Source: an uncultured archaeon (GTDB lineage Archaea; Thermoproteota; Nitrososphaeria; Nitrososphaerales; Gagatemarchaeaceae). Taken from it: a stretch of 64,000 bases of DNA. The translations under genes and the position numbers were made by a program. Position 1 is the first letter of the stretch, and every line of letters starts with the position of its first letter. Shown one piece after another: positions 1-64,000 of the stretch. The notes beneath the pieces are model-generated. The model was given only the letters and a program-made list of their open reading frames with translations. It was not told the origin of the DNA and ran no database searches. The stretch covers positions 608,001 to 672,000 of the forward strand of contig CAWFOU010000007.1 in the NCBI GenBank assembly GCA_963817525.1, in the 5' to 3' direction.

Positions 1-112
1 TAGAAATAGTCGAGGTCGAGATGACCGACGATGCGGCTCAAGAAGGGCTCGTCACGCTTCCGCGCGAATCTGTTCTAATAGGCTTTGGTGTATCCGTCTT
101 TGCTATTGGACG

Positions 113-267
113 TGGTGGGGTCGCCCGGATTTGAACCGGGGGTCTCAAGCGTTCTCGAACGCGCCTTGTTAGGGACGTTCCCGAGGCATCTTCTCTGATG
201 ATTTGAAGCCTAGACCAGACTAGCCCCAAGTTGAATCGAGTTCAACGTTGGCCTAGCCGACGACCCC
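113..267 (-). tRNA. tRNA-Pro(CGG) with three introns (15/16: 220-252; 29/30: 188-202; 37/38: 152-179), encoded CCA
   Basis: Acceptor GGGGTCG/CGACCCC-ACCA; T-arm CCCGG-TTCAAAT-CCGGG. Removing 33+15+28 nt gives a 79-nt cloverleaf with CT-CGG-GC loop. BHB central helices GGCT/GGCT, CTTC/GAAG, CTCG/CGAG. Confidence 0.92.
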
Positions 268-1401
268 GCACCGATTACTGCCCCCGGGTGTCTCGCTTTA
301 TATTCTATCGCCGCCTTCCTTATCGATTCAACCACTCCGTCCTTGATTTTGTTTCTCAGACGCTCCACCAGCGGCTCGACCGATGACCACCTAGTCGTCT
401 TGCAGCTCAGGATGATTCTCATCTTCTCAATCTTCTCATTGTGGCGGCTGAGAGGCAGAATCTGGGCGGCCAGGAAAGAGACCTCCTCAAGCCGGTGAAG
501 CCGAAGGACCCACATGTCTCTCGTGAGGGTTACTCGTCTTGGGCCCGAGACGCCCACATTATCTTGGTCGTACCGCCGCGCCTGTCCAGACGGAGCGTCG
601 GATGCAGGCCTGCTTTTCAAGCCCCGTCTTGACGGCTCTTATCAGGACCGACTCCTCGGTAGTAATCAAGAAGGCGTATGTCAGTCTGGCGCCGTCATGG
701 GTGATTACCCAAGAGCCGTCGGAATCGGACACGCCAGCCAGAAACTCGTAGAACTCGGCTTCGGCCGTCGGGACGGTCTGAGGCTTTCTGATCAAGTAGC
801 TGAAAGAGTTGTCAAGATAGGCCCTCGCCTGCCAGTCATATCCGGTCAGGAAGACCTGGCGGGGCACCACACCGCAGTGCCCGTAGTGGCCGAATGTCTT
901 CAGGAACAAATCCAGTATTGAAGGGTGTGTCGTGCTGACCCTGACCATCACTGAGTTCCGAGAGGTCCTCGCCGCGTTCAGGTCTCCACCCCTAAGACCC
1001 AGCAGGTATGCCCGCTCCATGTCATCGCCCGAAAAAGGCGTTCTAGGATATTTGACGGTCCATCGACTTCGAAGCGGGCCTGACGCCGTCTCGCGCAGCA
1101 GATGGTTTCTCGCAGTGGTGAAGCTGATTCCGGTCAACTTGGCCACCGCACGGATTGTCTTGCCTTGATTCCAGTAGAGCTCATGAATCTGCCTCGGATC
1201 GCACTTCGGTGTGTTCGCGCTCCACTCTCTTCTGGGGATGCCGTGCTTTACCATCCAATAGTGGACGTCGCTCTTAGTCGTGCCGGCCAACACGGCTATC
1301 TGCTTGAGCGATTTCCCATCCGTGCAATAGAGCCGCCTGAGTAGTTCACGGTTCTTTAGGTCAATATGCTCCTGCTCTTTTGAACCGGGAATATCGTGCA
1401 T
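210..1401 (-). CDS. Double-HTH + LAGLIDADG homing-endonuclease-like protein, broken by two apparent single-G deletions (~609, ~554)
   Basis: Motifs AYLLGLRGGD and FLAGVSDSDG; two HTH repeats (LY..GKSLKQIA, LYW.QGKTIRAVAK). The C-terminal part (WVLRL..ILPLSRHNEK) lies in ORF 210..620. TATA at ~1422-1430 favours ATG 1401. Confidence 0.75.
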
Positions 1402-1559
1402 TGATGAGATACGTGCGCTCATTATAAAAGCGCCTACGCGACTGCAGGCTTGACAGCGGGAGCCTGACCGCCCAGAGCCGTGAGCGGCGCCGACAAGAAA
1501 CCGGTAGGCCGAATAGCCCTACATAGCGATTATAAGGCGGAAACCTGATGGTCAGGCAC

Positions 1560-1856
1560 ATGTCAGGAGAGACGAAAACAGTCATAGTCGGTCAGTACAA
1601 GGAACCCCTCGCATACATCACGGCGTGCATAACCATGTTCAACAGCGGAGCGGAGCACGTCATCCTGAGGTCCAGGGGCGAGGCCATCAACAAGGCGGTC
1701 GACGTGGTGCAGCTTCTCAAGAAGCGTTTCATGAGCCAGGTCGAGATATCAAAGATACAGATAGACGGCGACAACGTGGTCTCCCGCGACGGAAGGCAGC
1801 TCAGCCTTCCAGTCTTGGAAATCGAGCTGTCGATGCCCAAGCAGAAACCGGCGTAA
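1560..1856 (+). CDS. albA: Alba DNA/RNA-binding protein
   Basis: KEPLAYI...VILRSRGEAINKAVDVV Alba signature. Confidence 0.9.
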   Translation: MSGETKTVIVGQYKEPLAYITACITMFNSGAEHVILRSRGEAINKAVDVVQLLKKRFMSQVEISKIQIDGDNVVSRDGRQLSLPVLEIELSMPKQKPA

Positions 1857-1899
1857 GCCGTCCCTTCGCAGAAGGCCGCGATTTCAGGGGACCTGTTGC

Positions 1900-3243
1900 T
1901 TGCCATCCAAGAAGAACCTAAGAATGGTGAGAGGCGAAGTCCCTGGGCCTAAGGCCAGGGCGGTGATCCGGAGGACCTCGAAGGTGGTTTCGCCGTCGAT
2001 TTCGAGGGACCTCCCGCTCGTGGTAGAGTCCGCCCACGGCTCCCTGGTGACCGACGTCGACGGCAACAGGTTCATCGACTTCTCATCCGGGATAGCGGTG
2101 CTGAGCACGGGCTCGACGCACCCCGAGGTCGTCGCGGCCGCCAAGAAACAGCTTGAGAAGTTCATCCACTTCTCCTACACGGACTTTTACTACGAGAACC
2201 TCGTGACGCTGGCTGAGAAGCTCTGCGCCCTGGCCCCGGGAGCGGGGGAGAAGATGGTATACTGGGGCAACAGCGGGGCGGAGGCGAACGAGGCGGCCAT
2301 GAAGCTCGCGAGGAACTACACCAAGAGGCCGCTGTACCTCGCCCACTCGGGGGCGTTCCACGGGAGGACGATGGGAACGCTGGGCCTCACCGGCAGCAAG
2401 CCGATACAGAGGAAGGGGGCGTTCCCCCTCGTCCCTGAGGTGGTGCACTTTCCCTTCCCGTACTGCTACCGCTGCCCGTGGAAGCAGACCTTCCCGGAGT
2501 GTGACTATTACTGCGTCGACTACTTCAAGGAGCAGTACCTGGACAAGTTCGTCCCGGTCGAGGACGTGGCGGCGTACTTCTTCGAGCCGTTCCAGGGCGA
2601 GGGCGGCTACGTCCTGCCTCCCCCCGAGTACTTCGAGCGGATGAGCTTCCTGCGCAAGGAGGGCGTCCTCTTCGTCGCGGACGAGGTGCAGAGCGGGATA
2701 GGCAGGTCTGGGAAGTTCTTCGCGGTGGAGCACTACGGCCTCGAGCCAGACATCATCAGCGTGGCCAAGGGACTGGCCTCGGGGTTCCCGCTGGGAGGGA
2801 TAATCGCGGCCGCCGAGGTGATGCGCTCGTGGGTTCCGGGGCAGCACGCCTCGACCTTCGGCGCGAACCCGGTAGCGGTGGAGGCAGCCCTGGCGACGTT
2901 GGAGGTAATTAACTCGGAGAGACTGATGGAGAACGCCGTAAAGATGGGGAGGGTCGCCATGAAGCGGCTCGAGGAGATGAAGGAGCGCTACGAGATAGTG
3001 GGGGATGTGAGGGGCAAGGGCCTGTTCATTGGGGTCGAGATTGTCAAGACCAAGAAGGGCAAGGAGCGGGGAATGCGCGAGGCGCAGGCCGTGACAGAGG
3101 CTTGCTTCAAGGATGGGCTGGTCCTGATAACCGCGGGGAGAAATACCCTCAGGGTGATTCCGCCGCTGAACGTCGCAAGGGAGGAGCTCGAGGAGGGGCT
3201 CGACGTGATGGAAGGTGCGATAGCGAAAGTGAACTCCGCGTAG
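1900..3243 (+). CDS. Class III PLP aminotransferase (4-aminobutyrate/acetylornithine-like)
   Basis: DVDGNRFIDF, NSGAEANE, FHGRT, EPFQGEGG, DEVQSGIGR, AKGLASG. Confidence 0.9.
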   Translation: MPSKKNLRMVRGEVPGPKARAVIRRTSKVVSPSISRDLPLVVESAHGSLVTDVDGNRFIDFSSGIAVLSTGSTHPEVVAAAKKQLEKFIHFSYTDFYYENLVTLAEKLCALAPGAGEKMVYWGNSGAEANEAAMKLARNYTKRPLYLAHSGAFHGRTMGTLGLTGSKPIQRKGAFPLVPEVVHFPFPYCYRCPWKQTFPECDYYCVDYFKEQYLDKFVPVEDVAAYFFEPFQGEGGYVLPPPEYFERMSFLRKEGVLFVADEVQSGIGRSGKFFAVEHYGLEPDIISVAKGLASGFPLGGIIAAAEVMRSWVPGQHASTFGANPVAVEAALATLEVINSERLMENAVKMGRVAMKRLEEMKERYEIVGDVRGKGLFIGVEIVKTKKGKERGMREAQAVTEACFKDGLVLITAGRNTLRVIPPLNVAREELEEGLDVMEGAIAKVNSA

Positions 3244-3256
3244 GAGGTGCCCGTCG

Positions 3257-4459
3257 ATGTACGACTTCGATGCCCTGGTGACCGAGGTCCTCCACAACAA
3301 GCCCGAGATGAGCCGTGACTCCCTGATGGAGCTGGTTAAGGAGAAGAAGCGGACCGTCGGTTCAGGGTACCTCACCGACCAGGGCGCGCTCTTCCTGGTG
3401 GCTGGAGAGCTGGGCGTCAAGCTCCAGCACATGATCAGCGCCGACCTGACGCTCAAGGACCTTCACATTGGGGCGAACGACATCACGGTTGTCGCGAGGG
3501 TCTTGGCGATATACCCCGTGTCAGAGTTCAAGAAGAAGGACGGGAGCGGCGTCGGGCGTTATAGGCGCGTGAATCTCTTCGACCGCAACGGCGTGGGCAG
3601 GCTCACCGTATGGGAGGACAATGAGGAGGCGATGAAGCTCGCCGGCATTGCGGTCGACGCGCCGGTGAGGGTGGTCAGCGCGTACGTCAAGCAGGGCCTA
3701 GACGGGAAGCCCACCCTGAACCTCGGCAAGAAGGGGAGGATCGAAGTAGTCGCGGACATCGCAATCTCGTCGAAGCTGGTGCCGCTCTCCGAGTTGACCA
3801 AGCAACTGGACCATGTCCAGGAGGGGGAGGTGGTGGTCGCCGTGGAGGGCGTGGCAGCTACAGATAGCAGGCGCTCGACGTTCGTCCGCCGCGACGACGG
3901 GTCCAACGGCTCGCTCACCCAGTTCGAGCTGAAGGGTCAGGACGGGAAGACCGCAAGGGTGGTCGTCTGGGACGGGGTCGACCTCCCCGAGGTGAAGTCA
4001 GGGAGGAGGGTCAGGGTCACCAACCTGAGGCAGAAGAAGGGGCGTCAGGGCGAGTCGGAGCTGCACGGGGACAGCGCCACATCGATACAAGCCTTAGACG
4101 GGCAGGAGGGGGCTTCGTCGACGGCGCACGTGGCTCGTCTCGTCAAGGTGGGGGACGTGGTCAAGCATGCCGCTGGCGGCAGCGTCGACCTGGAGGTGAT
4201 GGCGCTCTCCAAGGGCAGCGTGCGAGAGGTCAACCTCAAGGATGGCTCGACCGCGAGGAAAGGGGAGGTCGTCCTAGGGGACGACACGGGGGAGATCACG
4301 GCGGTGGCCTGGGATGATGCCTCCAACGTGATTGGGGGGATTCAGGCGGGCGAAAAACTGCGCGTCCAAGGGGCGACGGTCCAGCTTTCGAAGATGGGTG
4401 CTGAGACGCTCGAGCTGGGCAGGTCGTCCAAGGTGGAGCGGGTCTTGGGAAGGGCTTGA
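3257..4459 (+). CDS. RPA/SSB-type multi-OB-fold ssDNA-binding protein
   Basis: N-terminal GYLTDQGALFLVA motif and three OB folds (e.g. LGDDTGEITAVAW). Confidence 0.85.
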   Translation: MYDFDALVTEVLHNKPEMSRDSLMELVKEKKRTVGSGYLTDQGALFLVAGELGVKLQHMISADLTLKDLHIGANDITVVARVLAIYPVSEFKKKDGSGVGRYRRVNLFDRNGVGRLTVWEDNEEAMKLAGIAVDAPVRVVSAYVKQGLDGKPTLNLGKKGRIEVVADIAISSKLVPLSELTKQLDHVQEGEVVVAVEGVAATDSRRSTFVRRDDGSNGSLTQFELKGQDGKTARVVVWDGVDLPEVKSGRRVRVTNLRQKKGRQGESELHGDSATSIQALDGQEGASSTAHVARLVKVGDVVKHAAGGSVDLEVMALSKGSVREVNLKDGSTARKGEVVLGDDTGEITAVAWDDASNVIGGIQAGEKLRVQGATVQLSKMGAETLELGRSSKVERVLGRA

Positions 4460-4477
4460 AGAGACTATGAGAGAGGC

Positions 4478-4609
4478 TCAGGTCTTTGGGCGGCGCAGGA
4501 CCTCGTATTCGTACACGAATATGACCACGAGGCTGACCACGAAGAGCAAAATCATGGCGACGCTGAGGAAGTTGTAGTAGCCGCTGACGTCTAGCACCGG
4601 AATCTGCAT
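4478..4609 (-). CDS. Small single-TM membrane protein (43 aa)
   Basis: MQIPVLDVSG..AMILLFVVSLVVIFVY hydrophobic helix with basic tail; TATA-like element upstream. Confidence 0.5.
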   Translation of the reverse strand: MQIPVLDVSGYYNFLSVAMILLFVVSLVVIFVYEYEVLRRPKT

Positions 4610-4732
4610 GTTCCGAGATGGCGGGTGATATTCATATAGAAAAGCATTCTGGATGGCGGCGCACGGCATTATCGGGCGCTTGGATTACCTCCGAAAGGAA
4701 AGATTACATAGCTACTGCGGTCCGTCGAAGTC

Positions 4733-4884
4733 GCCGGGGTAGCATAGCTTGGCCCATTGCGCCGGCTACGCCCAAGCGTGGGCGAGACTCATAATCGGCC
4801 AAGATGTGAAATCCGGAGAGGATAGCGATATCCCCGAAGGTCGCGGGCTCAAAATGCAGCGGCATGAGAATCCCGCCCCCGGTA
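4733..4884 (+). tRNA. Elongator tRNA-Met(CAT) with four introns (30/31: 4766-4786; 37/38: 4794-4810; 45/46: 4819-4839; 59/60: 4854-4870)
   Basis: Acceptor GCCGGGG/CCCCGGT-A; anticodon stem CCGGA/TCCGG with CT-CAT-AA loop; T-stem GCGGG/CCCGC. Each insert has a BHB-type motif. T-tract follows at 4887. Confidence 0.9.
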
Positions 4885-5065
4885 CCTTTTTTGGACTGCC
4901 TTAGCGGAAGGAGGACTTAGTTGTGGTCGTGGAGTGCCTACCGGCCCCGGAGATTCGCAATCGAATTCTCGAGGGTTATGATGTCTGCGCGAAGATTCGG
5001 ACGGTCCAAAGGAAGATTCGAGGAAATTCTTTGCGGTGTGAAAAATCGCTGAAGTTCATTGTAGG

Positions 5066-5139
5066 AGCCGCGATCGGGAATTGAACCCGAGACCTTTACC
5101 TTACCAAGGTAACGCTCTACCAGACTGAGCTATCGCGGC
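5066..5139 (-). tRNA. tRNA-Thr(GGT), intronless
   Basis: GCCGCGATAGCTCAGTCTGGTAGAGCG-TTACC-TTGGTAA-GGTAA...TTCAATT..TCGCGGCT cloverleaf. Confidence 0.95.
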
Positions 5140-5276
5140 GCAGGCGCGCCACCTAGCTAACGGGATTTATCTATTCTGAGGGAGGAAGGGAGTTTGCTGA
5201 TGCAATGGATGATTCCCAGTCGCGGCTCTACGCTGCTTGGAAACGCGTAAAGTCAGGCCTGTCCTCTGAGGCTGCC

Positions 5277-5672
5277 GTGGTCAAGTTCACGGCCAAGGAG
5301 GAGGCGTTTCTAAAGTCCAACGAGGTGTGCCGCCTCGCGACGGCCTCAAAGGATGGGAGGCCGCAGGTCACGCCCGTCATCTACGCGCTGGACGGGGCTG
5401 CCTTCGTGGTTGCGGTCGACTACGGCACGAAGAAGCTAAAGAACGTCAGGGAGAACCCGAGCGTGGCGCTCGTGGTGGACAGGCTCCGCCCGACCAGGGC
5501 GGTGACGGTCGAGGGGACCTGCAAGGTGTACGAGAGAGGCACCGAATACCTCAGGCTACTAGGCCTGCTGATGGATAGGTTCGAGAGCTATCGGAAGAAC
5601 CCGTGGGGAGAGGGAGAGTCGCCGATCTTTCGCATAGCCCCGGACAAGGCCGTGAGTTGGGGCTTGGGATAG
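5277..5672 (+). CDS. PPOX-class (F420/FMN-binding) split-barrel oxidoreductase
   Basis: RLATASKDGRPQVTPV, KLKNVRENPSVALVVD. Confidence 0.85.
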   Translation: MVKFTAKEEAFLKSNEVCRLATASKDGRPQVTPVIYALDGAAFVVAVDYGTKKLKNVRENPSVALVVDRLRPTRAVTVEGTCKVYERGTEYLRLLGLLMDRFESYRKNPWGEGESPIFRIAPDKAVSWGLG

Positions 5673-5727
5673 GCCGCGTACTCCGGTTAGATTCTTTAAG
5701 CCGTTGTTCGCGGCCCGTCTGTTCTGC

Positions 5728-5812
5728 GCGGGAGTCGCCCAGCCTGGTCAACGGCGCGAGGCTCAGGACCTCGTCCCTCAGGGGTTCGTGGGTTCAAATC
5801 CCACCTCCCGCA
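5728..5812 (+). tRNA. tRNA-Leu(CAG), intronless
   Basis: GCGGGAG/CTCCCGC-A acceptor; CGAGG-CTCAGGA-CCTCG anticodon arm; long variable arm. Confidence 0.95.
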
Positions 5813-5842
5813 CTTTTCAACCCGCCGCGAAGACTAGTTGTT

Positions 5843-6706
5843 TCAGTTGAACTCTTTCCTTTCGAAAAGGAGGAGTCCCAAAATCGCCGTGACCGCGAAA
5901 TAGGCCGCGATTATCACGAGGCCTTCAGGAATGGTGACGTTGAATGTCGTCAAGGTAGGTCCGACACCGCCAGGACCGAAACGCGACGGAGCTGTCACGA
6001 CGTGTTGAGGATAGGGGGAGTCGAGAACGTTGCCTATTATCCCGGCGCCATATGTCAGGATGAACCATGGCTCGATCTGTGCGAGGTCAGAGACGAGGGT
6101 CTCTATCAACGTAAACGCGAAGAGGAACAGGATGGCGGTGACTAGGATAGAGTAGGAAGTGCTCTTGAAGAGAGAGCTGAAGAAAAATGTGAAGCCGAGG
6201 ACAGCCATGAGGTAGAACCAAGCGAAGAGGAATGACTCGGCGAATTGCCAAGGAATGCTCAGCCCGTAGTACAGAGAATTGTTAGCTATGGTAATCACAG
6301 CGAAGATGGCGAGCACTATGGAGGATGCTATGAACGCGGAGATCCACTTCCCGACATAGACGCTCGACCTGCGGATTGGGTTGGGAAGGGTGAAGTATCC
6401 TGTCTTGTTCTGAAACTCTCCGGAGATGGCGTCACCTCCGAAGAAGATTCCGGAAAGGATTACGATGAAACTCGCCGACATCCCCCACCATCCTGAATAG
6501 AACGAGAGCGTCCCGGAGCTGACGAAGCTTGCCGGCCTGTAGTGAGCAACGACGACGGTGAGGATTGCGCTTATCAGAAGCATTATGCCGAGGAGTATCG
6601 CGAATCTTCTTGACCTGAGATAATCAAGGAATGTGTACCTCATGGTGATTCCCACCTGGGTGATGCTGTTCGGGACGCTGCTCGCAGGCGCGCTCTTTTC
6701 TGTCAT
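5843..6706 (-). CDS. ABC-2 type exporter permease
   Basis: Multiple TM helices, DAISGEFQNKTG..PIRRS motif, downstream of an ABC ATPase. Confidence 0.85.
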   Translation of the reverse strand: MTEKSAPASSVPNSITQVGITMRYTFLDYLRSRRFAILLGIMLLISAILTVVVAHYRPASFVSSGTLSFYSGWWGMSASFIVILSGIFFGGDAISGEFQNKTGYFTLPNPIRRSSVYVGKWISAFIASSIVLAIFAVITIANNSLYYGLSIPWQFAESFLFAWFYLMAVLGFTFFFSSLFKSTSYSILVTAILFLFAFTLIETLVSDLAQIEPWFILTYGAGIIGNVLDSPYPQHVVTAPSRFGPGGVGPTLTTFNVTIPEGLVIIAAYFAVTAILGLLLFERKEFN

Positions 6707-6711
6707 TGTTC

Positions 6712-7659
6712 TCACAATGTGTCCTTAATCAGATTCAGGTACGATTCCTCGAGCGCAGAGGAAGTTGGGGTGAAGCTAACTACTCCTATGTTGATTCCGA
6801 CAAGCTCAACGAGGATTTTCTCCTGGACGTCAAGCCCGCCGCTGCAATGAATCCTCAGTCGCTTGTCGTCCAGCTTCTCTACCGAGACCACCCCAGGAAG
6901 TTTGGTGATTGAGCCGTCGAGCACCCCAGGCTGCACCGGGCGCGTGAGCCCTACGTCCACTATGTTGTCTCCACCTGAGAACTTTCCGGTGACGTTCTGG
7001 AGTGTGTCGTAGACCAGCAACTTCCCATGGTCTATCATGGCGACCTCGTCGCAGACGTCCTCGACTTCGCTGAGGATGTGAGAGCTCATGAAGATGAGGC
7101 GGTCCTTGTTCTTCAAGGCCTTGACTATGCCTCTGACCTCGCTCATCCCTCTCGGGTCCAGACCAGTGGTTGGTTCATCGAGTAACACTATCCTAGGGTC
7201 GCTCAGGAGGGCTGAGGCTATGCAGACCCTCTGCTTCATGCCCTTCGAGAACTTGCCGACCCTCTTGTCGATCCATTCCTGCATCGCCACCTCCGTGATG
7301 ACTTCCTCTATCCTATTCCTTCTCTCGGCGTGGGGGACCCCTCGAAGTTCCGCCACCATCCCGAGGGCCTCTCTAGGCGTCAGCGAGGGATAGATCTCCG
7401 GCGTTTCGATGACGGTGCCTACCGACGCCAGGGCGGCCTTCTTGTGCGTGTGGACGTTGTCGCCGTTGATCAGTGCTTCGCCGGAGGAGGCCCTTATCAG
7501 GTCCGTGAAAATCTTGAGTGTGGTCGTCTTGCCCGCGCCGTTGGGCCCAAGGAAGCCGACGCACTTCGAGCCCTCGATCTTCAGGTTGAGGTTCGAGAGG
7601 GCCGTGAACGAACCGTACACCTTCGAGAGGTTCACGGCCTCAAGTGATGGATTCGTCAA
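6712..7659 (-). CDS. ABC transporter ATP-binding protein
   Basis: GPNGAGKTT, FSKGMKQR, LLDEPT. Confidence 0.92.
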   Translation of the reverse strand: MTNPSLEAVNLSKVYGSFTALSNLNLKIEGSKCVGFLGPNGAGKTTTLKIFTDLIRASSGEALINGDNVHTHKKAALASVGTVIETPEIYPSLTPREALGMVAELRGVPHAERRNRIEEVITEVAMQEWIDKRVGKFSKGMKQRVCIASALLSDPRIVLLDEPTTGLDPRGMSEVRGIVKALKNKDRLIFMSSHILSEVEDVCDEVAMIDHGKLLVYDTLQNVTGKFSGGDNIVDVGLTRPVQPGVLDGSITKLPGVVSVEKLDDKRLRIHCSGGLDVQEKILVELVGINIGVVSFTPTSSALEESYLNLIKDTL

Positions 7660-7682
7660 GGGTTGCTCACCTCGATTTCCCC

Positions 7683-8456
7683 TTAGCTAACTACCTTTCT
7701 GAACAGGTAGAGGGTTATGCCCATGGTAACGATGGCTATCCCCGCGATGAATACGAGGGCGCCGAGCTCCGCGCTCAAAGAGAAGAAGCCCGGGATTGAG
7801 AGGTCCCTGACCGCGTTGACTGCGTAGCTTATCGGGTTGACCTTGGAGACGTACTGCATCCACGTCGGCATGAAGCTCAAGGGGACCAGCGCAGTGCTCA
7901 TGAAGAGCAGGGGGAATGTCATGAAGGCGCCTATCCCGAAGACCGTCTCAGAGCTCTTCGTCCTGAGGCCGAGTGCGAGGGAAATGCCCGACCACGCCAG
8001 CCCGAAGAAGGCGATGATGAACAAGATTAGCAGGACGCCGGGGATTCCAGAAGCCAGCCTGAACCCCAACAAGTATGCCAGCCCGAGTATGATGATCGAT
8101 TGGACCGTGACCCGGAACGCGTCCGTCGCCAGCCTTCCGAGCAGTATCGCGGGCCGGCTCACCTGCGTGACGAGCATCTTCTGCAGGAATCCTGAGTTGA
8201 GGTCCTCGACGATGCTGGTCCCCGATTGGAGCGCACTGCTGAACGCATTCTGCATCAATATGCCGGCGGATGCGTACTCGAGATAGCTCACGCCCTTGGG
8301 GAAACCCGGGAGCAGGTTGAGCGAGTGGAAGAGCTGGGTGAAGAGGACAAGGAAGATGATTGGCTGGAACAGAGAGAAGAATATCAGGATTGGGTTGCGG
8401 ACGAGCTTCTTCAGGGCTCTGACGAAGAGGTTCCGCGTGTCGAATAGGATGGTCAT
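7683..8456 (-). CDS. ABC-2 (DrrB-like) permease
   Basis: Six TM helices, MPTWMQYVSKVNPISYAVNAVR. Confidence 0.88.
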   Translation of the reverse strand: MTILFDTRNLFVRALKKLVRNPILIFFSLFQPIIFLVLFTQLFHSLNLLPGFPKGVSYLEYASAGILMQNAFSSALQSGTSIVEDLNSGFLQKMLVTQVSRPAILLGRLATDAFRVTVQSIIILGLAYLLGFRLASGIPGVLLILFIIAFFGLAWSGISLALGLRTKSSETVFGIGAFMTFPLLFMSTALVPLSFMPTWMQYVSKVNPISYAVNAVRDLSIPGFFSLSAELGALVFIAGIAIVTMGITLYLFRKVVS

Positions 8457-8462
8457 TTCCTT

Positions 8463-9482
8463 TTATCTCCTCCTGCTCCCAAATCTTCCCGTGCTGACTT
8501 CCTTCACAAGCTCTTCTCTCCGTATCCTCTTGCCAGTGTGCTTCAGGAAGACGTCGTCCAAGCTCGGAGTGGAGATGTTGATTGATATCAACTGGATGTC
8601 TGTCTTGTCGAAGGTCCTGACGAGCTCGGGCACGAAGAGCCCTCCGTTCTTCACGTAGAGGGTGAGGCCTTCCTCTGTGTCGACCACGCTTATCACTTCG
8701 GGTATCTGTGATAGGAGGGTCTTCGCGGCAGCCTTCGTCGAGGCTCTGTCTCCGGTACCGGTCCTGTTCTCCACCGAAATGGTGATTGCGTCGGCGCCAA
8801 TCTCCTTCTTCAGGCCCAGCGGCGACCCCTCGGCTACAATCTTACCCGAGTCTACGATGCAGAGGCGCTGGCACAGCCGATCCGCTTCTTCCAGGTATTG
8901 CGTGGTCAGGAAGATGGTAATCCCTTCCTTCTTGTTGAGCACCTCGAGGTAGTCCCACACCGTCGCGCGCGACTGCGGGTCGAGTCCTGTTGTCGGCTCG
9001 TCGAGGAAGAGCACCTTCGGCTTGTGAACCAGAGTAGAGGCAAGGTCAAGCCTCTTTTTCATTCCGCCGGAGTAGCGTCCAGCCCGCTTGTCGGCCGCGT
9101 CCTTCAGCCCGACCACCTCCAGGAGATAGTCGACCCTCTCCTCGAGCTCCTTGCCATGCATCTGTTGCAGGTGTCCTTCGAGAATCATGTTCTCCCTCCC
9201 AGTCAGCTCGGGATCTACGGAGGTGTCTTGGCTCTGGACTCCGATGATTTTCCTAATCTCCCTGGGGTCCTTGTCCAAGTCGTAGCCGGCGACCGATACC
9301 GTGCCCGAGGTCTTCCTCAGAAGGGTGGTGAGGATCTTGATGGTCGTGCTCTTGCCCGCGCCGTTAGGCCCGAGGAAGCCGAAGAACTCGCCCTCCTGCA
9401 CGTTGAACGATATGCCATCGACTGCCTTGGTGCCGTCCGCATAGACCTCAACGAGGTCGCTGACGGTGATGATGTCGGCCAT
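8463..9482 (-). CDS. DrrA-like ABC exporter ATP-binding protein
   Basis: GPNGAGKST, YSGGMKKR, FLDEPTTGLD, PSLDDVFL. Confidence 0.92.
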   Translation of the reverse strand: MADIITVSDLVEVYADGTKAVDGISFNVQEGEFFGFLGPNGAGKSTTIKILTTLLRKTSGTVSVAGYDLDKDPREIRKIIGVQSQDTSVDPELTGRENMILEGHLQQMHGKELEERVDYLLEVVGLKDAADKRAGRYSGGMKKRLDLASTLVHKPKVLFLDEPTTGLDPQSRATVWDYLEVLNKKEGITIFLTTQYLEEADRLCQRLCIVDSGKIVAEGSPLGLKKEIGADAITISVENRTGTGDRASTKAAAKTLLSQIPEVISVVDTEEGLTLYVKNGGLFVPELVRTFDKTDIQLISINISTPSLDDVFLKHTGKRIRREELVKEVSTGRFGSRRR

Positions 9483-9607
9483 GGCGCTCTCTCCCGGATG
9501 CGGCAAGGTTGGTTTTATAAGTATATCTAATACGATATCGTTATCATTCATGTTGCAATGTAGTATTTAGATTGCTTATATAGAGCCGACTGCGCAGAAC
9601 GTAACAA

Positions 9608-10162
9608 ATGGAGTCCGGAGCGAAGAAGTGGATACACCCACAGGCCGTCCCTCGAGGCATCCTTCGGCTCTACATCCTGTCCATGCTGTCCAAGCGCGAA
9701 GAGACGGGGTATTCAATAATGCGGACGATTGAGGACAAGACGGAAGGCGCGTGGAGGCCCGGCCCCGGGACGGTCTACCCGTTGCTGAGGAGCTTGCTCA
9801 AGGAAGGCCTGCTCGAGAAGGCCGCGGCTGGGCGGGATACCGGTGCCATCGTGAAGTACTCTGTGACCAAAAAGGGGAAGCAGGAGCTGGAAGAGATGCA
9901 GAGGACGCTTGCCTCGGCGGGGAAGAGAGAGCGGGTCATGATTCGCCTCTTCGCCGACCTGCTGCCGGCAGAGGTGTGGGCTTCGGCCTTCGTGAATCGC
10001 GGGAGGGAGATTTTCGACGTGTTCCAAGAGGTCATCTCCCAGATTCCCCAGCCCCAGCGGGAGGCGGTGCTCAAGGACGCCCGTGCGATGTTGGAGCTGA
10101 ACGTGTCGTGGGTCGACTCCCAGCTCAAGCCCAAGAAGAAGCAGATTATAGAGGAGAGATAG
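9608..10162 (+). CDS. PadR-family transcriptional regulator
   Basis: GYSIMRTIE..WRPGPGTVYPLLRSL; divergent from the ABC operon. Confidence 0.9.
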   Translation: MESGAKKWIHPQAVPRGILRLYILSMLSKREETGYSIMRTIEDKTEGAWRPGPGTVYPLLRSLLKEGLLEKAAAGRDTGAIVKYSVTKKGKQELEEMQRTLASAGKRERVMIRLFADLLPAEVWASAFVNRGREIFDVFQEVISQIPQPQREAVLKDARAMLELNVSWVDSQLKPKKKQIIEER

Positions 10163-10178
10163 CGGCGCCGCTGGCGGT

Positions 10179-10508
10179 CTAGGCGCTGACCTGTATCTTA
10201 GAAAGCGTCGCCTTGCCCAAGTCGGTTATCTCGTACTTCCCCGCGTCGCCGAAGAACTGGATGTTATACCTGACGAAGCCCAGCGCCAGGAGTTCCTTCA
10301 TGTGGGACAAAGTCCTCCACTGAGAGTTGTTCGAGAGCAGCTTGTCGAGCTGGGCGTTCGAGAGGCCTTCGGCGCTTTTTGCGAGGGCCTCGAGGATGCT
10401 GACCAGCTCGTCCTCTTGGGCTATTTGCCGCAGGGTCTCCTCCTGCCCCTTGGGGTCAGACGGCCACGTCCAGATGCCCTTCATCGGGTCAGGTCGTGTC
10501 GATGACAT
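10179..10508 (-). CDS. Winged-helix protein of unknown function
   Basis: ELLALGFV...YEITDLGK wHTH wing pattern. Confidence 0.65.
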   Translation of the reverse strand: MSSTRPDPMKGIWTWPSDPKGQEETLRQIAQEDELVSILEALAKSAEGLSNAQLDKLLSNNSQWRTLSHMKELLALGFVRYNIQFFGDAGKYEITDLGKATLSKIQVSA

Positions 10509-10598
10509 TGATAAGGACGACGTGTGATTGAATTCGTTTCACGATTGAATCAACTGTTTTTCGTCCCGCCGGACAAAAGGAATTGAGGTGTCGTGTGA

Positions 10599-10862
10599 GT
10601 GCTCTTTATGGAAGTAATCACCGAATACGTGGATTGCAGAACCGAGCTAGAAGACCGGATTCGTTCGCTGGAATCGGAGCAGTCGGCCCTCCTGACAGAG
10701 ATTGCAAGCCTCAAGGAGAAGCTTACGACCCTGGAGCTTGAGAGACACGCTAACTCTCTCTCCAACGAGGTCGAGGCCTTGAGGACAGAGAAGGCAGTCT
10801 TGGAAGAGAAGGTCGCTACTTACTCCAGCCCGATAGCGCCGGCCGAAAGCTACCAAGTCTAA
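10599..10862 (+). CDS. Small coiled-coil protein
   Basis: Heptad leucine pattern throughout; SD GAGGTG upstream. Confidence 0.65.
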   Translation: MLFMEVITEYVDCRTELEDRIRSLESEQSALLTEIASLKEKLTTLELERHANSLSNEVEALRTEKAVLEEKVATYSSPIAPAESYQV

Positions 10863-10877
10863 GCCAGTCTTTACCGA

Positions 10878-11303
10878 CTAGCGAAGCTTGGCCGCCTTCT
10901 CCTCTAGCTCTCCTTTTTCTTTTCTCAGATAGGCGACGTGCTTCTCCAGCGCGTCGAGCTTGGCCTCGAGGACCCTTGTCTCGGTGTCCTTCTTGCTGCG
11001 CTCCAGGCCCTTCTGGAGGTCTGAGTATTCCTTGTCCATCATCTGGACGCGCTTCTCGAGGTCCTGGTTGGTCTTCTTCAGGGTCTTGATGTCCGTCTGG
11101 ATTTTTTCCATCTGGTCGTCAGGGACGACCAAGTAGTGCTGCCTGCTCACGACGGTCGGGAACTTTGTGCCGCATTTTTCACAGCCGTACATCCCGACCT
11201 TCCTCTGGGTCAGGCCGCGTTCGCCCTCCTTCGGCTCGACAATTACGGTGAAGACTTTGGAAGGAGTGGATACCGCAGTCCCGCAGTTTGGGCAAGAAGG
11301 CAA
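10878..11303 (-). CDS. Cren7-like Zn-ribbon domain fused to a coiled coil
   Basis: CPNCG..PSKVFTV..P...KVGMYGCEKCGTKF followed by ~80 aa coiled coil. Confidence 0.6.
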   Translation of the reverse strand: MPSCPNCGTAVSTPSKVFTVIVEPKEGERGLTQRKVGMYGCEKCGTKFPTVVSRQHYLVVPDDQMEKIQTDIKTLKKTNQDLEKRVQMMDKEYSDLQKGLERSKKDTETRVLEAKLDALEKHVAYLRKEKGELEEKAAKLR

Positions 11304-11343
11304 GCGCTAGCGGCCGCATGTAATTCGTAGCGTTAAATCTTTG

Positions 11344-11634
11344 CTACTCGCGGATGGACTCTAGCTCGGAGACGGCTGACCAAAGGATGACCCTGGCGAA
11401 TGATGACATGTTCGGGTCCTGAGCGACCTCGTCGAGCATGCTGATCGCGTTCGCGGCCCTCACGGCGAGGCTGACCTTCGGGTCTTGGAGGGCGACCATT
11501 GAGTCCTTCACTATCTTCCTTATGTTGCGCGGGGTGATGTTTGAGTCTGCTATCTGCTGGAGGCTCGCGCTAGCCTTTGCTAGCTTGCCGTCGTTGGCCT
11601 GTTGTTTTTTCTCTCTGTTTGTCTTGGTGCTCAT
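11344..11634 (-). CDS. UPF0147 family protein
   Basis: TPRNIRK..AANAISMLDEVAQDPNM..R. Confidence 0.88.
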   Translation of the reverse strand: MSTKTNREKKQQANDGKLAKASASLQQIADSNITPRNIRKIVKDSMVALQDPKVSLAVRAANAISMLDEVAQDPNMSSFARVILWSAVSELESIRE

Positions 11635-11752
11635 GATTGCTATCAGGTGGTTTAGGCGTTGGAGTTTCCTGTGCCTTCCACCCTAGCATATTTGGCTTTC
11701 TATGACGGGCTACAGTGTTTATAACTCTGGAGAAGGCTGTGGTGGAATATAA

Positions 11753-12094
11753 TTGAGCACGACCGCAGCCAAGACGAAGACGACCGTCGAGCTGATGAGG
11801 AGAGGGGCCGTCATGATGAAGGAGCCCTGCCAGGTTTGCAATGGGGTCCAGCTGAGGTACAAGGGGAGGGTATACTGCACGAATCATGACGACCTGACGG
11901 CTGCTCTTCAGGCAAAGGAGATACTCTACCCGGACGTCGCGGAAGACCTGAAGAATTTGCTCTTGGTCAAGCTCAAGGAGTCGATGTCTCTGTTGGAGAA
12001 TGAGAAGGACCCGGAAGAGCTCGACAGGCTGGTCTCCCTAATGACCAGGTATGTCGAGCTGCTGAGGAAAGTGGAGCCGGCTCAAAGAGCTTAA
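11753..12094 (+). CDS. UPF0148/SSSCA1-like Zn-ribbon protein
   Basis: ELMRRGAVMMKEPCQVC..GRVYC. Confidence 0.75.
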   Translation: MSTTAAKTKTTVELMRRGAVMMKEPCQVCNGVQLRYKGRVYCTNHDDLTAALQAKEILYPDVAEDLKNLLLVKLKESMSLLENEKDPEELDRLVSLMTRYVELLRKVEPAQRA

Positions 12095-12117
12095 ATCGAC
12101 AAACAGGTCGCTCTCCG

Positions 12118-12597
12118 TTGCAAATGGTCCTCAGGATAGGTCAGAGGGTCCCCGACTTTACCCTCCCAGACACGAACAAGCACGACAGGAAGCTGTCAGA
12201 GTTCACCCAGAAGGGGAAAACGGTGCTACTCTTCTTCCCGTTCGCATTCTCCGGCGTGTGCGACAAGGAGGTGTGCGTCTTCAGGGATGACGCTGCGAAG
12301 TTCAACGCCCTGGGCGCCCAAGTCGTGGGGATAAGCGTCGACAGCCTATTCACGCTGAAGGTGTTTGCGCAGACGTACAACCTGCAGTTCACGCTGCTGA
12401 GCGATTTCAACAAGAAGGTGTCGAGGGCCTACGGCGTGCTCCACGATACATGGGTGGCCTTCGGATACAAGGGCGTCCCCAAGAGGGCGGCCTTCGTGCT
12501 GGACGGCAAGGGAATCCTCAGGTACAAGTGGACGACCGACATCCCTTCCAACGAGCCGCCCTACGAAGAGATCCTCGCGGCGGTCGGCAAGCTCTAA
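12118..12597 (+). CDS. Peroxiredoxin (AhpC/TSA, Bcp/AhpE-like)
   Basis: FFPFAFSGVCDKEVC, LLSDFN, RAAFVLD. Confidence 0.9.
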   Translation: MQMVLRIGQRVPDFTLPDTNKHDRKLSEFTQKGKTVLLFFPFAFSGVCDKEVCVFRDDAAKFNALGAQVVGISVDSLFTLKVFAQTYNLQFTLLSDFNKKVSRAYGVLHDTWVAFGYKGVPKRAAFVLDGKGILRYKWTTDIPSNEPPYEEILAAVGKL

Positions 12598-12650
12598 GCG
12601 GGGAGTCTAGGGTCTCCTTTTATAGGAGTTTGACATCGGAGTCTTCGAAA

Positions 12651-13013
12651 ATGTCGTCCGAGGCAACGAAGATGATCAAACCCGTCGTGGACATCACGGA
12701 GAACGCCGCCTCGGAGCTGATAGTCTACCTCGCAAAGCAGGGCAAGCCCATGGCGGGATTGAGGGTTTTCGTGTCGGCTGGGGGGTGTTCTGGCTTGTCC
12801 TACGGCATGGTGCCCGAAGAGAAGTCGACCGACGACGACTATGTCATAGTGGAGCATGGTGCGAAGCTAATCGTCGACAAGTCCAGCATGCCGTTCATCG
12901 CAGGGTCTGTGATCGACTTCCAGCCTGACAAGCTGATGGGCGGGGGTTTCGTGGTGAAGAACCCGAACGCGGTCTCGACGTGCGGCTGCGGCGAGTCTTT
13001 CAAGACCGAGTAA
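12651..13013 (+). CDS. Fe-S cluster assembly A-type carrier (IscA/HesB)
   Basis: GGCSGLSY and NPNAVSTCGCGESF. Confidence 0.92.
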   Translation: MSSEATKMIKPVVDITENAASELIVYLAKQGKPMAGLRVFVSAGGCSGLSYGMVPEEKSTDDDYVIVEHGAKLIVDKSSMPFIAGSVIDFQPDKLMGGGFVVKNPNAVSTCGCGESFKTE

Positions 13014-13061
13014 GGCAAGAATACTCCAAACCTATATTGGGTCGGAATCCCAGCGCACGGC

Positions 13062-13240
13062 GCCGGGGTGGCGGAGTCTGGTTAACGCGCGGGCAGTTCG
13101 CTCCGCTCCAAAAGAGTGCGCGAATCCGCATCTCGAGATCATCCGACTTGACAGCCCGTGACCTAACGGTCATGTGGGTTCAAATCGCGCGGGGAAAGGA
13201 CGTTTTACCTTCCCCGCGGGTGGAAGTCCCACCCCCGGCG
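13062..13240 (+). tRNA. tRNA-Ser(CGA) with three introns (31/32: 13095-13131; 37/38: 13138-13152; 59/60: 13185-13226)
   Basis: GCCGGGG/CCCCGGC-G acceptor; CGGGC/GCCCG anticodon stem; GACC-TAAC-GGTC variable arm; GTGGG/CCCAC T-stem. BHB helices GCGG/CCGC and TTCA/TGGA; the 37/38 BHB is weak. Confidence 0.88.
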
Positions 13241-13241
13241 C

Positions 13242-14036
13242 TCAAACCTTGTTGTACTTGGGGTGCCAGCTTCGGGTCTTGTCGTCCAGCTCGGTGTACT
13301 CGAAGTCGTGGTAGATCAGAGGGAACCGCTCCTTCATCACCCTGGCGACCTTGTCGAACACGAACCTGATCTCGACCTCCGCGGACTCTGCGGTCCGCAT
13401 AGCTATCACATGGCGGATGGTCCTGTGGTTGGCCGTCCAGACTATAGATGTCGCCATGCCGTCGGGCATGATTCTGCGCAAGGCCGAAGTTATCCGCTTC
13501 TTTACGTCGAAGTTCATCTTGTCCCATCCGTAGGACTGCTCGAGGTCGCGGTAGTTCTTCTCGAATTCCTCGATGGCGGCCTTCACCTCCTTCTTCTTGT
13601 CCAGGAGTTCCGGGGGCAGCCAGAATCGCAGCTGCGTCGGTCTGACGTACCTTAGCGACTCTTGGCTTATCGCGACCCCGACCCTGTGCCGCACGAGCTC
13701 GTGGGTGAAGACCCTGCTCACGTTCAGGAACGCGAACGTGCAGGTGGCGTGCTCGAATATCGATCCGTCCCCTTTTGACAGGGTATTGTCGATGTAGTCC
13801 CGGGAGCTTTCCCGTATCTTGGTCACGTTGGGGTTGAGGCCCACGCCGAAGCTCTTGTAGCAGATTCTTCCAGCCACCTCGGTCAGCAGTTCACCCTCTG
13901 ATTTTGAGGCCTCCTTTGTCCTCGCCAACCAGTTCGTGGCCGTCTCTTCTCCGACGGTCGACAGCATTTCCTTCAACTGGTCGAAGTTAATCCTGCTTTC
14001 TGCGATCAGGTAGACTTGAGGTTCGACGAACTCCAT
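13242..14036 (-). CDS. thyX: FAD-dependent thymidylate synthase
   Basis: SIFEH, THELVRHR..SQESLRY motif, AEVEIR. Confidence 0.93.
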   Translation of the reverse strand: MEFVEPQVYLIAESRINFDQLKEMLSTVGEETATNWLARTKEASKSEGELLTEVAGRICYKSFGVGLNPNVTKIRESSRDYIDNTLSKGDGSIFEHATCTFAFLNVSRVFTHELVRHRVGVAISQESLRYVRPTQLRFWLPPELLDKKKEVKAAIEEFEKNYRDLEQSYGWDKMNFDVKKRITSALRRIMPDGMATSIVWTANHRTIRHVIAMRTAESAEVEIRFVFDKVARVMKERFPLIYHDFEYTELDDKTRSWHPKYNKV

Positions 14037-14218
14037 TCGCTTTCTTGTTCCTTCCTGCTCCATGTTCGTGTCGCTATTTAATTTGCGGGGACGGGACGTG
14101 GCATTAATCGTGTGAAAACGTGGTTTCAGGTTGTTTTCGCCCAATCTGCTGGGCCGAGTAGAGTGACGGGAGGCCGTTCTAGATTAAATATGAGGTTGCG
14201 GGTCTCGCCCTGAGCAGA

Positions 14219-15559
14219 ATGCCCGTATTCGGCACCGCGGGAGTCAGAGGCGTCTTCAACTCTACCCAGACGCTCGAGCAGGTGCACGACGTCGCCCAGG
14301 CCTCGGCCTTCGTATTCGGCAGGGGGCGCTACGGCGTCGGGTGGGACGGCAGGAAGAGCTCGATGGTGCTCGCCAAGATGGTGGCAGCATCGATCGCCGA
14401 GTGCGGCAGTGAGGCGTTGGAGTTCGGGATGGTCCCCACGCCGCTAGTCGCCTTTGGGGCGCGGGAACACGGGTGTCAATTGGGGTTCGCTGTGACAGCT
14501 TCTCATAACCCTCCCGAGTTCTCGGGCGTGAAAGTCTTCAACAGGAGAGGCATGGAGTTGTCGAAGGAGGAAGAGGCCCGAATCGAGAGGGGGATGATTG
14601 TGGAGTCCAACAAGAGCTCTGCGATCGCAGGGCCCATTCGGCGCGGGGACGTGATCCTGCCATACATCAACGCCGTTGTCTCGAGATTTCCAAAAACCGA
14701 GAGTTCTCTGCGCCTAGTGGTCGACTGCGCCACGGGGCCTGCTGCGCTGGTGACGCCTCAGGTCTTGGGCGCGCTTGGGAACAAGGTGACTCCGCTCAAC
14801 GCGCACGTGTCTTGGCGGTTCTCGGCGAGGCATCCCGAGCCGACCCCGGCGACCTTGGCAGAGACGGCCGCGTTCGTCGGCGGCGCGGGAGTGGATCTGG
14901 GACTGGCGCATGATGGTGACGGGGACAGGTTGGTCCTAATCAACTCAGCGGGCCGAATCCTCCCAGACTACATGACTTCGGTGCTTGCCCTGGAAGCCGT
15001 CCAAAAGAGCTCTGGCTCGGTCATAATCTCCGAGAACAGCTCCTTCGCGGTGGAGGAGACAGCTGCGCGGATGGGGTTGCGGGTCGTGCGCGGCAGGATT
15101 GGGAAGACGTTCGCAGAGATTGACCGCGAAGGCGCGGTGCTGGCCACGGAGCCGACCAAGGTGGTCGACCCAAGCTGGGGGATGTGGGAAGACGGCATAT
15201 ACTGTGCGGCGCTGATCGTCGACGCGCTAGCGAGGAGGCCTGACCTCCGCAAGATGGTCGAGGGTGAGCTCGAGTGGATATACAGGCAGGTCAACCTGCC
15301 TGTGTCGGTGGACTTGGCGAGGGTCAACGCTCAGATTGACGAGTACTTCTCGAAGTATAGGATTGTGGAGAAGAGGTCCCTCGACGGCCTGCGGGTGGTT
15401 TTCAAGGACAAGTCGTGGGTCATGTTCAGACCCTCTGGCACGGAGCCCAAGACGCGAATTTACTGTGAGGCGAAGGACGAGTTGAGGGTGTCAGAGCTCG
15501 TCGAGACAGCGAGAACGCTTGTGGAGCGCCTGGCGAGGCCCACAATCAGCGCGCGTTGA
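14219..15559 (+). CDS. Phosphohexomutase (GlmM/PMM-PGM)
   Basis: FGTAGVRG, TASHNP, DGDGDR, RPSGTEP. Confidence 0.92.
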   Translation: MPVFGTAGVRGVFNSTQTLEQVHDVAQASAFVFGRGRYGVGWDGRKSSMVLAKMVAASIAECGSEALEFGMVPTPLVAFGAREHGCQLGFAVTASHNPPEFSGVKVFNRRGMELSKEEEARIERGMIVESNKSSAIAGPIRRGDVILPYINAVVSRFPKTESSLRLVVDCATGPAALVTPQVLGALGNKVTPLNAHVSWRFSARHPEPTPATLAETAAFVGGAGVDLGLAHDGDGDRLVLINSAGRILPDYMTSVLALEAVQKSSGSVIISENSSFAVEETAARMGLRVVRGRIGKTFAEIDREGAVLATEPTKVVDPSWGMWEDGIYCAALIVDALARRPDLRKMVEGELEWIYRQVNLPVSVDLARVNAQIDEYFSKYRIVEKRSLDGLRVVFKDKSWVMFRPSGTEPKTRIYCEAKDELRVSELVETARTLVERLARPTISAR

Positions 15560-15566
15560 TGCCGGT

Positions 15567-17054
15567 ATGTCGACCGGAGACATGTCGCTGGCCGTCTCAA
15601 AGGCTCTGTCGCGCGGCTACCAGATAGACCCCGACGCCTTCACCTTCCTCTCGGAACTCTCTGGAAGAGAGAACGTCGAGCCGATCCTTAGGTCAATAAT
15701 CGAGAAGAAAGAGTCGTCAAACTCCGAGAGGCTGATAGTCAGGTCAGACTTCGACGACTTCCTCGCGAAGGATGAGGGGCAAAATCGCGTCGCCGTGGAC
15801 TCCCACGACTTGTTGGCCGACGTCGTCGTTGTGAGCAATCCCACGACAGAGATTCGGCCGGTGGAGGCGGAGAGCGGCTTCAAGAGGCTCTTCCAGGATA
15901 GGTACTCGCACCTCCTAGGCATAGCGAGGCAGAGACCCGACTCGAAGAGCGTCACGACGATTGAGTCTGGTAGGGAGACGCGAGACAAAGAATACAAGAT
16001 TGCGGGGCTCGTCTCCTCCAGGAACAGCAGGAAGGGCGGCGGAGTGGAGCTTGTGCTGGACGACCCCACAGGGAGCGCCAAGCTATACTGCTCGGACGAG
16101 GTCGCCAACTTGGCACTCGCCTTGCCTTTCGACAGTCTGGTTGTGGCCGAAGTGGCCCTCGGGAAAACCGGCCAGCTCTACGCGAGGGATTTGGTCCTTC
16201 CCGATATCCCGAGCAGGAAGTCGGTGGGCTCGCCGCGCAGGGTGTATGCGGTGATGCTTTCGGACTTGCATATCGGCAGCAAACTGTTTCTCGCCGAGGA
16301 TTTTGGGCGCTTCTTGGAGTGGCTCAACGGGAGATTGGGGGACCTTGATATCGTGGAGCGCATCAGGTACGTCATAGTGGCCGGAGACATCGTCGATGGA
16401 ATCGGCGTCTATCCTGGACAGGAGATGCAGCTCTCAGAGAGGAACTTGAGGGGTCAATACCGGGTCGCGAAGGCCTTTCTCGAACAGGTGCCGAAGCACA
16501 TGAAGCTCTTGATAGTTCCCGGGAACCATGATCCCGTGAGGCAGGCCCTCCCCCAGCCGGCTGTGCCCGCGGATGTGGCGACGCCCTTGTACGAGCTGGA
16601 GAATGCCGTGCATCTGGGAGGGCCGGCCAATGTCAAGCTCGACGGGGTGAACTTTTTAATTTATCACGGCAGGAGCCTGGATGACGTCATAGCCACTGTT
16701 CCCGACCTGACCTACGACAGGCCCGTGCAAGCGATGGAGGTCTTGCTCAAGGCGCGACATCTCGCACCCACCTATGGCAAGCGGACGGCATTGTCTCCGG
16801 AGCTCAGGGACATGTTGGTGATAGATCCCGTGCCGGATGTATTCCACGCAGGTCACGTGCACACGCTCGATGTGGGAAGCTACCGTGGCACGCTCGTGGT
16901 GAACTCGGGGACGTTCCAAGCCCAGACGCCTTTTCAAGCCAATATGGGTATAGACCCCATATGCTCGATTGTGCCGATACTGGACCTGTCTACCCTAGAG
17001 GTCGTCAAAAGGAGCTTCACAAAATCTAGTTTCCGAGAGCTACAGCAGGCCTAG
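15567..17054 (+). CDS. polB: DNA polymerase D small subunit DP1
   Basis: SDLHIGS, AGDIVDGIG, PGNHD, YHGRSLDD, RHLAPTYG, GHVH. Confidence 0.93.
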   Translation: MSTGDMSLAVSKALSRGYQIDPDAFTFLSELSGRENVEPILRSIIEKKESSNSERLIVRSDFDDFLAKDEGQNRVAVDSHDLLADVVVVSNPTTEIRPVEAESGFKRLFQDRYSHLLGIARQRPDSKSVTTIESGRETRDKEYKIAGLVSSRNSRKGGGVELVLDDPTGSAKLYCSDEVANLALALPFDSLVVAEVALGKTGQLYARDLVLPDIPSRKSVGSPRRVYAVMLSDLHIGSKLFLAEDFGRFLEWLNGRLGDLDIVERIRYVIVAGDIVDGIGVYPGQEMQLSERNLRGQYRVAKAFLEQVPKHMKLLIVPGNHDPVRQALPQPAVPADVATPLYELENAVHLGGPANVKLDGVNFLIYHGRSLDDVIATVPDLTYDRPVQAMEVLLKARHLAPTYGKRTALSPELRDMLVIDPVPDVFHAGHVHTLDVGSYRGTLVVNSGTFQAQTPFQANMGIDPICSIVPILDLSTLEVVKRSFTKSSFRELQQA

Positions 17055-18233
17055 AAGCTGCGAGTCCTCTGTGACCACCTTCGTCAGGGTATCGGCCTGA
17101 ATCAGGAGTTTGATTCTCTTGGTCCTTCCCCGTCTGCCCTTGCTCACCACGGCGGCCTCCACCAGGCCCAAAAGGTCGAGTTCGGCGAGTATCCCGCTGA
17201 CCCTTCTCTGGGTCAGCGCTTCGATACCCAGCCGGCGAGCCAGTCCCTCGTAGGCGACGTAGAGATCTCCGGTGTTCGTGCCGTCGGGGAACCTCGAGGC
17301 GGTCAGGAGGATGAGTTTGTTCTGGATGGGGAGTGAGCGCAGTGCGTCGTCAATCCTGTTGCTCTCGACCCTCTCCGACGCCTTGCGGATGCAGTCTTCG
17401 CTGACCTCGTGCTTGCCTTCCCTTTCCGCTATCTCTCCGGCCACGCGCAACAGGTCGACCGCCCGTCTGGCGTCGCCGTGTTCGGAGCCGGCCAAGGCCG
17501 CACAGAGGTTGAGCATCGCGTCGGGGATGACCCCGGGCCTGAACGCGATCTTTGCGCGGGCCGCCAAGATAGCGTAGAGCTCGTCCGTAGTGTATGGAGG
17601 GAATACCAGCTCTTCTTCGCCCAGGCTGCTCAGCACCCGGGGATCGAGTTCATCCTTGAACCTGAGATCGTTCGAGATTCCGACCATCGTGAAGAAGCCG
17701 GGCTCGACGTGCTCGCCGGCGCGGGTGAACTGGTAGAGGATGTCGTCGCCGTACGCGTTAACCAGATAGTCGATTTCGTCTAGGACTAGGATGAAATGGA
17801 TTTTGTTGCCCTTTATGGTGGTGAAGATGCGGTCGAGGACAGTCCCTATCGACAGGCCCGTCCCAGGAATCTTCTTGTCTTGCTCGAGGGGTAGGCAGTC
17901 GGCAATCTTCGCCAGAGTGCGATACTCGGTAGCGGCTATCCTGCTGTTCACATAGCAGGTGAGAATGTTCTTCGAGGCGTCCTGCGTGTGCAACCTGTCG
18001 ACGACCAGCCTTGCCACAGCGGTCTTCCCAGTTCCTGTCTTACCATAGAGGAGGAGATTCGATGGTTTCGAGCCATGGAGAGCGGGAGCCAGAATTTGCG
18101 CGACCTGCCTGGTCTGGCTCTCCCTGTAGGGTAGTTTCTCAGGCACATAGTCGGGCGACAGAGCATCACGGTTTTGAAACAGAGCTCGTCCTTCCTTGGC
18201 CCTCTGGAAGATCTCGTCTACTGCATCAACCAT
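17040..18233 (-). CDS. cdc6: Orc1/Cdc6 replication initiator
   Basis: GKTGTGKT, LDEID, GDARRAVDLLR, C-terminal wHTH SKGRRGRT. Confidence 0.95.
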   Translation of the reverse strand: MVDAVDEIFQRAKEGRALFQNRDALSPDYVPEKLPYRESQTRQVAQILAPALHGSKPSNLLLYGKTGTGKTAVARLVVDRLHTQDASKNILTCYVNSRIAATEYRTLAKIADCLPLEQDKKIPGTGLSIGTVLDRIFTTIKGNKIHFILVLDEIDYLVNAYGDDILYQFTRAGEHVEPGFFTMVGISNDLRFKDELDPRVLSSLGEEELVFPPYTTDELYAILAARAKIAFRPGVIPDAMLNLCAALAGSEHGDARRAVDLLRVAGEIAEREGKHEVSEDCIRKASERVESNRIDDALRSLPIQNKLILLTASRFPDGTNTGDLYVAYEGLARRLGIEALTQRRVSGILAELDLLGLVEAAVVSKGRRGRTKRIKLLIQADTLTKVVTEDSQLLGLL

Positions 18234-18705
18234 GTAGCATCAGTGGAAATATTGCTTTAATTAAGGGATGTCCCCCTCCGTTTCCACTGCAACTCGGTAA
18301 GAAGATGCTAGGTTCTAGCTATACTAAGTAAGAAGATGCTCGCTCTTGGTTCGAATGATTGCTTATTCTCACTGATTGACTAGCCGCCATGACAAATGGT
18401 CTAGAGACAGTGCAGAAGCGCGTGATTCACCCGGGGAGTCATCTCCACCGGAAATGTAGGGGTCCCTCCCCTAATGTGAACTTGATGTGAAACCTCCTTT
18501 GTAACGACGCATACAAGCTCACAGGTTGACGCACACCTAGCATTGACGTCGTTCACAGAAACTAGGTTGATTATAGCCCCTCTGTTTCCACTGGAACCAC
18601 TGTTCTGCCGGGCACCTGTCAACTACTGTGAACATCTGTGAATCACCATTTTCACCTCAGGGCGCGGTCAAACTTTGTTTGCACTCTGTTCACAACTTCA
18701 CACCA
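18234..18705. promoter_or_regulatory. Replication origin oriC with ORB elements at 18272-18293(-), 18442-18462(+), 18577-18597(-)
   Basis: GTTGCAGTGGAAACGGAGGGGG, TCTCCACCGGAAATGTAGGGG and GTTCCAGTGGAAACAGAGGGG match the archaeal ORB consensus with G-string; directly upstream of cdc6; mini-ORB near 18239. Confidence 0.88.
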
Positions 18706-18743
18706 TCGTCGGTTTTATCGCCTACGCCGTACTGCCACAAACC

Positions 18744-19145
18744 TTGCAGAAGAAGGTAAAGGTCGAGATCACCGACGAGGACGGGACCACCTATTCTCTT
18801 GCGTTGCAAGGCAACCTCTCTCATCACAAGGTGATGCGGATGATGGAGCTGGTGGACCTGCTCGGTCAAAATCGCCACGGGACGCCCGAGGCTCTTCCTC
18901 CCAACGAGTCGACCACCTACGGTAGGATTCTCAAACTGATTCAGTCTTCATACTCCGTCAAGGAGTTCTCTTCTGCAGACATCGCCCGCGACTACGAGGA
19001 CAAGCACGCCAACCCCATCCCGCTCAGCACAGTCTCGACCTATCTTTCGAGGCTAGCAGACAAGAAGCTCCTAAACCGGCAGAAGTTCGGCAACTCCTGG
19101 GTCTATCGGCTCGCACATCTCTCGCGCGATCAGCTGGCTACGTAA
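18744..19145 (+). CDS. Origin-adjacent wHTH protein
   Basis: FSSADIARDY..LSTVSTYLSRL...WVYRL. Confidence 0.75.
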   Translation: MQKKVKVEITDEDGTTYSLALQGNLSHHKVMRMMELVDLLGQNRHGTPEALPPNESTTYGRILKLIQSSYSVKEFSSADIARDYEDKHANPIPLSTVSTYLSRLADKKLLNRQKFGNSWVYRLAHLSRDQLAT

Positions 19146-19705
19146 GACCTGCCGGTATCTGTAATCTCGTACACGTAAGGCTTGTTTCTGTCGTTCCTGA
19201 TCACGAGACCACGGTCAAAGAGGGCCTTTAGCATCCTCGCTGTGTGCTCCCTCGACCTTCCTACCTCCTCCTTGATTTGTGCTGACGTTCTTGGACCATC
19301 TACAAGGAAGCGGAGCACTCTCGTTTCGGTCTCTGTGCCCTCTGACAGTAGGATAGGAGACACAGGGGAATCGACGGGCCTTGGCATCTGAATAGGCGCT
19401 GGGGCCATAGTCGGGGCCGCGTTCGTGTGAGCCGACGGCATCAAACGAGGCTGTGGTACCTGATGTGGCGAAGCCAACTTCGACGACAAGACTTCTGTCT
19501 TAGCCATCAAGTCGATGATTCGAGCATCCACCACCAAGAACCTCGCGTTCGCCGAGTCCCACACGTCTTTTGCGAGCCTGGAAGACTTGTCTGCCTCTTC
19601 GACGAGTTTCTGATACCTGTATAGTAGAGTGGCCAGAATGACCACGGCTGCAACGATCACCGCTGCGGAGGCTGCTACCACATAATCGTCGAGCATCCGA
19701 GTCAC
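19130..19705 (-). CDS. Membrane-anchored wHTH protein (N-terminal TM, coiled coil, Pro-rich linker, C-terminal wHTH)
   Basis: VVAASAAVIVAAVVILATLL TM; GPRTSAQIKEEVGRSREHTARMLKALFDRGLV..PYVYEIT. Confidence 0.8.
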   Translation of the reverse strand: MTRMLDDYVVAASAAVIVAAVVILATLLYRYQKLVEEADKSSRLAKDVWDSANARFLVVDARIIDLMAKTEVLSSKLASPHQVPQPRLMPSAHTNAAPTMAPAPIQMPRPVDSPVSPILLSEGTETETRVLRFLVDGPRTSAQIKEEVGRSREHTARMLKALFDRGLVIRNDRNKPYVYEITDTGRSYVAS

Positions 19706-19757
19706 AGCCTATGTGATGCTACATGATATAAGCTTGAATGACATCATCGACGGCACA

Positions 19758-20123
19758 TCATAACATCACGATACGCTCGGCTAGGACGCGGACCAAGGCG
19801 ACAACTTCGGGCGCCTTTGTCGAATCAAGGTCCACCGGGACGGTCGAAACTGTCGCCACAAGCTTTTGGACGTCCTCCTGCTTCAAAAGGCCCAGTTGAA
19901 CTGCCGTAGCTACGGTCAAAAGCGACTCCACGATGTTCTCCCTAGCCTGGTGGAGTATACGGTAGTGGGTCCCGCGGCTTATACTAGAATTTTTACGTAT
20001 TCTTAATGCAACATCCATAGTAATCTCACCTTTTAGGAGCGTAAGATGTGTTTTTAGCGTCTCGACCTGCACTCTAGTCAGGGACGACAGATCAGACACC
20101 GACTCGGGAACTGTTTTCAACAC
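19758..20123 (-). CDS. Small helical hypothetical protein, possibly HTH-like
   Basis: SSLTRVQVE..ISRGTHYRILHQARENI; co-oriented with the TM-wHTH gene. Confidence 0.6.
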   Translation of the reverse strand: MLKTVPESVSDLSSLTRVQVETLKTHLTLLKGEITMDVALRIRKNSSISRGTHYRILHQARENIVESLLTVATAVQLGLLKQEDVQKLVATVSTVPVDLDSTKAPEVVALVRVLAERIVML

Positions 20124-20302
20124 AACCTAGTAATACAATAATGTATTATTCATTTTGGCCACGATTTAACATAAATACTAACTCCCAAAGATAAAAGATA
20201 CAATATCCTACAGTCCAAAGTCACTTTAGTAGAAATCTCTCATTACCAATCGTTCTGCGTTCAGAATAATATTTATGCAGGCTGCAACGAGCTTCGGATG
20301 AC

Positions 20303-20557
20303 ATGGGTAGAAGACGACGCAAAGTACTGAGACAGACTCACAAGAGCTTACCAAAGGTATTCAGCTGTCCTCGCTGCGGCGTGGTAGCAGTCCGCATCAC
20401 ATCACAGCTAGATGAAGCATCACAAGATTACGTGATGGTTGTTGCATGCGGCAACGCGAGCTGCCGACTACGAAGGGAGTTCAGATATCCTACCGAGCGG
20501 CCTGAAATCGACGTATACAACAGCTTCGTGGACGAATTCGTCAGAACCGGCGGCTAA
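20303..20557 (+). CDS. elf1: Transcription elongation factor Elf1
   Basis: MGRRRRK..LPKVFSCPRCG..C..C..IDVYNSFVD. Confidence 0.88.
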   Translation: MGRRRRKVLRQTHKSLPKVFSCPRCGVVAVRITSQLDEASQDYVMVVACGNASCRLRREFRYPTERPEIDVYNSFVDEFVRTGG

Positions 20558-20564
20558 ATCGACC

Positions 20565-21326
20565 TTGACAGGTCCCACCGAGGCGCGCCTCGCGTCTCGC
20601 AAAAGAGGCTCGACAGGCCTGGCCGCTCTCATAGATCCCGACAACTTTGACAAGAAGCAAGCCATCCTCGTGGCCGAGAGCGTGGAGAAGATGGGCTTCT
20701 CTTGCATCTTCATAGGAGGCTCTACATTAGGTGACCAAAATCACCTGGATGATGTGGTACTCGCCGTCAAGCAACATGTCACATGTCCTGTGATATTATT
20801 CCCCGGAAACATCACGGGTATATCACGTCACGCGGACGCGATTCTCTTCAGCTCCCTCCTCAACTCTACAAACACGTACTTCATCATCGGAGCCCAAGCC
20901 ATAGGCGCAATCCAGGTCAGCCGCCACAACTTGGAGGCGATTCCCATGGGATATCTCGTCTTCGGAGACGAGAGCACCACCAGTTTCATAGGGCAGGTGA
21001 GGCCCATACCTTATGGGAAGCCTGCAATCGCCGTGATGTACGCGCTAGCAGCTCAATACCTCGGGATGAGGGCCTTGTACCTCGAAGCTGGCAGCGGATC
21101 AAACCATCCGATGCCCGCCGAGCTCGTCAAGGCCGTGAGGAAGCACTTCAAAGGCCTACTGATAGTTGGGGGTGGGATAACCACTCCGAAGGTCGCCGCC
21201 ACGCTGGCCGAGGTGGGGGCGGACCTACTCGTGATCGGCAACCTGCTCGAGACCAAGGACTACCAGAACAAATTGTTACCGATAACCGCCGCCCTGAGGG
21301 ACAAGCTTAAGCGCAATCCCGCCTAA
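20565..21326 (+). CDS. Geranylgeranylglyceryl phosphate synthase (PcrB family)
   Basis: LIDPD, IGGS, LFPG, YLEAGSG, VGGGI. Confidence 0.92.
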   Translation: MTGPTEARLASRKRGSTGLAALIDPDNFDKKQAILVAESVEKMGFSCIFIGGSTLGDQNHLDDVVLAVKQHVTCPVILFPGNITGISRHADAILFSSLLNSTNTYFIIGAQAIGAIQVSRHNLEAIPMGYLVFGDESTTSFIGQVRPIPYGKPAIAVMYALAAQYLGMRALYLEAGSGSNHPMPAELVKAVRKHFKGLLIVGGGITTPKVAATLAEVGADLLVIGNLLETKDYQNKLLPITAALRDKLKRNPA

Positions 21327-21339
21327 CAACAGTATAGAG

Positions 21340-24300
21340 TTGCCGTTCAAGGCTAGCTCCGCCTGGGAGCATACCAAGAAGCTCACCATCTTCCCGGCCG
21401 AACTCGAGAGCTACTACGGCGGCATCCTCGACCAATACGAGTCGGCTTACAACACCGCCGAGGAAGCGAAGTCGAGGGGGCTCGATCCGAACGAAATCGT
21501 CGAATCAAAGACAGTCTTCGACCTCGCCGACCGTGTGAACGAGATGCTCGGGCTGTCCCAATTCGAAGGCCTGGCCGAGAGGCTACGCCACCTGCTCCAC
21601 ACCACCACCAAGGAGAGAGCGACGCTCACCATAGCCGAAGAGATCGCCCTCGGCAAGTTCGGCGCAATGAACATAGACCAGGCGCTCCAGTACGCGGTCA
21701 GGGCAGGGCTGGCGGTCATAACCGACGGAGTCACTGTGGCCCCGATACAGGGAGTCTCGACCGTCGTCATCAAGAAGAACGACGACAACAGCGACTACGC
21801 ATCGATATCCTACGCGGGGCCTATGCGATCCGCGGGAGGGACCGAGGCAGCCTTCTCGGTCCTCATCGCCGACGTGGTCGCGAAGAAGCTCGGCCTCTCG
21901 CCGTATAGGGCGAGGGAGGAGGAGATAGCGAGATACATCGAAGAACTCAGGGTTTACGAGCGCGAGGTCGGGAACTTCCAGTACCGCGTCTCGGACGCCG
22001 ACGTCCGAGTGGCGCTCTCGAACCTCCCCGTAGAAATCGACGGAGTCGAGACCGACCCGTACGAGGTCGTCGTGCACAGGAACCTGAAACGGGTCTCCAC
22101 GGACAGGGTCAGGGGAGGCGCACTCCGCGTGCTCAACGATGGGGTCATCGGCAGGGCGCACAAGCTCTCCAAGATTCTCAAGGAGCTCCAGCTGTCAGGA
22201 TGGGAGTGGCTCCCGGAGCTGAAAGGAGGGAAGCAGCAGTCGACAGGAGAGACCGAGAAGGTGGGGGCGCACTTCGAGGAGGTAATATCGGGCAGGCCTG
22301 TGATATCGTCACCCAACACCCGAGGGGGCCTTAGGATAAGGTATGGGAGGGCGATGAACACCGGGCTCTCCACAGTCGGCATCCATCCCGCCATCCCCGC
22401 GCTGCTCGACAATTGTGTGGTCGTCGGCACCCAGATGAAGGTGGACATCCCCGGCAAGGCCGCCACGATAGCGTTCGTCGACTCGATCGAGGGGCCCACG
22501 GTCAGGCTCAAAGACGGGTCCGTCCAGCGGGTGAACAGCATAGCCGAAGCAGAACGCCTTCACGACACCCTTGAAATCATCATCGATATGGGCGATGCCC
22601 TAATCAGCTATGGCGACTTCCTGGAGAACAACAAGACGCTCGGGCCTTCTCCTTACGTGACGGAGTGGTGGCTCCAAGAGCTAGAGGCAGCCGTCGCGGC
22701 CAAAGACGGGCTCGCAAAGGCGGAGTCTAGTACGAACCCCGACAGGCTGAAAGGCATCCTGGGCGGGACGACGCCTTCACCGATTGAGGCCATGGAAATC
22801 TCGAAGAAGTTCGGGATTCCCCTCCATCCTTCGTATACCCCACGCTTCGACAGGCTGTCTCCAGCAGAACTGCTAGAACTCAGGGGCTTCATCACCCGGT
22901 CGGGTCGTGATATAGAAGTTAACATCACATCACATCACATCGAGCGCGCCCTGCAACAACTCCTCGTCCCATATACGCGCAAGAACGACACCGCGATCAT
23001 CTTGGAAGAATGGGCTGCCGTGCTGGGAACTATGTTAGGCATCGGCGACACCCCTGACATGACGGATGCCTCCTCGTGGGGCCCCGAGATGACCCTCGAA
23101 CTGGTGCATCGGCTCTCCGGCATAAGGGTGGGGAGGCAGACGACGGGCACGGTCGGTATGAGGGTTGGGAGGCCAGAGAAGGCGATGCTCAGACACATGA
23201 AGCCACCCGTCCACGTCCTCTTCCCCGTCGGGGCCGCCGGCGGCAGCGCTAGGGACCTGCTCGCGGCGGCGAAGCACGGGAGCATGAAGGTGGACATGGT
23301 CAACATAATGTGCCCTTCGTGCGGGAAGCGCAAGCTGGCGAGCAGGTGCGACGGCTGCGGTGAAGCTACCGTGCGCTTCCTCTCGTGCCCTCGATGCAGC
23401 CAAATCATAAACGCTGAGGAGGGCCAGATTTGCCCCAAGTGCAGGGTCGAGGGGGTCACACACTCGAACTACAATCTCGACATCAAGAGCACCGTGGACG
23501 CCGTCCTCCGGAAGGTCCCTGACGTCGCGCACACGACCATCAAAGGAGTCCGCGGATTGTCGAGCGGCTCCAAGTATGCCGAGCCAATCGAGAAAGGCGC
23601 GCTCCGCAGCAAGCACCAGATCTACGTGTACAAGGACGGGACGGCTCGCGTAGACGTGACCAACGCCCCGCTGACACACTTCAGGCCCAGCAACATACAC
23701 ACAGACATTCCGACCCTGCGCTCGCTGGGGTACGAGTTCGACAAGGACGGCAAGCCTCTCGTCGACCATGACCAACTCGTCGCCCTAAAGCCACAGGACG
23801 TGGTGATCCCGGAGAACACCGCGCGAGACCTGGTGAGGGTGGCCGCCTTCGTAGACGACGAGCTCGAGACCGTCTACGGCCTGCCACGCTTCTACAACCT
23901 GAAGTCGGTGGACGACCTCAGAGGCAAGGTCGTCGTGGGGCTCGCGCCGCACACGTCGGTGGGCGTAGCCGCGCGAGTCATCGGGTTCTCCAACGCCCAG
24001 GTCTGCTTTGCCAACCCATGTTGGCACTCAGCCAAGAGGCGGGACTGCGACGGGGACGGCGACTCGGTTCTGCTCCTGCTAGACATCTTCCTCAACTTCT
24101 CCGTCGAATACATACCGACACAGATTGGCGGGCTGATGGACACCCCTCTCCTCATCCAGCCCATCATCCTCCCCGCGGAGGTCGACGACCAGGCCCACAA
24201 CTTCGACGTGGCGTGGAAATACCCTCCGTCCTTCTACGTGGCTACGGAGTCCTCGCCCAACGCCTCCAAGGTCTCCGGGCTAATCGCCACCATCCGAGAC

Positions 24301-24837
24301 AGGGTGAACCTGCAAGACCAGTTCTACAACTACGGCTTCACGCACGACACGAGCTCGATCACGATAAGAAGCTCCCGGAGCGCCTACTCGACCCTCAACA
24401 CGCTGTCTGACAAGATATCCAAGCAGATTGAGGTGGCCGAGAAGATTGAGGCCGTCTCCGCGAGGCAGGTCGTGGAGTCCATAATCAAGACCCACCTAAT
24501 CAGGGATATCATGGGGAACATGAAGAAGTACTCCACCCAGTCCTTCAAGTGCAGGGCGTGCAGCAGGACCTTGCGCAGGCCCACGGTCTCGGCGCGCTGC
24601 GAGGTCTGTGGCGGGGAACTCAGAGAGACGCTCACGAGGGGGTCGGTCGAGAAGTACCTCGCGATCGCGCGCAAGCTGGCCCACGACTACGACGTCGACG
24701 AGTACATCAAGGAGAGGCTCGATCTCCTGGTGAGGGAGATGGACCAGCTCTTCCCCAGCAGGGAGAGGAGCACGCAGTCAGAACTCGGTGATTTCCAAGA
24801 CCCCGAGCCCGACCTCGTCGTCGGGCGGCAGGCCTAG
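21340..24837 (+). CDS. polC: DNA polymerase D large subunit DP2
   Basis: YAGPMRSAGGT, RVGRPEK, YKDGTAR, HSAKRRDCDGDGD catalytic motif, Zn fingers; no intein evident. Confidence 0.96.
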   Translation: MPFKASSAWEHTKKLTIFPAELESYYGGILDQYESAYNTAEEAKSRGLDPNEIVESKTVFDLADRVNEMLGLSQFEGLAERLRHLLHTTTKERATLTIAEEIALGKFGAMNIDQALQYAVRAGLAVITDGVTVAPIQGVSTVVIKKNDDNSDYASISYAGPMRSAGGTEAAFSVLIADVVAKKLGLSPYRAREEEIARYIEELRVYEREVGNFQYRVSDADVRVALSNLPVEIDGVETDPYEVVVHRNLKRVSTDRVRGGALRVLNDGVIGRAHKLSKILKELQLSGWEWLPELKGGKQQSTGETEKVGAHFEEVISGRPVISSPNTRGGLRIRYGRAMNTGLSTVGIHPAIPALLDNCVVVGTQMKVDIPGKAATIAFVDSIEGPTVRLKDGSVQRVNSIAEAERLHDTLEIIIDMGDALISYGDFLENNKTLGPSPYVTEWWLQELEAAVAAKDGLAKAESSTNPDRLKGILGGTTPSPIEAMEISKKFGIPLHPSYTPRFDRLSPAELLELRGFITRSGRDIEVNITSHHIERALQQLLVPYTRKNDTAIILEEWAAVLGTMLGIGDTPDMTDASSWGPEMTLELVHRLSGIRVGRQTTGTVGMRVGRPEKAMLRHMKPPVHVLFPVGAAGGSARDLLAAAKHGSMKVDMVNIMCPSCGKRKLASRCDGCGEATVRFLSCPRCSQIINAEEGQICPKCRVEGVTHSNYNLDIKSTVDAVLRKVPDVAHTTIKGVRGLSSGSKYAEPIEKGALRSKHQIYVYKDGTARVDVTNAPLTHFRPSNIHTDIPTLRSLGYEFDKDGKPLVDHDQLVALKPQDVVIPENTARDLVRVAAFVDDELETVYGLPRFYNLKSVDDLRGKVVVGLAPHTSVGVAARVIGFSNAQVCFANPCWHSAKRRDCDGDGDSVLLLLDIFLNFSVEYIPTQIGGLMDTPLLIQPIILPAEVDDQAHNFDVAWKYPPSFYVATESSPNASKVSGLIATIRDRVNLQDQFYNYGFTHDTSSITIRSSRSAYSTLNTLSDKISKQIEVAEKIEAVSARQVVESIIKTHLIRDIMGNMKKYSTQSFKCRACSRTLRRPTVSARCEVCGGELRETLTRGSVEKYLAIARKLAHDYDVDEYIKERLDLLVREMDQLFPSRERSTQSELGDFQDPEPDLVVGRQA

Positions 24838-26126
24838 CGGTAGAAGTACGCCGGCGAGTTGTCGAAGGAGTACTTCACTCGTTGGTGGAGGCGGCGCAAG
24901 GCTCGCACACGCTTCTTCACCGAGTCGACCTTCTCCGTCGTGAGCGCCACGTGGAGAATCTCCGCGACCTCCTTCATTTCGCTCTTCCCCATGCCCAACC
25001 TTGTCAGCTCCGACACGCCCACCCTTATCCCGCCCGGGTTCGTGTAGTGCCTACCCGCCTGGAGGTCGCCTGGGAGCAGCTGCCTGTTGGCGATTATGTT
25101 CATGTTCTCGAGCTTCTTCTCGACCTGACCTCCGTCGCCGTATTTCGTGACGTCCAACGCCACCTGGTGAGACTGGGTGTACCCGTGGTTCTCCCCTAGC
25201 ACGGGCTCTCCCTTCGCTGCGAGGGCCCCGGCAAGGACCTGCGCGTTCACTGTGACCGCCTTCGCGTAACTAGGCCCGAACTTCAGGAACTCCACGAAGG
25301 TCAGGGCCTTCGCGGCCACATGGTGAAGGTGATGGTTGCTCGACGTCCCGGGAAAGACCGACTTCTTCAGCGCGTCGCCATACTGGGCCTTCGACACGAC
25401 CGTTCCTCCCTGCGGGCCGAAGAGCGTCTTATGCGTGCTGAAGCTCATGACGTGCGCGCCCTCGCCCAGCGGGTCCTGGAACCTCCCGCCGGCGATCAGC
25501 CCGGCCACATGCGCGGCGTCGTAGCACGGCGTGGCGCCGATCTCCTGCACGCTCTCGACCAACTCCTTGACGGGGTGCGGGAAAAGGAAGAGGCTCCCTC
25601 CGAACATCACTATCTTCACCTTCTTTCCGGCCGACTGGATCGACTTTAGCTTCTTCTTCGTCTGGTCCACGTCTATGTTCATGTTCTCCTTGTCGAAAAC
25701 AAAATACTCGATGTCGAGGCCGTGGACCAGCCCCGCAGTCCCCGAGAACTCCTTCTTCCCCGCCGATATGTGCCCCCCATTCGGGATCGACAGGGCCACC
25801 ATGGTGTCCCCCGGGTCCGACAACGCGGAATAGACGGCAAGGTTGGCGCAGGCCCCCGACACCGGCCGCACGTCAGCAAACTCGGCCTTGAACAAAGTCT
25901 TGGCCAGGCTAATCGCCTGCAGCTCGATTTGGTCTATGAACTTACAGCCGGCGTACACCCTCTCCCCCGGCCAGCCCTCCGCGTACCTGTGGCCTAGGTC
26001 GGAGGCTAGCACGTTTCTGACCGTGCGGGAGGCGACGTTCTCGCTTGCGACCAGCGGAAGACTCTCAGAGAACCACTTTTCGTGCTGTTTCACCAAGGAA
26101 ACCAGCTTCCCCTGTCGATTGTTCAC
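24834..26126 (-). CDS. glyA: Serine hydroxymethyltransferase
   Basis: LVASEN, YAEGWPGERVYAGC, GGHIS, DAAH, STHKTLFGPQGG. Confidence 0.95.
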   Translation of the reverse strand: MNNRQGKLVSLVKQHEKWFSESLPLVASENVASRTVRNVLASDLGHRYAEGWPGERVYAGCKFIDQIELQAISLAKTLFKAEFADVRPVSGACANLAVYSALSDPGDTMVALSIPNGGHISAGKKEFSGTAGLVHGLDIEYFVFDKENMNIDVDQTKKKLKSIQSAGKKVKIVMFGGSLFLFPHPVKELVESVQEIGATPCYDAAHVAGLIAGGRFQDPLGEGAHVMSFSTHKTLFGPQGGTVVSKAQYGDALKKSVFPGTSSNHHLHHVAAKALTFVEFLKFGPSYAKAVTVNAQVLAGALAAKGEPVLGENHGYTQSHQVALDVTKYGDGGQVEKKLENMNIIANRQLLPGDLQAGRHYTNPGGIRVGVSELTRLGMGKSEMKEVAEILHVALTTEKVDSVKKRVRALRRLHQRVKYSFDNSPAYFYR

Positions 26127-26236
26127 AATCGCCAAGGAATCCGAATCAGTAATTATTGTTTTGTGCTGTGGTTGGCGCAAAGCGGCTTTAACAACACATT
26201 TTAAAGGGTACCCGGCCAGCGAGGCGAGAAGAAAAG

Positions 26237-26443
26237 ATGAGCGGCAAGAACAAGCAGCTTCCAGCATCGAGCGCGGGGTTGCTCAGGTTCTTCGAGGACG
26301 AGACCGAGGGCGTGAAGATCAAGCCTGAGATTGTGCTCATAGCCACGACGGGGCTGATACTGACGTCCATAATCATAAACCAGGTATTCCCTGCTCCAGC
26401 GTCTTCGACCGCATCGGCCTTCCTCGCCCTATTATTCAGGTAG
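26237..26443 (+). CDS. secG: Sec61beta/SecG translocon subunit
   Basis: SSAGLLRFFEDE..KIKPE plus one TM helix. Confidence 0.9.
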   Translation: MSGKNKQLPASSAGLLRFFEDETEGVKIKPEIVLIATTGLILTSIIINQVFPAPASSTASAFLALLFR

Positions 26444-26449
26444 ATTCAT

Positions 26450-28201
26450 CTGTATGGCTCCGCAACTGAACAGCTAGCCCGCCGATACCGGCACCTGTTC
26501 GTCCTCCCCTCTTTCTCCGCCCTCGCCATTCTCCTAGCCGTCTCCAACGTCCTCCTCCTCGCCCCCTTGGTCGCGGTCGACGGGCTACCAGCACCCGTCG
26601 CATCGGGGATTTTCATCGTCATATTCGCCACCTCGGGTCTGGTGACCTATCTCATCAAGGCACTCGACCAAGACGCCGTGGTCTCCCTGAGAAGGATGTT
26701 CGGCCTCGCACTAGCCTCGAACATCCTCTGGACCGTCCCCCTAACGGTCGGCTCCGTGCTCTCCTGGATAGAGCACAACCATCAACCCAGCATCAACGAG
26801 TTCCTCGTCGGGACTTTCCTCGCGTGGGCCTTCGAGCTGCTGGTCATCAACGGCGCCTTCATACCCAGCACCGCCAAGAGCCTCTGCATAGCCGCAATAC
26901 AACCCCTCGCTACGTTTCTACTGGCATCCGCCTTCCTCGGGGTCGACTCAGGCACGACGTACGCAGCTGTCGCCGGGCTCGTTATCCTCGGAATCACCGT
27001 CGCCTTCTTGCTGAAGTTCAAGATGTTCAAGACCGAAGGCGCGGGGATAAACTCCCTGCAGACCTTCCAATCGTTCCTAAAGTCCTGGGTCTCCCACAAG
27101 CCAGGAGACCTCGAGAGGTACTTCACGTTGTATTCCCGTGACCAACCCGTCACCACGAAGGTAGTCTTAGCGACCGCGGCCGGGCGCACCGCGGTCGTGC
27201 TGCCAGGGGTCCACCCAGGTCCCTTCTATCCGGTGGGCAGCTACAACATATCCGAACTCATATTCCACGAACTCAACAGCGAGGGCATAATACCCATGGT
27301 CCTGCACGGTGTGGGAGGCCACGAGAGGAACCTCCCCACCAACGAGCTCGCGAAAAAATACGCGGCCGCCGTCGCCAGCGCGGTGACGTCCGGCTCCGGG
27401 GAGACCGTCGAGAGGATGAGAGGACCGAGCACGCTGCAGTTAGGCCCGACGCACTTGACAACCTTGGGGTTCGGAAGCCAGGTAGTGGCGTTCCTATCCA
27501 ACGCCCCGTACAACACCGACGACCTACCGCCGGGGATTATCGACGCGGCCGTCTCCGCGGCGACGGAGAGCGGGGTCGAGCTGATGTTAGTAGACGCGCA
27601 CAACTCCATTGGAGGAAATGACTGCGAACAGCCCAACGTAGACTGGAAGAAGGTCTTCGCCGACGTCAAGGCCAACCCCGAGGAGGAGTTCGAGGTCGGC
27701 ATGGCGCACTCCTCGGAGCTCCAGTTTGAGCACGGCTCCGACGTCAGCGACGGAGGGATCACTGCCCTCGTCTTCAGGAAGCAGAAATTAACACACGCCT
27801 TGATTAGCTCGGATTCGAACAACGCTGTCGTGGGCCTCAGGCAGATGGTGCTCGATGAGCTCAAGAAGGAAAACGTGAACCTGATCGACCTGTGCACGTC
27901 GGACACCCACAGCTCGGCCGCCAGGCAGCTGACCAACCGCGGATATCATGCCCTGGGGGAGGACACCGACCGGGCGGCCCTCGTCGCCGTCATCAAGAAC
28001 CTGGAGAAGCTCGCCGAAGAGCGGCTCTCCCCAGGGAGAGTGACTACGACCACTTTGCAACAGACGCTTCCGCTCATCGGCGACAAATCGTTGGACGACT
28101 TCGCCGCCCTGACGAAGGAGACGCTCAGCTTCACAAAGGCCTACGCGACGGGCGCGTTGGTCTCCACATTCCTCATATGCTCCGTCGCCCTCTTCCTTTG
28201 A
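26450..28201 (+). CDS. DUF2070 family membrane protein (start codon unclear)
   Basis: HPGPF, LHG..H, DAHN, DSNN, TSDTH motifs; frame extends upstream to RRYRHLFVLP without a canonical start. Confidence 0.85.
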   Translation: MYGSATEQLARRYRHLFVLPSFSALAILLAVSNVLLLAPLVAVDGLPAPVASGIFIVIFATSGLVTYLIKALDQDAVVSLRRMFGLALASNILWTVPLTVGSVLSWIEHNHQPSINEFLVGTFLAWAFELLVINGAFIPSTAKSLCIAAIQPLATFLLASAFLGVDSGTTYAAVAGLVILGITVAFLLKFKMFKTEGAGINSLQTFQSFLKSWVSHKPGDLERYFTLYSRDQPVTTKVVLATAAGRTAVVLPGVHPGPFYPVGSYNISELIFHELNSEGIIPMVLHGVGGHERNLPTNELAKKYAAAVASAVTSGSGETVERMRGPSTLQLGPTHLTTLGFGSQVVAFLSNAPYNTDDLPPGIIDAAVSAATESGVELMLVDAHNSIGGNDCEQPNVDWKKVFADVKANPEEEFEVGMAHSSELQFEHGSDVSDGGITALVFRKQKLTHALISSDSNNAVVGLRQMVLDELKKENVNLIDLCTSDTHSSAARQLTNRGYHALGEDTDRAALVAVIKNLEKLAEERLSPGRVTTTTLQQTLPLIGDKSLDDFAALTKETLSFTKAYATGALVSTFLICSVALFL

Positions 28202-28211
28202 GGGGCACAGG

Positions 28212-28832
28212 ATGAAGATCCCAGGCGGCTACATCGTTGCAATCGAGGGGATAGACGCGGTCGGCAAGAACACGCACAGCCTCCTCATCTCCGAGTGGCT
28301 GAAGAAGAAGGGCGTGGCGACCGCGCGCATCTCCTTCCCAGACTATGACACGCGAATCGGGAAGGAGATCAAGGCCTTCCTTTCCGGTAGAAGGACTTAC
28401 CCGAAGGAGCTTCAGCACCTCCTGTTCGCTGCGAACAGGTGGGAAAAGCTCGACGAGCTCGAGTCCCGCCTCCGGGCAGGCGAGGCCATAATCGTCAATA
28501 GATACTCCGAGTCAAACCTTGCGTATGGGGTCGCGAACGGGCTGGATGCCGGCTGGCTCGCCAACTTGGAGAAGGGCATACCAAAAGCCAATCTGGTGAT
28601 ACTCTTGGACGCGCCTCCACACTCTCTGACTTCTAGGAGGCCTACCGGCAAAAAAGACGTCTACGAAAAGAGCTCAACATTGCAGACCAAGGCCCAGAAG
28701 GCCTACAGAGAACTCGCACGCAGGCACGGCTGGAGCCTCGTCGACGCCAGCGGGACGGTAGAGGACGTGCAGGCCGCCATCGTCAAGACAACAAAGGCCG
28801 CGCTCGAGAGGGACAAGGGCGTCTCCATATGA
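28212..28832 (+). CDS. tmk: Thymidylate kinase
   Basis: IEGIDAVGKNT, FPDY, LLFAANRWE, NRY..SNLAYG. Confidence 0.92.
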   Translation: MKIPGGYIVAIEGIDAVGKNTHSLLISEWLKKKGVATARISFPDYDTRIGKEIKAFLSGRRTYPKELQHLLFAANRWEKLDELESRLRAGEAIIVNRYSESNLAYGVANGLDAGWLANLEKGIPKANLVILLDAPPHSLTSRRPTGKKDVYEKSSTLQTKAQKAYRELARRHGWSLVDASGTVEDVQAAIVKTTKAALERDKGVSI

Positions 28833-30130
28833 CGTTGAAGTACGTCGCGGAGATCAGAGACCCCATCCACGGCTACATCAAGATCACGGACGAGGAGAGG
28901 GAACTCATCGACTCTGCGTTCGTCCAACGCCTCCGCAGGATTCACCAGCTCGCCGGCGCGTATCTGGTCTATCCTGGCGGGGTGCACAGTAGGTTCGAGC
29001 ACGTCATCGGGACCATGCACGTGGCTGGCCTCGTAGGTCAGTCTGTCGCCGACAAGGCAGGGCTGAGCGACGAGGACATCCAGGAGCTCAGGATAGCCGG
29101 CCTCCTCCACGACGTGGGGCACGGGCCGTTCTCCCACCTCTTCGAGGAGGTACTCACAGAGAAGACAGACCTGACGCACGAGGATCTGTCCCAGAGGATA
29201 GTGTCGGAATCCGTCATAGGGGACATACTCAAGCGCAACGGGCACCGGCCCTCGAAGATATCGAAGCTCTGCGTGGGCAAGGCGAAGGCGCAGCCGTTCA
29301 TGAACCAGGTCATCGCGGGAGGGCTCAGCGCCGACATGATGGACTACCTGCTGAGAGACACCTACTTCACGGGGGTCGAGTACGGTAAGGTGGACATACA
29401 ACGGGTGATAGATTCGCTCGACGTCAGCGCGGACGGGCACCTGATGCTCGAAAGGGCGGCTCTCTACGCGTTCGAGGCCCTCCTGATTGCCAGGTACGAG
29501 ATGTTCAAGGCCGTGTACTTCCACCGGACAGTGAGGGCTGCCGAGCTCATGCTCGCCCACTCGATGACCCTCGCGGACAACAAGCTGCACCTTACGGACC
29601 TCTCAAGCATCGAGAAGATTCTCAGGCTCACTGACGAGGTGGTCCTCCAGCAGCTGGCAGACCTGGAGCCCGGCACGCCGGAGCTGGAGATGGCGCAGAG
29701 GCTCGCCGCCGGCTACATGCAGAGACGGCTGGTGAAGTGTGTCTTCGAGAAGGTGGTGCAGAGGAAGGACAGGACCATCCAGCGGATATTCAGCAAGAAG
29801 AGATTCAGGGACGAGCTGGCGACCGACATCGCGCAGAGCGCCCGCGTCAAGCCGTCGGACATCTACATCGACGTGCCTAACACCCCGTCCGTGCCGTACA
29901 CCTACGAGCGGCAGGCTTTCCGTTCGATAACCCTCTTCTCAAACGACGCGTTAGGCGGCAAGAGGAGGACGGAGACCGTCCCCACGGGCGAGCTCCCTCT
30001 CGTCGGGTCGATCACTGGCTTCATGGACATACTGAGGATCTACACCTTCCCCGAACAGAGGAGCAAGGTCGTCACCGCGGTTGAGGCCATGTTCGGCAAG
30101 GAAGACTTCATGTCGAGGATTTCGATATGA
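28829..30130 (+). CDS. HD-domain phosphohydrolase (SAMHD1/dNTPase-like)
   Basis: RDPIHG, QRLRRIHQL, HSRFEH, LLHDVGHGPFSH, DMMDYLLRD. Confidence 0.92.
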   Translation: MTLKYVAEIRDPIHGYIKITDEERELIDSAFVQRLRRIHQLAGAYLVYPGGVHSRFEHVIGTMHVAGLVGQSVADKAGLSDEDIQELRIAGLLHDVGHGPFSHLFEEVLTEKTDLTHEDLSQRIVSESVIGDILKRNGHRPSKISKLCVGKAKAQPFMNQVIAGGLSADMMDYLLRDTYFTGVEYGKVDIQRVIDSLDVSADGHLMLERAALYAFEALLIARYEMFKAVYFHRTVRAAELMLAHSMTLADNKLHLTDLSSIEKILRLTDEVVLQQLADLEPGTPELEMAQRLAAGYMQRRLVKCVFEKVVQRKDRTIQRIFSKKRFRDELATDIAQSARVKPSDIYIDVPNTPSVPYTYERQAFRSITLFSNDALGGKRRTETVPTGELPLVGSITGFMDILRIYTFPEQRSKVVTAVEAMFGKEDFMSRISI

Positions 30131-30171
30131 CGCGCCATCTGTCCTGAAATAGAGTCTCGACCTAACACCTT

Positions 30172-32076
30172 GTGCTCCCAGAGGAGATCTTCCCTTACCC
30201 CTCCTTCCGGCAAGGACAGAAGGAGCTAGCCCAGTCCGTCCGTCTCGCCTGCAAGAACGGGCAGAGTTTCGTCGCCGAGGCGATGAGCGGGTTCGGGAAG
30301 ACGGCAGCCGTCCTTGCCGGGGTCATATCCGCAGCAGAAGACGACGACCTCCAGGTAATCTACGTCTGCCGCACCAAGAGGCAGGTCTTCCGGGTGCTGG
30401 AGGAGCTCAACCGATTCGCCAAAACGGTCCCCCTGAGGACGACCAGCCTCTTCTCAAAATACGACTACTGCCTGCTCAGGAGGACGAGCTTCGGGGTGTC
30501 TCCCGAGACCTTCAAGTGGTATTGCAGCTTCCAGACCTCCAACAACCTCTGCAGCTACTTCATGAACGTCGCCTTCAACCGCGACAAGATTGAGGAGCTC
30601 GTGGAGGCCCAGACCAGCCTGGCAGGCTCCATCTCGGAGCTCGTCAAGAAGGGGACAGAGTTGCACGTCTGCCCGTACGAGGTCGGGCGGCTGTCGCTGA
30701 CGCGCTCGAAAATCATTGTGACGACCTACCACTACCTGCTCGACCTCGACTCCAGATCAATCCTCGTCACAGGCGAAAGACCTCTCGACAAGATCGTCGC
30801 GGTGATCGACGAGGCCCACAACGTCAGAGAGTTCCTCTCGGGAAACTCCACCACGACGCTGTCGCTCTCGGACATCAGGGACTGCGTCAGAGACTCCCGG
30901 AGCCTGTTCTTGCCGCGGATCGCGTCTGCGATAGCCGAGATCGGAGACAGGGTGGCGCAGCTCTGCACCAATAGCGACGCCTGGCTCCTCGGCAAGCGGT
31001 CGTTCGTCACCTCCATCACGGGTGGCCACCCGAAGGACTGGCTCTCCGACCTGGTCTTCGAGCTGTCGACGAACTCGGCCGTCGCGTGGTATTCGGTGGC
31101 GACCCAAAGGAACCTGCCCGTCTCTATCATCAAGCTCGGCAATTTCTTGAGCGCACTCCTCACCGCGCTCGACTCTGAGGAAATGGCGCTGGTCAAGTCC
31201 GACTCGTCGCTCTTCTTGACCGACACACGCCCCGCGAAGAGGTTCGCCGCGGCCACAGCGGGGCTCAGGAGCGTAATCCTACTCTCCGCTACCATCAACC
31301 CCCCGAGCCTGTTCCTCCGCTCCATAGGCCTCGACGAGAGTTCCACCGTCGTCCACAGCGCGACCACCGGGTACAAGTTCAGGATAAGGACGGTCATCGA
31401 CGAAGGCGTCACCACGCGGTTCAAGATGAGGAACGCCGACATGTACTCGAAAATCTCGGATAGGCTCTCGGCCGTCTGCAGTTCGGTCGAGGGAGGCGTC
31501 GGCATATTCCTTCCCTCGTATGCGATCCTCGTGTCGGTAGCCGGCTCGCTGGGCGCGCAGGCAGGGCGCCCGTCGCCGACGGGCCCAGGGAGAACCCTCC
31601 TCGTCGAGAAGCCGGGGCTGACCAATGAAGAGTCTGAGGAGATGATGGGCGCCTTCAAGTCGAGACGCGGTTGCGTCCTCTTGGCGGTCCAGGGCGGACG
31701 GTTCTCCGAGGGAGAGGACTTCCCAGGGGACGAGATGGCCGTGTCTGTGGTCGTGGGTCTGGCGCTTCCTCCCCCATCGCCCACGACGTTCGCCGAGTAC
31801 AAACAGATGGAAGCCGACCGCTTCGACAAGCACCAGTCTTACATGGTGCTCTCGCTGCTTCCCGCTCTGAGGAAGGCGTTCCAGTGCGCAGGACGGCACG
31901 TCCGACAGCCCGGGAAGGTGGGGATGGTCGTCTTCATGGACTCACGGTTCGCAGAGCAAAAGATAATCGATCTGATGCCCTCGTGGCTGAGGGAGGACCT
32001 CCTCAAGGGGGACTTTGGGCCCGACTCTATAGCCTCGCTCAGCCGCGACTTCTTCTCGGAGGCGCGGGCTCGCTGA
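30172..32076 (+). CDS. XPD/Rad3-family Fe-S helicase
   Basis: FPY..R.GQ, SGFGKT, four Cys incl. CPY, DEAHN, SAT, SEGEDF, QCAGRHVR. Confidence 0.9.
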   Translation: MLPEEIFPYPSFRQGQKELAQSVRLACKNGQSFVAEAMSGFGKTAAVLAGVISAAEDDDLQVIYVCRTKRQVFRVLEELNRFAKTVPLRTTSLFSKYDYCLLRRTSFGVSPETFKWYCSFQTSNNLCSYFMNVAFNRDKIEELVEAQTSLAGSISELVKKGTELHVCPYEVGRLSLTRSKIIVTTYHYLLDLDSRSILVTGERPLDKIVAVIDEAHNVREFLSGNSTTTLSLSDIRDCVRDSRSLFLPRIASAIAEIGDRVAQLCTNSDAWLLGKRSFVTSITGGHPKDWLSDLVFELSTNSAVAWYSVATQRNLPVSIIKLGNFLSALLTALDSEEMALVKSDSSLFLTDTRPAKRFAAATAGLRSVILLSATINPPSLFLRSIGLDESSTVVHSATTGYKFRIRTVIDEGVTTRFKMRNADMYSKISDRLSAVCSSVEGGVGIFLPSYAILVSVAGSLGAQAGRPSPTGPGRTLLVEKPGLTNEESEEMMGAFKSRRGCVLLAVQGGRFSEGEDFPGDEMAVSVVVGLALPPPSPTTFAEYKQMEADRFDKHQSYMVLSLLPALRKAFQCAGRHVRQPGKVGMVVFMDSRFAEQKIIDLMPSWLREDLLKGDFGPDSIASLSRDFFSEARAR

Positions 32077-32704
32077 ACTGCACCCCCTTTCGGAAGGCGA
32101 TCTTGGAGGCCGCCCTCTGGTCCTTGGTGGCTCCGACGGCCCCACGCTTACCCCCCGACGTCCCTGACTCGTCGACGATCTCCACGGAGGCGGACGGAGG
32201 CAGCCTTTCGCGCAGAAGCTGGGCCAGCCTCAAGGATGTCTTCGGTTCGCCGCCGCCGATTTTGACGGACACTGAGGAGTGAGACACCCCCTCCACCAGC
32301 GAGACCAAAGAGTTCACCGACCTCTCCACAGAGTTTGAGGCGATGGCGCCGAGCTCTCTTCCACCATAGAACATCGCGACCCCTATCGTGGAGCCTGGGT
32401 CGATTCCAATCAGGATGTCCCTCCTTGACTCGTCTAACAGCCTCGAGAGGACCTGACCCTCCATTGTCATCGGGTCCTGACTCAGGTCCTCTATCGCCAC
32501 CACGTTCTCCCCAAATGCAGAGGCCTCCACCCTGCTTGTAATCACCAAGTCCCTGGCCGGGTCCACCGCCTGCCCAGGCGTGACGCTGACGAACCCAAGG
32601 TGCGTCTTCTTGAGGCGGGAGACGATGTCGTAGTAGGAGTTCCCGTCGTCGGTCGCGACCTTAATAATCCTCATGACAAGTTCGTCGATTCGAAAAGGCC
32701 TCAC
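32039..32704 (-). CDS. RNase H-fold (YqgF/RuvC-like) conserved archaeal protein
   Basis: ILIGIDPG..IGVA, VEIVDESGTS, DQRAA..IA. Confidence 0.7.
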   Translation of the reverse strand: MRPFRIDELVMRIIKVATDDGNSYYDIVSRLKKTHLGFVSVTPGQAVDPARDLVITSRVEASAFGENVVAIEDLSQDPMTMEGQVLSRLLDESRRDILIGIDPGSTIGVAMFYGGRELGAIASNSVERSVNSLVSLVEGVSHSSVSVKIGGGEPKTSLRLAQLLRERLPPSASVEIVDESGTSGGKRGAVGATKDQRAASKIAFRKGVQFSEPAPPRRSRG

Positions 32705-32710
32705 GAGTTT

Positions 32711-33295
32711 ATGAGCATTCCCACAAAGGAACAGGCGGGCAGATTCCTCGCCCCTCTCAAGGGGAACCTCGCGATCGTCTTGTTACACGAGATCCAAGTG
32801 AAGGCGCGGCTGAGCAGTTTCCTTCTGCGATGCGCCGGCCTGCAGTCCTTGGACACGACGATTCTAGACGCGGATGCCTTCTATTGCACTAACATGGAGC
32901 GGTTCGCCGGCGACGCCCAATCGGTGGACGGCAAGGTGCTGCTCCTGCCCGAAAGGGACTTCGAGGTGAGCTCGCTGTTGCCCCTGCTGTCCTCGGGCAG
33001 GCGACTGCTCCTCATCGACGACCTGAACTCCCTCTACTCCCTGGCCTCGGACGGCCGCAGGTGGCAGCAGCTAACGATAATGATGAGGCTGCTCTCCCAC
33101 AACGCGAAGATGAACGGCTCATGGACCTTAGCCACGGCGTACAGGACAGAGCTCGAGAGCGGGCAGACCGGGACGAACCAGAGGTCACTGACGGCTCTCG
33201 GCGACCTCGTCATCGACACTCGCTCGGAGGCGGGTTCGTTCAAGCTCAAACCGAACACGAAGGGCCTCTGGCAGGGCGGCGAGTTCGACCTCTGA
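32711..33295 (+). CDS. Degenerate RecA/RadA-fold protein
   Basis: ILDADAFY and LLLIDDLNSLY (Walker B-like); no Walker A. Confidence 0.6.
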   Translation: MSIPTKEQAGRFLAPLKGNLAIVLLHEIQVKARLSSFLLRCAGLQSLDTTILDADAFYCTNMERFAGDAQSVDGKVLLLPERDFEVSSLLPLLSSGRRLLLIDDLNSLYSLASDGRRWQQLTIMMRLLSHNAKMNGSWTLATAYRTELESGQTGTNQRSLTALGDLVIDTRSEAGSFKLKPNTKGLWQGGEFDL

Positions 33296-33299
33296 GCGT

Positions 33300-33764
33300 C
33301 TACTTGGAGAAGAACACGTACATCTCGATGTAGACCGCGATGGCCATCATTATCAGCCCGAGCGTCAGATAGAAGGGGACCATCCTAGGCTTGACCGTCT
33401 GCCTCCCGCTCAGGTAGGAGAGGTAGAAGCCGCCGAACCCGAGGAACGCGGCCATGCAGTAGATGACCATCTCTGGAATCGACTCTCCGTTGGCGGAGGG
33501 GTAGATGATGTACGACTGGGGAACCGGCGCGGCCAGGGCGCTTACGATGCCCGCGGACATGACGACGATGCCGAAGATGTACAGGACTTCGACGAGGTTG
33601 TTCCTTACGGTGGTCGAGACGCCGCTGCGCCCGACGACCTTCCCAACCCGCTCCTCTACTCCCGAGACGCGAGACTCTAGCCACTGTCTAATCACGCCGA
33701 AACCCTCTCTAGCCCGCCGCCCAGCATTTCCATTGCCCTTAACTCTTTTCCAAGGCAGGATCAT
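33300..33764 (-). CDS. Small 3-TM membrane protein
   Basis: Three hydrophobic segments. Confidence 0.6.
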   Translation of the reverse strand: MILPWKRVKGNGNAGRRAREGFGVIRQWLESRVSGVEERVGKVVGRSGVSTTVRNNLVEVLYIFGIVVMSAGIVSALAAPVPQSYIIYPSANGESIPEMVIYCMAAFLGFGGFYLSYLSGRQTVKPRMVPFYLTLGLIMMAIAVYIEMYVFFSK

Positions 33765-35904
33765 GCCGCCCCTTGCCTTTTCTTTGCAAATCTTGCATCG
33801 CGTAAACGTTCACCTTACGGGGGCAGCGGTCGTTGACGCACAGTCTCCATGGGCGCCTCCCCATCCTGACGTAGACCACGGGCCAGCCGCAGCTGGCGCA
33901 GGGGTTCGAGGCCGCCTTGATGGTCCCGCGCTGAGGAAGAGGCGCTGACGCCCTGCACCCCTTCGGGTAGTTCGAGCAGCCCACGAACCTCTTCCCTGAC
34001 GCACGGGAGCGGACCACCCACAGCTTCCCTTCCTTGCATGCCGGGCAGCTCCCCAAGACCATCTGCCCTGGGGCCGTCTCGGGGACCGAACTTCCCATCC
34101 TCCCAGCGATCTCGGACTCGTGCGACCTGACCTCGGCGAGCTGGGCCAAGAGCGTCGACAGCGTGCCCTCAAAGGACTCCCATTCCGGCTCGCCCGACTC
34201 CGCGACCCTCTCGAGCTGGGCTTCTATCTCCCGCGTCAGGCGGGTGGAGATTATCTGCGGGCAGTGTTCGCGCATCACCTCGACCAGAGCGAATCCCAGC
34301 TCGGTGGGCGTGAGCGTCTCCCCGACGACGTACCCCCTGCCCAGGAGCGTCGAGATGGTGTCAGCGCGAGTCGCCTTGGTGCCGATCTCCTCCCTCTCCA
34401 TCCTCTCCAAGAGCGTGGCCTGGTTGTATCGGGCAGGGCGAGCCCTCAGGTGTTCTTCTACCACGACCTCCTTCACGTCGACTCGGTCGCCCTCCCGGAG
34501 CGCGGCGGCAACGACCGGGGGCACTTCGCCGGTCCGCCCCTCTACCAGTCGCGTCCACCCGGGTACCAGTATTCTGACCTCCTCCTCCTCGAACTTGTGC
34601 GCGCCGACGGAGACCTCTACGGTGCTCACCTGCCGGACGGCGTCCTCCCCGAAGCAAGAGAGGAATCGCCGCAGGATCAAGTCGAACACGCTCCTCTCCT
34701 CGGGCGCCAGCGGCCTCCTGCCGGGCTCGCCCGTCGGGTAGATTGCGGGGTGAGCGGGGTCGACTCCCGGCCCCTCGGAGGGGCGGAGATTCCCGTGCGA
34801 GACGACCTCCACGAGGCCCGCGTATCCCGGAATCGCCGCTATCCTCGAGAGGAGCCTCTCAAAATCGAGCCTCGGCAGCCTTTGGCTCCCCGTGCGCGGG
34901 TAAGAGATCATCGCACCGAGGTAAAGCCTCTCGGCGACCTGCAGGGTCTTGCTCGGCGCGTAGCCGAGCACGCGGTAGGCCTCTTTCTGGAGGTCTGCTA
35001 GGTTGAACGGCGGAGGAGGCTGTTGGCTGAACGTCCTTCGTGCGACGCCGGATACGAGCCCCTCGCGCCCTTCGCAGGCTGCTTTGACCTCCCCGGCGGC
35101 GTGCCTAGTCGGCACTGTTGGCGTCGAGGAATACTTGGCTTTGAAGGCCATTTCGCCCTTGCCGAATGTCCCCTCCACCGTCCAATAGGGAGTGGGCACG
35201 AACGTCCCGACGTCAATCTCCTTCTCGACGACGAAGTTCAGCGTAGGCCCTTGCACGCGGCCGATGCTCACGGTCCTATACCCGTGGCCCTTCCTCATGG
35301 ACTCGGAGAGGGCCCGCGAGAGGTTGACGCCCCAGAGGAAATCGATGGCGTGCCTCAGCCTCCCAGCCCTGGCGAGCCCGTCGGCGGGGCGCAGCCTTTC
35401 ATCCTGAAAGGCGCCCACGACCTCCTCCTTTGTCAGCGCCGAGAACCTGGCCCGCAGCGCCGAGGCCTCCTTCCCACCAGCCGCGTATCTCAGCACGTTG
35501 AAGCCTATTGTCTCTCCCTCGATGTCGAAGTCGCACGCGTTGATGAAGGCGGTTGCTCCTTCGGAGAGGCTTCGGATCGCTCGAATACGACTAGAGACCT
35601 GCTTCCCCCTCCTGTCGCGGGAGGATTCGAGAGGGAACCACTCCAGGTCGAGCACCGGGTAGACCCTCCTGTCCTTCACGGTGTCAGACATCCCGTAGAG
35701 GTGCCCAGTGGCGGCGCAGACGACGTACCTCCTCCCGTGCGCGTCCCCGAGCCGGAAGGCCTGGACGCCTCCTACCTTGAATGCCTCCAGTGCCCCCGAG
35801 GAGAGGGCCTCTGCGACCCTCCTCGCCGCGTCGGGCTTTTCGCAGACCACTAGGGTGTAGCCCGAGAGCCTGGGCGGCCTCTGCTGGGTGGGATGGACGC
35901 TCAT
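33739..35904 (-). CDS. topA: DNA topoisomerase IA
   Basis: CEKP, GHL, DFDIEGE, GRVQGPTL, ISYPRT, AHPAIYPT, GTKATR, C-terminal Zn ribbons. Confidence 0.95.
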   Translation of the reverse strand: MSVHPTQQRPPRLSGYTLVVCEKPDAARRVAEALSSGALEAFKVGGVQAFRLGDAHGRRYVVCAATGHLYGMSDTVKDRRVYPVLDLEWFPLESSRDRRGKQVSSRIRAIRSLSEGATAFINACDFDIEGETIGFNVLRYAAGGKEASALRARFSALTKEEVVGAFQDERLRPADGLARAGRLRHAIDFLWGVNLSRALSESMRKGHGYRTVSIGRVQGPTLNFVVEKEIDVGTFVPTPYWTVEGTFGKGEMAFKAKYSSTPTVPTRHAAGEVKAACEGREGLVSGVARRTFSQQPPPPFNLADLQKEAYRVLGYAPSKTLQVAERLYLGAMISYPRTGSQRLPRLDFERLLSRIAAIPGYAGLVEVVSHGNLRPSEGPGVDPAHPAIYPTGEPGRRPLAPEERSVFDLILRRFLSCFGEDAVRQVSTVEVSVGAHKFEEEEVRILVPGWTRLVEGRTGEVPPVVAAALREGDRVDVKEVVVEEHLRARPARYNQATLLERMEREEIGTKATRADTISTLLGRGYVVGETLTPTELGFALVEVMREHCPQIISTRLTREIEAQLERVAESGEPEWESFEGTLSTLLAQLAEVRSHESEIAGRMGSSVPETAPGQMVLGSCPACKEGKLWVVRSRASGKRFVGCSNYPKGCRASAPLPQRGTIKAASNPCASCGWPVVYVRMGRRPWRLCVNDRCPRKVNVYAMQDLQRKGKGRHDPALEKS

Positions 35905-35941
35905 TGTAATCCTTTTAAGAGGAACGGCGGAACTTCCACGC

Positions 35942-36118
35942 GTGACCTATGAACTCGTATGTTCCAAATGCGGGTACGCAATCTACTCTGGATTCGATCT
36001 GAGGTCCCCCAACGACATCCTGAAGCCTTCGGGATACAGGTGCAAGAAGTGCGGCGCGAAGCTGTCTCCCGACAACTTCAAGGTCGAAGTCATGAAACTC
36101 GAAGGAAGATTCACCTAG
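35942..36118 (+). CDS. Small Zn-ribbon protein
   Basis: CSKCG...CKKCG; TATA upstream. Confidence 0.7.
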   Translation: MTYELVCSKCGYAIYSGFDLRSPNDILKPSGYRCKKCGAKLSPDNFKVEVMKLEGRFT

Positions 36119-36896
36119 CGCGGTATCCAAGGCTTCTCATGTAGACGCACTGCTCAGGGTCCACCGCGAAGCTCGACATCCCGTAATCTCGGGTGGAGCG
36201 CCTATCCAGCCCCCGCACCAGGACAATCGGGACCGACTCATTGGCCTCGCCCATCACGATCTGCGCCCCAGAACATAGGTCGTCGGCTATCGCTTGGCTG
36301 GTGACCTTCAGGACGTTGCCGAAGAGGTCGGGCTTGCCTCGAAGGTCTACGATGGCCTCGACGCCCGCAGACGCAAGCGCGACCCCGACCGTCCCCTTCC
36401 TGGTGGGCATCAGCCTGCTGTCGGAGACGACGACCCCTATCTCGACGCCCCTGCGGAACCTCATCTCGTCCACCAGCCAGGTCGCGGACTCCAGGGGGTT
36501 GCGGGGGTAGAGCACGACCTTGCCGTGCTCGACGTTCGACTTGTCGATGCCTGCATTGGGGGTCAGGAGCCCCTCCTTCACGGCGAGCATGAACCCGCTG
36601 ACCCCCCCTATGACGTCGTCCGACTCCCTGATAACGAGCTCGCACAGCTCCGGCGGGATGTTGAGCCTGTTCGACTCCGACCTCGCGTGGTCAGACGGGA
36701 CGACCGTCCCGAGGTCTACCACCCGGCCCTCCGACACGGCGATGAACTTGCTCGAGACTACGAGGACGTCGCCGTCATGGAGCTCCGCGCCGACCACGTC
36801 GTCCACGAGCTCCCCCAGGTTGAAGTGAGGGCCCTTCCTCGGCGTCCTTATCGGCACAAAGGTGATCGTCACTTCAATCAAACTCCTCTTAAACAA
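36111..36896 (-). CDS. cofE: Coenzyme F420-0:L-glutamate ligase
   Basis: SSKFIAVSEGR, NAGIDKSN, DLRGKPDLFG, MGEANE. Confidence 0.9.
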   Translation of the reverse strand: MFKRSLIEVTITFVPIRTPRKGPHFNLGELVDDVVGAELHDGDVLVVSSKFIAVSEGRVVDLGTVVPSDHARSESNRLNIPPELCELVIRESDDVIGGVSGFMLAVKEGLLTPNAGIDKSNVEHGKVVLYPRNPLESATWLVDEMRFRRGVEIGVVVSDSRLMPTRKGTVGVALASAGVEAIVDLRGKPDLFGNVLKVTSQAIADDLCSGAQIVMGEANESVPIVLVRGLDRRSTRDYGMSSFAVDPEQCVYMRSLGYRAR

Positions 36897-36929
36897 GGAC
36901 GCGAGGGCCTCCTATTATACGAAGCGCGC

Positions 36930-38054
36930 ATGGCGACGACCAAAGCTAACAAACGCACCCCGCTCTATGACTTCCACCGCACCCATGGCAAGATGGTAGA
37001 ATTCGCCGGCTACGACATGCCAATCTGGTACACCAGCACGATGGAAGAGCACATGGCCGTGAGGAACCGCGCTGGGATTTTCGACGTCTCCCACATGGGC
37101 AGGGTGAACGTGACTGGCCCTGATGCGGCTGGCTTCGTGGAGAACCTCCTCCCCACGGGGATCGGAAAGCAGCCCAACGGCAAGTCCGTCTACACACTGC
37201 TACTGAACGACGACGCGGGGATAATCGACGACCTCATAGTCCTAAAGATTGAGGAAGGGAGGTATCTCCTGGTCATCAACGCGGCGAGCAGGGCGAAGGA
37301 CCTGAAGCACATGGCGGATAGCGGCAACGGCCTCAACTTCAAGCTCGACGACATCACGGAGGCCACAACCATGATCGCGGTGCAGGGGCCGCTCGCGGTC
37401 GAGGCCCTTCAGCCCTTGACCCCGCTCCCCCTCGCCGGAATGAAGAGATTCACGCACTCCGCGTCCACGGTGAAAGGGATACCGACCGTGATCACACGCA
37501 CGGGATACACGGGCGAGGACGGGTTCGAGTTGATCGTTCGCGACGCAGGCCCAGGAGCGGTCGGCGTGTGGGAGGCCCTGATGAAGGGCGCCACGCCGTG
37601 CGCGCTCGGCGCCAGAGACTCACTGAGGCTGGAGGCAGGCCTTCCTCTCTACGGCTCCGACATGGACGAGTCGACGAACCCTCTAGAGGCGGACTTGGGC
37701 TGGGTCGTCTCCAAGGACAAGCAGTCGTACGTCGGCTGGGAGAGGCTGGCTTCTCTGCTCCAGACCGGGGCCGCGAAGGTCAGGCGTGGCATAGTGATGG
37801 ACGAAAGGATCCCTCGCCACGGCTTCGAGGTCACCGACGCCGCCGGGACGGACATCGGCGTGGTCACGAGCGGGACGTTCTCCCCCGTGCTGAAGCGGGG
37901 GATTGCCATGGGATACGTCAAGACGCCCTCGCCGGATGTGGGCGAGGCGGTCAAGGTCGTGGTAAGGGACGCCCCGAGCAGCGGGAAGATAGCAAAGTTC
38001 CCGTTCTACGACGACTCGCTCTACGGATGGAAGAGGAAGCAGCACCAGCAATAG
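36930..38054 (+). CDS. gcvT: Glycine cleavage T protein
   Basis: FAGYDMP, FDVSHMG, RTGYTGEDGFE, GARDSLRLEAG. Confidence 0.95.
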   Translation: MATTKANKRTPLYDFHRTHGKMVEFAGYDMPIWYTSTMEEHMAVRNRAGIFDVSHMGRVNVTGPDAAGFVENLLPTGIGKQPNGKSVYTLLLNDDAGIIDDLIVLKIEEGRYLLVINAASRAKDLKHMADSGNGLNFKLDDITEATTMIAVQGPLAVEALQPLTPLPLAGMKRFTHSASTVKGIPTVITRTGYTGEDGFELIVRDAGPGAVGVWEALMKGATPCALGARDSLRLEAGLPLYGSDMDESTNPLEADLGWVVSKDKQSYVGWERLASLLQTGAAKVRRGIVMDERIPRHGFEVTDAAGTDIGVVTSGTFSPVLKRGIAMGYVKTPSPDVGEAVKVVVRDAPSSGKIAKFPFYDDSLYGWKRKQHQQ

Positions 38055-38084
38055 TAAATAGATTGCCTAGATGACCCCGAGTGT

Positions 38085-38495
38085 TTGAGCAATCTCTCGC
38101 CATACAAGGTCCCTGATGAGCTGTTCTATACCAAGGAGCACGAGTGGGCAAGGGTCACGGGCGGGACTGCGCGGGTCGGGATAACCGACTACGCCGCGAA
38201 GACCCTGAACGACATAGTCTACCTCACCCTGCCGTTGGTGGGTAAGGAGATTAAGCAGCTCACCTCTTTCGGGACCGTCGAGTCGATCAAGGCCGTCTCA
38301 GAGCTGTACGCGCCGCTCTCTGGCACGGTGACGGGGACCAACCAAGAGCTCACCAACCACCCTGAACTGATCAACCAGTCGCCATACGACGCAGGATGGA
38401 TCATCGAGCTCAAGCACTCCAAGCTAGAGGAGGAGGAGAAGACCCTGCTGTCGCCCCGACAATACCAAGAGTTCCTAAAGTCTCTAGAGGCCTAA
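38085..38495 (+). CDS. gcvH: Glycine cleavage H protein
   Basis: HEW, GITDYA, VESIKA lipoyl site, PYDAGW. Confidence 0.95.
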   Translation: MSNLSPYKVPDELFYTKEHEWARVTGGTARVGITDYAAKTLNDIVYLTLPLVGKEIKQLTSFGTVESIKAVSELYAPLSGTVTGTNQELTNHPELINQSPYDAGWIIELKHSKLEEEEKTLLSPRQYQEFLKSLEA

Positions 38496-38592
38496 CAACA
38501 AGGCTACCTCCGCGGCTAGGGGCGCCCACGCGCAAAAATCAGCGACCTCATCGAAAAACTCTTAAATGGTCCGAAGTCGCTGACGCCCAAGT

Positions 38593-40881
38593 TTGAGCGG
38601 CATTTTCAGCAACTTGCTACAGAGTGCTCTGCGCCGCCCTACTGTGACACGGCGCAGCATGATGGCAGGGATGCTGCTAGTATCCGTCTTTGTTATCGCG
38701 ATGCTGATGAGGATGTTCCCCGCCCAGTACGGGCTGTACCTGAACGAGTTCGACCCGTACTACGACTACAAGGCCGCGAACTTCATCGTCACGTCGTTCG
38801 ACGCGAGCTGGGCTGCCGGCCAGGGCGGGTTCCCAGGGCTGTTGCACTATTTCTCCTGGATCGACTACACCACCTGGTTCCCCGAAGGCAGGAACGTCGC
38901 TGCCACCTCCCAGGACGGCCTCCAGTTCGCTGGAGCTCTCTCTTACCTCTTCTTCAGGAACATCTTCGGGCTGCCGTACAGCCTCTATGACTACCTCATC
39001 TTCTTCCCGGTCTTCGTCGGCTCGCTGACGGCCGTCGTCTTCTATTTCCTCGTGAAGCGCATCGCCGGCGAGGCGGGCGGCCTCTTCGCCGCGCTCATGA
39101 TAGCCGTCTCGCCTCCTCTCATCGAGAGGGGCAACCTCGGGTGGTTCAAGTCCGAGCCCCTGTGCATCTTCCTCTTCGCCATCGCAGCTTACGTCTTCCT
39201 GACCCTCCTGGACAGCCCCATGAGCAACAAGCAGAGGATCTTCCGCGCCCTCTTCGCGGGCCTGGTCGCAGGCTACGCCAACACGGCTTGGGGAGGCGGG
39301 CTGTACTTCACCGTCGCGTTCGCGTTCTTCTTCGTCGTGATGCCCTTCCTCAACTTCGACGTCCCCAACCTGTCGCTGGTGGCGCTGCTGTTCATGGCGG
39401 GGGACATCTTCGGGAGCGCGATCCTGCCCGGGACGTCCCACGGGACGGGGATTGTCACGAACCCCGCCGGCTTCGCGCTCATCGGGGGGACCCTCTTCTT
39501 GGTGGTGGGACAATGGATGAAGACGTGGGTAAAGCCGGCGGAATACAGGTGGACGATGCTGAAGGTGATGCTGGGCTTCGCGCTGGTCGCCCTCACGGTG
39601 CTGAGCTTCGGGCTGCTGTCCTCGCTTAGCCGCAGATATCTGTCGACCATCCTCCCTTGGACGAAGAGCTCCGACCCCCTGGTGGAGTCGGTCGCAGAGC
39701 AGGTCTTCCCACTAGGGTCGGACTACTTCTCATCGTACCTGGTACTCCTCTTCCTCGGGGTCTTCGGGGCCTATGTCGCATTCAAGCGGAAGAGCCCCGC
39801 GATAGGGTTCGCCCTCGTCATCGGCCTTTCGAGCCTCTACATCTCGGCGGCATTCTCGCGTCTGCTGGTATACTCTTCCATCGCCCTCGCAATCCTCGGG
39901 GGCATCGGGTTCGCGGAGGTGCTGTTCTCGCTATTGAAGCCCAGCGGGCCCACCCTCGTGAAGAGGAAGCCGACCTACTCCACGCAGAGCGAGATGCGGG
40001 CCGTCTATTCGATTGCGCTCATCGGCTTGCTCGCCTTCCCCGCGGCGATATTCTGGATACCCAATCCTGTCCCGTGCACAGGCTCGAACGTGCTCTGCGA
40101 CCAGAGCCCGGCCGACTACGGCGTTACCATCACCAACGGAGGGACGGTCTTCTCGCACTCGGAGATTCCTGACTGGTTCCAGGCCCTGGACTGGATAAAG
40201 ACGAACACCCCGTCGAACGCGGTGATCGTCTCTTGGTGGGACTATGGGTACTGGGTCAACGTGATGGGGAACAGGACCGTGGTCGCTGACAACGCGACGC
40301 TGAACGAGACCAGGATAGCAGAAATCGGCGAGATGTTCTTCCAGAACGTGACGGCGGGCGCACAGACGGCGCTGAGCCTCGGCCACGGTCGACCCACATA
40401 CGTCCTGATGTTCCTGACGGGGAGCGAGATCAGCATATCGGGCACGAGCTACTACGTCCTGCAGATACCCTCAGGGAACGGGTTCACCCCAGGAGGCGGG
40501 GACGAGAGCAAGAAGCAGTGGTTCATACTCATACCCGGATTGAACGAGTCTTCATACCTCTGGCCGAGCCCCGACGACTTCAACCTGACTCCGAACGGGC
40601 TCAACACGGTATTCGGGCAGATGCTGCCATTCCACTTTGCGGGATACTATGACATCTACAACTCATCTTCTAGCGTCACCCAAACCTACTCGCTAGATTC
40701 GAGTACCGGAGCGCCTCCAATCCAGCTCTTCGACGCCCCGTATTACTTCCAACTGAACGGAGCCGGGTCACCGTTCCAAATCGTGTTTCATTCGTCCAGC
40801 CTTGATTCCCCGCTGGCGTGCGGGTCCAACATCAGTTGCTTCAACACTGTGCTGATCTACAAGGTCAACCCTGACGCTTAG
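38593..40881 (+). CDS. aglB: Oligosaccharyltransferase AglB (STT3)
   Basis: EFDPY, SVAEQ, SWWDYG, DNAT, many TM helices. Confidence 0.93.
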   Translation: MSGIFSNLLQSALRRPTVTRRSMMAGMLLVSVFVIAMLMRMFPAQYGLYLNEFDPYYDYKAANFIVTSFDASWAAGQGGFPGLLHYFSWIDYTTWFPEGRNVAATSQDGLQFAGALSYLFFRNIFGLPYSLYDYLIFFPVFVGSLTAVVFYFLVKRIAGEAGGLFAALMIAVSPPLIERGNLGWFKSEPLCIFLFAIAAYVFLTLLDSPMSNKQRIFRALFAGLVAGYANTAWGGGLYFTVAFAFFFVVMPFLNFDVPNLSLVALLFMAGDIFGSAILPGTSHGTGIVTNPAGFALIGGTLFLVVGQWMKTWVKPAEYRWTMLKVMLGFALVALTVLSFGLLSSLSRRYLSTILPWTKSSDPLVESVAEQVFPLGSDYFSSYLVLLFLGVFGAYVAFKRKSPAIGFALVIGLSSLYISAAFSRLLVYSSIALAILGGIGFAEVLFSLLKPSGPTLVKRKPTYSTQSEMRAVYSIALIGLLAFPAAIFWIPNPVPCTGSNVLCDQSPADYGVTITNGGTVFSHSEIPDWFQALDWIKTNTPSNAVIVSWWDYGYWVNVMGNRTVVADNATLNETRIAEIGEMFFQNVTAGAQTALSLGHGRPTYVLMFLTGSEISISGTSYYVLQIPSGNGFTPGGGDESKKQWFILIPGLNESSYLWPSPDDFNLTPNGLNTVFGQMLPFHFAGYYDIYNSSSSVTQTYSLDSSTGAPPIQLFDAPYYFQLNGAGSPFQIVFHSSSLDSPLACGSNISCFNTVLIYKVNPDA

Positions 40882-41060
40882 GCCTGTGAATCTTGGGCCG
40901 GAGCCTTCTGGTAAGCTAGCGGGCTCCTGTATCTGGCGTACTTGTCGTCAGGAGAGTATTTCGCTGGGGCCGCCAGCTTCGTGGCCTCGCCGCAACTCGG
41001 ACACTTCGCCTCCATCGTGTACTTCGAGCACTTTGGGCACTTGAAGAGCAGATTCTTCAT
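40878..41060 (-). CDS. nop10: H/ACA RNP protein Nop10
   Basis: CPKC..YTM..CPSCG..PAKYSPDDKY. Confidence 0.92.
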   Translation of the reverse strand: MKNLLFKCPKCSKYTMEAKCPSCGEATKLAAPAKYSPDDKYARYRSPLAYQKAPAQDSQA

Positions 41061-41063
41061 TCC

Positions 41064-41864
41064 CTAGGCTCCGCCGCCGTACTTTCTAGACATCTCTCTC
41101 TTGCTGGTGAAGCTGCCGTGCTTCCCTATGGCCTCCTCCATCTTCTGGAGGACCGCCCCCATGACCTTGTCCGCCTGCTTGTAGTCGTCCGCCGTCACCC
41201 TCACCCTATAGCGAGGCGCCCCCACATAGGTCATCCTGATCTCGGCCGCGGAGGACGCGCCCAGCCCTGCGGCCAGCGCCTTTTTGATCTGCAGAATCCC
41301 GTCGGCCGCGTTCGAGCTCATCTCCACTATGGTCCCGACCTCGTATTTCGGCGAGGCTATCTTCTCTCTAGCGATGGTGACCATCTCGTTGACCACGTCC
41401 GCAGGGAAGCTCAAGGCGGCGAAGGTCTTCTCGCCCCTCTTCGCGGCGTCCTCAAGCGCCTCGTAGAGCGTGCCGTACTCCTGCTGTAGCTTGACGACCA
41501 CGTCGGAGAACTGCCTGTCGTCCATACCCAGTTTCTTCTGCACCATCGACAGTATGGTCATCGCCTTCTCCTTCTGCTTCCACTCGATCAGCTTGTTCCG
41601 CCTCTCCTCGTTTGTGACCTGCCTGAGCGAAAGGTCGACCTCCCTCCTCGACTTTTCTGCCCTCACCACCTTGAGCACTAGCTTCTGCCCCACCTTCGCG
41701 ACCCTCTCTATGTTCCTGACCCAGCCAGTGGAAATCTCCGAGATGTGGAGGAAACCGTTCATGCCGTTGTATTCGTCGAGGTCGACATAGATGCCGTGGG
41801 ACGTGATCTCCCTCACCGTACACAGCACGATGTCCCCTCTCTCCGGTAGCTCGCCTGTCTCCAT
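41064..41864 (-). CDS. eif2a: Translation initiation factor aIF2 alpha
   Basis: S1 domain LHISEISTGWVRNI; YVGAPRYR. Confidence 0.93.
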   Translation of the reverse strand: METGELPERGDIVLCTVREITSHGIYVDLDEYNGMNGFLHISEISTGWVRNIERVAKVGQKLVLKVVRAEKSRREVDLSLRQVTNEERRNKLIEWKQKEKAMTILSMVQKKLGMDDRQFSDVVVKLQQEYGTLYEALEDAAKRGEKTFAALSFPADVVNEMVTIAREKIASPKYEVGTIVEMSSNAADGILQIKKALAAGLGASSAAEIRMTYVGAPRYRVRVTADDYKQADKVMGAVLQKMEEAIGKHGSFTSKREMSRKYGGGA

Positions 41865-41907
41865 GTGGTAATCTACTCCCGCTGACCTTTGACGAGAAGG
41901 CCTGTTA

Positions 41908-42105
41908 TTAATCCAGTCTCTTAATCACCGGGGCGTCGACCTCTACCTTTCCCCCGGTCTTGCTGGCGAGCTTCCTTCCGCAGCCCCTGCACGTCACGTC
42001 CCTCGTGGACGCGGAGAACATAGACCTCTCCTCGCCGCAGTCAGGACACTTCACCAGGAGGAAGCTGCTCCTGGGCTTTGGTATGAACTCTCGCTCTCTC
42101 TTCAT
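41908..42105 (-). CDS. rps27e: Ribosomal protein S27e
   Basis: PRSSFLLVKCPDC...C..CG...TGGK. Confidence 0.93.
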   Translation of the reverse strand: MKREREFIPKPRSSFLLVKCPDCGEERSMFSASTRDVTCRGCGRKLASKTGGKVEVDAPVIKRLD

Positions 42106-42106
42106 G

Positions 42107-42385
42107 CTATTGCACTATCTCCGCCTTTCTTAGGCGTATCCCCTTCCGCATCTTTTCCTTGTTGCACTCCTTGCATTTGATTTTCAAGGTCGCCTTCTTG
42201 GTCGTCTTGGCTGTCCTGATGAGCTCGGGGAACTTCTGGCCTCCGTAGCCGCGCTTCCTGCCGGCCTGACGCCTGGCTCCCCACGAAGACGCCCGCTCCT
42301 TCCCCTTCTTGTAGAGCGACACCGAGTGTAGGGTGTGCTTCTTGCACGAAGGGCAGAACGTGTTTAATTCTTTTGGAATCTTCAT
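42107..42385 (-). CDS. rpl44e: Ribosomal protein L44e
   Basis: MKIPK..TFCP.CKKHT, GYGGQK, KTTKK. Confidence 0.95.
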   Translation of the reverse strand: MKIPKELNTFCPSCKKHTLHSVSLYKKGKERASSWGARRQAGRKRGYGGQKFPELIRTAKTTKKATLKIKCKECNKEKMRKGIRLRKAEIVQ

Positions 42386-42453
42386 CCTTTCGCCGGCTTA
42401 CAAAACCTTCGAATATTCCCTCTTTAAAAGCATCGCTAATCTTACCGAGCCAG

Positions 42454-43134
42454 CTAGTCCGAATCTGGAGTCCTTGGTTTTGATTCGGCAGGACTCCACC
42501 AATTGTCGAGATTCGGTTTGAGGCTTGCCATGAGGTCTGCTGGAGGCTCGAACTTCAGCTGATAGACCTTGCCCTCTGGTCCCCGCTGCGACGAGAGAAC
42601 GGAGTACACGTTAGCGGCGAAACGCATCACGGCTTCCGGTTCAGTTCTCCATTTTGCCTCGACTAGCGACACCTCCGACCGCTTGTGGAAAATCGGAGGG
42701 ATATCAAAGAAAGTTCCCAGGACCGCCCTCGCCCGAATGTCATCGTTGCTCAGGATTCCTATGGTGAAGTATTTTGGTTGACCGTCTTTCGCTGCACCGT
42801 TTCCCAAATTCATCACAATATGTACGCAAGCCAGAATCCCTTGCTCTTGGTCAAACTTCCTGATCATGACGTAGCCAGACGGTTTGTCGTCCTGCCCTTC
42901 GGTCGCCGGAAGGAACCAGATGCGCATCCTGTCCTTGGACGCGTCCCATTCGCCCCGTGCGAGGAGATTAAGGTCTAAGTCTACCGGCGAGAATGGGACG
43001 GACGCAACCAACGAATAGACACGCGGCCTCTCTCCACGGAGGTAGCCTTCCAACTGGACCCTCAACTCTGACGACCTCCCCAAAAGGCGGAAGGAGAACT
43101 TAAGCGCCCATTCGGCAAAGAGATCTCGCGACAA
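42454..43134 (-). CDS. Hypothetical protein (226 aa), family not recognised
   Basis: Long ORF filling the gap between rpl44e and PCNA. Confidence 0.6.
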   Translation of the reverse strand: MSRDLFAEWALKFSFRLLGRSSELRVQLEGYLRGERPRVYSLVASVPFSPVDLDLNLLARGEWDASKDRMRIWFLPATEGQDDKPSGYVMIRKFDQEQGILACVHIVMNLGNGAAKDGQPKYFTIGILSNDDIRARAVLGTFFDIPPIFHKRSEVSLVEAKWRTEPEAVMRFAANVYSVLSSQRGPEGKVYQLKFEPPADLMASLKPNLDNWWSPAESKPRTPDSD

Positions 43135-43194
43135 ACCGAGAGCATCTTTATTATCGGTCCTAATGCAACCGAGGGAAGGCGAGCACCACCAAGC

Positions 43195-43950
43195 ATGTTT
43201 TTCGCGAAGACTGCAGGCTCACAAGAGTGGAAGGCTGTTGCAGCGGCGATAAAGACGCTCGTGGAGGAGGCGACCTTCGAGGTCTCTAGCGAGGGCCTAG
43301 TCTTCAGGGCAATGGACCCTTCTCACATCGCACTCGTGGATCTCAATTGGCCAAACTCTGCGTTCGAGAAATTCGAGTGCGACAAGCCGACCAAATTCAC
43401 GCTAAGGGTGGAAGACTTTGTGAAGCTGATCGCGAGGACTGATGCCAAGGACAGCGTGGAGATAGCCTCCAGCGAAGATGACGCGCTCACGCTCAGGCTG
43501 ATGAACGGATACAAGCGCGAGTTCAAGGTCCACCTGATTGAGACGACACCGGGCACCGCTCCCCTCCCAAAATTGGACCTCGACGTCAAGCTGACCATGA
43601 GCAAGAGCGTGTTCGAGAAGGTCCTTGGGGACATCTCGGTTGTGGCAGACCAAGTCATGATATCCTCACTAAAGGAGGGGGTCTCTTTCTCCGGAAAGAG
43701 CGACGTGGGAGCAGCCACCATACAGCTAGACAAGGGCGGCGCGGATGTACTTGACCTGCAGGTGAAGCTGGAAGCGAAGGCAAGCTACAACATCGATTAT
43801 CTTTTAGGGATCGCAAAGGCAGTAGGCTCAGCATCAGATACGGTAGTGATAGAGTACTCATCTAAGAAGCCTTGCAGGCTCCAATTTCGCCTCAATGAGC
43901 AAGGTGCGCAGATTTTCTACTTCCTCGCACCTCGCATCCAAGAGAATTAG
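43195..43950 (+). CDS. pcn: DNA sliding clamp PCNA
   Basis: RAMDPSHIALVD, FLAPR. Confidence 0.95.
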   Translation: MFFAKTAGSQEWKAVAAAIKTLVEEATFEVSSEGLVFRAMDPSHIALVDLNWPNSAFEKFECDKPTKFTLRVEDFVKLIARTDAKDSVEIASSEDDALTLRLMNGYKREFKVHLIETTPGTAPLPKLDLDVKLTMSKSVFEKVLGDISVVADQVMISSLKEGVSFSGKSDVGAATIQLDKGGADVLDLQVKLEAKASYNIDYLLGIAKAVGSASDTVVIEYSSKKPCRLQFRLNEQGAQIFYFLAPRIQEN

Positions 43951-44157
43951 TCCCGTTTCCTAAAATAAGCTCAAATCTTGTCTTGCCATACTCTTCCTTT
44001 ACAATTTAGCTTCTTTAATGTATTGTAGATGTAGCCGAGTTTTTTCGCAATAACTTGGGTCGACTTGTTCGAGCCCCAAAAAGGTCCACCGTCGAGGATA
44101 AGAGAACTAGTCTGCCCCTCACTATTCTTATAATCGACGGCCCGTCGAAGCAACCTC

Positions 44158-45243
44158 TTGTCCGTGAGCAGCCCCAAGCCCGAGACCGGCCCCTCCCATG
44201 CGGACGAGAAGAGCACCGCGTTCCTGAGGAGGACCTTCCGGGAGCACTACTTCAGGCACCACGACGACGTCGAGGTCCCCACCATGATCGAGAAAAGGGA
44301 GTTCGGATACATCCCGTTCGGGAAGGGGATGGTGAGGCACCTCTCCTACAAGTCCTCGGGCGAGCTGGCGGCCGACCTGGTGAAGCAGGCCCCGTCGTCG
44401 GCCTTCTGCTCCAACGGGGTCTACTCCGACCCGAGACTGCCGATGGACGAGAAGGGATGGAAGGGCGCCGAGCTGATCTTCGACATAGACTCGAGCTCGA
44501 TCCCCACGCCCTGCAGGAGCAAGCACAGCTTCTGGACGTGCAAGAGCTGCGGCAAGGTCACCCGGTCGGCAGAGAGGCCGGCGCGCTGCCCGAGGTGCGA
44601 GGGGACCAACACGACACAGCTTCACTGGAGCTGCGCGGAGTGCCTGGAGGCCACCAAGGAACACGCCTCCCGGCTGATAGGCTTCCTGACCGACGACTTC
44701 GGGGTCCCGAGCGCGAGCATCAGCGTGTACTTCTCAGGGAACAGGGGGTATCACCTCCACGTGCAGGACGAGAGGTTCGAGGGGCTGGACTCCCCAGCCC
44801 GCGCGGAGATTGCGAACTACATCAGGGGCACCGGCCTGTCTCTCCCGCAAGTGTCCGACTACTTGCCCGCCGTGGGCTGGGCGGGGAGGATAGCCGCCGG
44901 CGGCGACAAGGACCGCCCGAAGCTGGCGCATGTGGTCGACTCGTTCGGCTCCAATATCGACGAGTCCGTCACAACCGATATACACCGGATTTTCCGCATG
45001 CCTGGGACGTTGCACGGCAACTCCGGGTTGCTGAAGATGAGGGTCCACGACCTGCGCGCGTTCAGGCCGGACTACGACCCAGTGGTTCTCGGAGACGACG
45101 AGGTCACCCTTTCAGTGCAGGGCGCGCCCGCGTTCAGCCTAAAGGGGAGGACGTTCGGGCCGTACTCGTCCGAGGAGCCCGAGCTCCCTACGTACGCCGC
45201 CGTCTACCTGATGACCAAGGGGCTAGGGAAGGTCCTCGAGTAG
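44158..45243 (+). CDS. priS: DNA primase small subunit
   Basis: REFG, ELIFDID, FSGNRGYH, IDESVTTDIHRIFRMPGTLH; Zn insert. Confidence 0.93.
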   Translation: MSVSSPKPETGPSHADEKSTAFLRRTFREHYFRHHDDVEVPTMIEKREFGYIPFGKGMVRHLSYKSSGELAADLVKQAPSSAFCSNGVYSDPRLPMDEKGWKGAELIFDIDSSSIPTPCRSKHSFWTCKSCGKVTRSAERPARCPRCEGTNTTQLHWSCAECLEATKEHASRLIGFLTDDFGVPSASISVYFSGNRGYHLHVQDERFEGLDSPARAEIANYIRGTGLSLPQVSDYLPAVGWAGRIAAGGDKDRPKLAHVVDSFGSNIDESVTTDIHRIFRMPGTLHGNSGLLKMRVHDLRAFRPDYDPVVLGDDEVTLSVQGAPAFSLKGRTFGPYSSEEPELPTYAAVYLMTKGLGKVLE

Positions 45244-45825
45244 ATGGAGAACATACCAACCGTGGAGAGGCTGAGGCAGGTCCTGCAGTCCGAGGAGGCC
45301 TCTGAGGAGCTCACCGTGATCCCTCCGGACACCTACGTACGACTGAGCAGCTACGCCCAGAAACTCCGTGCGACCATAGGGTCGGGCAACGACGACATCC
45401 CAGGGCGCATCGCAAGGAAGCAGCTCTGGCTGATCGAGGTGATGACGAGGCGGCTCCTCCAGCTTCGCCTGAGCAAGGCGCGGAGGAAGACCCCCCAGGA
45501 GGGGCAGCCCGCGCGCCCCTCAAAGAACCTCCTGCCCGAGGAGGCCTACATAGACGACGTGCTGCAGCAGTCCGTAAGGAAGGAGGAGAGGTTCCTAAAG
45601 GCGGTCGTGGACGGGCAGCCATCCTTCTTCACGCTCGTGCAGAGGGGGGAGACGCAGAGGATGACCACGGTGAGGATCTCGAAGCGCGTCGGCGAGATAA
45701 TAGGTGCAGATCTGAAGAGATACGGGCCCTTCGAGGTGAACGACGTGGCGAGGATCCCGATGGGGAACGCCCAGGCGATGGTCGCGGGTAGCCAGGCAGT
45801 GCCTATCTCAGGCGACGAGCTCTAA
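45244..45825 (+). CDS. GINS subunit (Gins15/51-like)
   Basis: RL.K..NLLPEE..Y; IIGADLKRYGPF; follows priS. Confidence 0.85.
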   Translation: MENIPTVERLRQVLQSEEASEELTVIPPDTYVRLSSYAQKLRATIGSGNDDIPGRIARKQLWLIEVMTRRLLQLRLSKARRKTPQEGQPARPSKNLLPEEAYIDDVLQQSVRKEERFLKAVVDGQPSFFTLVQRGETQRMTTVRISKRVGEIIGADLKRYGPFEVNDVARIPMGNAQAMVAGSQAVPISGDEL

Positions 45826-45875
45826 GAGTCTAATGGGCGCTTAAATCCAGTACGCAACTTCAAACCCGGACACCA

Positions 45876-47084
45876 ATGATACGAGCCTACTCATTTCGCT
45901 TTTACCCAACTTCAAAGCAATCTCAGAGGCTCGAAGAGACGCTTGAACTGTGCCGATTACTCTACAACGCCGCGCTAGAGCAACGCAGGTATGCCCGCGG
46001 CCTAGGGCAACCAATCTCCTACCACATCCAGCAAAACCAACTCCCCGAATTGCAGGAGGTACTGGAGGGGTTCAAGCAGGTTTACTCGCAAGTCTTGCAA
46101 AACGTGTTACGGAGGGTCGATTTTGCCTTCAAGAACTTCTTTGACAGGTGTTCGAGGAGAAAGAAAGGCGAGCGAATCAATGCCGGATATCCTAGATTCA
46201 AACCCTCCTGGAGATACAACTCGTTCACGTATCCGCAAGATGGCTTCAAGATACTGCCCTCCGGCCATATCTTGCTCTCGAAAATCGGAAAGCTGAGGGT
46301 CTTCATGCACAGGAGGATTGCGGGGGAAATCAAGACCCTCACTCTGAAGCGCGATCAAGTCGGAGACTGGTTTGTGGTAATCACTACTAGGCTTGCGGAA
46401 GTCCCACCAATTCAACCAACGTCTGCGCTAGGAGTCGACGTCGGCTTGAAAAGCCTGGTCACGTTGAGCTCCGGCGAACAAACAGAAGCACCGAAGTTCT
46501 TGAGAGTATCTGAACTGAAGTTGACTCGGGCCCAGAGAGCTTTCAGCCGCAAGCTTCCCGGATCTAACAATAGAAAGAAGGCCCGTCTCAAACTGGCCAA
46601 GATTCACAGGAAGATTGCACGACAAAGGGGCGACTTTCTGCACAAGCTTTCGAGGAATCTTGTCCGCAAGACCGACCTGCTGATTTTCGAAAACCTCCAC
46701 ATACCGAACATGACCAAGAACCAAAAGCTGGCGAAGTCAATACATGACGCTTCTTGGGGAACTTTGATTCGATACGCTTCTTACAAGGCTTCGAGCGCCG
46801 GTAGGAAAGTCGAGCAGATAGACCCGAGAGGCACAACGCAACGATGTTCAGGATGCAGAAGTAGCGTCAAGAAATCTCTGTCGGAGAGGGTTCATCGGTG
46901 TCCAATTTGTGGGCTCATCTTGGACAGGGACTTGAATGCGGCGCTTAACATCCTGGACGTAGGGAGGGGCACTCCCGAACTCAAGCCTGAGGAGACTCGG
47001 CCACCGCTTCCGATTTCCGGGAGCGAGCATCGAGTCGAGGAGGCAGGAAGCCCACGACTATTCGTGGGAGGATGTCACGAGTAG
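45876..47084 (+). CDS. tnpB: TnpB RNA-guided endonuclease (IS200/IS605 family), no tnpA
   Basis: RAYSFRFYP, LYNAAL, GYPRFK, RuvC GVDVG / IFENL / DRDLNAALNI, CSGC..CPIC. Confidence 0.95.
   Translation: MIRAYSFRFYPTSKQSQRLEETLELCRLLYNAALEQRRYARGLGQPISYHIQQNQLPELQEVLEGFKQVYSQVLQNVLRRVDFAFKNFFDRCSRRKKGERINAGYPRFKPSWRYNSFTYPQDGFKILPSGHILLSKIGKLRVFMHRRIAGEIKTLTLKRDQVGDWFVVITTRLAEVPPIQPTSALGVDVGLKSLVTLSSGEQTEAPKFLRVSELKLTRAQRAFSRKLPGSNNRKKARLKLAKIHRKIARQRGDFLHKLSRNLVRKTDLLIFENLHIPNMTKNQKLAKSIHDASWGTLIRYASYKASSAGRKVEQIDPRGTTQRCSGCRSSVKKSLSERVHRCPICGLILDRDLNAALNILDVGRGTPELKPEETRPPLPISGSEHRVEEAGSPRLFVGGCHE
47040..47078 (+). mobile_element. IS605-type right end / omegaRNA 3' scaffold: hairpin CCCACGA-CTAT-TCGTGGG, ending GGATGTCAC
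   Basis: GGAAGCCCACGACTATTCGTGGGAGGATGTCAC resembles IS605/IS1341 right ends. Confidence 0.75.
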
Positions 47085-47422
47085 CTACGCCAGGTGTGAT
47101 TGCACTTGAGGCAGCGGTAGAACTGGGTCGGTGGCTCGTCCCCGCTCCTGGTCTGCAAGAACCACCAGTTGGCCTCGTCGTGCCCGCACTTTGGGCACTC
47201 TATCTTGGTCGTGGGGAGCGTCGACAGCTTGCTCTCCTTCTCTCCCACGACTTTTATCGTCGGCACCTCCGAGTACTCCTCTTCGTTGGCCTGGGTGACC
47301 GTCTTGCCCGCCTTGTCAGAATAGCCGCAATTGTCACAGAGGAGGGTGATCGTAGCCCCGCCCTTCTCCGCCTTTACTTGCTTGAGCTTTAGTCGAGTAC
47401 CACACTTGGGACAGAACTTCAC
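47075..47422 (-). CDS. tfs: Transcription factor S (TFS/RpoM)
   Basis: FCPKCG; CPKCGH..QTRSGDEP.TQFYRC. Confidence 0.93.
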   Translation of the reverse strand: MKFCPKCGTRLKLKQVKAEKGGATITLLCDNCGYSDKAGKTVTQANEEEYSEVPTIKVVGEKESKLSTLPTTKIECPKCGHDEANWWFLQTRSGDEPPTQFYRCLKCNHTWRSYS

Positions 47423-47706
47423 TCCGACCCACCACTGATGGCCTTGGTCACAGCGTCTAGCAGCTCGTGCGAGTTAGCCTGGGCCCTCTCGAGGCTCGCA
47501 ATCAGGGCCTTTTCGGGCTTTATCCGCTGGGCACGGACCTTCACTACTAGCTTCTTTATCAGAGGATGGGGAGGCAGGACGCCTGCGAACGTCACGTTCT
47601 TCTCGTCCAGCAGCTCGTGATGCACGATCTCTGCGAGCGAATAGTCTTCTCCCGTCACCTCGACGGTGAACTCTCTGTCCTCTTTCCGGGAGACTTGGAC
47701 CTGCAT
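47419..47706 (-). CDS. rpoL: RNA polymerase subunit Rpo11 (RpoL)
   Basis: GEDYSLAEIV..VTFAG..PHPL. Confidence 0.88.
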   Translation of the reverse strand: MQVQVSRKEDREFTVEVTGEDYSLAEIVHHELLDEKNVTFAGVLPPHPLIKKLVVKVRAQRIKPEKALIASLERAQANSHELLDAVTKAISGGSE

Positions 47707-47761
47707 CTGTTTTCGGAACCGGGCCGCTTCGGGTCGTTAATAAGGTATTATGCGTCTGAAG

Positions 47762-47953
47762 CTACCTAGTCTCCGCCTGGCTGCCGCCATTCGCCTTTCC
47801 TCTTCTCCTTGCCCTGCCTTCGGTGGCCTCAAGATGCTGCCTCTTTGCGCCCTCCAGGCAACGCCAGCAAATCAATCTCCCCTTGTGATAGTCCGCGGCG
47901 GGTCTCTTGAAGCAGAAGGTGCACATCTGGACAACCTTGACGGGGGGCGGCAA
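47762..47953 (-). CDS. Small Cys-rich hypothetical protein
   Basis: CTFC...ICWRC with basic tail; TATA upstream. Confidence 0.5.
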   Translation of the reverse strand: MPPPVKVVQMCTFCFKRPAADYHKGRLICWRCLEGAKRQHLEATEGRARRRGKANGGSQAETR

Positions 47954-48040
47954 TGGTCCGCCTAGATCAAGAGAAAATTCTAATTAAACGACCATGTCCA
48001 GACACCGACCAGGCAGAACCTGCGTCTTGAGGGCAAGCCT

Positions 48041-48634
48041 TTACGGCTGGATGTTCGGGGTGCCAAAGTCGTCCGCGAACTTCCGCTCCTCGACGCTGCC
48101 GCACTGCTCGCACCGGGTCCTCCCCTCGTCTCCCCGGGGCAGTGGCGCGCCGCATACGCTGCAGAGCGCGGCTATCACTCCCAGGTGGGTCTCGTCGATG
48201 GACAGCTGGTTCATCCCGTTCAGCGTGCTGGCGACCCTCGCCCTCACGACGTCCGCCAGCTTGACGTAGGTGCGCCTCTCCCCCCTCCCTCCGCGCTCTC
48301 CGCGCGTGAAAATCGTGCCCGGGAAGCTGGCGTGGCTCTCGACCCCGTTGATGTACGAGACCTTCACTCCTGCGGTGCTCGTCATCGCGGCCTCCACCTG
48401 GCCGATCACGACGTCTCCCACCTTCAAGGTCTTCGCGACCACCGCGGGGCGCACCGCGACCTCTCTCTTCGAAAGGTCCTTCTCGACCCGTCCAGGGTGC
48501 GTGGCCCTCACCGAGTCCCCTTGCTCATACGCGTTCTTTCCCGGAAGGAACTCTTCAGGGGAAGCTAGAAAGTCTCCCGGAAGCACGACGGCTGCCGAGG
48601 CGGCCTTCTTCGCATCTGCTTCTTGCTTGCTCAT
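48041..48634 (-). CDS. csl4: Exosome subunit Csl4
   Basis: VLPGD.L..EEFLPG, S1 domain, LGVI.A.CS.CG..C..CG..E.RK. Confidence 0.9.
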   Translation of the reverse strand: MSKQEADAKKAASAAVVLPGDFLASPEEFLPGKNAYEQGDSVRATHPGRVEKDLSKREVAVRPAVVAKTLKVGDVVIGQVEAAMTSTAGVKVSYINGVESHASFPGTIFTRGERGGRGERRTYVKLADVVRARVASTLNGMNQLSIDETHLGVIAALCSVCGAPLPRGDEGRTRCEQCGSVEERKFADDFGTPNIQP

Positions 48635-48643
48635 CTCTATACA

Positions 48644-49684
48644 CTAACCCGCTCGCCGCGGAATCTGGCCCACTGTGAGCTCGATCCACTTCGGCCTGTG
48701 CAAAAAGTCGTTCATCCCCCTCCCCTCGAGCAGCCCCACGAGCGCGTCCGCCTGAGGGATCGAGAGGACCGGCTTGCTGAAGGTGAAGCCGTCTATGGAG
48801 ATCCTCGGACAGGCGGTCTGGACGAAGGCCTCGATGTGCATGTACTGAGCGAGCCTGTCAGGCGTGATGTCCCGCATCGCGAGCTGGACCACCTTCTTCC
48901 CGTTGGCCTGAAGCCTGCTGGTGATCCATTTCGAGCGCCCTACCATCATCTGGCCCTCCTTCAGGCCGGTGACCACGCCGAAGACCTTCGCGTCGAGGGC
49001 CTTGTAGACGGCGAGTACCGCTCTCTTCTGCCTCTCCTCGGCCTCCTCCTTCATGTCGCGCATCTCCTCGAGGTACGGGTCGAGGAGGTAGGTCGGCTTC
49101 CCCGTCGCCAGCGCGACGCCCACGGCATGGAACTCGCTCTGTCCCAAGTAGCAGAACGCGTCGACCTGCTCTGTGTTCTCGAACACCGTCGAAAAGTCGC
49201 ACCCGAACGTCTGGCTCCCGAGGAGGAGGTTGTTCTTCCTGCCGAGGTGGACCTCGAACCCGGCCTCCTCGAGCTGCCTCTTCACGGGCCCGAGCTGGTC
49301 AAGGTGCTGGCTGAACGTGGCTAGCCCTATCCGCTTGTACTTTGAGAGCAGGGGAATCGACCTCTGGACGACCGCGTCGAACCTGATGTCGTCCTTTGCG
49401 TCCACCAGGTAAGTGTAGTCGCCGACCTCCAAGACGGAGGCGTTGTGCCCGATGTGCAAGGCGAGGCTGGCGCCGAGCCTCTCGACCTCGTTGTCCACGG
49501 TGTCGCATATCCCAAAGCAGCTGTCTCCGACCAGCACGCACTGGACGCCGTACTTGAGCTCGACGACCCGCATCAGCTCCATGGTCTGCCTCAGGAGGCC
49601 GCCGGGGGCGTTCAGGATTATCCTGGTCGGGTGCTTCTCCTCGATGAGGTTGAAGACCCGCTCTGTGTCGATCTTTACGGTCAA
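48644..49684 (-). CDS. dph2: Diphthamide biosynthesis protein Dph2
   Basis: CFGICD, GQ.FGCD, K.GQ, TACPRISID. Confidence 0.93.
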   Translation of the reverse strand: MTVKIDTERVFNLIEEKHPTRIILNAPGGLLRQTMELMRVVELKYGVQCVLVGDSCFGICDTVDNEVERLGASLALHIGHNASVLEVGDYTYLVDAKDDIRFDAVVQRSIPLLSKYKRIGLATFSQHLDQLGPVKRQLEEAGFEVHLGRKNNLLLGSQTFGCDFSTVFENTEQVDAFCYLGQSEFHAVGVALATGKPTYLLDPYLEEMRDMKEEAEERQKRAVLAVYKALDAKVFGVVTGLKEGQMMVGRSKWITSRLQANGKKVVQLAMRDITPDRLAQYMHIEAFVQTACPRISIDGFTFSKPVLSIPQADALVGLLEGRGMNDFLHRPKWIELTVGQIPRRAG

Positions 49685-50196
49685 GCAGGAACAGCCGCTT
49701 CTGTCTTCTTTAGCTGCGTGACGACTATCTTGTATGTGAACGGGAGCTTCGTGGTCGCCGCCTTCAGGGCCGCCTTGGCCTTCTCGAGGTTCTCCGCCTT
49801 GATCAGGATGTCCAGTATTACGCTGCCGATGTCGACTCGCGCCGCGACCCCTATAGGCTTCCCGAACGCCTTGCGCATCCCCTCCTGCAGCCTGTCCGCT
49901 CCTGCGGTGGCGATCATCTTGTTCTCGCGCATCACCACAAATGGGTACGAGACCACCCGAAGGTAGAACGCCTCCTCGCCGACGAGGGCGAGCTTCTTGC
50001 TCGCCGCGACCCTCGCCGCCTCTAGCGCGTTGCTCCTTATCTGGAGCCGGTTCAAGGAGACCAGCTCAAGCTTGTAATCGTAATCGGCGCTGAACTTGCC
50101 TGTGGTGAACCTCGCGACCTTGGGGTTGGGGGTGCCAGGTGCGAACTTCTTGTTGTAAAACATTGACTTCGCTTCGCGATAATTTGCTCCGTGGAC
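49681..50196 (-). CDS. rpl10e: Ribosomal protein L10e/uL16
   Basis: IRSNALEAAR, RENKMIATAGADRLQEGMRKAFGKP; N-terminus (V)HGANYR begins at GTC after SD GAGGTGA. Confidence 0.93.
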   Translation of the reverse strand, partial: VHGANYREAKSMFYNKKFAPGTPNPKVARFTTGKFSADYDYKLELVSLNRLQIRSNALEAARVAASKKLALVGEEAFYLRVVSYPFVVMRENKMIATAGADRLQEGMRKAFGKPIGVAARVDIGSVILDILIKAENLEKAKAALKAATTKLPFTYKIVVTQLKKTEAAVPA

Positions 50197-50445
50197 CCCC
50201 CTTCACCTCTTCAAGACGGCCACCTTGGCGACCCCTAATTAATGTTGACTAATCCGCTCTGGCAGCCATGCTAGTGGCTTCCTAAATCCACCCAGCGAAG
50301 TACCCTGTTTTATCAACGGCCGCAATTCTACGCATTGTCGATTGCGTCCAAACTCAAAAGAATTGCCCTGTCTACCCGCGAGTTATGGGTGCCTCGTAGT
50401 TTGGGCAGGCCCTTCTATTCCAATAGTTCCACTCGGAGATAGTCC

Positions 50446-50517
50446 GTTCGGACGGCTCTGGTGCGTCTTAGGGAGATAGGCCCTCGAGAACTTATGGTGG
50501 TGCATCTCGGGAGATGG
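50446..50517 (+). repeat. 72-bp inverted repeat, left copy (partner 51226-51297)
   Basis: 66/72 identity to the reverse complement of 51226-51297, aligned by eye. Confidence 0.9.
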
Positions 50518-50606
50518 CATCTCAGCGCTGGTAGTGGCCCCCATCGGCACCGTTCGGACAAAGATGTATTAGTTACTAACTGACCCTGATAGAATCGTGC
50601 CGCCTT

Positions 50607-51209
50607 ATGCCATCGAGAACAGCGGTCGGAACAGTGGCAATCGTCCTCGGCATCGTGATCGTAATTGCAGCAACAGGCGCCATCTTCTATGTCAACGAAT
50701 CAGCTACCAATCCAGTCCAAATACACACACTGTCAACGACTTCCATCACCTCAGTCAGGACAATAGTTTCCAGTCAGTCCGCGACATCAAGTTCAGCCGC
50801 GACCTCCGCAGATTCTGAAACGTGCTACCAAGGCTCAGTGCCCACGAACACCTCGGCGTCTGGCAGCCAATCGGCATACAGCAGAACCGTCTTCAATGTC
50901 ACACAGGAATTCAATTCGTGGAGTTGGATGTCCTTGTCCACCTTCAAGGTCGGGTCGTATACCTTCGTCACTACAAACCCCGCAACGACCCAGGGCGTCA
51001 CCACGTTGGAGCCTCAACTATTCTTCAATGTGACGAACAGTCAAGGCCAGATGCAAACAACCAGTTTTACGAATCTGGGCGGCTGGAACGGCCAAGTGTG
51101 GCCTCCTGACATGGGGCTTCAGGCAGCGCTCTTCGGAGGGGATGCGACCATACAGTGGCTCTTTCTTTGCAACAGTCAGAATGTCTTCTTGGAGGTAACA
51201 ACGCAGTAG
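50607..51209 (+). CDS. Membrane-anchored/secreted Ser/Thr-rich protein
   Basis: N-terminal TM, S/T linker, beta-rich domain with a Cys pair. Confidence 0.75.
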   Translation: MPSRTAVGTVAIVLGIVIVIAATGAIFYVNESATNPVQIHTLSTTSITSVRTIVSSQSATSSSAATSADSETCYQGSVPTNTSASGSQSAYSRTVFNVTQEFNSWSWMSLSTFKVGSYTFVTTNPATTQGVTTLEPQLFFNVTNSQGQMQTTSFTNLGGWNGQVWPPDMGLQAALFGGDATIQWLFLCNSQNVFLEVTTQ

Positions 51210-51225
51210 GTTAACAGAATCTTTT

Positions 51226-51297
51226 CCATCTCCCGAGTTGCACCAGCATAAGTTCTCGAGGGCCTATCTCCCGAAGACGCACTAGAGCCGTTCGGAC
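51226..51297 (-). repeat. 72-bp inverted repeat, right copy
   Basis: See 50446-50517. Confidence 0.9.
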
Positions 51298-51345
51298 AAA
51301 ACTATTAGTTTAGGCGGGCTATCCAATCACTATCGAGGCCCTAGC

Positions 51346-52095
51346 ATGGCGCAGACTGTCAATGGCAACAAGAGTCTTGTTTACGTAGCTTCGGCAATAC
51401 TCGCCGCTGGAATTCTTGTTTCTGCCGGACTTATTCTCGTCCCTACATCGCACTCCACGACGACCGTGACGTCCACTTCCACGACGACCTCGACGACGAC
51501 TCTAACGACGTACCCCGGGCTCCTCGCCTATTGTGCCTCCGCGAACTCCTACACACAACATGAGAACGTGGATATGGTGGTCGGGACCAGCCCTCCGGCG
51601 ATCCTCTGCCTTCAGCTCTACGATATCAACTCGACCTCCCCTATCGTAGTCGACACTGCCAGTCTAGTTTCGGTCCAGGGTTCCGAGCAGGGATTCGTCG
51701 GCGGAGGGAATTTCACGGTCATCGCGAGTCAGGACCAACTCACACTGGGGGGACCCTCGAACCTCAATGAAGGCACGATTGTCGCGTACGCCATCACGGC
51801 CAGACCAGGCGCGAACGGCACCTACTCGCTGCAGATTGGCGGTTGGCATCTCATAGGCATAGATGAGGAGCTGTGCCCGTTCTACGGTCAAGTCATCGCG
51901 GGGACGGGGCAGCCCAACTATTTTCGCGGCTTGGATGGCGGTGGCTCCCCCTGCACAGTCATCAATACTCTGCCAAATGGCTCAGTGAAGCTAAGCCCGG
52001 CAGAGGAGTCTGAGATTCCAGGAGTAGCAAACGGCTATGTCATGAACAGCACCCTCTACTTCAAAGCCATCGACGTCGTCGATTCAACACAATGA
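51346..52095 (+). CDS. Membrane-anchored Thr-rich surface protein, paralog 1
   Basis: TM, poly-T linker, PAILCLQLY, GGGNFT..SQ.QLTLGGPSN..EGT.VAYAITA.PGA. Confidence 0.8.
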   Translation: MAQTVNGNKSLVYVASAILAAGILVSAGLILVPTSHSTTTVTSTSTTTSTTTLTTYPGLLAYCASANSYTQHENVDMVVGTSPPAILCLQLYDINSTSPIVVDTASLVSVQGSEQGFVGGGNFTVIASQDQLTLGGPSNLNEGTIVAYAITARPGANGTYSLQIGGWHLIGIDEELCPFYGQVIAGTGQPNYFRGLDGGGSPCTVINTLPNGSVKLSPAEESEIPGVANGYVMNSTLYFKAIDVVDSTQ

Positions 52096-52110
52096 ATGTG
52101 TGAGAGCACT

Positions 52111-52899
52111 ATGCCATTACAGGTGAATCGTAGGAGAAGCATCGGTTACGTCATCGCAGCGATGGTTGTCGCCGGAATCCTCGTGTCAACAACGCTCATC
52201 CTCGTCCCTCGGTCGCTCTCCACGACCACCACAGTGTATGCGACCGCGACAGAGACGACCACATTGACCGCTACACAGACGATGACGCTCGCAAACGTGT
52301 CAACCCGAAGCGCGGGAATCAACGCCTCAAACAGCGCAGCGCTCCTCGCAGCTTGCGCGTCCACGCACTCTACATCAACGGGCTACGTGGTTATCGGGCC
52401 TAGCTCTCCCGCGATTGTCTGTCTCCAGCTCTACGAATTCAACTCGAACTCGTCCATCGACCTGAACACCACGGGTCTCCTTTCAGTCGGAGGTTCAGAG
52501 GAGGAGTTCGGGCCGAGCATCGGCGGAGGCAACTTCACCATTCAGACGAGCCAGGGTCAGCTGACACTGGGAGGCCCCTCCAACGCCGATGAAGGCACGA
52601 CTGTCGCGTACGCCATCACGGCCAAGCCAGGGGCGAGCGGGCAGTACGCCTTGTTAATAGACGGCTGGAATGTCCCGGGCGAGGGAGGTGCGCCGGAGGA
52701 ATGTCCAAGCTGGGGAGTGCTCTTCGCAGGGAATGGTGAGCCCGACTACGCTATGAACGGGCCGATAGGCTCGTGCATAACTATTGTTTCATCAGCTCCG
52801 CCGAGTACACCGCAGCCTTTCTCAATCCCGGGAGTCAACTACGTCACGAGCAACACTCTCTACTTCAATGTAGTCGCCGTCATTGATTCAGTCCAATGA
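52111..52899 (+). CDS. Membrane-anchored Thr-rich surface protein, paralog 2
   Basis: Same blocks as 51346-52095 (PAIVCLQLY, GGGNFT..LTLGGPSN..EGT.VAYAITA, TLYF..DS.Q). Confidence 0.8.
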   Translation: MPLQVNRRRSIGYVIAAMVVAGILVSTTLILVPRSLSTTTTVYATATETTTLTATQTMTLANVSTRSAGINASNSAALLAACASTHSTSTGYVVIGPSSPAIVCLQLYEFNSNSSIDLNTTGLLSVGGSEEEFGPSIGGGNFTIQTSQGQLTLGGPSNADEGTTVAYAITAKPGASGQYALLIDGWNVPGEGGAPEECPSWGVLFAGNGEPDYAMNGPIGSCITIVSSAPPSTPQPFSIPGVNYVTSNTLYFNVVAVIDSVQ

Positions 52900-52957
52900 A
52901 ACCCTAGGAATGAACAGCGACTGAAAGTGCGCGGCGGGATTTTTCGCCGGAAGAATC

Positions 52958-54199
52958 TCAGGCCAAGTCAAATTCGCGTGTTTGTCGCTGCCCACCATCA
53001 TGAGGAGCCATCATCGGGTGCCTCCTTAACGGAAACTCATCAGGGGGCCAAATAACCGATGCGTAGAAACACCCTTTGCAGTATGCTTGCGCGTTGAAAA
53101 ACTCGAAGGCTCTTTGAGCTTCACGAAGCTTCTGGCCAACCAAGTAGGGCTGAATCTCCCTGAGAACGCGCAAGGCCCTGATCCCTGCGACGCCCTTCCT
53201 CCACAGCGGCTGCCAGCCGAGCGGCCTCTCCTTTGGCTTCTCCGGCCTCGGAAGCCCACATAAATCGGCAAATTGGAAGACCGGCTGCGGATCAGTCATC
53301 CTGAGATCCAAATCAACCGTAGTGGTGTCAAACTTCTTCAGGTAATGGGAGCCGATGCGAACCTCGCCCTGCACCAAGCCTCCTACCCATGCTCGATCAT
53401 CGTCCGATTGGATAACAACCTCGGGAACTTTCCACTGATTCATTAGGTCTGAGCTATTGCGAACTTCTGGCCATACACGTAATGCATCATTCCGGTCCCT
53501 CCTGACGAGGGAATGGAGAAGCGGGTGTTCGAGGTAATTCTGCGGTGTAGTCGTCTCGTCGGCGGCCATTCGTAATCCACCTCGTTTCTTGGTTCTCCAC
53601 GGAAATTCACCGCGCGACCAGATGTCGAGATTCCCGAAGCACCCTGAATGGCTCCCATATGGAGAGAAGAAAGACAACGCCTTTTCCGCTTCTTTCAGCT
53701 TCTCGCCAAGCAAGAAAGGCTGTAGCTCCTGCAGAACTCTGAAGGCCCGCAGGCCCGAGACGTTCTTGTGCCAGTTGGGCTTCCAATCATGATTCTTGAC
53801 TGGTTTTGACGGGTGCGACAGCCCGACGTAGTCAGAAAACTTGAAGACGGGCTCAGGGTCGGTCATCGAAACGTCGATGTTGAGGCAGGTCACATCGTAT
53901 CGCGTGTAGAATCTGGCTTGGATGCATCCTTCCGCTTGGGTCAGCCCTGCGACCCAGCGTCTACCTGTGGTCGTGGGGATAATCACTTGCGGAATGTTGC
54001 GCTGCATGATTTCTCGCATCTGTGGCCGCCTGGACCACTCGTGCGGCGACTCAATCGCGAAGCGTTTCATGTGATAACGGACCGTCCCGGGAGTCCGATA
54101 TCCCAGCCTGTCCGCTGCCTCCGCCAGGCCCTTGCTCGTCCTCACGACCTCTTCGAAATACGGTAGCCACTGCGGGCTCCCAAAGGGCGGCCGGGGCAT
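52958..54199 (-). CDS. HTH plus tandemly duplicated LAGLIDADG-like domain protein
   Basis: N-terminal LAEAADRLGY..GTVRYHMKR; two ~150-aa repeats (WVAGLTQAEG..MTDP..LQPFLLGEK and WVGGLVQGEV..MTDP..IQPYLVGQK). Confidence 0.75.
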   Translation of the reverse strand: MPRPPFGSPQWLPYFEEVVRTSKGLAEAADRLGYRTPGTVRYHMKRFAIESPHEWSRRPQMREIMQRNIPQVIIPTTTGRRWVAGLTQAEGCIQARFYTRYDVTCLNIDVSMTDPEPVFKFSDYVGLSHPSKPVKNHDWKPNWHKNVSGLRAFRVLQELQPFLLGEKLKEAEKALSFFSPYGSHSGCFGNLDIWSRGEFPWRTKKRGGLRMAADETTTPQNYLEHPLLHSLVRRDRNDALRVWPEVRNSSDLMNQWKVPEVVIQSDDDRAWVGGLVQGEVRIGSHYLKKFDTTTVDLDLRMTDPQPVFQFADLCGLPRPEKPKERPLGWQPLWRKGVAGIRALRVLREIQPYLVGQKLREAQRAFEFFNAQAYCKGCFYASVIWPPDEFPLRRHPMMAPHDGGQRQTREFDLA

Positions 54200-54639
54200 C
54201 AGCTAGCGCCTCCCAGCCTCGTTATGGCCGAGCCCAACTCATCGATCGAATACGCCACGCCGTCGGCGTGGGCCAGGACTTCGCGGAGCACCCTTGCGAG
54301 CGTGACGGGTTCCTCGTGGGGCGCCTCGGCGAGCGCGACGCAGCGGATCCCCGGGTGCGAGCCCTTCAGGCGTTTGAACTTCACGTCGATGAACGCGGCG
54401 TTCCTCTCCATCCAGCCCAGAGCGACCCCCCTCCTTCCGATGGTCTTCCAGCATTCTAGGACCGTCCTGCGGTCGCTCAGGAAAAAGTCCACCACGATCA
54501 GCCTGCCCCCGTTGGCGAAGACCGCGTGGGTGAGGTGGGTAAGGCCCAGCTCGAGGAGGAGGTCGCGGACCTGCCTTTCCTGCTCCGTGAGGGGTATCAG
54601 GGCGTGCGCTCGGGTCATCCATTTTGAAGACGGGTTCAT
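54199..54639 (-). CDS. PD-(D/E)xK/Vsr-like nuclease-fold protein
   Basis: QERQVRDLL..LG...IVVDFFL...VLECW; TGATG overlap with the LAGLIDADG gene. Confidence 0.6.
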   Translation of the reverse strand: MNPSSKWMTRAHALIPLTEQERQVRDLLLELGLTHLTHAVFANGGRLIVVDFFLSDRRTVLECWKTIGRRGVALGWMERNAAFIDVKFKRLKGSHPGIRCVALAEAPHEEPVTLARVLREVLAHADGVAYSIDELGSAITRLGGAS

Positions 54640-54779
54640 TGGAATAGTAGGATTATGGGCTATTTAATCACCACAAGGGTTTTATCTTGCTTAGTTATCT
54701 AATAGAGGCGATATTCTAGCTAATTTGGTCTTTATGCCCGAGAACGCTTATCTTCCCAAGGCTCCAAGCAGTTCGCGGG

Positions 54780-57579
54780 TTGAGTCCGAGGCTCGCGGAG
54801 CCCGCCCCACTTGCAAAGACCGAGTTCCTTACTGTTGATCAGAGAGGCTCTTGGAGCCCCGCCCAAGTCGCCGACAGAATCTACGACAGTTCGCGCACCT
54901 ACAGGAAAGAGCATTGCGCCATCTTCATCGACCCAGACTCGGTCGATGACTTTCTCCACGCCTCAGGTCTACAAGTGGACTTTCTAGACCCAGACGAAAA
55001 CTCGCACTGGACGGGAGTGCAAAGACCAGTCCACCCGAAGCTGAAGCCCATTCTGGTTGGAGACTATGATGAGTGGTTTCGCTGGTTCATGAAGTGGCAG
55101 AGGTTCAACGCTTTCCACATCATCGTCCTCATCAACCCAATCCGGAGGATGATTGATGACGACAGGAGGGGGTACTATGACGGCCTCCTCACGCGCCTGC
55201 TCAACAAGCAAGGCGTCCACAGAATCATCATTGTCGAAGAGGAGCGCTTCCAGCCGACGCTCAGAAGATGGATGGGCGGCGCCGTCCCCGGTGAGGAGGA
55301 CCAAGAGCTCAAGGCGAAGTTCGGGCAGAAGCAGTTCAGGGATGCGATATGCTCCATTCTCTATGGCACGCTCCTCTCCAACAGAAACCTCTCTGCTGCT
55401 GCCGCGAGTACCTTGTTCTCGAAGGTGAACCCAGCCTGGGAGCCGGCGCTCCAGGACCTGAAGCGCAAGGCTTTCCAGGTCGCAAGGACGCACCGCTGGT
55501 TCTACTCACTGGGGGACTATGGGAAGGAGATAGTCGAGGGCCTCGAGACGCCGGCGGTTCGGAAAACACTCGAGGATCCGCAGCAGTCGATTCCACCCCT
55601 GTTCAAGAGGAGAGGCAAGAGGTGCCCCTCGGAGCTCAACCAGGAATGGCTCGAGGGCCTCACGCAGTCCCTCCTTGACTCCCAAGGCTGGTTCACGGTC
55701 GCGGGCCTCTACCAGCACGTCGACGCCCAGACGCAGAGGGTGATCCAGACGTCAGGTTATCGCCCCCAGATTTTCAACGATCACTTTGACGACGAGCTGC
55801 CTAGCGAGATGCATGTCTGGGCGCCGAGTCGCCCACTCCTGCGTGGCATCGCCGAGAGGCTCGCGCAGGAGGGGAAGCTGCAGAAGGCCACCTGGGTAAG
55901 GGAGATCGGGCGGCCCACCACCGTCTATCACCTGCCAGGACAGCTGCCGTTCGACGCCAAGAACCGGTGCGGGCAGTGCGCTTTCTACGTCCCCTTGAGG
56001 CGCCAGTGCAGAATCTGGTGGCTCCTCGACAAGTCCTACGGCTCCAGATACGAAAGGTGGGGGAGGGATGGGGCTCGCCCGCTCTCGGGCTTCGAGATTC
56101 ACAAGATGAGGAACTCCTGGCGCATAGGCCCACATTCGTCCGCGTGCTCGAAGTTCGTCGACAAGAAGAAGGACTACAGCCGGCTCTCACTCCCCGAGCT
56201 CTGCGACGTGTGCCAAGAACGGCTTCCCGAGACGCCGCCAAAGTGGTCGATGGTGGTCTGCGGCACCTGCAGGACCCGATACTTCAGGCTCAGGCAAGGC
56301 AAGGTGAAGGTGCTCACGAGCTACGAGCACGAGTTCGAGAAGCGCTACCACGAGCTGGCGGGCGTAGACCGAGCATCGGACATTAAGCGCCTGATTGAGG
56401 AAAGGCAGGGCTCTGCGGGAAGCATCGTGGAGCAGGCCATATTCGACGAGCGCCGCCACGCGGGCGTCGACGACCCAGACTCTGCCCCCAAGACGGTGAT
56501 GCTGTTCCCCGGCGACAGGATGCTCGCGAGGGACGGGAGGCTCTACGTCTTCAAGAGGCGCAATGTGGAGTCGCTCCCCCTCGCGGGCAGCACAATAATC
56601 GACCACGGCGGCGTGGTGAACGAGGAGCAGAGGGGCGCCCTAGAGAGCGCCGGGACGACCGTGAGGTCAATCTCGAAGTCACCGGGTCTCAACAGCACCG
56701 GAGGGCCTCCGCCAAAGAGGTACGACATCGCCCCCGCCGTGGATAAGGTGGTCGGCGAGTACCCGGAGTTCCTGCGCCGGATGTCCCTCGCGATGGTCCA
56801 GAGCTCGATTCACGCCACGGAGCGCGTCGGCTCCCTCGCCCACATGTCGGAGGACGACGTGCAGACCTTCACCAGAAAGCAAAGGATGTACGCGCGACGT
56901 CTCGAGCGCGCGCCTCCAACCAGGTTCTTGGTCTATGAGGCCCTATCCATGAAGGAGTACTGGAACTGCTACTACCTGGTGCTCAAGGGCGCGTTTCAGA
57001 GGTTCGGCCCGCGCAAGAAGGCCCGGTTCGTGAGGGAGTTCGTCACAAACCCCGCGGGGAGGGCAAGGGGCTACACCGCGGTTGACGCGGCGATAAACTA
57101 CCTTCACCAGAGGAGATTCTTCAAGGCGAGGGCGGTCAACGTCCAGCTCGGCCTCGATTTCAACCCGGGAGAGGGATTCCTCCACAGGAAGAGGTGGAAC
57201 CCCGAAGGCCTCGGGCTGATCTTTGACCTCATCGACCCCTTCAAGTTCGCCGACAGAGAGAAGCTGCTCGGGGCCATCCTGGACGTCAGCGTGAACTGGA
57301 GGGACTTTTACGGCGCGACCGACAGGTCCGGGGCGCGGTTCTACTACCCAAAAGCCGGAGGCCATCGGTGTCCTCGAAGCGGTTGGCGAGGCGGCAGACA
57401 ATATGCCTGTGAATTACCAAGGAGAGAAAATTACGCTCGTAGAGGCTTACCGAAACGCCGTCTTGAGGCTAATCCAGAACCTGCAAGGCGGCACGCCAGC
57501 CTCATTCACACCCTTCGTCTTCCAAGGGTCAAATTCAGCGCTCAAGAGGAATGGAACGCCCCAGGCGGAGGCGCAATGA
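54780..57579 (+). CDS. cas1: Large Cas1-fusion protein (~932 aa after correcting one extra A at 57350-57353)
   Basis: Cas1 beta domain from 56490 (VMLFPGDRMLARDGRLYV..SLPL..VV....LESAG.TV); helical domain YEALSMKEYW, DAAINYL, GLDFNPGEGFLH, LIFDLIDPFK. A Cas1-like tail (VNYQGEKITL..LIQNL.G..FTPF) lies in the +1 frame. Confidence 0.82.
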
Positions 57580-57586
57580 ACCCAAG
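57555..57586 (+). repeat. Direct repeat R1, containing the corrected cas1 stop
   Basis: AACGCCCCAGGCGGAGGCGCAATGAACCCAAG; 28/33 aligned columns match R3. Confidence 0.7.
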
Positions 57587-57759
57587 CACGGCGATGCCCT
57601 GCAACTTCATTTTAGCGAAACATAGTGGAGCTCTTGGAGTTGGATTGGAGAGTACACCTTTCCGCGCCTTGTATGAATCGTTACAGAGAAATTTTCGGGG
57701 GGGGGGAAATAGTGGAAAATCCCATCAATGGATATAGTTAGCCCTTTATTCTCGGAGGT

Positions 57760-59649
57760 ATGGCGCCCGCGTCTCCTCTAGCCTCTATGCTGCATATCCA
57801 TGGAGAAAAAGTAAACCGGGTCTCAAAGGCAGTCCTACTATTGGCCCTACTGGCCGTCGCAGCGGTGTTTCTGATTTCCCCCGCTTCGGTAAACGCGGAG
57901 AGCGTGGGGACATGGAACCAGACCACCAGCTTCCCTGTTGCTGGTACCTCCTGCACCGCATACGCCGGGTACGCTTACTGCGTCGATGGCCAATATTCCT
58001 ACTACGGCCAGCTCACATCGTCAGGCATCGCTTCCTGGACGGCCACCACCAGCTATCCGGACACTGTAGACGCGGACCAGACGTGCGCCGCATCAGCAGG
58101 ATACATCTATTGCGTTGGGGGGACACCCACCTCAGGCGGCTCCGCTCCCAGCGATTACGCGTATTATGCTACCGCTACTGCATCTGGGATAGGGGCCTGG
58201 ATCGAGACCTCTGACTATCCGACCTTCATAACCGGTGTCTCATGCGTGATCTCGGCAGGATACATCTACTGCGCGGGAGGCGAGACGGGCGATGGCACCT
58301 TACAAACAGGCTTCGCCGCGTACGCGCCGGTCTCCTCGTCAGGCATCGGGACGTGGACGACCACCACTACGTATCCCCACCAAGTAGTTTCCCCCAACTG
58401 CGTGACTTCGAGTAGATACATCTACTGCGCCGGCGGGATGGGGGTCGTAGACGTCGGCCCCGAAAATACGACCGCTTACGCCGCCCTCTCCTCCTCGGGA
58501 ATAGGTCCTTGGACCGAGGGCCCACTCTATCCGTCGACGATCAGCGGATATGGGGAGTCGCCTTATTCCTGTGTCGCGTCGGACGGCTACATGTACTGCA
58601 TCGGCGCATACAGTTCCTATGAGAGCTCACCTGAGGTCAACTACGCCTCGCTCTCCTCGTCCGGAATCGGGGCATGGACGGCCACGACCGCCTATCCAGG
58701 CACTTCGTCGAGTGGTGACACATGCACTTCATCGGGCGGCTACATCTATTGCGTGGGAGGCGACGGAAGCACCTCTTCAAGTGCCACAGTCTATTACGCT
58801 CAGATAACCGCACCCCCATCTTCGCAGCTGACTGTGACAAGCCAGGACACCAGCGGCAACACGATAAGCGGCTACTACACAGTGCTCAATCAGAGCAACG
58901 CTATTGTGGCCTCAGGATTCACGCCGTACACATTCACTCTGAACGACGGCCAAACCTATACGGTGCAAGTCGACAACTATGGCTCCTGCACGTTCTCGCA
59001 TTGGCTCGACACGGGAAGCACGACGTCAAGCAGGACGGTGTCCATCACCAGCAACACCCAGTACACGGCCGTGTACAGCTGCGCTTCGAGCAGCGGCGGC
59101 CCGTCGAGCGTGACCGTGGACACGGTCAACCAGGATGGCGGCGCGATCACCGGCTACAACATCGCGCTCTATGGGTCGGGTGGTAATTTCATCTCTAGCG
59201 GGTTCTCGCCGGCGAGCTTCAGCACGACCGCGGGCGAGGGGTACGAGCTTGTGGCGGACAGCTACGGGAGCTGCACCTTCAGCCAGTGGTCAAACGGCGC
59301 GAGCGACCCGATGTCCTTCACCGCGACGAGCTCGGCGCAGACTTTCACTGCGGTCTACAACTGCACCAGCACGAACGAGTCCACCATCAACGTCTCCACG
59401 GTGAACTCGTCCGGCACTCCGATCAGCGGATACTACATCACCCTCTGGCAGGATGGCGCTCAGCTTGGGAGCTGCTTCTCCGCCTGCTCGTTCACCGTGG
59501 ACGGCGGACAGTCTTACCAGGTCTTGGCCGACTCCTATGGCTCCGAGACGTTCAGCCACTGGCAGAACGACGGTTCAACGGGCTACGAGACGGTCATGGT
59601 CCCGATCAGCAGCACGACGATCGACCTGACAGCGGTCTACAGTCCATAG
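57760..59649 (+). CDS. Secreted surface protein: ~6 Kelch-like beta-propeller repeats plus 3 beta-sandwich repeats
   Basis: Signal peptide; repeats C...GYIYC.GG / SSSGIG.WT.TT.YP; C-terminal repeats GF.P..FT..GQ.Y.V..D.YG..F.HW. Confidence 0.85.
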   Translation: MAPASPLASMLHIHGEKVNRVSKAVLLLALLAVAAVFLISPASVNAESVGTWNQTTSFPVAGTSCTAYAGYAYCVDGQYSYYGQLTSSGIASWTATTSYPDTVDADQTCAASAGYIYCVGGTPTSGGSAPSDYAYYATATASGIGAWIETSDYPTFITGVSCVISAGYIYCAGGETGDGTLQTGFAAYAPVSSSGIGTWTTTTTYPHQVVSPNCVTSSRYIYCAGGMGVVDVGPENTTAYAALSSSGIGPWTEGPLYPSTISGYGESPYSCVASDGYMYCIGAYSSYESSPEVNYASLSSSGIGAWTATTAYPGTSSSGDTCTSSGGYIYCVGGDGSTSSSATVYYAQITAPPSSQLTVTSQDTSGNTISGYYTVLNQSNAIVASGFTPYTFTLNDGQTYTVQVDNYGSCTFSHWLDTGSTTSSRTVSITSNTQYTAVYSCASSSGGPSSVTVDTVNQDGGAITGYNIALYGSGGNFISSGFSPASFSTTAGEGYELVADSYGSCTFSQWSNGASDPMSFTATSSAQTFTAVYNCTSTNESTINVSTVNSSGTPISGYYITLWQDGAQLGSCFSACSFTVDGGQSYQVLADSYGSETFSHWQNDGSTGYETVMVPISSTTIDLTAVYSP

Positions 59650-59681
59650 CGGAAGAAGAAGCAGCCGCACGCGGAGGTGGT

Positions 59682-59722
59682 CCCCCGGCGGGCCAATGAA
59701 CCCAGCCAATCTTTAGTTAGCG
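59682..59722 (+). repeat. Degenerate direct repeat R2
   Basis: CCCCCGGCGGGCCAATGAACCCAG matches R1 at 22/26 columns; the following AATCTTTAGTTAGCG matches the R3 flank AAGCCTTAATTAGCG (12/15). Confidence 0.55.
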
Positions 59723-59770
59723 CCGCAATTCCGACAGCCGTAAATATTCTCCAGGAGATCATCATACGAC

Positions 59771-60121
59771 TTGGACAGCCGACGGAGCTGGGCAATAATT
59801 GGAGCAAACCTAGACAAACTCGTGGCCGTGATGCTGACCGTTCAGAAGGGAGCTTCGGTCGATGTCTTTTGCGATCCGACGGGAGCGAATCTATCCGTCG
59901 GCAGACCGTCCGGCGCGGCGAACATCAAACTCTGCGCAGTTAACGCCCCCGACCTCGAGGGTGGCTACGGTGTGAAATCACGTGGTGACGGATTCACGAA
60001 TGACGACGGGGAGGAGATTTCAAAGGAACAATTGCCAGCCTACTTGGTGCGGTACATCACAGGGGCGAAGGATGGAGGCGCGGAATGGGGCTGGGAGTTC
60101 AAGTTGAGCGGCGACGGGTGA
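59771..60121 (+). CDS. Hypothetical protein (~116 aa)
   Basis: ORF between R2 and R3 with protein-like composition; TATA-like element upstream. Confidence 0.5.
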   Translation: MDSRRSWAIIGANLDKLVAVMLTVQKGASVDVFCDPTGANLSVGRPSGAANIKLCAVNAPDLEGGYGVKSRGDGFTNDDGEEISKEQLPAYLVRYITGAKDGGAEWGWEFKLSGDG

Positions 60122-60241
60122 TGGTGCAGCTATCTGCTGCATATTTGGCCCGAAACGACGCCAGTTAACAACACGTACAGTTACCGTGTCGGACGAATGG
60201 GGCAGGCTGTCGTGCTTCACTTCACCATGACCAACTGATCA

Positions 60242-60273
60242 AATGCCCCGGCGGAGGCGCAACTAACCCGAAG
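60242..60273 (+). repeat. Direct repeat R3, just upstream of the methyltransferase promoter
   Basis: AATGCCCCGGCGGAGGCGCAACTAACCCGAAG. Confidence 0.7.
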
Positions 60274-60315
60274 GCCATCAAGCCTTAATTAGCGTCAAGC
60301 CTCAGAAAGTGGTTC

Positions 60316-61503
60316 TTGCCGTTCCTAGTCCCTCCGGAGAGCATCGAGTCCGAGTCCCTCATCCTGGTGCTCGCGTTTGGGCAGCCCTCGTTGCTCGAGG
60401 CGCAGTGCGTGTTCGGGGAGAGCGCCAGGGTCTCTATGCGCTGCGACGACATTGCGATAGCCGACTTGAACGGCGGCCGGTTCAAAAAGTACACCGAGCT
60501 CGCGGGGGTGCACAAGATCGCCCTCCCCCTACCCCCCGTCGACTCCTCCGGCTTCGCCGAGGCGATCACCTTCCCCGAGAGGAACTTCAACTTCTCCCTG
60601 AGCCTCTACTGCTCAGCCGGCGACCAGGAGGCGAAATATGAGGAGCTCTCCGAGGAGCTCCTCTTGCGGATACGCGAGTTCGGCCACAAGAAGGCGAACC
60701 TCCTCCGCTCGCGCTCGGGGCCCGAGCTATTTTCGGAGCGGGTGGTGTCTAGGTCCGCGATGGATTTTGTGGTCTTCCCCCTCGGGGCGGTGTCCCAGTG
60801 GGGAGTCACGGTCTACGTGCCGGAGACAGAGCAGTTCAAGGAGCGGTCGACGGAGAGGCCGTACGTCACCTCCGGGATCTCGCTCTCCTCCCGCCTGGCG
60901 CGCCTACTGGTCAACATCTCCGGGGTCTCCAAGGGCCAAGTCCTGCTGGACCCGTTCTGCGGCTCTGGGACCATCCTCGGCGAGGCGCTGCTGAAGGGGG
61001 CCGACTGCATCGGGGTCGACAGGAACCACGGAAGCGTCGAGCGGACCAAGGAGAACCTGGCGTGGGTCCTCTCACAGAGCAAACGAGGCGGACATGTCCC
61101 CTCCTACTCCGTGGTCACCGGCGACGCCATGAACCTGAGAAGGTCGCTCGGCGACCGGACGGTGGACGCCATAGTCTCAGAGCCTATCCTGATGCCGAGA
61201 CTCTCCTCTCCCCCCACCCTCGAGAAGGCGCGCCGCCTCATCAAGCACGCCTCCATCATCTACTCGGAGGCCCTTTACGAGATGAGCGAGGTCTTGCGAC
61301 GCGGCGGAAGGATGGTCCTCGTCACGCCCTCGCTTAGGACGGTGGAGGGGAAGGACGTCGCCCTGTCTTTCGAGGACCTCAGGGAGGTCGGGCTGAGGCC
61401 AATCCAGCCGCCAGGCGGCCCCTCCTACGAGTATCCTCTGAAGGTGTCGCACCAGAGCACGAGGTGGGTCAGGAGGGCGGTGTATGCCCTGGAGCGCGCC
61501 TAG
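60316..61503 (+). CDS. Trm11/TrmG10-like SAM-dependent RNA methyltransferase
   Basis: RLARLLVNIS, LLDPFCGSGTI, DAIVSEP. Confidence 0.85.
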   Translation: MPFLVPPESIESESLILVLAFGQPSLLEAQCVFGESARVSMRCDDIAIADLNGGRFKKYTELAGVHKIALPLPPVDSSGFAEAITFPERNFNFSLSLYCSAGDQEAKYEELSEELLLRIREFGHKKANLLRSRSGPELFSERVVSRSAMDFVVFPLGAVSQWGVTVYVPETEQFKERSTERPYVTSGISLSSRLARLLVNISGVSKGQVLLDPFCGSGTILGEALLKGADCIGVDRNHGSVERTKENLAWVLSQSKRGGHVPSYSVVTGDAMNLRRSLGDRTVDAIVSEPILMPRLSSPPTLEKARRLIKHASIIYSEALYEMSEVLRRGGRMVLVTPSLRTVEGKDVALSFEDLREVGLRPIQPPGGPSYEYPLKVSHQSTRWVRRAVYALERA

Positions 61504-62221
61504 CCGCTCCCCTCTCGACCGCGAGCTCCGCCCTCCGCATAAGCGAGATGAGCAGCCCGAGCTCCTTGGAGCTCACGTCCGACTTTAGGGCGACCCGGCG
61601 CGCCACCTGGACCATCCTGTCGGCCCTGTGCTTCTGCATGCCCGACGCCATCGCGAGCTGGTACGCGTACCTCGAGAACGCCTCGCGCCTCTCCCTTGAC
61701 GCCCGAGAGGGCGGCTGTCGGGGGCGGCCCGCTGCGGCCCGCGCCGACGACGCAAGATATAGGAGGATTGCGACCGAGTGGCTGACGTTGAGCGTCTTGT
61801 ATCCCGTCCTGGTGTCCACCGTGGTCACGAGGTCGCAGAGGGCCAGCTCTTCGTTCGTGAGGCCCGTGGTGTCCCTCCCGAAGACGATCGACGCGCGCCC
61901 CGCGACCATGACACGCGCCACAGCCTCCTCTGGCCTGACCACCGTCCTGCTGACGTTCGCGCCCCTCCTCGCCCTGACCGCGGTCGTGGCGAGCAGGACG
62001 TCGTGGGTCCTCCTCACCTTCGCGAGCGTCACGACCTCTGCGCGTTCGAGGACGTCGGAGCCGTGCGAGGCGTAGACCGAGGCGGCCCTCATGTCGCACT
62101 TCGGGCCCACCAGGTACAGCCTCTCCACGCCGAAGTTCTTCATCAGCCGCGCTGTGTACCCCAGGTTGACCGGGTACTCGGCCCCCACCACGGTGACGCT
62201 CAGGAGGTCGCCGAGCTTCAA
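61469..62221 (-). CDS. TrmJ-type SPOUT tRNA methyltransferase
   Basis: YPVNLGYTARLMKNFG, VFGRDTTGLTNEEL, YKTLNVSHSVAILLY. Confidence 0.88.
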   Translation of the reverse strand: MKLGDLLSVTVVGAEYPVNLGYTARLMKNFGVERLYLVGPKCDMRAASVYASHGSDVLERAEVVTLAKVRRTHDVLLATTAVRARRGANVSRTVVRPEEAVARVMVAGRASIVFGRDTTGLTNEELALCDLVTTVDTRTGYKTLNVSHSVAILLYLASSARAAAGRPRQPPSRASRERREAFSRYAYQLAMASGMQKHRADRMVQVARRVALKSDVSSKELGLLISLMRRAELAVERGAARRAPGHTPPS

Positions 62222-62999
62222 GCGACGACCCCTTTGCTCCGGGCCCGCTCCGAGCGCGCGAGCACGCCGATCATCGCGAGGACGGAGTCTGGGCGCAACG
62301 AGTTCACCCTGCACTGGAGGGGCAGGTTCTCGGTCGGCTCGGGAGCAGATGCAGGCGCCTCCAGCCCTAGGCTCTTGAGGGCGGCCCTCACGGTCCGCCG
62401 CTTCTGCGAGAATATCTTCTTTATCATCGCAACCTGTGCTGGACTCAGGGTCCTCCTCCACTTCATCGTCACCAGGCAGGAGTTCACGCGCGGCGGGGGG
62501 TCGAAGGACAGCCTGCTCACGCCGGAGACTATCTCCACCTGCGCCGAGGCTTGGGAGATAACCGACACTGCTCTGTATTCCGCGCTGGAGGGGGGCGCGG
62601 TGATTTTCACGGCAAAGTCCCGCTGAAGCATGACCACTGCCCTGTCGTATCTCCTGCGGGAGAGCCACTCGACGAAGCGGCTAGACTCAGAATACGGCAG
62701 GCTGGAGAGCAGCACGTCGAACTCCGGGGACGACCTGAAAGCGTCCTCGTTGTGGAGCTTGAGGGAGCCTCCCAGCTCCCTCCGGAGTTCCTCGTAGCAT
62801 TCCCTGTCGACCTCGTAGCCCTCGAAGCTGGAAGCTAGGCGCGCCAGCTCCTTGGTGAGCGCGCCCCTTCCCGTGCCTATCTCCAGGACCCTCTCGCCGG
62901 GTCGGATGGCCGCCAGGTCGACCATCGAGCGCACCACGGAGGTGTCGGCGAGGAAGTGCTGCCCTAGCGACTGCCGCCGGGAGCGCCCCCGACGGTCAC
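62218..62999 (-). CDS. ksgA: 16S rRNA dimethyladenosine transferase KsgA/Dim1
   Basis: LGQHFL (upstream of the listed ORF), VLEIGTGRGALT, SLPY, FDPPPRVNS; start uncertain. Confidence 0.9.
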
Positions 63000-63178
63000 T
63001 TCTTGACGAATAGTCAGGATTCAGTTAATCTATTCACCAGCTTGGTTACCCTGAACCTCATCACGGGCGAGGAAGGCCCTGCTCACAGGGGCGACGAAGA
63101 CCATTTGAACGACTTGAGACCAATCCAGACGGTCGGGCTGAAATCACCTTAAAGCATTCGTAATATCTCAACCGAAGG

Positions 63179-63592
63179 ATGCCGCGCCTACCTGACGGGG
63201 TTGAAGGGTTCGCCAAATTGTTCGGGACCAACCCCGATTCTCTCAGGCCAAACGGGCGCCGGCCGAAACACACCGTTGAAATCGTGCTTGTCACCTCCAC
63301 CGGAGATGCAGAAGACTACCTGCTATGCTATTGGTGCGGCGAGACGTTTCTCGTCCTTGGTGAGGGTGAGCTGTCCGGGCTCGACAGCATCAAGAGACAC
63401 GCTCTGAAGGCACATCGAGGAACAATCGAGCCGTTCGCCTCGGAGCCCCACAGCCTGCAGGATGGAACTATCGACCGCTTGATAGAAAGGCACAGGGCAA
63501 TCAGAATGGAGGCTGTCGAGCACTTAGTATGTGATAGCGCCCATCCGGAGTATATCCAAACGCCTAAATCTCACAAGACCGAATTAGCATAA
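63179..63592 (+). CDS. Hypothetical protein with a C2H2-like Zn motif
   Basis: CYWC...RHALKAH. Confidence 0.55.
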   Translation: MPRLPDGVEGFAKLFGTNPDSLRPNGRRPKHTVEIVLVTSTGDAEDYLLCYWCGETFLVLGEGELSGLDSIKRHALKAHRGTIEPFASEPHSLQDGTIDRLIERHRAIRMEAVEHLVCDSAHPEYIQTPKSHKTELA

Positions 63593-63733
63593 AACTACCA
63601 AGTCCGCGCGTCTCTGACCGAGACCGGTATTGCGTTCGAACCAGGCACAAGAACGATTGTAGGAAGATCAAGAAGCTTATGCCAAACCCAAACCGATGAC
63701 TGCGGAAGTTCGTCTTCCCGTCTGAGATTCAGG

Positions 63734-63892
63734 TCAAGACTTCTTCGGCTTCTCTAACCAGCCTAAGTCCTTCAGAAAGTAGACGGCGCACGCTCTCATA
63801 ACGTCCGCCTTGGAGGCGAACATGCCCGCTTCTACGGCGTCCCCTAGAAGTTCATCGAGCTGTTTCGTTATCGTAACCCTGATTTCTGGCAT
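63734..63892 (-). CDS. Ribbon-helix-helix (CopG-like) protein, 52 aa; not in the ORF track
   Basis: MPEIRVTITKQLDELLGDAVEAGMFASKADVMRAC RHH pattern. Confidence 0.75.
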   Translation of the reverse strand: MPEIRVTITKQLDELLGDAVEAGMFASKADVMRACAVYFLKDLGWLEKPKKS

Positions 63893-64000
63893 ATCCGCGC
63901 TTTAGCCTTACCAGGCGGATACGAGCGATATTTGCGTTCTGCACGAGTAAGATACGCGTAGAGCGTATATTACGCGGCTTTATTAGGAGCATCAGATTCG

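Follow-up and report, generated by a model that had tools for sequence, protein, structure and literature searches.

Two roles of Cas1 are known: as the partner of Cas2 in CRISPR adaptation, and as the casposase of elements that encode PolB. A third Cas1 way of life is hinted at by the aCas1 proteins of Asgard archaea, whose homologues and subfamilies were reportedly defined by Makarova in 2020. These CRISPR-less Asgard homologues have been suggested to serve novel mobile elements as transposases (PMC10691335, PMC8730458), and the former report also proposes that loci combining aCas1 with TnpB are transposons (PMC10691335). No report of an experimental test of an Asgard aCas1 was found in the literature searched.

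The gene considered here lies in a 64,000-nucleotide stretch of DNA from an uncultured archaeon (the window, meaning the whole stretch analyzed), and its features are listed in Table 1. The original prediction had read it as one 932-aa protein ending in a complete Cas1. Two frames were silently joined in that protein: the open reading frame from 54780 ends at 57737 (985 aa), its tail after residue ~857 (FYYPK) is unrelated to Cas1, and the true C-terminus is encoded in the shifted frame. Completeness stood in part, as the whole Cas1 fold is found in the model of an intact orthologue but the window copy is frameshifted. The predicted residue positions were exact (E720 in YEAL, H802 in GFLH, D816 and D819 in DLIDPF, GRPTTVY at 377, CGQC at 397, CDVC at 475, CGTC at 494). 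Two Logan contigs, record 8 of X1 (57197-57763) and record 16 of X2 (57157-57935), span the frameshift site with no indel; both come from one study and one is possibly from the source sample. On these contigs an assembly error was rejected as the cause, and the frameshift is therefore probably a real event. At 57697, the G run in both contigs is shorter by one base. The shifted tail still has a dN/dS of 0.08-0.10, which argues that the event was recent, and the window's Cas1 copy has probably been inactivated only recently. Programmed -1 frameshifting was rejected, since a slippery-heptamer-like sequence is present but a +1 shift would be required and the orthologues are in frame. Intact orthologues of 889-921 aa were found at L001, L003, L040, L044, L045 and L049.

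Table 1. Features of the Cas1 locus and its flanks, in window coordinates.
Feature	Position	Strand	Evidence
rpl10e, host gene bounding the variable island on the left	49681..50163	-	Pfam L16/L10e
Variable third gene, 413 aa, tandem HTH and LAGLIDADG-like	52958..54199	-	Atlas neighbors; invariant QxEG
Constant head-to-head partner, 146 aa, PD-(D/E)xK (restriction-endonuclease-like) fold	54199..54639	-	Model and VIA
Large Cas1-family gene, in-frame part	54780..57350	+	Residues 1-857; putative TTG start
Hel308/Ski2-like helicase-derived region	54792..55547	+	VIA on orthologue model; no ATPase motifs
Winged HTH ending GRPTTVY	55632..55934	+	Model secondary structure; weak profile match; HTH matches in short forms
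Two four-cysteine clusters	55968..56270	+	C397/C400/C410/C456 and C475..C497 zinc ribbon; predicted metal sites
Cas1 domain: beta domain and most of helical domain	56490..57350	+	E720, H802, D816, D819; profile and structure alignments
One-base insertion (A run), frame shift	57349..57352	+	One continuous frame in orthologues; same letters on two contigs
True Cas1 C-terminal helices, shifted frame	57352..57579	+	49-74% identical to orthologue C-termini; stop inside repeat
23S rRNA 3'-flank / bulge-helix-bulge repeat copy	57549..57600	+	nhmmer E 2e-7; overlaps true Cas1 stop
Cargo cassette: secreted kelch-like repeat protein, 629 aa	57760..59649	+	Pfam Kelch_1 E 1e-4; repeat copies both sides
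Degenerate repeat copy	59662..59704	+	E 0.35, weak
Cargo cassette: 116-aa ORF	59771..60121	+	No family match
Repeat copy just before trm11-like gene	60229..60273	+	E 8e-8; same position in L001, L002, L057, L148
trm11-like methyltransferase, host gene bounding the island on the right	60316..61503	+	Pfam UPF0020 E 7e-17

The protein modeled was the intact L001 orthologue (921 aa, 75% identical to the window protein; 62-row alignment), and the AlphaFold model had a pLDDT of 89.4 and a pTM of 0.86. The Foldseek check proposed with the original prediction, together with VIA, returned a two-domain Cas1 fold at its C-terminal part: residues 568-913 aligned with A. fulgidus Cas1 (VIA Z 23.5, rmsd 6.9, 309 aligned) and residues 627-916 with the casposase (VIA Z 22.0, rmsd 2.8, 250 aligned), while Foldseek matched Cas1 structures at E 4e-9. 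The best PDB sequence match of the 62-row family profile was the M. mazei casposase 6OPM (E 8e-8). Single-sequence searches gave weak Cas1 matches (TIGR00287, E 0.043; PADLOC Cas1, E 0.002) and no Pfam Cas1 match. The predicted E/H/D/D(E) metal site is conserved in the 62-row alignment (E in 49/52, H in 46/53, D in 50/50, D or E in 51/52), and E720, H802 and D819 correspond in the family profile alignment to casposase active-site residues E162, H232 and E247, numbered per PMC6977970 after an inferred 17-residue offset. Judged by fold and active-site residues, family members are predicted to be catalytically complete, and we infer an integrase activity for the Cas1 module.

The helicase-derived, wHTH and Cys-cluster domains that had been predicted N-terminal to Cas1 proved real and conserved in the family alignment and the orthologue model. 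L001 residues 5-253 aligned with Hel308 (2va8; VIA Z 14.8, rmsd 3.5, 220 aligned) and with Hjm (Z 13.9), and the aligned range suggests a first RecA-like domain joined to a winged helix. Neither a Walker A nor a DExH motif was found in the N-terminal part, and the Hel308-like piece is missing from 545-aa forms of the protein in two genomes (G699, G704). The middle region, barely probed by the fold search and with nothing above 0.8 in the ESM Atlas, was assigned from a weak family profile match of the wHTH region (2d1h, E 0.079), from MarR/IclR HTH Pfam matches at the equivalent N-terminus of the two short forms (E down to 1e-7), and from the near-invariant cysteines, each kept in 46-47 of the 46-48 rows of the 62-row alignment with a residue there.

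A search of 1.84 billion representatives gave 106 matches, including forms of 780-1240 aa. Of ten matches checked, four fall in clusters whose names are Hel-, Heimdall- or Promethearchaeota, and proteins of these groups have the same wHTH-Cys-Zn-Cas1 core. Within one Nitrososphaerota family, which we take to be the Gagatemarchaeaceae, the gene was found in 21 of 97 genomes (E below 1e-6; a single query also gave 21/97), and in none of the 389 genomes of the class's other families. Members also occur in another Thermoproteota class, and the nearest named record is from Nitrososphaerota. A Cas1-domain tree of 50 rows, with 13 family rows removed by a motif filter and no Cas1-solo group 1, split 27 family rows from 23 other Cas1 rows at 100/100. 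Among the other rows, two casposase-like proteins have neighboring PolB-motif ORFs and five proteins lie next to CRISPR arrays; three casposase-like rows clustered with the non-family Cas1, and Asgard-labeled proteins fell within the family clade, on long branches. The phylogeny suggested with the original prediction thus returned a clade apart from both CRISPR Cas1 and casposases, and since that clade has Asgard relatives the family probably belongs to the published aCas1 radiation. Values of dN/dS of 0.15-0.25 across 15 pairs indicated that all domains are under purifying selection. In quick trees (14 marker rows), the phylogeny of the main Cas1 subtype agreed broadly with that of host trm11, and movement would therefore be slow and could be passive.

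Neither Cas2 nor Cas4 had a match in the window's genome (95% complete), and no CRISPR array was found there, the sole script candidate being a tandem coding repeat. At 44 family loci no CRISPR array was found by the same script, which was positive at five control Cas1 loci, and no PolB-motif ORF was found, a looser motif being positive beside two control casposases. The PolD genes in the window are host genes. The statement that cas2, cas4, an array and PolB are absent around the gene was borne out genome-wide for the first three and, through the comparison of homolog neighborhoods, in the 44 loci for array and PolB; together with the separate clade, this agrees with the claim that the gene fits neither CRISPR Cas1 nor a casposase. 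Self-BLAST at 26 modules gave no terminal inverted repeats or target duplications, save a 23S repeat in L002, and this search, with comparison of the 3' flanks, could overlook short or eroded ends.

The integrase had been described as stand-alone, and this did not hold: a PD-(D/E)xK-fold partner was observed head-to-head at 31 of 31 Cas1 gene starts with enough flank (from 41 loci, excluding duplicates and short loci), two genomes of another class among them, and a third gene follows. The partner gene is present in 24 of the 97 family genomes and in 19 of the 21 that carry Cas1, and is under purifying selection. Its model (pLDDT 90) had nuclease-fold entries at the top VIA ranks (Can2, Z 11.5, rmsd 3.2, 121 aligned; PspGI, 11.4; XisH-like, 10.5; I-Bth0305I, 8.9), with residues E21, D51 and E62 invariant and the canonical catalytic Lys not conserved. 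The third gene had LAGLIDADG clusters as ESM Atlas neighbors (score 0.90), only I-HjeMI in the PDB (E about 1) and no Pfam match. It is split in two in L001 and L002, and at other loci it is replaced by other LAGLIDADG genes, TnpB (2 of 24 loci, L043 and L050), HNH-like genes (by eye) or unknown genes.

The rpl10e-trm11 gap that holds the island in the window measures ~110-210 bp in L053, L063 and L065, which we regard as near-empty sites. A probable replication origin lies ~36 kb from the window's Cas1, as judged by cdc6, ORB-like repeats (by eye) and a GC-skew switch. By gene neighborhood, Cas1 was observed at seven or more different intergenic sites, mostly in the core-gene region around the origin, and a single genome has as many as three or four divergent copies. 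No near-identical copies were found within any genome; the two copies of G431, 12 kb apart, are 73% identical. Cas1 is present on contig C2 and missing at the matching position of the related C7. The module is kept while flanking cargo turns over, and among close orthologues sequence divergence begins directly past the stop codon. Two junctions could be read: that of L040, at the SRP54 5' end, resembles recombination or replacement, and in C2 1 kb of a host gene was replaced, as placed by a 39-bp anchor. The duplicated SRP54 start in L040 was rejected as a target duplication, its two copies being merely 76% alike. Seven 3'-only remnants and broken frames in 9 of 31 genes were also observed; the window's frame alone was checked, and breaks elsewhere are possibly long-read errors. 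Viral contigs gave no relative of the Cas1 protein, and two exact motif matches in them came without an array.

Among described systems the likeness is greatest to aCas1, with which the family shares a highly diverged, CRISPR-less Cas1, accessory nucleases nearby and, in the Asgard proteins, the wHTH-Cys-Zn-Cas1 core. It differs in its hosts, Nitrososphaerota and another Thermoproteota class, and perhaps in the constant divergent PD-(D/E)xK partner; it differs from aCas1-TnpB loci in having no TnpB at the window's module, TnpB as a minority third gene and no flanking repeats of the reported kind. Casposons (PMC4046053, PMC6977970) likewise combine the Cas1 fold and active site with an extra DNA-binding domain and accessory nucleases in the absence of Cas2 or an array, whereas this family has no PolB, TIRs or fixed TSD, and carries its HTH N-terminally where casposases have it C-terminally. 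CRISPR adaptation Cas1 and its fusions (Cas4-Cas1, RT-Cas1) share the fold, catalytic residues and N-terminal fusions, and the PD-(D/E)xK helper recalls Cas4, but the family lacks Cas2, Cas4, array and effector genes. Cas1-solo group 1 of Methanomicrobiales is also CRISPR-less and PolB-less, and according to PMC4046053 it is without a full active site, unlike the family. The system had been put forward as undescribed, which is doubtful. The helicase-fused architecture was indeed not found in the literature searched, which excluded Makarova 2020, the likeliest source, and the accessible text of PMC8813620 does not mention Cas1; the core, however, is present in Asgard proteins, and aCas1 had already been proposed as transposases.

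A repeat of ~30-50 bp overlaps the Cas1 stop in the window and recurs twice before trm11 (one match, E 0.5, in a reversed-genome control). It corresponds to what directly follows the 23S rRNA end: the Rfam model stops ~10 nt before the repeat core in G000 and five other array heads, and by BLAST the 23S end coincides with the first repeat copy in 10 of 10 genomes whose head was examined. Co-folded with the ITS, the repeat gave a 4-bp helix between 3-nt bulges in 6 of 6 operons, and such a bulge-helix-bulge motif is the cut site of the archaeal splicing endonuclease in pre-rRNA (PMC7714728). The repeat pattern was found in 77 of the 97 family genomes, controls giving two matches in all. A class-wide search, with at most 2 matches per genome outside the family, was uninformative because the 23S flanks of other families differ; a 23S-end duplication was also sought in 18 kb of G120, and none was found.

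Behind the 23S gene the copies form same-strand arrays of 10 copies in G000, 31 in G425 (59 kb) and 32 in G429 (44 kb), the longest being those of G427 (35 copies, 102 kb) and G426 (39 copies, 126 kb). Gene-listed stretches have one to a few cargo genes between copies, many membrane or secreted by eye. The carried 23S piece measured 0 to 78 nt among 101 internal copies, some copies end inside the core, and for 14 of the 32 long copies the better fit was to the 23S head of another genome. The high conservation of the core in this comparison is partly imposed by the search pattern. A fixed 14-bp target duplication was rejected, as neither boundary is constant and both cut into the core. Repeated insertion, with the essential gene end duplicated each time, is the simplest model; every copy would then have served as the working head at some time. 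Integrons, and tandem islands at tRNA and rRNA 3' ends, also consist of same-strand cassettes of 1-3 genes separated by a site that seemingly travels with the cassette. The arrays, whose heads abut the 23S rRNA, differ in that the site is a strand of the 23S processing stem and not attC, boundaries vary, and no recombinase gene was seen at the array heads, where the adjacent ORFs tested (L069:5618, L071:16950) had no Pfam recombinase match. No description of 23S-anchored cassette arrays was found in the literature searched. Arrays of tens of cassettes represent genome plasticity on an integron scale and are worth study whichever enzyme builds them.

We tentatively read the locus as a semi-resident Cas1 integrase module of two to three genes, compact, without PolB and of the aCas1 kind, a reading that in our judgment falls a little short of an even chance. 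The module would comprise a variable endonuclease-like gene and the PD-(D/E)xK gene on one strand, with the helicase-piece/wHTH/Cys4/Zn-ribbon/Cas1 gene diverging from them, and it would be a long-term resident of one archaeal family that relocates rarely and mostly to intergenic sites in the core-gene region around the origin. Cas1 would join DNA 3' ends to a target by transesterification, and the partner nuclease, much like TnsA or Cas4, may free or trim those ends. Binding of ends or target could fall to the wHTH and metal clusters in place of the casposase HTH or Cas2, the ATPase-dead Hel308 piece may assist by binding branched DNA or a protein, and the third gene may be a replaceable nuclease for drive or targeting. 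What was observed directly is the fold, the catalytic residues, the pairing of the genes, the purifying selection and the several loci per genome. The intact fold and active site, the casposase as best sequence match, the constant partner, the patchy distribution, the multiple divergent copies and sites, the G431 pair, the C2/C7 difference, the near-empty sites and the remnants and broken frames all favor this reading, and third genes of LAGLIDADG and TnpB types echo the aCas1-TnpB loci (PMC10691335). Against it count the missing element ends, the divergence directly past the stop, the two junctions, which look like replacement or donor recombination and not clean transposition, the agreement with the trm11 tree, the lack of near-identical copies and of a viral relative, and the partner's missing Lys. 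A domesticated host nuclease pair, acting in non-programmable defense or branched-DNA repair and spread passively by the family's high recombination traffic, would account for several of these points, namely the host-tree congruence and missing ends, and also for the purifying selection and the retention of the module despite cargo turnover. Hachiman, a Ski2-type helicase plus nuclease, is a loose parallel; the HamAB structure is a further match of the N-terminus (Z 12.9), and L151 lies between BilC/BilD and HamB genes. That is, however, the single locus shown to be a defense island, the others having mostly core informational or membrane genes (by eye), the helicase piece lacks ATPase motifs and is dispensed with in the short forms, and it is more typically selfish elements that have multiple copies and exchangeable third genes of the homing type, so that we consider a host role doubtful. 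The family has the practical merit that, because many intact, predictedly complete members, a constant partner and a minimal 545-aa form exist, the function of a CRISPR-less, PolB-less Cas1 is directly testable.

It seems very improbable that the gene is a relic in decay that no longer functions in any of these genomes: the window frameshift and the broken frames and remnants elsewhere fit such decay, but the dN/dS values, the conserved catalytic and Cys residues and the many intact copies largely refute it for the family, and it holds for the window copy alone. A further proposal, which we rate as unlikely, is that Cas1 and its nuclease partner build the arrays by inserting gene-sized DNA at the 23S rRNA 3' end with duplication of the bulge-helix-bulge strand. 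The arrays would then be CRISPR-like, with tens of whole-gene spacers and junctions possibly cut by the tRNA splicing endonuclease, and would persist after the integrase is lost. A parallel is offered by casposases, which likewise target the 3' ends of RNA genes (PMC6977970). Of 38 Cas1 3' ends, 7, the window's included, have a repeat no more than 150 bp away, and a weaker copy overlaps the L055 stop; genomes with Cas1 had a median of 13 repeats versus 2 without (genus-stratified permutation, p 0.0012). This link is a correlation with counter-examples, since the well-assembled G425 (one contig), G430 and G432 have 35, 14 and 18 copies and no Cas1 match. Among well-assembled genomes of that genus the difference was not significant (6 vs 3, p 0.22), and genome size confounds the comparison, the Cas1-bearing genomes being larger. 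Cas1 was observed at none of five array heads with listed genes, 31 of the 38 Cas1 3' ends have no repeat, and a passenger cassette would likewise be repeat-bordered. The variable boundaries that cut the core and the foreign-type copies are unlike a Cas1 ruler or fixed duplication. Six tyrosine recombinases in the window's genome are alternative candidates, and G001, from a family without this Cas1, carries a 197-bp duplicate of its own 23S end.

Gene-cassette arrays of 10-39 cassettes each were observed starting directly 3' of the 23S rRNA gene in five genomes, including that of the window (G000), and the 3' bulge-helix-bulge strand was present at every cassette junction. Further satellite arrays were found at other genomic places. 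These 23S-anchored arrays merit study irrespective of Cas1. In the arrays of two genomes (loci L069 and L071) a multi-gene element was observed as one cassette, with ORFs for an ATPase, an exonuclease-like protein and unknown products; no recombinase match was found for this element at either locus. The 23S genes of L069, L071, L072 and L074 were 3.7-5.1 kb in length with ORFs lying within them, and two of the four had group I intron matches. The 23S end was also duplicated in G001, a genome of another family without this Cas1, as a 197-bp copy (99.5%) 2.3 kb downstream.

A second module was observed in G000 on contig C2 (L012), intact and 28% identical, in place of roughly 1 kb of a gene for an HTH regulator. 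Part of contig C2 shares 95-97% identity with C7:522-531 kb of the same genome, and C2 probably represents a related strain. Subtype swapping was observed in L049, L061 and L149-L151, with B-type partner genes beside an A-type Cas1. Synonymous divergence in the window Cas1 gene differs strongly from domain to domain, which suggests that this gene is a mosaic. Defence genes, BilC/BilD-like and HamB-like, were observed on the flanks of the L151 module.

Within the window, cdc6/orc1 is flanked by PolD genes, the adjoining spacer holds ORB-like repeats, and the GC-skew switch is also found here, making this region a probable replication origin. A solo TnpB (IS605 OrfB) lies between the gene following priS and an RNA polymerase subunit M-like gene, and no TnpB was observed at the matching position in loci L002 and L003. 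Inverted repeats of 72 bp (92%) enclose a gene for a 200-aa membrane protein, possibly as a MITE-like element, and related copies were also found on contigs C1 and C13. At the G run at window position 57697, the contigs of two runs had one G fewer than the window, whose extra G is likely an assembly error. The tRNA-Pyl(CTA) called by ARAGORN is probably a mis-called intron-containing tRNA.

Locations of the arrays and other features
Feature	Genome	Location
23S array	G000	C7:561.9-574.2 kb (L068)
23S array	G425	C1:1.533-1.592 Mb
23S array	G426	C8
23S array	G427	C9
23S array	G429	C3:1.867-1.911 Mb
Multi-gene cassette element		L069:1391-6748; L071:16947-19689
Duplicated 23S end	G001	L138:1286-1482 and 3581-3777
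Second module	G000	C2:334-5041
cdc6/orc1	G000	window 17043-18675
Solo TnpB	G000	window 45876-47084
72-bp inverted repeats	G000	window 50446-50517 and 51226-51297
tRNA-Pyl(CTA) call	G000	C7:727580-727673
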